The notes: a model not told the origin generated them from the letters alone. A DNA stretch of 33,469 nt from Chloroflexota bacterium (GCA_023415845.1 JAEZJB010000079.1:1-33469); one strand, 5' to 3'. Numbered from the stretch's first letter, positions 1 through 33,469 are shown. Program-made: numbers and translations.

Positions 1-2
1 CC

Positions 3-1133
3 CTCGCCTGGATGCTCATCCAGATCAAATCGATCATCTTCATCCTGATTTTCGGTATCGTTTTCGCCGCCGCCATCGAACCGATCGTGTATCGGCTGCG
101 TCGGGCCGGACTTCGGCGCGGTCAGGCAATCATGGTCGTTTACGCCTTACTGGCGGCTGTTGTGGCCGGTGGTCTGTACCTGCTGGTTCCGGAAATCGTC
201 AAGCAGTTCACATCGCTCGACGCCGCGGTGCCCGACATGATGGCCAATCTCCGGCAGCAGGCGATGGAGAGCGAGAACGAGTTCATCCGGCGCACCGGTT
301 ACGACCTTCTCTGGCGAATCCAGAGCGCCTACACCCGACTCCGGAACTCCCCGCAGATCGGTCAGAATCAGGCGGTGGGCCTCGCGACATCGGTCTTTGG
401 GGTTGTTCTGACCACGGTCTCGTTGCTGATCGTCGCCTTCTACTGGATGACCGAGAAGGCGACGATCAAGCGCGTGAGCCTCGGCCTCTTCCCTCTCCGC
501 CACCGGGCTCGTGCTCACCAGATCTGGGATGAGATCGAGTTCCGTATCGGTGGGTGGACACGGGGCCAACTCGTGCTGATGACGCTCATTGGCGTGCTGT
601 CTGGTGTCGCCTATTGGGCCATGGATTTACGCTTCTGGGCTGCCCTGGCGATCTGGGCTGGCATCACTGAAGCGATTCCGTTCATCGGGCCATGGATCGG
701 CGGAGGCACCGCCGCGCTCTTCGCTCTGTCGGACTCGCCCGAGAAAGCGCTCTGGGTCGTCATCTTCGTGGTCATCCTCCAGCAGTTCGAAGGCGCGGTC
801 TTCGTACCTCGCGTGATGAAGAATGCCGTCGGCATGAGCCCGCTGACCGTCGTGCTCGCCGTGCTGGTCGGAAATGCGCTGGCCGGACCAATCGGATCGG
901 TGCTGGCCATTCCGATCGGCGCCGCAGTCCAGGTCCTGGTTACCAACTTGCTGCGCGGCAGGGACGACCGCCTCACGACCGAACTTTCGACCATGGACAT
1001 TGCCCCGCTCTCGGCCGACCAGTTCAGTTCACCATTTACCCAGCCAACAAGCTCGATTGAGCGACTGCGTCGCGGCGTGGCCAATGCCGGGCTATCGGCC
1101 ATGCCCGGAGACCGGAGCTCGACAACCCGATGA
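3..1133 (+). CDS. AI-2E family transporter (PerM/UPF0118-like permease), probably 5'-truncated by the window edge
   Basis: Multi-TM hydrophobic protein with the layout typical of AI-2E/PerM permeases (FYWMTEK..., GQLVLMTLIGVLSGVAYW, ITEAIPFIGPWIGG, VFVPRVMKNAVGMSPLTVVLAVLVG). The reading frame stays open upstream of the listed Met at 12 as far as the window edge. Confidence 0.8.
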   Translation, partial: LAWMLIQIKSIIFILIFGIVFAAAIEPIVYRLRRAGLRRGQAIMVVYALLAAVVAGGLYLLVPEIVKQFTSLDAAVPDMMANLRQQAMESENEFIRRTGYDLLWRIQSAYTRLRNSPQIGQNQAVGLATSVFGVVLTTVSLLIVAFYWMTEKATIKRVSLGLFPLRHRARAHQIWDEIEFRIGGWTRGQLVLMTLIGVLSGVAYWAMDLRFWAALAIWAGITEAIPFIGPWIGGGTAALFALSDSPEKALWVVIFVVILQQFEGAVFVPRVMKNAVGMSPLTVVLAVLVGNALAGPIGSVLAIPIGAAVQVLVTNLLRGRDDRLTTELSTMDIAPLSADQFSSPFTQPTSSIERLRRGVANAGLSAMPGDRSSTTR

Positions 1134-2221
1134 ATCGCACGCTTCAACGTCAGGAAATGGAAACGGTCACCTCGACCACGGATGTCACACTCCGGACGAT
1201 CATTTCTCTGTTCGACGACACCATCGATGCCGAGCACGCGCTAACCACGCTCAGAAAGAGCGACCAGCCATCCGAGGGCATTTCCGTCATCCTTCGCGAA
1301 CGCGTGCTCGACCCCGATCCCAACGTCCGCTATGAAACCGTCCTTTCGCGCGTTGTCGCCTCATCTGCCCTGGAGGCGGTCAGTGGCTGGCTGCAGGGCC
1401 TCGCCTCACTTATCCTGCCGGACCGGGCAAGCTACCTGGTGGCTGGTCCGATTGGGGCGGTGCTGGCAACGATCCGCGACGCCGGGCCAGAAGACGGTCT
1501 TGACATTCCCCATTCCAGCAGGCAGTTGGCGAGGGCATTGGCGGCCTTCGGTTTCGATCAGGACGAGGCCCATTACCTCGAAGCCCGGGTCGTGGCCGGG
1601 TCACCGATGATCGCCGTCACGTCGGGTGACGCACCCACACTTCGCGACGCGCACAAGATCTTCTCCAAGTTCGACGCCGTGCACGTCGAACTCGCCCGCA
1701 CCGACACGACGATCCACCGCACGGCGACGCGCCTGCTGGCCACCGGGCCGGATGGTGGTGGCTCGGTCGTCATCGCCGATGCCATTGCCCCGCTCCGTCG
1801 CCTGACCGGCGAGGAAGGATGGAACAATCACTCGATCGACCTGCGTGGACGGAACGTCGTCGCCAGCAATGGCGAGGAACTCGGCGTCATCTCGGATGTC
1901 CTCTTTGAATTCCATCCGGAGACCGAAGTAGGCCCGCGCTCAATGTCTGCCGCCGACCGCTCAGCGGTGACGATTCGCTACCTGCAGATCGACTTTGGCG
2001 GATTTCTCGGAATTGGGCGCCGCCAGGTCGCTGTACCGGCTGAACTCGCAGACACACATGGCTGGACGGTGAAAGTGGACTTCACCCGCGAAGAACTTCG
2101 CCATGCCCCTCGATTCGATCCACTGTCACCCATGAGCCGGCAGGATGAAGTGAATATCCGTTCCCACTTTGGTGTGCCACATTACTGGATCACCAACAAT
2201 CCGGAACCACCCGCCAACTAG
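1130..2221 (+). CDS. PRC-barrel domain protein with N-terminal general-stress (YflT/17M-like) modules
   Basis: The start overlaps the upstream stop (ATGA at 1130-1133). It carries N-terminal and central stress-protein-like segments (FGFDQDEAHYLEARVVAGSPMIAVTS). The C-terminal region has a PRC-barrel-like pattern (LRGRNVVASNGEELGVISDVLFE ... RYLQIDFGGFLGIGRRQVAVP). Confidence 0.6.
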   Translation: MNRTLQRQEMETVTSTTDVTLRTIISLFDDTIDAEHALTTLRKSDQPSEGISVILRERVLDPDPNVRYETVLSRVVASSALEAVSGWLQGLASLILPDRASYLVAGPIGAVLATIRDAGPEDGLDIPHSSRQLARALAAFGFDQDEAHYLEARVVAGSPMIAVTSGDAPTLRDAHKIFSKFDAVHVELARTDTTIHRTATRLLATGPDGGGSVVIADAIAPLRRLTGEEGWNNHSIDLRGRNVVASNGEELGVISDVLFEFHPETEVGPRSMSAADRSAVTIRYLQIDFGGFLGIGRRQVAVPAELADTHGWTVKVDFTREELRHAPRFDPLSPMSRQDEVNIRSHFGVPHYWITNNPEPPAN

Positions 2222-2245
2222 CGATCGTGCTGCTCACAGGAATGA

Positions 2246-2277
2246 AGCAGGGGACCGGAATGATCCAGTCCCCTGCT
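2246..2277. terminator. Stem-loop between convergent genes (possible bidirectional terminator)
   Basis: Perfect 10-bp stem AGCAGGGGAC (2246-2255) / GTCCCCTGCT (2268-2277) with a 12-nt loop. It lies between the + gene ending at 2221 and the - gene ending at 2297. There is no strong T-run. Confidence 0.5.
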
Positions 2278-2296
2278 CAATGTTCAAATGATGCGC

Positions 2297-2758
2297 CTAT
2301 GCTGAGGGCGTGTCATCGGTCTTTCGCATCACGCTGAGGATGCGTTGCCAGGGCGGTGCTCCCTGCTCGGCGAAGATGACCTTGCCATCCTTGCCAACGA
2401 TCACCACCGACCGCTGGATGCCCTCACCATCCGGGCGCAACGCACCGTAGGCACGCGCCACCCCGGCGCCCTCGTCCACCAGCAGGTCAAAGTTGAGAGC
2501 ATGCTCACGCCGAAAGGCCTTGTGGCTTTCCGCCGGATCGGGGTTGACGCCGATCGGTTCGATGCCCGCGCCACGCAGGTGCTCGATGTTCTTGCGGATC
2601 TGAATCAGTTGATCGGTACACCCCGGAGTGAAATCCTTGGGGTAGAAGACCAGCATCGCCCGCACAAATCCACGCAAGTCAGCCAGGTGGAATTCCTGGC
2701 CGTCATCGTTCAGGAGCCGAAAGTCGGGCGCCTCGACTCCCACGTCGATCAACGTCAT
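2297..2758 (-). CDS. bcp: Thiol peroxidase / peroxiredoxin, Bcp (AhpC/TSA) family
   Basis: APDFRL...FYPKDFTPGCT peroxidatic-Cys motif, ~153 aa, thioredoxin-fold peroxiredoxin layout. Confidence 0.85.
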   Translation of the reverse strand: MTLIDVGVEAPDFRLLNDDGQEFHLADLRGFVRAMLVFYPKDFTPGCTDQLIQIRKNIEHLRGAGIEPIGVNPDPAESHKAFRREHALNFDLLVDEGAGVARAYGALRPDGEGIQRSVVIVGKDGKVIFAEQGAPPWQRILSVMRKTDDTPSA

Positions 2759-2769
2759 CGTGTCCTCCG

Positions 2770-4020
2770 CTATGGCACCGCCAGCATGCGATCGAGTGCC
2801 ACCCGCGCCTGGTCGGCCTCGTCGGGGTCGACCGTGATCTGGTTGACGATCCGTCCCTCGACAAGATGCTCCAGGGCCCAGAGCATGTATGCAGGATGAA
2901 TCCTGTACATGGTGGAACAGGGACAGATCACCGGATCAAGGCAGAAGATGGTCTTGTCGGGCATCTGGCTCTGCAACCGGCGCACGAGATTGATCTCGGT
3001 GCCAATTGCCCAGGTCGTTCCTGGCTCGGCTGCCCGCACGACATCAATTATGTACTCCGTGGACCCATCCATGTCGGAAGCCTGCACCACAGGCAGCGGA
3101 CACTCCGGGTGCACGATCACCTTCACGTCCGGATGGTCGTGCCGTGCCTGCTCGATCTGGGCGACCGAGAACCGGGCATGGACCGAGCAATACCCCTTCC
3201 ACAGGAAGACCGTCGCCTGACGCAACTGCTCTTCCGTGTTGCCACCCAACGGCAGGAACGGATCCCAGACCACCATCCGCTCCTGCGGGATGTTCTTGCG
3301 CACGGCGGTATTTCGGCCAAGGTGCTCGTCCGGAAAGAAGAAGATCCGCTCACCTCGCTCGAGTGCCCAATCATAGACACGCGTCGCGTTCGATGATGTG
3401 CAGACGATGCCGCCATTGCGGCCGCAGAATGCTTTCAACGACGCTGCCGAGTTCATGTAGGTGATCGGAACGATGCCATCAATACCCAATTGCGTGAGCA
3501 TATTCCAGGCCGCTTCGACATCTTCCGGCTTGGCCATGTCGGCCATCGAACAGCCCGCCTCGAGGTTGGGCAGGATCACCTTCTGGTTAGGCTGGCCCAG
3601 AATGACAGCGCTCTCCGCCATGAAATGCACGCCGCAGAACATGGTGAATTCGGCTTCGGTCTGCGTCGCCGCCATTTGCGAGAGCTTGTAGGAGTCGCCC
3701 TGGAAGTCGGCGAACTGGACGACTTCGTCTCGCTGGTAATGGTGCCCGAGGATGGTGAGCCTAGAACCAAGCTGATTCCGAAGCTCCCAGATACGCGCGT
3801 CACGCTCTCCGGCATCCATCTTGAAGTAGGCGCGATCGATTCGTTCCTGCCGAAGCGGACCAACGCCATATGCCCGGAGTTGCTCGTAGGCACCGGTACC
3901 TTCTTCCGGCACGCACGACGCTGGTTCCAGTTGCGGACTTTCGAGCCAGACGACAGGCTTCTCGGACGCATGCGCGGTCGTGGTCGTCGGCCAAAGGGTC
4001 TTCAGGTCAGTGGCCACCAT
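2770..4020 (-). CDS. nadA: Quinolinate synthase NadA
   Basis: NadA hallmark segments are present: FCGVHFMAESA, LEAGCSMADMA, ITYMNSAASLKAFCG, VCTSSNA, VIVHPECP, ICPCSTMYRI (Fe-S cysteines). Confidence 0.9.
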   Translation of the reverse strand: MVATDLKTLWPTTTTAHASEKPVVWLESPQLEPASCVPEEGTGAYEQLRAYGVGPLRQERIDRAYFKMDAGERDARIWELRNQLGSRLTILGHHYQRDEVVQFADFQGDSYKLSQMAATQTEAEFTMFCGVHFMAESAVILGQPNQKVILPNLEAGCSMADMAKPEDVEAAWNMLTQLGIDGIVPITYMNSAASLKAFCGRNGGIVCTSSNATRVYDWALERGERIFFFPDEHLGRNTAVRKNIPQERMVVWDPFLPLGGNTEEQLRQATVFLWKGYCSVHARFSVAQIEQARHDHPDVKVIVHPECPLPVVQASDMDGSTEYIIDVVRAAEPGTTWAIGTEINLVRRLQSQMPDKTIFCLDPVICPCSTMYRIHPAYMLWALEHLVEGRIVNQITVDPDEADQARVALDRMLAVP

Positions 4021-4088
4021 TGTGGTGTGCCCTCCTCGCGCTGGATGCGCTGGACGGAATGAGCCCGGGCGGGCTCCGAATTCGCGCT

Positions 4089-4118
4089 ATCATATGGACG
4101 GTCCGGAGTAATTGTCAA
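4089..4118 (-). promoter_or_regulatory. Putative sigma-70-type promoter of nadA
   Basis: On the minus strand: TTGACA (4118-4113), an 18-nt spacer, then TATGAT (4094-4089), about 70 nt upstream of the nadA start at 4020. The -35 hexamer lies inside repeat copy 1 (see next feature). Confidence 0.45.
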
Positions 4119-4187
4119 CATGACACTAAGTCCCGTCCAACCCGGATTCTCTTCTAACGAATGGTAATTGTCAATATGACACTAAGT
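4108..4187. promoter_or_regulatory. Two direct copies of a 24-bp element, each containing the palindrome TGTCA-N3-TGACA (candidate repressor operator)
   Basis: GTAATTGTCAACATGACACTAAGT (4108-4131) and GTAATTGTCAATATGACACTAAGT (4164-4187) match at 23/24 positions and start 56 bp apart. They lie in the divergent nadA / LLM-oxidoreductase intergenic region. Confidence 0.45.
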
Positions 4188-4250
4188 ACCTCTTGTTGGC
4201 CTCAACTCCAGCTTGTAGCGCCAATCAGGGGGTGAACTGGGAGCATCGGC

Positions 4251-5171
4251 GTGAAGATTGGCCTGCAGTTACCGGAAGTCGAATATGTAGCGCGTTGGGC
4301 GGACTACCTCGATATGGCTCGCCTGGCGGAAAGTGCAGGATTCGACTCGCTCTGGGTGGGTGATCACCTTCAGTATCACGACGACGACCACGGCACTCGC
4401 GGACCGTGGGAGTGCTTCACACTCCTGACCGCCCTTGCCACCGCAACATCTCGTGTCGAGCTCGGTCCCCTCGTGGCGTCCACCTCGTTCCGCAATCCAG
4501 CCCTGACCGCCAAGATCGCCGAGACGATCGACGAAATCAGTGGCGGGAGGTTTGTGCTCGGGCTCGGTGCCGGCTGGAACCAGACCGAGTACCGGGCCTT
4601 CGGCTACCCCTTCGACCATCGCATCTCCCGCTTCGAGGAAGCCTTCACCATCATTCGCACCCTGATCCGGACTGGAGAGGTCTCGTTTTCCGGACGGTGG
4701 TACCAGGCTGAAGACGCTGTCCTCACTCCTCGCGGACCACGCGCTGGCTCACTGCCAATCCTGATTGGCTCCACTGGCGAGCGGATGCTGAAGATCACGC
4801 TCCCCTATGCCGATCAGTGGAATATCTGGTACGCCGACTTCGGCAACACACCCGACGGCCTTCGCCCCTTTCTCGAGCGGGTGGACCTGATTGCCACCGA
4901 GGTCGGTCGCCAGCCACAGGAGATCGTTCGAACTGCCGCAGTGCTCGTCCAGGCGCCCGGTGGAGGCGGTCGCGCATCGGGAGCCGGCAGTGAACGCAGC
5001 ATTCAGCCGGTCATGGGTTCCGTCGCCGAGGTCGCAGAACAGCTCGGAGCCTTTGGTCGGGCCGGCATCGATCACCTGCAAATCGTGCTCGATCCGATCA
5101 CCCCGGCGGCTATCTCCTGGCTGGCGCCAGCGTTGGAAGGAGCAAGACGGGCAGCCGCTAACGGCAATTAG
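4251..5171 (+). CDS. LLM-class (luciferase-like) flavin/F420-dependent oxidoreductase
   Basis: GTG start. FDSLWVGDHL, GGRFVLGLGAGWNQTEYRAFGYPFDHRISRFEEAF and related segments are typical of luciferase-like monooxygenase family proteins. Confidence 0.8.
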   Translation: MKIGLQLPEVEYVARWADYLDMARLAESAGFDSLWVGDHLQYHDDDHGTRGPWECFTLLTALATATSRVELGPLVASTSFRNPALTAKIAETIDEISGGRFVLGLGAGWNQTEYRAFGYPFDHRISRFEEAFTIIRTLIRTGEVSFSGRWYQAEDAVLTPRGPRAGSLPILIGSTGERMLKITLPYADQWNIWYADFGNTPDGLRPFLERVDLIATEVGRQPQEIVRTAAVLVQAPGGGGRASGAGSERSIQPVMGSVAEVAEQLGAFGRAGIDHLQIVLDPITPAAISWLAPALEGARRAAANGN

Positions 5172-5232
5172 TGCCGACTCCATCGCTCGGGAACCGCGAC
5201 AATCCCTGCGGCGTCTTCCTATACTTGCCCCC

Positions 5233-6033
5233 ATGAATGCTCCTCAGTCTCGAGTTCCCTCCTCCAATGACACGTCCGGTTCCCTGCCGGTGAGTGACCA
5301 GACTCCGATCACTCATCGGCAACATCTCGTGTTTGATGCGGATGACACGCTTTGGGAAAACAACATCTACTTCGAGGAGGCGTTCGATCGATTCGTCACC
5401 TTTCTCGATCATGAACACCTCACGTCAACCGAAATTCAGGCTCTTCTGGATGAGGCCGAGCTCGATACGCGCACGACGCACGGATACGGTGCCCGCGCAT
5501 TCGCCCACAGTCTCCGGAAGACGTTCATCCGCATCACGGGCCTCCGCGACGATCATCCCCACGTTGACGAGGCCGAGCGCCTCGGTCTCGCAGTCCTCGA
5601 TGCGCCGTTCGCTTTGATGAAAGGCGTGGTCGAAACACTCCGCGCTCTGCGGCCGCATCACGACCTGCTGATGCTGACGAAGGGACCGGAGGCCGAACAG
5701 CAGGCGAAGATCGATCGGTCGGGAATCGCCGAACTCTTCGACGAAACCATCATCACGCCCGAAAAAACGGCGGACACCTTCATCGAACTCCTCACCACCC
5801 GCCGACTCTCCGTGGCCGACGCCTGGATGATCGGCAACTCACCTCGCTCCGATATCAATCCTGCCCTCACCGCCGGCATGAACGCGATTTTCGTGCCACA
5901 TCCCCGCACCTGGCATCTTGAGGTCGAAGAGTTCCACGCTGTCCCGCACCCAGGTCGGCTCTTCCTTGAACTCCCGTCATTCGCCGCCCTCGCAACGACG
6001 TTCGCCGGGCCTTCTCCGAAATCTCCGGACTAA
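5233..6033 (+). CDS. HAD-superfamily hydrolase
   Basis: I chose the internal ATG at 5233 because the listed ORF start at 4891 overlaps the LLM gene. HAD motif I is LVFDADDTLWEN, followed by LLMLTKG and a late GNSPRSDI motif. Confidence 0.8.
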   Translation: MNAPQSRVPSSNDTSGSLPVSDQTPITHRQHLVFDADDTLWENNIYFEEAFDRFVTFLDHEHLTSTEIQALLDEAELDTRTTHGYGARAFAHSLRKTFIRITGLRDDHPHVDEAERLGLAVLDAPFALMKGVVETLRALRPHHDLLMLTKGPEAEQQAKIDRSGIAELFDETIITPEKTADTFIELLTTRRLSVADAWMIGNSPRSDINPALTAGMNAIFVPHPRTWHLEVEEFHAVPHPGRLFLELPSFAALATTFAGPSPKSPD

Positions 6034-6214
6034 GGCACACAATTTGGCTCGATTCCATTATGTTCTCTCTTTGCATTGATAATATCGTACGCACATTAAT
6101 ATCAATTCGATCTTTAGGCCAATAGATATTCTTTTCTACGTTCGACAACCGTCCGTTCACCCACTACCCTTATGTCCGTACGGTGATTCCTGTGAAATGG
6201 TTGTGAGGGTGTGA

Positions 6215-7684
6215 ATGTTGCGTCGGGTGGGTCTCGTCGTTCTGTCGCTGTTCCTGTTGGGGCCATCGCTGCTGGTTTGGTCCGGAGACCTGCATCCTGC
6301 CAACGTGCATGCCCAGCAAGCGACCACGGCCACGACGACCGATCGACTCAATCTGCGTTCTGGCCCCGCCCTCTCCTATTCGGTAAGTGCAGTGATTCCC
6401 CTTGGTGCCACCGTGACTCTCGGCGGCCAGGAGAATAACGGCTTTCGCAGTGTCACCTGGAACGGGCAGACAGGCTGGGCATTTTCGACGTATCTCTCGC
6501 TGAACCAACCGGCCCCCAGTCCGAATATCACGGCGACGACCACCGATCGACTCAACCTCCGCGCCGGGCCAGGCACGTCCCACGGAGTAATCACCGTGCT
6601 CGAGCGCGGTGCCATCGTGACGCTCACGGGCCAGAGCTCCAACGGGTTCCGGAGCGTGACGTTCGGGTCGTTCAGCGGATGGGTTTCGTCCGACTACCTC
6701 AATCTCTCCTCGACGCCTCCGCCGCCAGTCACCCCACCCACGCCTCTTGCGATCACGACCGACAATGTGAACCTCCGGTCAGGTCCAGGCCTCATCTTCA
6801 GCGTCATCCGCGTCGTGCCTGTCCGCACCGAAGTCACGTTGACGGGTGAAACCAGCAACGGGTTTCACGCTGTTTCCGTCTCGGGAGTCGCCGGCTGGAT
6901 CTCCTCTGAGTATCTGACCCAGGAGGGCACCGAGCCACAGCCGACCGGTTCCGCCACGACCACCGATCGGCTCAACCTGCGATCGGCTCCCAACACCACG
7001 GCCTCGGTCCTGGCCGTCATCCCGAGCGGCGCGAGGATTTCCCTCACCGGCCAGGCAACCAACGGCTTCCGCTCTGCTACCTACGGCAACCTGACCGGCT
7101 GGGCATTCGAGTCCTACCTCAGCATTGGCTCCACCACGCCGCCCGCTCCCGCTGCGCCTTTCACGGTCACCAATACCCTCATTGGCCCTGCTCGGGGCTC
7201 GGCAAACCAGGTGCTCGCGTTGGCCCGCACGATGGGTGCCCAGCGGATGGACCAGGTGACGCTGTACGTCACCGAGATATACCGCCGCGCTCCCGAAGTC
7301 GGCTTCGACCCTGCATTACTGATTGCGCAGTCCGCCCTGGAGACCGATTTCTGGCGTAGCTACTGGTGGATCAATCGCCTCAATCCGGCTGGTATCGGTG
7401 TGACCGGAGATCCCGGCCAGAATGCCGCCAGTCCCACCTTCACCTCCGGCACGATTGCGGCACGCGCCCAGATCGCGCACATGCACGCCGAGGTCTACGG
7501 AAATCGGCAGCCGTTGCCCCTTGTGTTCCAGGGCGTTGACCCAACCTATCAGCGTGTCTTCGCGGCAGGCTGGGCTGGCACCATCGTGACGCTTGAGGAT
7601 CTCGCCGGAACCTGGGCGACAGATCCGCTTTACGCTGTCAAGATCGTCAGTCGGGCGCGGGTGGTCTTCCCCGATATTTCCTGA
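6215..7684 (+). CDS. Secreted cell-wall hydrolase: signal peptide, four SH3b domains, C-terminal glucosaminidase-like (LytD/FlgJ-type) domain
   Basis: N-terminal hydrophobic signal (LVVLSLFLLGPSLLVW). There are four ~70-aa modules, each starting (T)TTDRLNLR(S/A)GP (the third diverged to ITTDNVNLRSGP) and ending GW(A/V/I)(F/S)S.YL. The C-terminus LIAQSALETDFWRSYWWINRLNPAGIG resembles the AQ.ALESGWG core of glucosaminidase domains. Confidence 0.8.
   Translation: MLRRVGLVVLSLFLLGPSLLVWSGDLHPANVHAQQATTATTTDRLNLRSGPALSYSVSAVIPLGATVTLGGQENNGFRSVTWNGQTGWAFSTYLSLNQPAPSPNITATTTDRLNLRAGPGTSHGVITVLERGAIVTLTGQSSNGFRSVTFGSFSGWVSSDYLNLSSTPPPPVTPPTPLAITTDNVNLRSGPGLIFSVIRVVPVRTEVTLTGETSNGFHAVSVSGVAGWISSEYLTQEGTEPQPTGSATTTDRLNLRSAPNTTASVLAVIPSGARISLTGQATNGFRSATYGNLTGWAFESYLSIGSTTPPAPAAPFTVTNTLIGPARGSANQVLALARTMGAQRMDQVTLYVTEIYRRAPEVGFDPALLIAQSALETDFWRSYWWINRLNPAGIGVTGDPGQNAASPTFTSGTIAARAQIAHMHAEVYGNRQPLPLVFQGVDPTYQRVFAAGWAGTIVTLEDLAGTWATDPLYAVKIVSRARVVFPDIS
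6320..7126 (+). repeat. Four tandem SH3b-encoding modules (period ~204-216 nt) inside the hydrolase gene
   Basis: The DNA/protein motif ACGACCACCGATCG(A/G)CTCAAC(C/T)T / TTTDRLNLR recurs at about residues 39, 108 and 248, and a diverged third module (ITTDNVNLR, GCGATCACGACCGACAATGTGAACCTC) sits at about residue 180. Confidence 0.8.
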
Positions 7685-7717
7685 CGTTCGGGTAATGTTC
7701 CTGCTACCAAACCCGGG

Positions 7718-8890
7718 TCAGGCGGCGGGCGTGCGCAGGCGATCGCGGCTGGTGCTTGCCGCTGGCGCAGCTACTGGCAGGCGCACTTCGATCGCCGTGC
7801 CCTCACCAGGTACCGACTCGGCGCGCAGGTCGCCATTCAGCAACCGAACGAGACTCTGGACGATACTCAGACCCAGGCCCGCGCCGCCCTTCGCGCCAAT
7901 ATCCTCGCCCTGGTAATACCGATCGAAGACGCGAGCCAGTGTCTCGGGTGTCATCCCTTCGCCGGTGTCACGCACGGTCATCGACAACCATGGGGAATCG
8001 GCCGGACTCGATACTTCGACCATCACCAGTCCTCCGGCCGGGGTATGCCGAATCGCGTTGTGAATCAGGTTGCCTGCGATCTGGGAGATCCGCGTCGCAT
8101 CGCCCATCGCAAGGGTGTTTCCCGGCAGTACATTTGCGTGCACGCTGACCTTGCCGGTCTGCAGGGCATAGGGTCTCACCCGTTCGACTGCCTCGGTCAC
8201 GATCTGGGCGACGTCGACCGGCACCATGGTGACCGGCAGGACGCCCTCTTCGATGCGCGACGACGTGAACAGGTCCTCGATCAGGCGGGACAGGGTCACA
8301 AGTTCCTGGTCAATCGCCGCAAATGACTCTGCCGGTGGCAGACTCGCACCAGGACTGGCGTCCAGCTGCATATCCAGATGTCCGCGGATGACGGCAATCG
8401 GAGTCCGGAGATCGTGCGAGATATTGGCGACGAAGGCCTTGCGTTGGCGATCGGCCTTGTCCAGCGACGATGTCAGCGCGTTGAAGGTCGATGCAAACTC
8501 ACCCAGCTCGTCGTCAGTAATCGTCCGCACCTGGGTGGTGTAATCGCCACCGGTTACCGCCCCCACTCCGCGTCGAAGCTCTTCGATCTGCCGCAGGATC
8601 GGGCCCGAGACAACCCGGCTCGTAATCCTCGCCACCACCACGCCGCAGAGCGTGATCAGTCCGATCTGAACCAGCACGAACACGGTGATCCCGGCAAACT
8701 GCGGGACCAGCAACGGCAGGTCTGCGATCCGGTACCCAGCCCAAACCACAAGCAGGAATACGAGGAGGAAGAAACCGCCAACCGCGTAGACGAAGGTACT
8801 GGCAACCACGGCGACCAGATGCGAGGTGACGAGCCGCCTGCGGATCGACGCCCCCAGGAAGCGCGAGGGAGGCCGCTGGGCAGTGTTCAC
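7718..8890 (-). CDS. Two-component sensor histidine kinase (2 TM, HAMP, HisKA, HATPase_c)
   Basis: GTG start. H-box FVANISHDLRTPIAVIRG, N-box LIHNAIRHTP, G-boxes RDTGEGM and GAGLGLSIV. Its start overlaps the upstream regulator by 4 bp (GTGA). Confidence 0.9.
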   Translation of the reverse strand: MNTAQRPPSRFLGASIRRRLVTSHLVAVVASTFVYAVGGFFLLVFLLVVWAGYRIADLPLLVPQFAGITVFVLVQIGLITLCGVVVARITSRVVSGPILRQIEELRRGVGAVTGGDYTTQVRTITDDELGEFASTFNALTSSLDKADRQRKAFVANISHDLRTPIAVIRGHLDMQLDASPGASLPPAESFAAIDQELVTLSRLIEDLFTSSRIEEGVLPVTMVPVDVAQIVTEAVERVRPYALQTGKVSVHANVLPGNTLAMGDATRISQIAGNLIHNAIRHTPAGGLVMVEVSSPADSPWLSMTVRDTGEGMTPETLARVFDRYYQGEDIGAKGGAGLGLSIVQSLVRLLNGDLRAESVPGEGTAIEVRLPVAAPAASTSRDRLRTPAA

Positions 8891-9585
8891 GTTCGGCTCC
8901 GCAGGGAATACCGGTAGCCCACACCCCAGACCGTCTCGATGGATTGCCCGCCAGGACCGAGCTTCTTTCGCAACCGCTGGATGTGGCTGTCTACCGTTCG
9001 GTCGAAGACTACCGATTCATCGCCCCAGACCTCTTCGAGGAGGAACTCGCGGCTGAAGACCCGGCCCGGATTCGCCGCAAGGAGTCGCAGCAACGAAAAC
9101 TCCGTCGCGGTGAGGGTGACCTCCTGACCATCGACCGCGACCGTGTGCGCGCTGACGTCAACGGTCAGTCCCGGATGCGAAATAATCTCAACCGCCTGCT
9201 CGGTAGAGGAAAACTGGCGGATGCGTTCGGCCCGCCGAAGGATGGCTCCGACTCTCGCCTGCAGTTCGCGCATCGAGAATGGCTTCGTCAGGTAGTCGTC
9301 GGCACCGAGTTCCAACCCGAGCACCTTGTCGAGTTCGGTTGAGCGCGCCGTCAGCATCAGGATGGGAACCGACGACACCTGCCGCACGCGCCGCAGCACC
9401 TCGATACCATCGAATCCCGGCAGCATCACGTCCAGCAGGATGATGTCCGGATCGACCCGGGCCGCTAGTTCCACTGCCTGGGGACCATCGCCTGCCAGCG
9501 AGACGGTGTGTCCCGCAGCCTCCATCTCCCGCGTCACCAGCGAGGCCAACTCTGCCTCGTCTTCAACTACCAGTACGTGCGCCAC
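8887..9585 (-). CDS. OmpR/PhoB-family response regulator
   Basis: Receiver domain (VLVVEDE..., DIILLDVMLPGFDG, LMLTAR, KPF) plus a winged-helix C-terminus (LTATEFSLLRLLAANPGRVFSRE...VWGVGYR). GTG start with AGGAGA upstream. Confidence 0.9.
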   Translation of the reverse strand: MAHVLVVEDEAELASLVTREMEAAGHTVSLAGDGPQAVELAARVDPDIILLDVMLPGFDGIEVLRRVRQVSSVPILMLTARSTELDKVLGLELGADDYLTKPFSMRELQARVGAILRRAERIRQFSSTEQAVEIISHPGLTVDVSAHTVAVDGQEVTLTATEFSLLRLLAANPGRVFSREFLLEEVWGDESVVFDRTVDSHIQRLRKKLGPGGQSIETVWGVGYRYSLRSRT

Positions 9586-9626
9586 GGATTCTCCTGAACA
9601 TCCTTCTGCGGGGGATACATGACGTG

Positions 9627-9788
9627 CTACGCGGCATCCGGAACGTCAATCGCCTTTCCGCCCTCGATCACGCGAAGCTGAGGAGGAGTTGCTGCTGGAG
9701 CCGATTCCTCCAGCAGGAGCGGGGCGAACGCGAGTACCGCAAACACGATCACCACGAGACCAATAATTCCTGAAAGTACCAGACTCAT
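9627..9788 (-). CDS. Unlisted 53-aa single-TM small protein upstream of the two-component operon
   Basis: My manual translation gives MSLVLSGIIGLVVIVFAVLAFAPLLLEESAPAATPPQLRVIEGGKAIDVPDAA*. GAAAGGA lies 10 nt upstream of the ATG. The ORF ends 41 nt before the response-regulator start on the same strand. At 53 aa it is shorter than every ORF in the track, which lists nothing below 60 aa. Confidence 0.4.
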   Translation of the reverse strand: MSLVLSGIIGLVVIVFAVLAFAPLLLEESAPAATPPQLRVIEGGKAIDVPDAA

Positions 9789-9942
9789 TCCAGTGTGTCC
9801 TTTCGCAACCAGCGCGCAGCGTCCGTCGATCCGCTCCGGTCACGCTCATCTGGAATCAGTCTGGCGACACGATGTTACACAGCACCGGGAAGCTGATGGC
9901 AATCGCGTGAAAAAGTATGGAGAAATTGTGGCGACGCCTGGC

Positions 9943-11337
9943 TCAGGGCAACAACCCGCCCAGCGAGGTCACCTCTTCCCGAATCTCGTCGGGCATCGTC
10001 ACCAGGCGCATCAGGCTGGTCTGGTCAAGAAATTCGCCCGATACCCAGCCGCTTTGACCCTCCACGCGCACTGGCCACCAGGTGATCCCCTCACTTTCGG
10101 TCGGCAATCCCGTGATCGACACCTCATTCCTCGCGCTCAGCGTGGTCCGGATCGGCGCATCCGTCGATGGATTCTCCCGCAGGTTGAGTCCATCGGAAAT
10201 CACTTTGCTTTGTGTCCACGGCAGAGTGTCGATCGCCAGTTCCATCAACCCATTCGAGACGACGGGCACGTTCAGCAGCAGGATCGCTGCCAAGACGGCG
10301 AGGGGGATCATCAATCGACGAGATAATCGCAGGGGCAATGTTGCGCACCACCTTATTAGCCACACGAATACTCTTCCAAACCACCGCATGATGGAGTCGA
10401 AAGCGCCCGGTCCGACCGCTTTCGCCGGAGGCTCGACAGGCGTCCGCCGAGGCGGAACCGGCGACACGACCACAGTCTGACTTCGGCGGCGTCGCCCCTG
10501 GCCCCGATCGATGGCGTCCAGCATCGCCCCCGCCGAAGCGAAGCGATGGTCGGGCTCCTTGGCCAGCGCCCGGTCGAGCACATCGTCGGCCCAGGGCGGA
10601 AGCTCGCTGCGGAACGTCGATGGCGGGGGCGCATCATCATAGCGGTGAGCGTCCAGCAGGTATGCGTGCTCCGCCTCCCCTGTCAGCCCTTCAGCGACAA
10701 ACGGAGGTCTGCCGGTAAGCATTTCGAACAGCACACAACCAAGGGCATAAACATCCGTTCTCGCATCCACCGGCAGCTGGTCGATTTGCTCGGGCGCAAT
10801 GTACGCAGCCGTTCCCAGCCGATCGATTTGCCGGTCGGCGAACTCGTGGGCGAGACCCAGATCGATCAACTTCACACGATTCCGCGTGGTAATCATGATG
10901 TTCTGGGGTTTGACATCGAGATGCACGATCTGGAACTGATGCAAATGATCGAGGCCTGCCACCGCTCCCCGTGTTAGTCGAATCGCCTCTGCCACGGACA
11001 GCGGAGATCGCTCGGCGAGCAAGAGTTTCAGGTTGTTTCCGTCCACGTATTCGAGGAAAAGCCACCCTTCGGTGTCAGCGATCGAGCGCACCACATTGGA
11101 GTGGTCCGCGATCGAGCTCATCCGTTGCTCGCGCTCGAACCTTCGGATCGCCTCCGGGTCATTGGCGAGTTCAGGCCGGAGGCGCTTGGCGGCAATTGGG
11201 TCACCGGACACGAGGTCACGCCCGGCGTAGACGAGCGAGATCCCGCCAGCACCCAGGGGTTCATCGAGCCGCACCTCGAATCGGTCCTCGATCAGGAGTG
11301 GAGTCGCTATTGGTTGGGCAACGGTCGTCTTGGCCAT
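9943..11337 (-). CDS. Hanks-type Ser/Thr protein kinase with one TM and an extracellular SH3b domain
   Basis: LGAGGISLVYAG, IAAKRL, HLDVKPQNIMI, DLGLA, GTAAYIAPEQ; TM MIPLAVLAAILLLNVPVV; C-terminal ISDGLNLRENPSTDAPI...GWVSGEFL. The start is ambiguous: ATG at 11337 (MAKTTV) or the listed 11430. Confidence 0.85.
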   Translation of the reverse strand: MAKTTVAQPIATPLLIEDRFEVRLDEPLGAGGISLVYAGRDLVSGDPIAAKRLRPELANDPEAIRRFEREQRMSSIADHSNVVRSIADTEGWLFLEYVDGNNLKLLLAERSPLSVAEAIRLTRGAVAGLDHLHQFQIVHLDVKPQNIMITTRNRVKLIDLGLAHEFADRQIDRLGTAAYIAPEQIDQLPVDARTDVYALGCVLFEMLTGRPPFVAEGLTGEAEHAYLLDAHRYDDAPPPSTFRSELPPWADDVLDRALAKEPDHRFASAGAMLDAIDRGQGRRRRSQTVVVSPVPPRRTPVEPPAKAVGPGAFDSIMRWFGRVFVWLIRWCATLPLRLSRRLMIPLAVLAAILLLNVPVVSNGLMELAIDTLPWTQSKVISDGLNLRENPSTDAPIRTTLSARNEVSITGLPTESEGITWWPVRVEGQSGWVSGEFLDQTSLMRLVTMPDEIREEVTSLGGLLP

Positions 11338-11529
11338 TGATCGGTCCGGGGATTCCCTGAATGCCACACGGCGCTCGCTGCCTTCGCGGTCGCTCGTATG
11401 TTCTGTTCGTACTCTAGCAGAGTCGCCCACCGCGACCGGGAAGCGCTGTCACCCACCTCCAGCGTCACGCCGATCGTCACGAATGCTGGTCAGCATTACT
11501 ACAGGTGCGGATCTTCTCCCGCTTGTGCG

Positions 11530-11558
11530 TTGCTCAGTCTCATCCCGACGGCTATGAT
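11530..11558 (+). promoter_or_regulatory. Putative promoter of the isomerase/oxidoreductase operon
   Basis: TTGCTC (11530-11535), a 17-nt spacer, then TATGAT (11553-11558), 41 nt upstream of the ATG at 11599. Confidence 0.35.
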
Positions 11559-11598
11559 GCCCGCAAGTCAGCTATTCGACGCAGTGAAAGGACTTCGC

Positions 11599-12561
11599 AT
11601 GAAGATTGGTGTCTTTACCGTGCTCTTCGCCAATCGCCCGTTCGAAGAAGCGCTCGACTATATCGCTGCTGCCGGTGTTGAGGCTGTTGAAATCGGGACC
11701 GGGGGCGCACCCGGCAACGCCCACTGTGACGTCGATGCGTTGCTGGACAACGCGGCGGCCCAGCGCGACTACCTCAATCTGATCACGAGCCGTGGATTGG
11801 AGATCAGTGCCCTCTCCTGCCACGGAAATCCCCTGCATCCCAACAAGGAGATGGCCCGCAAGGACGATGAGGCCTATCGGAAGACGGTGCGCCTTGCGTC
11901 GCAACTCGGTGTCCAGAACGTCATCACGTTCTCCGGCTGCCCGGGCGATTCCGAGTCCGCGAGGTACCCAAACTGGGTGACCTGTCCCTGGCCGACCGAC
12001 TACGCCGACCTCCTCGAATGGCAGTGGAATGAGGTCGCGACGCCGTACTGGAAGGACGCCTCGGCGTTCGCTGCCAACAACGGCGTACGGGTGGCAATCG
12101 AACTCCACCCCGGCTTCCTTGGGTATCACACCGAGTCGTTCTGGCGTCTCCGCGACATCGGCGGCGAGACGATCGGCGTCAACTTCGACCCGTCCCATCT
12201 ATTCTGGCAGGGCATGGACCCGCTGGTCTGCGCGCGGGAGCTGAAGGACGCCATCTTCCACGTCCACATGAAGGACACCTGGCTCGACCAGCCCAACATC
12301 AGGCGCAATGGCGTGCTTGATACCAAGCAGTACACCGACGAAGTGCACCGATCGTGGATCTTCCGGACCGTGGGATATGGACACGGGCAGGAGTGGTGGC
12401 GGTCGTTTGTATCGGAACTCCGCCTGGCCGGGTATGATGGCGTGCTCTCCATCGAGCATGAGGATTCGTTGATGAGCATCAACGAAGGCTTCACCCGTGC
12501 GGTCGAGTTCCTGAAGGAAGTCGTCATTCGCGAAACTCCCGGCGAGGCCTGGTGGGTGTAG
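11599..12561 (+). CDS. Sugar phosphate isomerase/epimerase (xylose-isomerase-like TIM barrel)
   Basis: I chose the internal ATG at 11599, which has GAAAGGA 7 nt upstream. MKIGVFT...AAAGVEAVEIG, VAIELHPG, NFDPSHLFWQG, HVHMKD and LSIEHED are typical AP-endonuclease-2/xylose-isomerase-like TIM motifs. Confidence 0.8.
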   Translation: MKIGVFTVLFANRPFEEALDYIAAAGVEAVEIGTGGAPGNAHCDVDALLDNAAAQRDYLNLITSRGLEISALSCHGNPLHPNKEMARKDDEAYRKTVRLASQLGVQNVITFSGCPGDSESARYPNWVTCPWPTDYADLLEWQWNEVATPYWKDASAFAANNGVRVAIELHPGFLGYHTESFWRLRDIGGETIGVNFDPSHLFWQGMDPLVCARELKDAIFHVHMKDTWLDQPNIRRNGVLDTKQYTDEVHRSWIFRTVGYGHGQEWWRSFVSELRLAGYDGVLSIEHEDSLMSINEGFTRAVEFLKEVVIRETPGEAWWV

Positions 12562-12610
12562 CACCGTTCGGCGGGCCAAAGCACGCGGAAATCATTGAAA
12601 GGAATCATCT

Positions 12611-13780
12611 ATGAGTGAGATTGGTGTTGGGCTGGTCGGTTACAAGTTCATGGGCCGCGCCCACTCGAACGCCTATCGGCAGGTTGCCCACTTTTTCGAC
12701 GTCGATCCGGTCCCGGTGATGCGCGCAATTTGTGGGCGAGACGAAGAGGCGACCAAACGAGCCGCCGCGCAGCTTGGCTGGGAGAGCTACGAAACCGACT
12801 ACCACAAGCTGGTTGCACGCGATGACATCGGTCTCGTCGATGTCTCCACGCCCGGCTACACGCACCACGATGTGGTGATCGCCGCACTGGAGGCCGGCAA
12901 GCACGTCCTGTGCGAAAAGCCACTCGCCAATACACTGTCCGAAGCGCGTGACATGCTGCTGGCCGCCCGCAAGGCCGGCACCATCAACATGATCAATTTC
13001 AACTATCGTCGGGTTCCGGCTGTGGCACTCGCCAGGCAGCTGATCGAGTCCGGCAAGCTCGGGCAGATCCGACACTGGCGAGCCGTCTACCTGCAGGGGT
13101 GGCTGGTCAACGAAAATGCTCCCCTCACGTGGCGCATGAACAAGGATCTGGCCGGGTCCGGCGCATTGGGCGACATCGGGGCGCACATCCTCGACCTCTC
13201 CCACTACCTGGTCGGCAACGTGACCGAGGTCGTTGGCACGCTCGACACCTTCGTCAAGCAGCGGCCTGTCGAGGTCCAGAATTCTGGTGGTTCGGGGTTG
13301 AGCTGGCAGGCGGGTTCGGAGCTCGGCGACGTCACCGTCGACGATTCGACAACGTTCCTTGCCAGGTTCGACAACGGTGCCACAGGCACCTTTGAAGCGA
13401 CTCGCATGGCAACGGGTCGGCAGAACTACAACAGCTTCGAGATCAATGGCTCCCTGGGCAGCATCGTCTTCAACCTCGAGCGCCTCAACGAGTTGCAGGT
13501 CTTTTTCCGCGACGATGAAGACGGCGTCCAGGGCTTCCGCACCATCAATGTCACGTCAGGCGCCGATCCCTATACGGCAGCATGGTGGCCGGCTGGGCAC
13601 ATCATTGGCTGGGAGCACACGCACGTCCATGTGGTGAAGGACCTGCTCGACGGCATCCGTACCGGCGTGAATCCATACCCCTCATTCGAGGACGGATACC
13701 GCAACCAGGCGGTGCTGGAAGCAGTCATTCGCAGCACCGAGACGCGCACCTGGGAAAAGCCGGAACCACTCCCCGCCTGA
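12611..13780 (+). CDS. Gfo/Idh/MocA-family NAD(P)-dependent oxidoreductase
   Basis: N-terminal Rossmann IGVGLVGYKFMGRAHS, the EKPLA motif (VLCEKPLANT), and a C-terminal alpha/beta dimerisation domain. Confidence 0.85.
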   Translation: MSEIGVGLVGYKFMGRAHSNAYRQVAHFFDVDPVPVMRAICGRDEEATKRAAAQLGWESYETDYHKLVARDDIGLVDVSTPGYTHHDVVIAALEAGKHVLCEKPLANTLSEARDMLLAARKAGTINMINFNYRRVPAVALARQLIESGKLGQIRHWRAVYLQGWLVNENAPLTWRMNKDLAGSGALGDIGAHILDLSHYLVGNVTEVVGTLDTFVKQRPVEVQNSGGSGLSWQAGSELGDVTVDDSTTFLARFDNGATGTFEATRMATGRQNYNSFEINGSLGSIVFNLERLNELQVFFRDDEDGVQGFRTINVTSGADPYTAAWWPAGHIIGWEHTHVHVVKDLLDGIRTGVNPYPSFEDGYRNQAVLEAVIRSTETRTWEKPEPLPA

Positions 13781-13813
13781 CATTGAGCTGGCCAGGAAAC
13801 TGGTATCCGAAAG

Positions 13814-13843
13814 AACGGGCGGCATCGAAGGATGGCGCCCGTT
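13814..13843. terminator. Stem-loop between convergent genes
   Basis: AACGGGCG (13814-13821) pairs with CGCCCGTT (13836-13843) around a 14-nt loop, followed by ATT. It lies between the gene ends at 13780 (+) and 13868 (-). Confidence 0.4.
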
Positions 13844-13867
13844 ATTCCGGTTCATCCAGACGCGACC

Positions 13868-16159
13868 CTACGACCTTGCCCGGCGGCGATTACGCCGAGC
13901 CTCTTCTACCCGAGACTGCTCATCATCAGTCAACAGGGCAGCTGCCCGATGCGGATCGGGATCGACTGCGGCGAGAATGGCAATGTCGTTGTCGCGAGCA
14001 AGGGCGGCTCGAATGCGGCGCAGGTGGGCAAACCGCACCACCTGCGTCTCCATCTCATTCACGCGTTCCGGGCCACCAAGTCGGGGATCCTGCTCCAGTC
14101 CAAGGGCTCGAATGGTCGGAAGCAAGTGCGCCAGGCGTGCATGGTCTGGTGGCTGGGCGTCAGCCGCAGCGATGAGGTCCTCGATCACCGAAACTCGCTC
14201 AACCACCTGCTGGATACGGTCCCACAACGATCGGTCCTCGATCCTCGCGCCAATCCGCTCAACCGCATTCAGCGCCGAAATCACCGCTCCGTCATCGTTG
14301 CTGTCCAGCGCAGCGGTGAGCACGTCGAGCGCCTTTCGCCCCTCGATCGAGCGGAGCATTCGCCGCCGTTCACCAGCGCTCAAACGTTCGATCGCCCCGT
14401 AGGGCGGGTCGATCAGGAGTTCGCTGAGCCGATCCGGGTTTCTCCGTTTGAGCGCAGCCCGTGCCTCGCTCAGCCAGGCGATCCGCTCGCGCGCCAACTG
14501 GACCCGATCGAACAGGTCGAGCAGTTCCGGGTCCCCTTCATCAAACAACTCGGCGTCCCACGCCTCCAGGATCAGGCGATCGTCGTCGGTCTCGAATGCG
14601 CGGCGTAACGCGGGCTTCTCAAGTGATTGAAGCACCGTGCGCAACGTGGCTCGATCCGTGTCGCCAAGCACCACCAGCCTCCCCGAGACGGCGAGGTCCG
14701 CCAATGCATGTTCGTCGTTCGCTGCCAACGCCGCTTCCAGGGCCGACTTTACTTCCAGACGCTCCTGCGCTGTGCGAGCCAGCGCCCGGGCCTGTCCCGT
14801 CATCGGGACGAGACGTTGTTCCCATTCGTCGCCGATCGCGACAACCCCGGCGTCTCGACCGGCCTCTGCCTCGGCCTGGAGACGTCGCTGGTATCCGGCG
14901 GCGATCAAGTCCTCCACATCGGCCCGCAGCAGCATCGCACGCGGATCATCAGCCAGTTCCGACCAGAGGCGAATGACTTCGGCTTCGTTCCCCTCTTCCA
15001 ACGCTAACTGGAGCTCGCTGATGTGGTGACTGGGATCAGCCGGCCGAATGGGTTCAGGAGGCACCTCCACCGGACGCCACATCCGATCCCACAAGTCGTC
15101 GGTTGCGTTTTGAGCAGGCGTTGACGGGGCCACGGCAGGCGACGTCCATGACGTTGTCACCTCATCCTCTGCTGGCGCTCCCCAGGCAGTCTGCGGCTTC
15201 CCCCAGGTCGAGAATGTTTGCGGCTGGGTCAGTGCTGAAGGGACGCGGAGGTTCGGCACGACGTGCAGGGCATCGACCAACTCGGATCGGCCGCCGGTGA
15301 GAGCTGCTTCAAGCCCGTCCAGCAAACGTTGAGTCAACGGTCGGGCGTGATGACGGGCTTCGGCCAGGGCCAGCGACCGATGCGGATCCTGCAGGTCATA
15401 CGCACTGAACAGCAACGTTCCGTCGGGCCGATGCGGCGCGTCGCCGAAGCGCGCCCTCAATCCGGGATTGTCGGCAATCGCACGCAGCGAAGCCTGCATC
15501 ACCAGCATCGCGAAGCTGTCTCGCTCGATGGCATCTTCTTCGAACTGCTTCACCGTGTATCCGGCATGTCCGCCGGGACCAGGCCCGAATGGAGCCCCGG
15601 TCCAGGTTGCGCTGTCGAGATCCACCAGCACGACCTGGCCATCGGTGCGCACCATCACGTTCTGAGCGGTCAGATCACCGTGAATAAACCCGATCGGTTC
15701 CAGATCGTTCCACATCTGAACCAGACCAGTCGCGAGGGCGCCGATCACATCGGCATTGCCAGCCCGTGCGGCGCGATCGATCGCGCTCAGCAACGTCGGC
15801 CCACCAATCCATTCCATGAGCTGGGCGGCCCGCGCGCTCGGCACGAGATCCCGGATCGGTCCCGAGGTCGCCGACAGCCGGCGGATGCCGAGAGGCAGTC
15901 TCCGCACACCCTCCACGACCTGCATCGACGCTATGGCACTGTAACGTACACTCCAGTCGCCAGCCTCCGGGCCGGATGCTAGGATACGAAGTGCAACAGT
16001 CCGCCCATTGTGTTGTTTCATCTGGGCGACGAGTGCATTGCTCCCCGCAACCACCCGTGCGCGACCCGCTGAGTCCCGTACCGGAGTAAGGCCCAACGCC
16101 TCCAGCGCAGGCACACGTGGTTGTTCCAGAACGTTCTGCAGGTCAGCGAGTGTACGCAT
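13868..16159 (-). CDS. Atypical protein-kinase-like (PKL) fold protein fused to a Pro/Trp-rich linker and ~7 degenerate helical repeats
   Basis: Catalytic-loop-like FIHGDLTAQNVMV (res 158-170) and LVDLDSA (res 178-184). The hinge-like segment is LMEWIGGPTL. No TM is evident. The C-terminal ~400 aa carries repeated L..AL...(N/D)D...I(L)...W/V modules. Confidence 0.7.
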   Translation of the reverse strand: MRTLADLQNVLEQPRVPALEALGLTPVRDSAGRARVVAGSNALVAQMKQHNGRTVALRILASGPEAGDWSVRYSAIASMQVVEGVRRLPLGIRRLSATSGPIRDLVPSARAAQLMEWIGGPTLLSAIDRAARAGNADVIGALATGLVQMWNDLEPIGFIHGDLTAQNVMVRTDGQVVLVDLDSATWTGAPFGPGPGGHAGYTVKQFEEDAIERDSFAMLVMQASLRAIADNPGLRARFGDAPHRPDGTLLFSAYDLQDPHRSLALAEARHHARPLTQRLLDGLEAALTGGRSELVDALHVVPNLRVPSALTQPQTFSTWGKPQTAWGAPAEDEVTTSWTSPAVAPSTPAQNATDDLWDRMWRPVEVPPEPIRPADPSHHISELQLALEEGNEAEVIRLWSELADDPRAMLLRADVEDLIAAGYQRRLQAEAEAGRDAGVVAIGDEWEQRLVPMTGQARALARTAQERLEVKSALEAALAANDEHALADLAVSGRLVVLGDTDRATLRTVLQSLEKPALRRAFETDDDRLILEAWDAELFDEGDPELLDLFDRVQLARERIAWLSEARAALKRRNPDRLSELLIDPPYGAIERLSAGERRRMLRSIEGRKALDVLTAALDSNDDGAVISALNAVERIGARIEDRSLWDRIQQVVERVSVIEDLIAAADAQPPDHARLAHLLPTIRALGLEQDPRLGGPERVNEMETQVVRFAHLRRIRAALARDNDIAILAAVDPDPHRAAALLTDDEQSRVEEARRNRRRARS

Positions 16160-16301
16160 CTTTCGTCTGATCCTCTCGCTGCCAACCTGGGCTGGCTGGC
16201 AAACGTAACGGCGTTATCTCCCCATCCGTTCGAACGATTGTAGTCACACGCTTCGAACCGGGAGCTACCCAGGCCGGAACCAGTCGAAAGGGAAGAAACC
16301 C

Positions 16302-17993
16302 TTGCGCCGACGCAACAACTCCGAGTTCGACGCCTCGGACACCGTCACCTCTCCCCACCTCGCCAACGGCTCGTCGCGCCGAAGCGACAGCGATGTCACA
16401 TACGGCAGCATCTGGACAACTCCGTCCACTGTGGCGGCCGAGGTTCGTGGCATTGCCGAGGCGCTTTCATCAGTCGATGACCGCGCCTCGTCTCGCCTCC
16501 GGGATCTTGGAAATGCCCTCGACTCGGACGATGGGCGCTCGCGGTGGTCCGATGTGGACCTGCGCCGTGCCTTCAACACCGATCGCCTTTCCCACATGTA
16601 TGCCGTCGAAGCCGAAGGCGGCTACGCTCCCCGCCGGATCGAGGTTGCGGACAAGATCCGGAACGTGCTGGTGCTTGTGCCGATCCTGCTCACATGGGCA
16701 GCTCTCGCCGAAGCCGCGCGCGCCTACGATCGCTTTCTCGAGCAGAACCCCGAAGAACAGGGAACGCCCTTCCTCCTGCTCTGGCAGCGGGGGTTTGGTG
16801 GCGAAGCCAGCTGGTTCTCGCCCACCTTCTCGACCGTGGCCATCATCGATGCCGTCGTGATCGCCGCCATGATCCTCCTCACGTTCTACACCCATGGCCG
16901 TCGCGAGGAACAGGAAGACCTGATCGCCGACACGGCCGCGACCTTCCAAACCGAGTTCGACAACGTCATGGCCGAAGCCGGCGTGATTCTTGCAGCCGAT
17001 CGCGCCAACCGCCCGAACCAGATCGCGACGAGTGTCGAACGCATGGCTGATCGCTTTGATCGCGGCAGCCAGGAGCTCCTGACCCAGTTGCAGGTCGAAC
17101 ACGATCGGCTCGAACATCTGGCTGCTCGCCGCGAACGGGAATTCGCCGACTTCGGCAAGTTCGCCACCGGCATGCGGGCCGGCGCCGAAGAGATGCATCG
17201 CCTGCTGGTCGATCTGCGCCAGGTCTCGAGCAGCCTCGAAACCGCGCTTCAGGACCTGGCGAGTGATGTCGCGGCCTCCGGTGACCAGCAGCGATCGTTG
17301 CTTACTGCCGTGACGAGTCTCGAGCGGATGACCTCGTCGGCCATCCAGAGCGACCAGGCCGTCAATCGGCAACTCTCCCAGGCTGCGCGTAACCTGGCCG
17401 AAACCGCCGACAAGGCGCTCGTTGGCGCCGATCAGGCCGCCCAGGCCGGTCGCGTTGCTGGTGAGGCCGTTCGTGGCCTGGCGGAAATCGCCCAGCAAAT
17501 CGCTGACAGCCAGGAACGAGTCGACCGCCTCGTCATGGGCGATGTCGAAGCGACCCGCCGCCTGTCGGATGCACTGCTCAGCAATTCGGCGATGACCGAA
17601 TCCTCAACCCGCGCGCTGGGCGAGATCGGCTCCGGCTTCACCATGATCCGCAGCGAGCTGGAACGGCTCGGCGCCCAGACCGGCGAGCACGCCAACGCCC
17701 TTTCGGCTCTCCTCGCCCAGCAAACCGAGATTGCCAGGGATATCTCTGCCGTGTCGCGTGAGCTCGGCTCCGTCGGCATGACGACGGTCCAGCGGCAGCG
17801 CGAAGCAACTCAGGACCTGCAGCATCTCGTCCAGCGACTTGATAACCTTGCGACCACGATGAATCGAGTGCTGCAGAATGCGCCAACGGTCGAGAACCTC
17901 CAGAAGGCGTTCTCCGGCGCGCTCCGGGCCGAACTCGGCCAGCGGGACGGCACTTCCACGCCTCCCGTGCGCCAGGGCCCCTGGTCGCGATAA
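16302..17993 (+). CDS. Hypothetical 2-TM membrane protein with ~360-aa C-terminal helical (coiled-coil-like) tail
   Basis: TTG start with AAAGGGAAG upstream. Hydrophobic helices lie at about res 120-138 and 174-196 (the second contains IIDAVVI). The remainder is an A/L/Q/R/E-rich helical sequence with no enzymatic motif that I recognise. Confidence 0.7.
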   Translation: MRRRNNSEFDASDTVTSPHLANGSSRRSDSDVTYGSIWTTPSTVAAEVRGIAEALSSVDDRASSRLRDLGNALDSDDGRSRWSDVDLRRAFNTDRLSHMYAVEAEGGYAPRRIEVADKIRNVLVLVPILLTWAALAEAARAYDRFLEQNPEEQGTPFLLLWQRGFGGEASWFSPTFSTVAIIDAVVIAAMILLTFYTHGRREEQEDLIADTAATFQTEFDNVMAEAGVILAADRANRPNQIATSVERMADRFDRGSQELLTQLQVEHDRLEHLAARREREFADFGKFATGMRAGAEEMHRLLVDLRQVSSSLETALQDLASDVAASGDQQRSLLTAVTSLERMTSSAIQSDQAVNRQLSQAARNLAETADKALVGADQAAQAGRVAGEAVRGLAEIAQQIADSQERVDRLVMGDVEATRRLSDALLSNSAMTESSTRALGEIGSGFTMIRSELERLGAQTGEHANALSALLAQQTEIARDISAVSRELGSVGMTTVQRQREATQDLQHLVQRLDNLATTMNRVLQNAPTVENLQKAFSGALRAELGQRDGTSTPPVRQGPWSR

Positions 17994-18066
17994 TCGCTGG
18001 CCCCGACACGCCTCGAGCAGGCAGCCCGGCTGATCCGTCTCGCCGCCATCGCGTCGAAAGGTGACG

Positions 18067-19194
18067 ATGCAACCCTACAAGCGCCGTAAACGAACCCGAC
18101 GAGACATGTTCGTCCTCGGTGGCTGGCTCTTCGCTGACTTGCTGCTCGGGCTGGCCATGCTCTTCGCCGTCGCCAACACCGTGGGGCAGGCACCACCGAC
18201 GCCCACGCCGACCGCCACCCCGAACGAACTGGCGACCGCCGAATTCCAGCTGGCGATGGAGCAGGAAGCGAACCAGCAGACCGTCGAGGCGTTGCAGGGC
18301 CAGATCGACGAATCAGCCGTCTCGGCCCAACAAACACAGCAGGCAGCGGAAGATCTCTTCGCCGCCGCCACCCAGGCCGCCGCTGACAACGCCACCCGGG
18401 AGGCGATGACGGTCGACGAGCGGGCCACTGCCGATGCGCTGGCCACCCAGGAAGCATCGGCCGCTCAGGCAACGATCGCGGCCCTTGGCACCGAACAGTC
18501 AAGCTCCCAACAGGATGCCGCCACGCTGAACAACCAGTTGGCCACCAACGTCGCCCAGGCCACACAGGCCGCCCTCGATCTTCAGGCAGCTTCGACCGAG
18601 CAGGCAGCCGTTGCCCAGGTCGCCACCGAGAACGCCGCCTCCGGTGCCAACACCCAGGCCACATCGGAAGCCGCCCAAGCGGCGCTCGCAAACGCGCAGG
18701 CCACCACCGACGCCTCCAGCCAGCAGGTTGCCAATGCACAGGCGACCACGGACGCGGCGAATCAGGAACTCGCCAACGCCCAGGCGACGGCCGCCGCCGC
18801 CCAGCAACAGGTGCAACTCAATTCTCTCGGCCCCAATCCCGTGGTCGAAGTCATCCAGGTCGATCTGAATGGAGTGCTTGCTGGCGACAGTGACGCCATC
18901 GCGGACGCCGAGGCAGAACTCGATCGAGTGCTGGGCAAATACGTCAATGGTGACTCCTGTCGCATCGGCTTTGTCAACATTTCCTCCCGCGCGGCCGACA
19001 TCGGGCAGGGCGTACTGCTCTCGAGTACGATCGCGGAAATCGTGCAGGACCAGTTCCCCGAGCTGCTGCCAGAACCAGCCGACGGTTCGGCACCAGTTCT
19101 GACGAGTAATCCCATTGCCTATCCCAACACGACACCGGTCGGCGAGGTTGAATTGCAGCTCTTCCTTAGCGCCGGCTGCGAGCCGTCGGGATAG
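18067..19194 (+). CDS. Hypothetical single-TM protein with a MotB/ZorB-like N-terminus, a Q/A/T-rich extended spacer and a C-terminal globular domain
   Basis: ATG at 18067 with GAAAGG 7 nt upstream (the track lists GTG at 18061). MQPYKRRKRTRRDMFVLGGWLFADLLLGLAMLFAVA, then PPTPTPTATP, ~230 aa of Q/A/T-rich sequence, and a C-terminal ~110-aa domain ending GEVELQLFLSAGC. Confidence 0.7.
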   Translation: MQPYKRRKRTRRDMFVLGGWLFADLLLGLAMLFAVANTVGQAPPTPTPTATPNELATAEFQLAMEQEANQQTVEALQGQIDESAVSAQQTQQAAEDLFAAATQAAADNATREAMTVDERATADALATQEASAAQATIAALGTEQSSSQQDAATLNNQLATNVAQATQAALDLQAASTEQAAVAQVATENAASGANTQATSEAAQAALANAQATTDASSQQVANAQATTDAANQELANAQATAAAAQQQVQLNSLGPNPVVEVIQVDLNGVLAGDSDAIADAEAELDRVLGKYVNGDSCRIGFVNISSRAADIGQGVLLSSTIAEIVQDQFPELLPEPADGSAPVLTSNPIAYPNTTPVGEVELQLFLSAGCEPSG

Positions 19195-19381
19195 CCACCC
19201 TGGTGGTCATTCTCTCGCTTACTCGGCGAACGCACCGCTGCAGGAATGAAGTGGGTGATATGCTGTCGCCAATCGCCGGATTTGCGAAAGTCCCTGCCAG
19301 AGTGGGGAGCCCGGGCAAAACCGTCCGTGCTATACTTTGGGAAGTAACTGTACGACGCAGTCCAGAACTGGAGTATCAATC

Positions 19382-19735
19382 ATGGCCAAGCCACTCGAAA
19401 TCACCGATGCCACCTACCAGAACGAAGTCATCGCCTCGGACAAGCCGGTGCTCGTTGACTTCTGGGCCCCATGGTGTGGCCCGTGCCGCCTCGTCGGCCC
19501 TGTCCTGGAAGAGATCGCCGGCGAGCAGGCCTCGAAGCTGAAGATCGTCAAGGTCAACGTCGACGAGAACCAGAAGTACGCCGGTCAGCTCGGTGTCTTC
19601 AACATCCCGACCATGATCCTGTACAAGAACGGCGAGCCGGTCGACAAGATCGTCGGCGCCCTGCCGAAGCAGCAGCTCCTCGATCGCCTCACACCGCACC
19701 TCGATGCCGGGACCGAAGAGGTCATTGCCCTCTAG
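19382..19735 (+). CDS. trxA: Thioredoxin
   Basis: The internal ATG at 19382 follows a GGAG. VLVDFWAPWCGPCR active site, ~117 aa. Confidence 0.9.
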   Translation: MAKPLEITDATYQNEVIASDKPVLVDFWAPWCGPCRLVGPVLEEIAGEQASKLKIVKVNVDENQKYAGQLGVFNIPTMILYKNGEPVDKIVGALPKQQLLDRLTPHLDAGTEEVIAL

Positions 19736-19758
19736 TCTCAATCATTTCGCAAGGAAAG

Positions 19759-19789
19759 CGCTCGGTGGCCATGTGCCACCGGGCGTTTT
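19759..19789 (+). terminator. Rho-independent terminator of trxA
   Basis: An 11-bp stem (19759-19769 pairing with 19775-19785, one G-U pair), a 5-nt loop, then TTTT (19786-19789). Confidence 0.7.
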
Positions 19790-19961
19790 GGTTCCTGGGG
19801 CAGTCCAACCGGTCCCGGAGCGATCATGTAGGCGGCGAGGCCGTCCGACATGCATCCACCGGGCTCGACAGGTCCACGGCACGTGCTCTCCTCGGGCGAT
19901 ACCGTTTCCCGCCTCCACCACCAGATCCGGCCCGCAGAAACTGCGGGTCCCGGGTCAGCGA

Positions 19962-20627
19962 CTAGCGCGGATTCGGGCGACCGTGGAGATAGGCCGGCTC
20001 CAGCAGCACCGGGTCCTCCACCTGGCCGTCCTGCCAGCGTCGCCACCCCAACTCCGCCAGCACACCAGGCTGCCGATAGCCAAGTGTCACCATCGCGACG
20101 GGAATCCCCGCCTCGGCCAGCCGCTTTCGCTGCGCGGCGTCAAGCTCCCCCACCACCATGGTCGCCGCAGAGTCGGCCAACTCCTGCGCGAATTCGTCAA
20201 GCGATGAGTTTCTCGCCGCGCCGACTTCACCGACTCCAAACCTGGCCCACACCACCCTGCCGCGACCAGCTGGGGCGACGGCCACGCACCTGACACCCGC
20301 CTCGGCAAACGGCCTCGACACGATCTCCAGCGTCGGGACGCCGATCAGCGCGCAGCCACGGGCGAGCGCAAACCCCTTGGCAATGCTCAGCCCCACGCGC
20401 AATCCCGTGAAGGAGCCCGGGCCGATCGACACCGCCACCGCACCGACGTCATCGAGCGAGACGCCGGCGTCGCGCGCCATCGACTCAATCTGCGGCAACA
20501 CCGTCGTGGTTTGCTGCCGACCACCTGGCCACGATCTCGCAACCACCGCGCTGCCGTTGAAAAGGGCTACACCCGCCTGATCCGTGGCGGTATCGATGGC
20601 GAGGAGCCATGTTTCCGTATCTGGCAT
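19962..20627 (-). CDS. tsaB: tRNA t6A37 threonylcarbamoyl-adenosine biosynthesis protein TsaB (YeaZ)
   Basis: LLAIDTATDQAGVALF..., VAVSIGPGSFTGLRVGLSIAKGFA. I chose the internal ATG at 20627 (MPDTETW); the listed start is 20699. Confidence 0.85.
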   Translation of the reverse strand: MPDTETWLLAIDTATDQAGVALFNGSAVVARSWPGGRQQTTTVLPQIESMARDAGVSLDDVGAVAVSIGPGSFTGLRVGLSIAKGFALARGCALIGVPTLEIVSRPFAEAGVRCVAVAPAGRGRVVWARFGVGEVGAARNSSLDEFAQELADSAATMVVGELDAAQRKRLAEAGIPVAMVTLGYRQPGVLAELGWRRWQDGQVEDPVLLEPAYLHGRPNPR

Positions 20628-20832
20628 TCTTCGCCGATCTCCTTGCCCGATCATTAACAATGGAACCCCTGGCATGTTAAGCTTTGGCCAACCATTCAAC
20701 CGAATGCGTGGTAGAAGATTCGGTATCGTTTTGCCGCCAACGCGACTCGCGGCGGGGCAGGAAATCCAGTCTACGCCGGATCACGCCACCACGGCATCCG
20801 GTGTGCGCCCATGAGCGGGCACGAGGTCAGGT

Positions 20833-21804
20833 ATGGAAACAACGAGTGGCACCGTTAGCGGAACGGCCACATATGCAGACGAGAAATTCGTCGTCGCCCG
20901 CCGGTCGTTGCGCGACCGCCTTGGCAGCAAGGAATGGGTGCTCTTTCTCATCTTCATCGCCCCAAACTTCTTCTTCTTGTTCCTGTTCACCTACTGGCCG
21001 CTCTGGGAGAACATCAAGCTCAGCTTCCAGCGCACGGACCTGCTGGCGTTCACCGGGAACAACACCTGGGTCGGCTGGGACAATTACGAGTACATCTTCA
21101 CCAACCGCACCTTCCAGCAGGTGCTGCGCAATACGGGTATCTTCATCGTTGCCTGTGTGGCGCTCACCATTGGCCTGGGACTCCTGGTTGCCCTGCTCCT
21201 GAACCAGAAGCTCCGCGCCCGCACCGCCGTTCGCGCCGTGGTCTTCGCGCCATTCCTGCTTTCCGGCGCCGCCATCGGCATTGTCTGGGCCTACATCTTC
21301 GATCCCCGCTTCGGCCTGTTGGCGCAGGTCCTCGGCTGGTTCAGCATCCCATCGCCCCACTGGCTTGACCGTCCCGAATGGGCCCTGCCTGCCGTCATCA
21401 TCGTCTACGTCTGGAAGAACCTTGGCTTCGCGGCCGTCATCTTCCTCGCGGGACTCCAGGCGATTCCGCAGGACCTCTACGACGCTGCCAAGATCGATGG
21501 CGCGAACGCCTGGTGGAGATTCAAGTCAGTCACCATCCCCATGCTCTCGCCCATCATGTTCTTCCTGTTCATCACGTCGATCCTCGCCACCTTCCAGGCC
21601 TTCGACATCATCCAGGTCATGACCGACGGCGGTCCCGCCTACGCGACCACCACGCTCGTCTATTACGTCTACCAGCAGGGTTTCGGCCAGGGAGCCAACT
21701 TCGGCCGTGCCGCCGCTGCCGCCGTGGTGCTGTTCATCTCCATGTTGATCGTCACCGCCGTTCAAATGCGTTTCACCGAGAAGAAGGTTCACTACGATGG
21801 ATAG
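20833..21804 (+). CDS. Carbohydrate (CUT1) ABC transporter permease, MalF/UgpA-like
   Basis: Six-TM pattern with the EAA-loop LYDAAKIDGANAWWRFKSVTIPML. Confidence 0.9.
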   Translation: METTSGTVSGTATYADEKFVVARRSLRDRLGSKEWVLFLIFIAPNFFFLFLFTYWPLWENIKLSFQRTDLLAFTGNNTWVGWDNYEYIFTNRTFQQVLRNTGIFIVACVALTIGLGLLVALLLNQKLRARTAVRAVVFAPFLLSGAAIGIVWAYIFDPRFGLLAQVLGWFSIPSPHWLDRPEWALPAVIIVYVWKNLGFAAVIFLAGLQAIPQDLYDAAKIDGANAWWRFKSVTIPMLSPIMFFLFITSILATFQAFDIIQVMTDGGPAYATTTLVYYVYQQGFGQGANFGRAAAAAVVLFISMLIVTAVQMRFTEKKVHYDG

Positions 21805-22669
21805 TGGTTCGCTGGCCCGCCAGCAGCTGTTCGGGAAAGTTGGCGCCTATATCGGCATGGCCTTCGTGGTCATCGTCATCGGCGCCCCGCTCTTCTGGAT
21901 GCTGTCGAGTTCGCTCAAGACGCTCCAGCAGATCTACACCGTGCCACCTCAGTGGATCCCCACGAGTCCGGAGTGGAGCAATTACCGGGAAGCCTGGAAT
22001 TCGGTCCCGTTCGGCCGGTTCTACCTGAACTCGATCATCATCACGTTCTTCGGGTCGGCCCTGCAGATCATCTGCGGCACGCTCTGTGCTTATGCCTTCG
22101 CCTTCCTGGCGTTCCCGGGCAAGAACTGGTTGTTCCTGCTCGTGCTCGCCGCCCTGATGGTGCCGCAGGAAGTCGTCATCCTTCCGAACTTCCTCTTCTT
22201 CGGCAACACCGTCCGTGACTGGTTCGGCCTGGAGAAAAACTGGGTCAACACCTACCAGGCTATTATCCTGCCCGGTGCTGCCACGGCATTCGGCACGTTC
22301 CTCATGCGCCAGGGATTCATGGGCCTGCCCCGCGACGTTCTGGACGCAGCCAAGGTCGACGGTGCCGGTCACATGCGCACGATGTTTGGCATCGTGCTGC
22401 CGATGGCCAAACCAATCGTGATCACCTTCGCCATGATTTCCGTCGTCAACAAGTGGAACGACTACCTCTGGCCCTTGATCATCACCCGCACGCTCGAAAT
22501 GCGACCGATTACGGTTGGCGTCCGCCTCCTCTTCGATGCGGAAGGCAACAACAACTGGGGTGTCATCATGGCCGGCACCACCTTCGTCGTTCTACCATTG
22601 ATCATCGTCTACATCTTCGCCCAACGCTTCATCATCGCGGGCCTCACCGCCGGCGCGACGAAGGGATAG
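21797..22669 (+). CDS. Carbohydrate (CUT1) ABC transporter permease, MalG/UgpE-like
   Basis: Overlaps the preceding permease by 8 bp. EAA-loop VLDAAKVDGAGHMRTMFGIVLPMAKP. Confidence 0.9.
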   Translation: MDSGSLARQQLFGKVGAYIGMAFVVIVIGAPLFWMLSSSLKTLQQIYTVPPQWIPTSPEWSNYREAWNSVPFGRFYLNSIIITFFGSALQIICGTLCAYAFAFLAFPGKNWLFLLVLAALMVPQEVVILPNFLFFGNTVRDWFGLEKNWVNTYQAIILPGAATAFGTFLMRQGFMGLPRDVLDAAKVDGAGHMRTMFGIVLPMAKPIVITFAMISVVNKWNDYLWPLIITRTLEMRPITVGVRLLFDAEGNNNWGVIMAGTTFVVLPLIIVYIFAQRFIIAGLTAGATKG

Positions 22670-22827
22670 GTCCCGGGATCGCGTCGCGAAGTTTCGCGAT
22701 CTGACAACAATCGTGGCGCTAGCAAACCGCACGCTTGTGTATGGCTGCGGATGGCGTGAGAAACATGGGTCCCAGCGTGCGGCCAGGTGGGTCGCGTGGC
22801 AAGTACGATCAAGGAGGATCGAAGACC

Positions 22828-24156
22828 ATGGTCAAGCACATCTCTCGACGTTCGCTGGTCAAGGGTGCCGCCGGTGCCGGTGTCGCCGCGGCCAGTATTG
22901 GCTCGCTCGGTGCCGCCAGCTCAACGTTCGCTGCTCCCGCCGTCATCCAGAGTGGCCCGGTCGAGCTGCAGTACTGGACGTCGTTCGGTAGCGGCGTGAA
23001 CGGTGACGCCCAGACCGCCCTGATCGATGCATTCCACGCATCGCAGAGCGATATCAAGGTCGTCCCCCAGATCCTCGAGAACTACGAGGCGATCGCCGCC
23101 CAGCTCATCACCGGTCTCCAGACGGGCGATGTTCCGCACGTGGCCATCCTCTCGGACGTCTGGTGGTTCCGGTTCTACCTGTCCCAGTCGATCCAGGACC
23201 TGACGCCGTTCCTTGGCGATCTCGACACCGAGGACTACGTCGAGTCCCTCTTCGTCGAGTACGCCCGTAATGGTGGCCAGTATGCGGTGCCGTTCGCCCG
23301 CTCCACCCCGCTCTTCTACTACAACGCCGACGCCTTCGAGGCTGCTGGTGTGAGCGAGGACGCGGTGGCCACCTGGTCGTCGTTCCGCGAAGCCGCGCCC
23401 GAACTCATCTCCGGCTCGGGCAAGGAAGCCGCCTTCCTCTTCGGCAATGCCGCGTCCTACGGTGCCTGGGTGCTCCAGGGTCCCACCTGGGCCTTCGGCG
23501 GCGCCTACTCCAACCCCGAGTTCCAGATCCAGCTGACTGAAGAGGGCGCCGTCAACACCGCCACCTTCATGCAGGAATTCGTCACCAGCGGCAACGCCCT
23601 CGCGGTGGCCGACCCGGTCGTGGACTTCGGCAACGAAGTCGCTTGCGCCATCATGGGTTCGACCGGCTCGCTCGGCACCATCCGCACGGCGTCGGAAGGC
23701 AAGTTCAACTTCAAGACCGCCTTCCTGCCGGAAGAACTGCAGTTCGGTTGCTGCACCGGCGGTGCCGGCCTGGCGATGATTGCCGGCCTCGATGAGACCT
23801 ATCAGGCCGCGGCGATCGAGTTCATGAAGTTCTCAACCTCGCCCGAAACCACCACCACCTGGTCGCAGGCCACAGGCTACATGCCGGTCCGCACCTCGGC
23901 GATTGCGTCCGAAGCCGAGCAGGCATTCCTCGACGAGAACCCGAATGCCCGCACCGCGGTCGAGCAGCTCTCCCTGACCCAGCCGCAGGATTCTGCCCGC
24001 GTCTTCATCCCCAACGGCGACCAGATGCTTGGTCGTGGCTGGGAGCAGATCCTCGTTCAGACCCGCGACGTCACGGAAGTCTGGGAGGAAGTCACTGCGG
24101 AACTCGAGCCGGAGGCGGAGATCGTCCTCGAGCAGCTGGCCGCCATCGAAGGCTAG
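22828..24156 (+). CDS. ABC transporter extracellular solute-binding protein (family 1) with Tat-type signal
   Basis: ATG at 22828 preceded by AAGGAGGA. The signal is MVKHISRRSLVKGAAGAGVAAA. The body is typical of sugar-binding SBPs (LQYWTSFG..., YYNADAFEAAG). Confidence 0.9.
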   Translation: MVKHISRRSLVKGAAGAGVAAASIGSLGAASSTFAAPAVIQSGPVELQYWTSFGSGVNGDAQTALIDAFHASQSDIKVVPQILENYEAIAAQLITGLQTGDVPHVAILSDVWWFRFYLSQSIQDLTPFLGDLDTEDYVESLFVEYARNGGQYAVPFARSTPLFYYNADAFEAAGVSEDAVATWSSFREAAPELISGSGKEAAFLFGNAASYGAWVLQGPTWAFGGAYSNPEFQIQLTEEGAVNTATFMQEFVTSGNALAVADPVVDFGNEVACAIMGSTGSLGTIRTASEGKFNFKTAFLPEELQFGCCTGGAGLAMIAGLDETYQAAAIEFMKFSTSPETTTTWSQATGYMPVRTSAIASEAEQAFLDENPNARTAVEQLSLTQPQDSARVFIPNGDQMLGRGWEQILVQTRDVTEVWEEVTAELEPEAEIVLEQLAAIEG

Positions 24157-24193
24157 TCGCCAGCACGATCTGGCCCAGCAAGGGCCACGAAAA

Positions 24194-24222
24194 CGGGGCA
24201 CGGACAAATGGTCCGTGCCCCG
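24194..24222. terminator. Bidirectional terminator hairpin between the SBP gene and tsaE
   Basis: Perfect 12-bp stem CGGGGCACGGAC / GTCCGTGCCCCG with a 5-nt loop. It is flanked by GAAAA on the left (a T-run on the minus strand) and by CTCTCATTTCC on the right. Confidence 0.6.
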
Positions 24223-24242
24223 CTCTCATTTCCGCTCACGCG

Positions 24243-24722
24243 CTATTCCGCCAGGTGCCGGGATATCTCGACATACCGCCCGCCACCCGGCGCATGCGTG
24301 ATCCGCACCAGCAGAAAGCGCTCTGGAAGCCAGTCCTCGGCGCGTTCGGGCCATTCGATCAGCGACACACCGTCTGCTGGATCGAGGAATTGATCGTAGC
24401 CGAGATCTTCCAGTTCATCCGCCGTCTCCAGCCGGTAGAGGTCGAGGTGATGCAGCGTCACCTTTTGCCCGTCCGCAAGCCATCCCTGGTGATCTGCCAC
24501 CAGCCCAAATGTCGGACTCTGGATTGGCTCGACGACTCCCATCCCGGCCGCGATTCCCTGCACGAGCGTTGTCTTCCCTGCGCCGAGATCCCCGTGGAGC
24601 AACACGACATCCCCCGGGGAGAGGTCCTGCGCCAGCGTGCGTCCAAGTGCCTGCATCGCGGCATGATCCGGCACTACCTGAATTCCGTCCGGCACGAGCA
24701 CGGCTGTCACTCGGTTCGCCAC
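24243..24722 (-). CDS. tsaE: tRNA t6A37 biosynthesis ATPase TsaE (YjeE)
   Basis: Walker [30 protein letters not shown]. Confidence 0.9.
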
Positions 24723-25330
24723 ATCGTCACGGCCTCGACTGGCCGTCGGGTGCGCGTGGGAGAGTCGCCAGCCGGGTAGCCCACGTAGATGAATCCGAGT
24801 ACCTTGCCCTGCTCGGACAGCCCGAGATACTCGCGCACCTCTGGCGTAAACGCCATCCAGCCGCTGCGCCAGATCGCCGCCAGTCCCAAAGCGTCTGCCG
24901 CCAGCAGCATGTTCTGGGCAGCGGCTGCCACGGCACAGACCTCCTCGATCTCGGGCGCAGTTGGGTCCGGCTCGACTCCGACACCGATCACATATGGTGC
25001 GCGTAGCGGCTTCCGGGCAGCAGATTCCGCAGCCGCTGCCTTCTTTGCAGGATCATCGTACCGAGCGGCATCTACCGCTCCCATCACGGCACCCAGGGCG
25101 TTCCGCGCCTCACCTTCCAGCACGACGAACCGCCAGGGTTCCGTCATGTGGTGATTTGGCGCCCAGGTGCCCGCCTCCAGAATCGTCTGGATCAATTCAC
25201 GCGGAGGAACCTGGTCCGTCATCTTTCCCATGCTGCGGCGATGGCGAATCGCCGCCAGGATCGGGTCGTCGGTTTGGGCGAGGTGGCTGCTAAAGGCCGC
25301 TGTTTCTGTCATGGTGAAAGGGAACTCCAT
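24707..25330 (-). CDS. Nitroreductase-family (FMN) protein
   Basis: AIRHRRSMGKM...ILEAGTWAPNHHMTEPWRFVVL is a typical nitroreductase N-terminus. It overlaps tsaE by 16 bp. An alternative start lies at 25312. Confidence 0.85.
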   Translation of the reverse strand: MEFPFTMTETAAFSSHLAQTDDPILAAIRHRRSMGKMTDQVPPRELIQTILEAGTWAPNHHMTEPWRFVVLEGEARNALGAVMGAVDAARYDDPAKKAAAAESAARKPLRAPYVIGVGVEPDPTAPEIEEVCAVAAAAQNMLLAADALGLAAIWRSGWMAFTPEVREYLGLSEQGKVLGFIYVGYPAGDSPTRTRRPVEAVTMWRTE

Positions 25331-25417
25331 GGAGGCGTCGATCGTTTCCGACGAATTCTATTGGATTGAAGCATGTCACCTCCGACGACTGGTTCGCCGA
25401 TCTGGCCGAATGGCCGG

Positions 25418-26446
25418 TCATCCCGCTTCGTGCAATGGCGCGAAATGATCCCAGGCACCGGGTTCGGCGTCGATCTGCCGCTCACCATCCCAGAGCACCA
25501 TCTCCCCCGGTGGACCAGCCTCGATCCGACCCACAACCGTCAGCGTGGCTCCGATGTCTCTCGCCATCATCTCGAATTCTCCGAACCGATCCGGCGGCAC
25601 GGTCATCAGCAGTTCGTAGTCCTCACCTCCGCGCAGCGCAAACTCCCGCCACCGATCGGGAAAGAGCGCCCGCACGGCCGGAATCACGGGTATCTGGTCG
25701 AGATCGAGACGCGCCGCCACCCCGCTCGCGGTCAGGATCTTCGGAAGGTCACCAAGCAGGCCATCACTCAGGTCCATGGCCGCCGTCACCCCTGCCGCTG
25801 CCAGCAGTTTGCCCAGCGCGACACGCGGATTCGGCCGCAAATGGGCCGCTCGCAGCATTGGCCCGGTTGCCGTCGCATCGTTGCCGGCTGCAATCAGCGC
25901 CATGCCAGCGGCACTCGCTCCCAATGTGCCGGAGACCACGATCAGGTCGCCAGGCCGTGCTCCCGCCCTGGTGATCGCCTTGCCATGCGGCACCGAGCCA
26001 ATCAGGGTCACACTGATCACCAGCCCGTGCGGCGAGCGCACGATGTCCCCTCCTGCGATGGCGACAGAATGAGCCGACCCCAGGCGCCCTGCTCCCCGGT
26101 ACATCGCCTCAAGGTCGGTCACCAGTTCGCTGCCGCGCAGACCAAGCACAATCGTCGCCAGTCTCGGGGTGCCGCCCATTGCCGCGATGTCCGAGATGTT
26201 CACCGCTAGCATCTTGTGACCCAGGCTCTCCCAATCCGTCCAGTCGAGCCGGAAGTGGATGCCTTCGACGAGGGCATCGGTGGTCACAACCAGGTCTCCA
26301 TCGGGCGGTGGCGTCCACACTGCAGCGTCGTCACCAATGCCGAGTCCCTCGCCATCCAGCTCCAGGGCACCCGCCGGCAGTACCGACCGCAGCCGGTCGA
26401 TCAGCGCAAACTCCCCAATGTCCGCAACCTGCAACTCCCGCGTCAT
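25418..26446 (-). CDS. thiL: Thiamine-monophosphate kinase ThiL
   Basis: GEFALIDRL, GIGDDAAV, TTDALVEGIHF, AVNISDIAAMG, GGDIV, GDLIVVSGTLGASAAG. Confidence 0.9.
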   Translation of the reverse strand: MTRELQVADIGEFALIDRLRSVLPAGALELDGEGLGIGDDAAVWTPPPDGDLVVTTDALVEGIHFRLDWTDWESLGHKMLAVNISDIAAMGGTPRLATIVLGLRGSELVTDLEAMYRGAGRLGSAHSVAIAGGDIVRSPHGLVISVTLIGSVPHGKAITRAGARPGDLIVVSGTLGASAAGMALIAAGNDATATGPMLRAAHLRPNPRVALGKLLAAAGVTAAMDLSDGLLGDLPKILTASGVAARLDLDQIPVIPAVRALFPDRWREFALRGGEDYELLMTVPPDRFGEFEMMARDIGATLTVVGRIEAGPPGEMVLWDGERQIDAEPGAWDHFAPLHEAG

Positions 26447-26557
26447 CTCCGGACCTGGCTCCCCGCGTCGAATCGAAACCTGATGGTATTGTTGCCCGCA
26501 AAACCTCTTGCATCCGCTTCATGTCTTCGCCCGCACTATATTGGAGTCGTCCACCTC

Positions 26558-29551
26558 GTGACCGATCACCAGCCCACCGCCGCCGACTCCGATCCGATAG
26601 TGGAAGGCGCTGGACATCTGCCCGATGCGGAACGGTCGGATCGCATCCGCAACCTCATCACCGACGATCCGATGGTCCGCCAGTTCGCGCTCCTCTACCC
26701 CTTTGGCCTCGATCAGTTCCAGCTCGAAGCGATCGACACCCTGCTTCACGGTGATTCGGTGATGGTGGCCGCCCCGACCGGTTCGGGCAAGACCGTCGTC
26801 GCCGAGTTCGGCATCTTCCAGGCCTTCCGCGGTGCTGGTCGCGTCTTCTACACCGCTCCGATCAAGGCGCTCTCCAATCAGAAGTATCGCGATCTGCGGC
26901 AGACCTATGGCAACGAGGTCGGTCTCCTAACCGGCGACGTCTCCGAAAACCGTGATGCGCGGATTCTGGTGATGACCACCGAGATCCTCCGCAACATGTT
27001 GTTGCAGAGCCCGTGGGAACTCGACGATGTCGAGTGCATCGTCTTCGACGAAATCCACTATCTCGCCGATCCCGACCGGGGCACTACCTGGGAAGAGTCC
27101 ATCATCCTCTGCCCCGAGCATATCCAGCTCATCTGCCTCTCTGCCACGGTGACCAACGCCGACGAGATCGCAGGCTGGATCGGTCGCACCCATCTGCCGA
27201 TTCGCCTGATCATGCACAACCAGCGTCCGGTTCCGCTGGCGCTCTATTACTTTCACGACCAGTCGCTCTCCATGGTCATCGATCACCATGGACGAACCGT
27301 GCGCGATTTCTCCCGCCTTGGCGGCGAGCTACGGCGCCAACCCGGACGCCCCCAACGTGGCCGCGGTGGACGAGATGCCCGCGCCCTCGACGAACCACAG
27401 CCCCGCGAAATCGTCGATGCGCTCAAGTCGCAGAACCTGTTGCCCGCCATCTACTTCCTGTTCAGTCGCAACGACTGCCAACTCTTTGCCGAGCAGTTGG
27501 CGATGATGCGCCCCGACCTGGTCTCGATCGAGCAACGTGCCCAGATCGACGCCATTCTCGAAACCTATGCCGAGAGCCTCCGCCCGGAGGACCGTGATCT
27601 CGAGCAGGTCAAGGTGATGTCACGCCTCGCCCGCCTCGGTATCGGGTTCCACCACGCCGGACTCCTGCCGGTGCTGAAACAGTTGGTGGAGGTGCTGTTC
27701 AGTCGCGGACTGATGCAGATCGTCTTCGCGACCGACACCCTCGCCCTTGGCGTCAACATGCCTGCCCGGTCGGTGGTGATCGGGCGCATGAGCAAATGGG
27801 ATGGCAGGCGGCGCCGCCCGTTGACTCCGAACGAGTTCCAGCAAATGGCTGGCCGCGCCGGTCGTCGGGGAATGGACCAGTTTGGGCACGTCATCATCCC
27901 CTACTCGCCGTGGGTCCCGTTCCGCGAAGCCATCGAAATCGCCACTGGGCCACTCCATCCCGTGCTGTCAGCGTTCGCCATCCGCTACAACACGGTCCTC
28001 AATCTCTGGGATCCACCGCGGGGTGACCGCGTCCGCCAGATGCTCCAGCGGAGCCTTGCCCAGTACCAGACCAGCCAGCGCGTGCGCCTGATCGAACTCG
28101 ACCTCCTCGAAATCGAGGCGGAAATCGTTGGTCTCACAGCTGGCCGAGAAGCAGAACTTGCCGCCCTCGACGACGCATTTGAGGAATATCGCGGACTCGA
28201 CCGGCAGATTCAGGCCATCCGTTCCGAGCGTCGGCAGCTCGATCAACAGCTCGCGGACCTTCAGGCCAGCGCCACGCAGGGCACTCCGTGGGCCGAGCCC
28301 GGCAGGCTGGCCATCCGGCGCCTCCTCCGTGCTGTCGAAGCTGGTGCTGTGATCCACCTCCGAGACGAGGGGTGGAGTATTTTCGTTGGCCGTCCCCTCG
28401 GTGGCGGCATCGGCACATTCCTGACGGCAACCGGCGAGCTGGTCACAGCTACCGAGTATCGCCAGATCGATGACGTGGCCGACGACCGCATGGTCACCGT
28501 GCCTCCAGAAGTGCTGGCAGAAATCTGGGATACCCATGAAGCCCGGCTTCCCGGAGACATGACAGTGTTCAGGCCAATGCTCGAGCAGCTTGCCGCTCTG
28601 GAACTGCCGGACCTCAACGCCATCGCGGCCGCCTGGCGCGAGGAGCGACTTGCAGCCCTCAATGAGAGGTCGGCAGGTATCGAGGAGCAGATCCGGCGCG
28701 TCGACGATGAGGAACGGCGCTTCCAGGAAATGAAGGCGTCGCATGTATTTGCGGACTCGAAAGCTCGCAAGCAGCACGCCGCATCGATTCGGCAACGCGA
28801 CGCACTGGAGCGCGAGCGCGCCTCGCTGTCAGCCATTCTCGAGCGGGAAATCGAATCGGAAGACGTCCGCATCCGTAACGTGATTCGGGGTATTCGTGAC
28901 GTGCTGCATCGCTTCGGCTACCTCCGCCAGGGGTATCCGACCGAAAAGGCCGATATGCTGGCCGACGTCTTCGACACCGATGGCCTGATCATCTGCGAAC
29001 TGATCGACCGGAATCTGCTCTCGCCGCTTACGCCCGAGGAACTTGCCGAACTCTTTTCATGGTTCAGCTTCGACCGGGAGTTCAGGTACACCAATCACTT
29101 CGTCCTCCCAGAGTCACTCGTGCAGGTTCGGCGGGCGCTTGATGAGGTCGAACACGAGGTGCTTGGCGAAGAGCGCGACAACAAGCTCTTCATTTCCGAG
29201 GGACACAACCCCAGCTTCTATGGCGCGGCGCTCGCCTGGTCGAACGGGGCAACCATGGTGCAGATTGGCGAGCAACTGGAGCTCTCCGAAGGCGACCTCG
29301 TCCTCACCTTCAACAAGACAATCGACCTCATGCGGCAGGTTCGTGACATGCTGGAAGATGTCATCCCGGACCATCCGCTCATTGAACGGCTCAGGCTCGC
29401 CGAACGTCGTTTGCGCCGCGGAATCGTCGAGCAATCGCTGTCGCTTGGATTCGCCCCCATTGCCGACGCGCCATCGACGGCTGCCGAACCATTTGCCGAG
29501 ATCGAACAGGACATCGAGTCCGACGAAAGCGACGACGTCCTCGACGACTGA
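26558..29551 (+). CDS. Ski2-like DEAD/DEAH-box helicase (HelY-type) with C-terminal DSHCT-like domain
   Basis: FQLEAI...VAAPTGSGKT (motif I), FDEIHY (motif II), LSAT (III), HHAGLLP, FATDTLALGVNMPA, QMAGRAGRRG (VI). The C-terminus LSPLTPEELAELFSWFSF...LSEGDLVLTFNKTIDLMRQ is DSHCT-like. The start is uncertain: GTG 26558, ATG 26483 or ATG 26672. The listed 26216 start overlaps thiL and I reject it. Confidence 0.85.
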   Translation: MTDHQPTAADSDPIVEGAGHLPDAERSDRIRNLITDDPMVRQFALLYPFGLDQFQLEAIDTLLHGDSVMVAAPTGSGKTVVAEFGIFQAFRGAGRVFYTAPIKALSNQKYRDLRQTYGNEVGLLTGDVSENRDARILVMTTEILRNMLLQSPWELDDVECIVFDEIHYLADPDRGTTWEESIILCPEHIQLICLSATVTNADEIAGWIGRTHLPIRLIMHNQRPVPLALYYFHDQSLSMVIDHHGRTVRDFSRLGGELRRQPGRPQRGRGGRDARALDEPQPREIVDALKSQNLLPAIYFLFSRNDCQLFAEQLAMMRPDLVSIEQRAQIDAILETYAESLRPEDRDLEQVKVMSRLARLGIGFHHAGLLPVLKQLVEVLFSRGLMQIVFATDTLALGVNMPARSVVIGRMSKWDGRRRRPLTPNEFQQMAGRAGRRGMDQFGHVIIPYSPWVPFREAIEIATGPLHPVLSAFAIRYNTVLNLWDPPRGDRVRQMLQRSLAQYQTSQRVRLIELDLLEIEAEIVGLTAGREAELAALDDAFEEYRGLDRQIQAIRSERRQLDQQLADLQASATQGTPWAEPGRLAIRRLLRAVEAGAVIHLRDEGWSIFVGRPLGGGIGTFLTATGELVTATEYRQIDDVADDRMVTVPPEVLAEIWDTHEARLPGDMTVFRPMLEQLAALELPDLNAIAAAWREERLAALNERSAGIEEQIRRVDDEERRFQEMKASHVFADSKARKQHAASIRQRDALERERASLSAILEREIESEDVRIRNVIRGIRDVLHRFGYLRQGYPTEKADMLADVFDTDGLIICELIDRNLLSPLTPEELAELFSWFSFDREFRYTNHFVLPESLVQVRRALDEVEHEVLGEERDNKLFISEGHNPSFYGAALAWSNGATMVQIGEQLELSEGDLVLTFNKTIDLMRQVRDMLEDVIPDHPLIERLRLAERRLRRGIVEQSLSLGFAPIADAPSTAAEPFAEIEQDIESDESDDVLDD

Positions 29552-29733
29552 CCGGATCGCGTTCGCCCTCCCTGCACAGATGTGCAAATGGGCGATGTGC
29601 TGGCGTGATTTCGCCTGCTCGTTGCGTACGAGATGTACCGGACGAATTCCGGGGCAGATCGAGCCGATGGAGAGGTCACGGCTTCGCGCCCGGTTGCACT
29701 TCAGCCGCCCAGCCGAAAGGAACCAGTGAAACG

Positions 29734-30603
29734 ATGCAGCACCTCAATCTGATCTCGAAAGAAGACATGCAGCGCGCGGCTCTGCTGGCCAGGGAGTTTC
29801 TCACTACCCAACAGAATCCTCTCGGCCTCGCCCTGATCGACCACCTGGTCGCCGATGGACCAGCCTCAGACGTGGTGACAGCCCTCGCGGCCTACCAGAA
29901 TGAGGACGGCGGGTTTGGTCGGGGACTCGAAGTGGACATCGCAGCTCCCGCCAGCAATCCTTTCGCGACTCGCCTGGCCATGCAGGTTCTCTTGCTGCTA
30001 CCTGCCGAGGCACGAACGCCGATGCTTCCGTCGCTCCAGGCCTGGCTGGAAGCGAATCAGGCGCCCGACGGCGACTGGCACCTCTCGGCCGCGACCCGAT
30101 CCGGCGATCTTGCCCCCTGGTTCGCCGCCTGGCAGCATCCTGCCCTCAATCCAGCATGTTGCGTGACCGGACTGGCCAATCGGCTTGGCATCGCCACTAC
30201 GTCAATGCTCGAGCGGACCGCTTCGCTTTTCTCGGCCAGGGCAACAATCGAGCAGGTGGCGCAGGGCACCTTCTACGATCTCCTTCCCTATGCCGAATAC
30301 CTGACCGCCATCCAGGATATCGAGAACCGGGATGCATGGCTGGACACATTCGCCGAGCGGATCCGCGCGGCGTCCACTGAGATCTACGCCGACGCCGGAC
30401 ATTTTTGGGAGCAGGTGCTCGCCCTCGGTGGACCGATCATCGAACGCCTGCCGTCAGAGCTGCTGGCTTCAAATGCCACCCACCTGATGGACGAACAGGA
30501 GGCGGACGGGAGTTGGCCGTCGCCATATTCACCAGCCTGGCAGCCATGGATCACATCCATGGCCATCGCCACCCTTTACCAACTCGCTCCGGCCGCCCGC
30601 TGA
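29734..30603 (+). CDS. Small alpha/alpha-toroid (prenyltransferase / squalene-cyclase-like repeat) protein
   Basis: I chose the internal ATG at 29734, which has GAAAGGA upstream. It carries repeated Q..DG(G/D/S)(F/W) motifs (YQNEDGGFG, NQAPDGDWH, EQEADGSWP) spaced as in terpenoid-cyclase/prenyltransferase repeats. Confidence 0.55.
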   Translation: MQHLNLISKEDMQRAALLAREFLTTQQNPLGLALIDHLVADGPASDVVTALAAYQNEDGGFGRGLEVDIAAPASNPFATRLAMQVLLLLPAEARTPMLPSLQAWLEANQAPDGDWHLSAATRSGDLAPWFAAWQHPALNPACCVTGLANRLGIATTSMLERTASLFSARATIEQVAQGTFYDLLPYAEYLTAIQDIENRDAWLDTFAERIRAASTEIYADAGHFWEQVLALGGPIIERLPSELLASNATHLMDEQEADGSWPSPYSPAWQPWITSMAIATLYQLAPAAR

Positions 30604-30612
30604 AACCGACCT

Positions 30613-30643
30613 GGCGCATGCGCCGTCCTTCCGGCGCATGCGC
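30613..30643 (+). terminator. GC-rich hairpin directly after the toroid-protein gene
   Basis: GGCGCATGCGCCG (30613-25), a TCCTTC loop, then CGGCGCATGCGC (30632-43). The hairpin is built from two copies of the self-complementary GGCGCATGCGCC. No T-run follows. Confidence 0.5.
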
Positions 30644-30821
30644 TTGATCACGCAACAACTCATCACAAACTCCCCCATGATTTGCCCGCGAAATCAACAA
30701 ATTCAGAGTTTGTGAGTTTTTGAGTTTGTGCAGTGCAATTGCAGACCGATTACCTGGCCGGCGGTCAAGGATCGCGGGCTAAGCGAGTCGGGCGGCACCG
30801 ACCGACACCAGTTCCCGAACA

Positions 30822-32369
30822 TCAGTTGTCGCCGCTGTGTTCCGCCAGCTCGCTGATAGCGTGCCGCAGTGAGTTCAGGGCATCGTTGATGGTGGCACGC
30901 TGGTCAGCCAGCCAGGCGCGATCATCGTCGAGTTTCTGGCCACACGCTTCGAGCCAGGCTCGTGTCATGTCCGGTGCCGGACTTCCTGTCACCTGTCGTC
31001 GTTCGATGTAGCGGCGTGGCGCCAGGAACCGCCCAAGGGTCTCCATCTCCACCTTGAGCTCGCGGCCAATCGTCATCAACGCCGCCGAATCAATCATGTC
31101 GGGCGTGATCCCACTGACCTCGAGCCGCATGTCCTTGATCCGGGCCAGCACCAGAATCGCAATTTGTCGCGCCATCGCTGGCGGCAGGTTCTCCTGAGTC
31201 ATCAGGAAGGCGGCGAGATCGGGAGCGGTGGTGTAGAAGCGTCCAGCGCGGTTCCCGAGATACGCCCGATTGACAATGATGCCTGTCTCGAAGAGATCGA
31301 TGCACTCGTGCAACACCGCCTGTGCAGTGGGCGCCAGATCAATCGCCTGGCCAATGATGACATCATGCCCGATCCCTGCCGGTCCGAAATCGAGCCGTCG
31401 AAGCGCCAGCCGCGCCGCATCGAGCCGATCGAGCATTGCGTCAAGCGCCAGGTTCAATGCGTCGAGCCGGTACGACAGCGCCAGCGCGGGATGCCCAGCC
31501 TCTGGAGACACAGACCATGTCTCATCCATCACGAAACTGGTCGGATCGGTCCGGACCCATATCCGCAACTCACGCACGAGTCGAGCCATCCCCGCGAAAA
31601 CCGCGGTCATTGCTTCCACCGCTGCGGTCGGCGCCGACGTCTCACCCAGGGCATCGATCGTGGACGGAAGCGGGCGCCCGAATCCGAGTCGGGTGGCAGC
31701 TTCTTCCCGGTCAGCACCCACCACATCACCCGCGAGCAGCCCGGACCCGAGTGGCGACTGGTTGAGGGCTTGTACCGAAATTCGAACCCGCTCCCGCGCG
31801 TGGTTCAACGGCTCCAGCACCCCGCCAAGGAAATGCGCGAGCGTGGTTGGCTGGCCCGGCTGCCCACCCAGGTAGGCCGGCATGATCGTGACGACATGCG
31901 TCTGCGCGAGACGCAACACCGAGGCCGAGAGGACCGCCGCCGTGTCGAGAAAATCCAGCATCGTGTGGCGCCAGATCATGCGCCCGGCAGTGGCGAGTGT
32001 TTCCTCGGCCGAGAGCCCGAGGGTCAGGACTCCCCCAACCGCGGCAGGAACCCGTGACTCTACGCGCCGGAGGAGATCGCTGAGTTCCTCTCGCGCACCC
32101 GACAGCGGCACTGATGCCCCTGTTCCCGATTGCAGTGCCAGCGCCACCGATGCCGCTGCCTGGTCGTCAATCACCTCTGCCGCACGAAGTTCCAGCAGGT
32201 GGCAGGCAAGTACCAGCCAGGCCGCATCTATCGTGAACTGATGCTCGGTGCCGTTGGAAGAGGTATCCGGTTGATGCTCTCGTTGCAGGACGGTCAGGAG
32301 TGAAGGGCGACTTGGCATGCGGCTTCCTGTTGTACGTAGTGAACTGAAATGGGCGCGCCGGTGTGGCAC
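30822..32369 (-). CDS. Argininosuccinate-lyase/fumarase-superfamily homologue with degenerate catalytic signatures (probable pseudoenzyme or neofunctionalised)
   Basis: Clear ArgH-like blocks are present (MPAYLGGQPGQPTTLAHF, LNQSPLGSGLLAGD, REEAATRLGFG). The RSRND region reads LSAEE, the catalytic His of YTHLQ is absent, and the GSSxMPxKxNP loop reads VSPEAGHPALA. An alternative start lies at 32318. Confidence 0.75.
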   Translation of the reverse strand: MPHRRAHFSSLRTTGSRMPSRPSLLTVLQREHQPDTSSNGTEHQFTIDAAWLVLACHLLELRAAEVIDDQAAASVALALQSGTGASVPLSGAREELSDLLRRVESRVPAAVGGVLTLGLSAEETLATAGRMIWRHTMLDFLDTAAVLSASVLRLAQTHVVTIMPAYLGGQPGQPTTLAHFLGGVLEPLNHARERVRISVQALNQSPLGSGLLAGDVVGADREEAATRLGFGRPLPSTIDALGETSAPTAAVEAMTAVFAGMARLVRELRIWVRTDPTSFVMDETWSVSPEAGHPALALSYRLDALNLALDAMLDRLDAARLALRRLDFGPAGIGHDVIIGQAIDLAPTAQAVLHECIDLFETGIIVNRAYLGNRAGRFYTTAPDLAAFLMTQENLPPAMARQIAILVLARIKDMRLEVSGITPDMIDSAALMTIGRELKVEMETLGRFLAPRRYIERRQVTGSPAPDMTRAWLEACGQKLDDDRAWLADQRATINDALNSLRHAISELAEHSGDN

Positions 32370-32575
32370 ACCAACAAAGAGTACCGGCTCTCAGGGGCCT
32401 ACACGCGCACAACCAGAGAAAGCACGGAAAAGTGTGACTCTGGCGGAAGCTTATGTTAGCCGGTTACGTTTCTCGGCTGGTACCATGAGCCCTGAACAGG
32501 GGCAACGACGTACGGGCCACTGGGGAATCTTCGTCAGGCTCTGCAACGGTCATCCACAAGGAAGGTGCACAGGTA

Positions 32576-33469
32576 ATGGCTGGAATCTCTCGCTTTGACG
32601 CCCGCCTCAATCGACGTCGTTTGCTCGCCGCCACCGGCGGCGCGGCAGTGGGCTTGTCGCTGCTCGGCAGGACGTTCGAAGTCTCGGCGCAGGACACCAT
32701 TGTCGCCACGCTTGTCACCGACACGGCTGGTATCGGTGATCAAAACTTCAACGACCTTGCCAATGCTGGTGGCGAGCGCGCTGCTGAAGAACTCGGCATC
32801 GAATGGAAGGTGCTGGAAAGCTCGACGGCCGCCGACTACGAAACCAACCTCACGCTGGCCGTTGAGCAAGGCGATATCGCCGTTCCCAACGGCTTCCTCC
32901 TCGAGGATGCAGTCAACGTCGTCGCTCCACAATTCCCCGACAAGTACTTTGTCTTCATCGACGCGGTCGCCGAACACGAAAACGTCCAGAACTATCTCTT
33001 CAAGGAGAATGAGGGCGCGTTCCTCGCCGGCATCCTGGCCGGTCTCGTCACCGAGACCAACAAGGTCGGCATGGTCGGTGGCATCCGGGTCCCGCCGGTG
33101 ATGCGCTATGAAGTCGGCTTCGCCGCAGGCGTTATGACCACCAATCCGGATGCGGTCTTCACCGCCTCCTACGCCGATGACTTCGAGGATCCTGCCCTTG
33201 GCAAGGACCTGTCGCTTGCGCTCTACAACAACGGCCACGACATCGTCCTCTCTGCCGCTGGCCGAACTGGTACCGGCGTGTTCGACGCCGCGGTTGAACT
33301 TGGTCCCGGCAACTGGGTAATCGCCGCCGACACCGATCAGGCCCACCTTGGCCCCGAGAACCAGCTCGCCTACGTCAAGAAGGGCGTCGACGAAGCCGTG
33401 TTCAAGGGCATCCAGCACGTTGTCGACGGCGACTTCGTCGGCGGAATCTTCGACCTCGGCCTTGCTGAT
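32576..33469 (+). CDS. BMP-family (PnrA/Med-like, nucleoside-type) ABC substrate-binding protein with Tat signal; 3'-truncated by the window edge
   Basis: This ORF is absent from the track because it has no stop codon inside the window. ATG at 32576 follows AAGGAAGG. My manual translation gives MAGISRFDARLNRRRLLAATGGAAVGLSLLG...TDTAGIGDQNFNDLA...YLFKENEGAFLAGILAG...KVGMVGGIRVPPVMRYEVGFAAG...AADTDQ, open for 298 codons to the window end. Confidence 0.85.
   Translation, partial: MAGISRFDARLNRRRLLAATGGAAVGLSLLGRTFEVSAQDTIVATLVTDTAGIGDQNFNDLANAGGERAAEELGIEWKVLESSTAADYETNLTLAVEQGDIAVPNGFLLEDAVNVVAPQFPDKYFVFIDAVAEHENVQNYLFKENEGAFLAGILAGLVTETNKVGMVGGIRVPPVMRYEVGFAAGVMTTNPDAVFTASYADDFEDPALGKDLSLALYNNGHDIVLSAAGRTGTGVFDAAVELGPGNWVIAADTDQAHLGPENQLAYVKKGVDEAVFKGIQHVVDGDFVGGIFDLGLAD

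What the first reader, a model, noticed from the sequence alone, without database searches (positions are those of the whole stretch)
16302..19194. Candidate novel envelope module: 2-TM protein with a long cytoplasmic helical tail plus a MotB/ZorB-style TM-Asp partner
What the sequence shows for gene A (16302-17993): a ~115-aa soluble N-terminus, two hydrophobic helices (about res 120-138 and 174-196, the second with an embedded Asp, IIDAVVI), then ~360 aa of continuous A/L/Q/R/E-rich helix-forming sequence with no catalytic motif. What the sequence shows for gene B (18067-19194): it starts 73 nt downstream and has its own SD. It begins with a basic stretch KRRKRTRRD followed by one TM, GGWLFADLLLGLAMLFAVA. 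By eye this closely parallels the E. coli MotB N-terminus (KRRKAKSHG...WKIAYADFMTAMMAFFLV), including the membrane-embedded Asp. A PT-linker follows, then ~230 aa of Q/A/T-rich extended sequence and a ~110-aa C-terminal alpha/beta-looking domain ending GEVELQLFL. What is established: a basic N-terminus plus a TM Asp is the signature of the B/D subunits of 5:2 ion-driven motors (MotAB, ExbBD, TolQR, ZorAB), and ZorA of the Zorya anti-phage system carries a very long cytoplasmic coiled-coil tail. My inference: the pair could be a divergent ion-powered or envelope-to-cytoplasm signal-transmitting machine, possibly defence-related and possibly working with the divergently encoded kinase-fold protein. 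A wall-anchored cytoskeletal scaffold is an alternative. Caveats: gene A has only two predicted TMs and I see no MotA/ExbB sequence motif. The C-terminal domain of B lacks obvious OmpA-type PG-binding residues.
Basis: partly seen in the sequence, partly recalled or inferred. Interest (0 to 1): 0.72.

Follow-up and report, generated by a model that had tools for sequence, protein, structure and literature searches.

The report
Uncharacterised stator-like membrane protein pair
Two adjacent genes encode a membrane protein pair, conserved across Chloroflexota and matching no described family, that is laid out like the ion-driven "stator" motors of flagella and Ton/Tol systems and may be a new class of them, though this is not proven.

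Summary
Gene A (16302-17993) has a helical N-domain, two TM helices with an embedded Asp183, and about 350 aa of heptad coiled coil. Gene B (18067-19194) has a basic N-terminus, one TM with Asp24, a PT linker, an A/Q/T-rich stalk and a confidently folded beta-alpha-beta-alpha-beta-beta end domain.

Neither protein matches any Pfam, NCBIfam, PADLOC or PHROG family. Yet A's core has 1031 relatives (50% clusters), and B lies directly downstream of A in 76/80 Thermomicrobiales genomes, 7/8 distant loci and 13/13 metagenome contigs. B's TM (GW-x-x-ADLLLG) is nearly invariant. A's Asp is about 90% conserved.

The layout matches GldL/GldM (a 2-TM A subunit with an acid in TMH2), ZorA (long tail) and ExbD/TolR. 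ExbD is the best PDB hit of B's TM, with Asp aligned on Asp25, but E=1.2. No significant homology to any stator family was found.

The MCP, Zorya and pilin readings fail. The locus is vertically inherited housekeeping context, not a defence island.

Best reading (about 0.4): an ion-coupled, stator-like trans-envelope complex working with the kinase-like/repeat protein K. The main rival (about 0.35) is a passive envelope scaffold or signalling complex.

The parts
16302..17993 (+). Gene A, 563 aa: 2-TM membrane protein with N and C termini in the cytoplasm and a long coiled-coil tail
   Evidence: ORF. 455 homologues. The core (res 45-300) has 1031 relatives in the 50%-cluster library. No Pfam, NCBIfam, PADLOC or PHROG family.
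16422..16616 (+). A N-terminal cytoplasmic helical domain (res 41-105)
   Evidence: AF2 helices 41-55, 60-73, 76-82, 87-91 and 93-105 at pLDDT about 88. Conserved across the family.
16632..16745 (+). A TM1 helix (res 111-148) with the invariant R120-N121, P127 and T131-W132 motif (RNVLVLxPIxxTW)
   Evidence: R, N, P, T and W invariant in 18 diverse sequences.
16746..16826 (+). A short extracytoplasmic loop with the most conserved motif of the family, PFLLLWQxGF
   Evidence: F157 and F165 are invariant in 139 representatives, and W161 is invariant in the 18 diverse sequences of alignment A7.
16827..16895 (+). A TM2 (res 176-198) with embedded Asp183 (nt 16848-16850) in its outer half; the helix continues into the cytoplasm
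   Evidence: Asp is invariant in Thermomicrobiales and about 90-95% conserved in 139 representatives. AF2 gives one helix from 176 to 344.
16896..17939 (+). A cytoplasmic coiled-coil tail (res 199-546). The first ~100 aa (through ERxRLxxLAxRREKEFxDF) belong to the conserved core; the rest varies in length between lineages
   Evidence: Heptad period 3.50-3.52. The tail is absent in the short subfamily. 19 of 139 relatives end in an extra TM.
18067..19194 (+). Gene B, 375 aa: bitopic N-in/C-out partner protein
   Evidence: ORF. 182 and 268 homologues. Directly downstream of A in nearly every locus examined.
18067..18183 (+). B basic N-terminus (res 1-14) plus TM (res 15-39) with invariant Asp24 (nt 18136-18138), motif GW[LV][FYW]ADLLLG
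   Evidence: Invariant in the 120 listed orthologues. 54 of 56 wider-family members carry the motif, with the Asp at median position 24. ExbD is the top PDB hit with D24 aligned on D25, E=1.2.
18184..18816 (+). B PT linker (res 40-52) and A/Q/T-rich stalk (res 53-250): a lineage-specific extracytoplasmic spacer
   Evidence: Composition and lack of heptads. Replaced elsewhere by short PT linkers, PTY repeats or SpaA Ig-like domains.
18817..19191 (+). B C-terminal alpha/beta domain (beta-alpha-beta-alpha-beta-beta) with Cys298 and Cys371
   Evidence: AF2 pLDDT 90.3, pTM 0.83. Foldseek gave only weak hits, all of the chorismate-mutase-like/OmpA-like topology. Conserved in distant B proteins.
13868..16159 (-). 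Gene K, divergently transcribed, 763 aa. Atypical kinase-like domain (nt 15260-16159), variable linker, and at least six ~45-aa 'ALxxxD(D/E)xxI' repeats (R domain, nt 13871-15034)
   Evidence: Weak APH, RIO and Bud32 hits. Syntenic in 75/80 loci. R repeats occur as separate proteins just upstream of A in other Chloroflexota. Conservation; repeat positions.
16160..16301 (.). 142-bp divergent intergenic region between K and A
   Evidence: Sequence. No sigma-70 consensus site found.
9943..11430 (-). Canonical Ser/Thr kinase with a C-terminal SH3_3 domain; possibly associated
   Evidence: Pkinase E=4.8e-44 plus SH3_3. In about 30 of 43 loci with enough upstream DNA, an STK gene lies within roughly 3-6 kb upstream of A. 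A Pkinase+SH3_3 gene flanks the R-A-B module in L087.

Best explanation
A and B form a stoichiometric complex in the cytoplasmic membrane that connects the cell wall to the cytoplasm. It most likely works as an ion-coupled (probably proton-coupled) stator-type unit of the MotAB/ExbBD/TolQR/GldLM/ZorAB kind.

B would be the axle. Its N-terminus is in the cytoplasm, its single TM carries the protonatable Asp24 in the inner half of the bilayer, and a spacer of lineage-specific length places a small alpha/beta domain on the wall or outer envelope layer.

Several copies of A would surround B's TM with their TM1-loop-TM2 hairpins. These carry Pro127, Thr131, and Asp183 in the outer half of the bilayer. 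TM2 runs straight into a heptad coiled coil about 50 nm long if extended, which would carry the movement or conformational change into the cytoplasm. The likely receiver there is the kinase-like/repeat protein K. In other Chloroflexota the receivers would be stand-alone repeat proteins, Ser/Thr kinases and vWA/FtsZ-like-1 proteins.

Shown: the gene pairing, the topology features, the residue conservation, the fold of B's end domain, and the association with K or its repeat half.

Inferred: physical A-B contact, the stoichiometry, ion flow, rotation, wall binding, and the cytoplasmic target.
For: 1. Obligate pairing in A-then-B order, as in motAB, exbBD, tolQR, gldLM and zorAB. B is directly downstream of A in 76/80 Thermomicrobiales loci, 7/8 distant loci and 13/13 metagenome loci that extend past A. 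The gap is 4-14 nt in most distant loci, and E. coli tolQ-tolR also has a 3-nt gap.

2. The most conserved sequence of both proteins lies in the membrane. B's GW-x-x-ADLLLG is invariant in the 120 listed orthologues and present in 54/56 wider members, with the Asp at median position 24. The numbering is like ExbD D25 and TolR D23 and ZorB D26 (PMC11946911). A has RNVLVLxPIxxTW, PFLLLWQxGF and the TM2 Asp.

3. Against all 177,635 PDB sequences, B's N-terminal/TM profile has E. coli ExbD as its best hit, with Asp24 on Asp25 in register (E=1.2). Of seven E. coli stator proteins, only ExbD and TolR score positively.

4. A's architecture equals the core of known A subunits: cytoplasmic domain, TM hairpin with a short outer loop, an acid in the last TM, and a cytoplasmic C-terminal extension. 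GldL has exactly 2 TMHs with the essential Glu49 in TMH2. Ten GldL TMHs wrap two GldM TMHs, and GldLM has no obvious sequence homology to MotAB (PMC8986121 and PMC9389320). ZorA has a 70-nm coiled-coil tail needed for signalling.

5. B's ectodomain is a variable spacer (PT linker, PTY repeats, A/Q/T stalk, SpaA Ig domains) followed by a conserved end domain. That domain's beta-alpha-beta-alpha-beta-beta topology is the one OmpA-like peptidoglycan-binding domains use. SiiA, YfiB, OmpA and MotB C-domains are among the weak Foldseek hits.

6. A minimal version has ExbB/ExbD-like sizes: A about 290 aa and B about 150-177 aa.
Against: - No statistically significant homology to any stator family. 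Pfam MotA_ExbB, MotB_plug, ExbD and OmpA are all absent, even at E<=10 for the 30 B orthologues.
- The PADLOC ZorA hit (E=1.4e-4) covers only coiled coil.
- A's core finds nothing in the PDB. Foldseek gave nothing at E<=1e-3 for either model.
- The ExbD hit is at chance level (E=1.2) and is TM-on-TM.
- The OmpA-type Arg of the LSxxRA motif is Ile or Val in B.
- A's tail is a heptad coiled coil, whereas the ZorA tail is described as a right-handed supercoil. About 14% of relatives end in a further TM, which suggests a hairpin tail returning to the membrane rather than a free pentameric tube.
- A buried Asp can also serve only to drive TM-TM assembly.
- Stoichiometry and ion dependence could not be tested because no multimer modelling was available.
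Confidence: 0.4

Rival explanations
1. A and B form a passive (not ion-driven) trans-envelope scaffold or signalling complex. B senses or anchors to the wall or a surface polymer. The TM acids only glue the A-B helices together. A's coiled coil is a docking platform for the kinase-like/repeat protein K, Ser/Thr kinases and cytoskeletal (FtsZ-like-1/vWA) proteins. The complex would organise wall or polysaccharide synthesis, or envelope-stress signalling.
For: - The genomic company is all envelope or signalling. K in 75/80 loci. An STK gene within roughly 3-6 kb upstream of A in about 30/43 loci, and an SH3_3 glucosaminidase in the window. Pkinase+SH3_3, Tubulin_2 and vWA/Tricorn proteins in L081 and L087. 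PBP2-MreD-MreC-MreB next to the module in L093. Bac_transf, RmlD and Wzy_C around the short pairs.
- FtsZl1/vWA/PK operons were predicted to be membrane-remodelling machinery with uncharacterised membrane families (PMC2875224).
- No stator homology was found.
- The tail is an ordinary heptad coiled coil.
Against: - A scaffold does not explain why the TM segments, with two acids at different membrane depths, are the most conserved parts of both proteins over a large phylogenetic distance while the tail and stalk vary freely or are absent.
- No conserved basic partner residue sits inside the bilayer. R120 lies at the membrane boundary.
- The A-then-B order, tight coupling and stator-like sizes are not predicted by this model.
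Confidence: 0.35
2. The pair is a Zorya-like anti-phage defence module, with the kinase-like protein as effector or sensor.
For: - Weak PADLOC hits: ZorA1 E=1.4e-4 on A's tail, and STK_OB, MkoA and PD-T4-6 kinases on K.
- One distant A homologue, fused to TPR, sits beside a P-loop protein and an Mrr_cat nuclease.
Against: - In Thermomicrobiales the module is single-copy, syntenic with housekeeping genes and vertically inherited, and base composition is even.
- No nuclease or other effector gene is adjacent.
- The ZorA hit excludes the TM domain.
- There are no PHROG or plasmid matches.
- The island-like locus L085 lacks B.
Confidence: 0.05
3. A is a divergent methyl-accepting chemotaxis protein, as several database records call its orthologues, and B is unrelated.
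For: - Pfam MCPsignal E=5.6e-4.
- The profile of A hits the T. maritima MCP 2ch7 at E=1.1e-7.
- JGI and NCBI name several orthologues 'methyl-accepting chemotaxis protein'.
Against: - The Pfam score of 20.2 bits is below the 34.6-bit gathering cut-off, and only 1 of 30 orthologues hits the family at all.
- De novo designed coiled coils score the same as the MCP (8qae, 2.3e-7), and the hit has 25 bits of composition bias.
- The invariant MCP hairpin-tip motif aligns with A's least conserved stretch.
- No HAMP domain and no che genes nearby.
- The tail is missing in the short subfamily.
Confidence: 0.02
4. B is a type IV pilin-like protein with a class III signal peptide (basic leader, Gly, then a hydrophobic segment with an acid at +5).
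For: By eye, RRDMFVLGG|WLFAD places Asp at +5 after a Gly.
Against: - The pilin consensus G-[FYLIVM]-[ST]-[LT]-[LIVP]-E, recalled from PROSITE PS00409, is failed at every position after the Gly.
- A PT linker follows the TM instead of a continuing pilin helix.
- No pilus genes are nearby.
- The partnership is with A, not with a pilus machine.
Confidence: 0.02

Closest known systems
GldL/GldM (PorL/PorM), the 5:2 proton-driven motor of Bacteroidota gliding and type IX secretion
   Same: - The A-type subunit has exactly two TMHs and is mostly cytoplasmic, with a strictly conserved, essential acid in TMH2 and a cytoplasmic C-terminal extension.
- The B-type subunit is bitopic with a large extracytoplasmic part.
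- The two genes are adjacent in A-then-B order.
- GldLM has no obvious sequence homology to MotAB either (PMC8986121 and PMC9389320).
   Different: - No sequence similarity to GldL or GldM; the PDB profile searches that include 6YS8 found nothing.
- Here B also carries a TM Asp, where (from my recollection) GldM carries an Arg.
- A has an extra N-terminal domain and a far longer coiled coil.
- There is no T9SS context, and the phylum is Chloroflexota.
ZorA/ZorB of type I Zorya (5:2 motor with a 70-nm ZorA coiled-coil tail)
   Same: - A long cytoplasmic coiled-coil tail directly continues the last TM of the A subunit.
- B has a TM Asp (D26) and an extracytoplasmic anchoring domain.
- The tail is thought to signal to soluble partners (PMC11946911).
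   Different: - ZorA has three TMs and belongs to MotA/ExbB; A does not.
- No ZorC or ZorD.
- The tail is heptad-based, whereas the ZorA tail is described as a right-handed supercoil.
- The locus is vertically inherited housekeeping context rather than a defence island.
ExbB/ExbD and TolQ/TolR
   Same: - B's TM aligns best with ExbD of all PDB sequences, Asp24 on Asp25. TolR D23 also aligns.
- ExbB carries an acid, E176, in the GIAEALLATAIG segment, which from my own knowledge is its last TM.
- The short A/B subfamily has similar sizes, and gene coupling is tight.
- Pro-rich or helical spacers in B recall TonB and TolA.
   Different: - The scores are not significant (E=1.2).
- A lacks the MotA_ExbB domain and has one TM fewer.
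- B's end domain is not detectably ExbD-like or OmpA-like.
- There are no TonB, TolA or Pal partners.
FtsZl1 (Tubulin_2)/vWA/protein-kinase operons predicted as membrane-remodelling machinery (Makarova and Koonin 2010)
   Same: In Chloroploca (L081), L087 and L093 the R-A-B module sits among vWA, Tubulin_2, Tricorn-like and kinase genes. This is the neighbourhood type described in that paper, which listed uncharacterised membrane families B1-B9.
   Different: - The window itself has no FtsZl1 or vWA gene within 33 kb.
- The paper does not describe A or B, so identity with any of B1-B9 could not be checked.

Membership tests
MotA/ExbB/TolQ/ZorA (Pfam MotA_ExbB, PF01618) - for A | Profile match to the MotA_ExbB channel domain | tested here: not met
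   No hit for A or for 30 orthologues. The PADLOC ZorA1 hit covers only tail residues 390-544. A's core against the PDB, including MotA, ExbB, TolQ and ZorA structures, gave nothing relevant. A's profile against E. coli MotA, ExbB and TolQ gave negative scores.
MotA/ExbB/TolQ/ZorA - for A | Three or four TM helices | tested here: not met
   Two TMs in A and in 103 of 139 relatives.
5:2 motor, generic architecture | A gene immediately followed by a B gene encoding an N-in bitopic protein with a conserved TM acid | tested here: met
   adjacency; Asp conservation.
5:2 motor, generic architecture | A5B2 stoichiometry with A helices encircling the B dimer | not testable with these tools
   Only single-chain AlphaFold2 was available.
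5:2 motor, generic architecture | Function depends on ion-motive force and on the TM acid | not testable with these tools
   Needs experiments: D24N, D183N, CCCP, DCCD.
MotB/ExbD/TolR (Pfam MotB_plug, ExbD) - for B | Profile match of the N-terminal TM region | tested here: inconclusive
   No Pfam hit even at E<=10 in 30 orthologues. ExbD is nevertheless the single best hit in the whole PDB, with Asp on Asp, at E=1.2.
OmpA-like peptidoglycan-binding domain (PF00691) - for B's C-terminus | Profile match, and the conserved Asp/Arg of the NxxLSxxRAxxV motif | tested here: not met
   No OmpA hit. Helix 2 reads LSSTIAEIV in the window and LSREVNxLL in distant B proteins, so the Arg position is Ile or Val. 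The motif itself is recalled from memory.
OmpA-like peptidoglycan-binding domain - for B's C-terminus | beta-alpha-beta-alpha-beta-beta sandwich fold | tested here: inconclusive
   The AF2 model has this topology. Foldseek lists SiiA, YfiB, OmpA and MotB C-domains only at E=0.009-0.07 and TM 0.34-0.43, mixed with Rid, chorismate mutase and PurM domains of the same topology.
GldL/GldM | 2-TMH A subunit with a conserved acid in TMH2, and a bitopic B subunit | tested here: met
   Literature.
GldL/GldM | Sequence similarity to GldL/GldM and a T9SS (GldK/N) context | tested here: not met
   PDB profile searches. Neighbourhoods.
Zorya defence system | ZorA+ZorB with ZorC/D or other effectors, and a patchy island-type distribution | tested here: not met
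   PADLOC. Conserved synteny. Housekeeping neighbours.
Methyl-accepting chemotaxis protein | MCPsignal domain at the gathering score, with a conserved hairpin tip | tested here: not met
   20.2 bits against a cut-off of 34.6. 1 of 30 orthologues hits. The PDB hit equals designed coiled coils.
Type IV pilin-like (class III signal peptide) - for B | G-[FYLIVM]-[ST]-[LT]-[LIVP]-E motif | tested here: not met
   B reads G-W-L-F-A-D. The motif is recalled from PROSITE PS00409.

The most novel reading that the evidence does not exclude
A and B found a new, sequence-independent class of ion-driven 5:2-type rotary motors that is native to Chloroflexota. In this class a 2-TM rotor subunit with a coiled coil of up to ~50 nm transmits wall-anchored, proton-powered movement to kinase-like, repeat and FtsZ-like-1/vWA partners. 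Such a motor would be a candidate power source for processes in this phylum whose motors are unknown, for example Chloroflexus/Herpetosiphon gliding or wall and polysaccharide remodelling.
Probability: 0.3. Interest if true: 0.9.

Novelty: new variant of a known kind. Interest (0 to 1): 0.72.

Why it matters
Only a handful of 5:2 ion-driven motor families are known: MotAB/PomAB, ExbBD, TolQR, AglRQS, GldLM and ZorAB. Each one opened a field (flagella, Ton/Tol transport, gliding, T9SS, phage defence).

Here is a large family with no Pfam or other model and no publication found. A's core has at least 1031 clusters at 50% identity. Some records mis-annotate it as "chemotaxis protein". It carries the architectural hallmarks of such a motor in Chloroflexota, a phylum with an atypical envelope and an unexplained gliding motility.

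The pair is small enough in its minimal form (about 290 + 175 aa) for immediate AlphaFold-Multimer and cryo-EM tests.

Even if it is not a motor, it is a conserved wall-to-cytoplasm complex tied to kinase-like and Ser/Thr kinase genes, FtsZ-like-1/vWA genes and polysaccharide or elongasome loci. That would make it an unrecognised piece of Chloroflexota envelope biology.

Tried and rejected
- **Family libraries** (Pfam, NCBIfam, PADLOC, PHROGs) for A, B and K gave only compositional coiled-coil hits and weak generic kinase hits.
- **MCP reading** rejected.
- **Zorya/defence reading** rejected for this locus.
- **Type IV pilin-like signal in B** considered and rejected on motif and context.
- **Foldseek** of the full-length A model gave nothing below E=0.1. 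ExbB, MCP, Tc-toxin and F-BAR chains all appear as long-helix noise.
- **Foldseek** of B's C-domain gave no hit at E<=1e-3.
- **PDB profile searches** with full-length B and with A's core found nothing relevant.
- **tblastn** of A's core against 72,556 plasmids found no match.
- **Tandem Repeats Finder** on the B stalk DNA found no array, and the stalk has no heptad signal.
- **Promoter scan** of the K-A intergenic region found no sigma-70 consensus.
- **Taxon names** for distant relatives were mostly unavailable. The only names seen are Thermomicrobiales, Sphaerobacteraceae, Candidatus Chloroploca and 'Chloroflexi bacterium UTCFX4', so a range beyond Chloroflexota could be neither shown nor excluded.
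- **The Makarova and Koonin supplement** lists families B1-B9 only by locus tag, so correspondence with A or B could not be checked.

Full report
**1. What is there**

The window is even in base composition (GC 0.59-0.66). It encodes ordinary chromosomal functions: NadA, a two-component system, sugar ABC transport, thioredoxin, TsaB, AIR-synthase-related and helicase genes. The closest relatives of its proteins come from Thermomicrobiales/Sphaerobacteraceae MAGs.

Three genes matter:
- K, 13868-16159 (-), 763 aa.
- A, 16302-17993 (+), 563 aa, TTG start.
- B, 18067-19194 (+), 375 aa. It starts 73 nt after A, behind an AGGTGA Shine-Dalgarno.

The one adjustment is that the B stalk is 198 aa rather than about 230.

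**2. Anatomy of A**

AlphaFold2 with 30 orthologues (mean pLDDT 66) gives:
- A confident small helical N-domain (res 41-105, pLDDT about 88).
- TM1 as helix 111-148.
- A short outer loop.
- TM2 from residue 176, running without a break into a helix that reaches residue 344. Further long helices follow to residue 546.

The alignment-averaged hydrophobicity of the tail has a single sharp period of 3.50-3.52 residues, coherent over residues 197-546 (power 317 against a mean of 9). This is a genuine heptad coiled coil, about 50 nm long if extended.

Basic residues flank both TMs on the N- and C-terminal sides, so both termini are cytoplasmic.

Conservation is concentrated in and around the membrane: R120-N121, P127, T131-W132, the loop PFLLLWQxGF, and Asp183 in the outer half of TM2.

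**3. Anatomy of B**

B consists of:
- A basic N-terminus.
- One TM (res 15-39) with Asp24 about one third of the way in from the cytoplasmic side.
- A PT linker.
- A 198-aa stalk of 32% Ala, 17% Gln and 11% Thr, with no Pro or Lys and no heptad signal.
- A C-terminal domain that AlphaFold2 folds at pLDDT 90.3 and pTM 0.83 as beta-alpha-beta-alpha-beta-beta.

Foldseek against the PDB finds no match at E<=1e-3. The weak hits (E 0.006-0.07, TM 0.3-0.5) are Rid/YjgF proteins, chorismate mutases, PurM N-domains and OmpA-like domains (SiiA 6qvp, YfiB, OmpA 4erh, MotB 3s0y). To my knowledge all of these share one topology class, SCOP fold d.79.

So the fold is of the kind that peptidoglycan-binding OmpA-like domains use. 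Membership of that superfamily is not shown, for two reasons. No OmpA profile hit appears in any of 30 orthologues even at E<=10. The Arg of the LSxxRA motif is replaced by Ile or Val.

Two Cys (298 and 371) are invariant in Thermomicrobiales but absent in distant B proteins.

**4. No known family**

Pfam, NCBIfam, PADLOC and PHROGs give nothing above threshold for A or B.

The MCP idea fails on four counts.
- MCPsignal scores 20.2 bits against a cut-off of 34.6.
- It is hit by only 1 of 30 orthologues.
- The profile hit to the T. maritima MCP (E=1.1e-7) is matched by de novo designed coiled coils (E=2.3e-7) and carries 25 bits of bias.
- The MCP tip motif aligns with A's least conserved region.

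The PADLOC ZorA1 hit (E=1.4e-4) covers only residues 390-544 of the coiled coil.

**5. A large, unrecognised family with an obligate partner**

In 80 Thermomicrobiales genome loci the order is K (divergent), then A, then B. B is present in 76 loci and K in 75. All four loci without B and four of the five without K run out of contig there; in L073 the ~700 bases upstream of A gave no K match.

A profile of A's core (res 45-300) searched against 1.84 billion representative proteins finds 1031 clusters at E<=1e-3 and 518 at E<=1e-10. None of those scanned has a Pfam domain on the core.

In distant members the gene just downstream of A again encodes a B protein with the same TM:
- Candidatus Chloroploca L081: SGWLYADLLLGLAMLFFVFNTVG.
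- Unnamed metagenome contigs L083, L084, L086, L087, L092 and L093 carry the same motif.

A metagenome scan adds 13 of 13 loci that extend beyond A. Of 56 further B-family proteins, 54 have GW-x-x-ADLL with the Asp at median position 24. One more has LWLADLLLG, and one is a fragment. A's TM2 Asp is kept in about 90-95% of 139 representatives.

What varies is everything outside the membrane core.
- B's spacer is a short PT linker, a long PTPYPTYTPG repeat, SpaA-type Ig domains, or the A/Q/T stalk seen here.
- A's tail ranges from about 100 to more than 500 residues, and 19 of 139 relatives end in an extra TM.
- A minimal subfamily in high-GC soil contigs has A of about 290 aa and B of about 150-177 aa, separated by a 3-nt gap.

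**6. Company the pair keeps**

K has an atypical kinase-like N-domain. It gives weak APH, RIO and Bud32 hits. The usual beta3 Lys position reads an invariant A-L-R. H160, N167 and D182 are invariant.

K also has a C-terminal domain of at least six ~45-aa repeats of the form ALxxxD(D/E)xxI. In other Chloroflexota this repeat domain is a separate protein encoded just upstream of A (L081, L083, L086, L087 and L094-L102). In L093 it is fused to a kinase-like domain, as in K.

Other neighbours across loci:
- A canonical Pkinase+SH3_3 gene lies at 9943-11430 in the window. An STK gene lies within roughly 3-6 kb upstream of A in about 30 of 43 loci with enough upstream DNA.
- L087 has a Pkinase+SH3_3 gene next to the module.
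- L081, L087 and L093 add vWA, Tubulin_2 (FtsZ-like-1) and Tricorn-like proteins. This is the neighbourhood that Makarova and Koonin (2010, PMC2875224) predicted to be a membrane-remodelling machinery with uncharacterised membrane families.
- L093 abuts PBP2-MreD-MreC-MreB.
- The minimal pairs lie between Bac_transf, RmlD and Wzy_C polysaccharide genes.

All of this is envelope biology, and none of it is defence. The one island-like locus, L085 (TPR-A fusion, P-loop protein, Mrr_cat), lacks B.

**7. How it most likely works**

The pattern is as follows:
- A tightly coupled A-then-B gene pair.
- B is an N-in bitopic protein with a universally conserved TM Asp near the cytoplasmic side, followed by a spacer and an end domain.
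- A has a cytoplasmic domain, a TM hairpin with a short outer loop, an acid in the last TM, and a cytoplasmic extension.

This is the pattern of the 5:2 ion-driven motors. Two TMs are enough. GldL has two TMHs and an essential Glu49 in TMH2, ten GldL TMHs wrap two GldM TMHs, and GldLM has no obvious sequence homology to MotAB (PMC8986121 and PMC9389320). ZorA shows that a long coiled-coil tail can follow the last TM and carry a signal to soluble partners (PMC11946911).

A direct test gives a lead but no proof. The profile of B's N-terminus and TM, searched against all 177,635 distinct PDB sequences, has E. coli ExbD as its best hit, with Asp24 aligned on Asp25 at the same distance from the N-terminus. 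The E-value, however, is 1.2. Against seven E. coli stator proteins only ExbD and TolR score positively. A's core finds nothing.

I therefore commit, at about 0.4, to an ion-coupled stator-like complex. In it B is wall-anchored, A surrounds B's TM, and A's coiled coil couples to K and the repeat proteins.

The steps that are shown are pairing, topology features, conservation, and the fold of B's end domain. Contact, stoichiometry, ion flow, rotation, wall binding and the cytoplasmic target are inferred.

**8. Rivals**

The main rival (about 0.35) is a passive trans-envelope scaffold or signalling complex for kinases and cytoskeletal or polysaccharide machinery, with the TM acids serving assembly only. 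It fits the neighbourhoods and the lack of homology. It does not explain why the membrane segments, with two acids at different depths, are the most conserved parts while the tail and stalk are dispensable.

Defence (0.05), MCP (0.02) and pilin-like (0.02) readings are rejected on the tests above. The remainder is unassigned.

**9. Novelty and verdict**

The pair is not a member of any described family. It works, at best guess, like a known kind of machine, which makes it a new variant of a known kind. I found no publication describing it.

The decisive test is multimer modelling or cryo-EM of the minimal pair together with D24N and D183N mutants.

Noticed in passing
window 13868-16159 (-): K is an atypical kinase-like protein. 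The position of the usual beta3 Lys reads an invariant Ala-Leu-Arg, while H160, N167 and D182 are invariant and D162 is only about 60% conserved. It may be a pseudokinase or an unusual phosphotransferase. Its C-terminal half consists of at least six ~45-aa 'ALxxxD(D/E)xxI' repeats that match no Pfam family.
   Followed up: partly
L081 5088-5975; L083 6626-7912; L086 1924-2820; L087 7242-7961; L094-L102 upstream of A: The repeat domain of K exists as a stand-alone protein (239-428 aa) encoded immediately upstream of A in other Chloroflexota. The conserved unit is therefore repeat protein + A + B, with the kinase-like domain fused or separate.
   Followed up: partly
window 9943-11430 (-) and 6215-7684 (+): A canonical Ser/Thr kinase with a C-terminal SH3_3 domain, and a 4xSH3_3 + glucosaminidase wall hydrolase, lie upstream. 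In about 30 of 43 related loci an STK gene lies within roughly 3-6 kb upstream of A, and L087 has a Pkinase+SH3_3 gene next to its R-A-B module.
   Followed up: partly
L081 1-5045; L087 1-7013 and 12733-18238; L093 679-6216 and 14129-15224: Distant A-B modules sit among vWA, Tubulin_2 (FtsZ-like-1), Tricorn/PD40 and protein-kinase genes. This is the neighbourhood type Makarova and Koonin (2010) predicted to be a membrane-remodelling system. In L093 the module abuts PBP2-MreD-MreC-MreB.
   Followed up: partly
L103-L111 (e.g. L111 7839-8711 and 8715-9245): A minimal subfamily has A of about 290 aa without the long tail and B of about 150-177 aa with AGWLWADLLLGLF, separated by a 3-nt gap. It occurs in high-GC soil metagenome contigs. 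In L110 and L111, the two such contigs whose neighbours were scanned, the pair lies inside a polysaccharide cluster (Bac_transf, RmlD, Wzy_C).
   Followed up: partly
L085 8001-10355: A TPR-A fusion (784 aa) has no B gene next to it. It lies beside a P-loop protein, an Mrr_cat nuclease, radical-SAM and HATPase_c_3 genes. This is the only island-like context seen for the family.
   Followed up: no
L081 6001-7503; L083 8001-9761; 19 of 139 family representatives: About 14% of A relatives end in an additional C-terminal TM helix. In those proteins the coiled coil would have to fold back to the membrane.
   Followed up: no
L083 about 9760-10693: The B gene here was called as only 106 aa. The real ORF starts right after A and contains about 190 aa of PTPYPTYTPG-type repeats between the TM and the end domain.
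   Followed up: yes
window 18958-18960 and 19177-19179: Cys298 and Cys371 of B are invariant in Thermomicrobiales but absent in distant B proteins. They may form a lineage-specific extracytoplasmic disulfide.
   Followed up: no
database records of A orthologues: Orthologues are variously named 'methyl-accepting chemotaxis protein', 'predicted nucleic acid-binding Zn-ribbon protein', 'chromosome segregation ATPase', 'archaellum component FlaC' and 'SbcCD ATPase subunit'. These look like coiled-coil-driven misannotations.
   Followed up: yes
window 29605-30603 (+) and 32534-33418 (-): Two further ORFs of 332 and 294 aa have no Pfam match at E<=1e-5.
   Followed up: no
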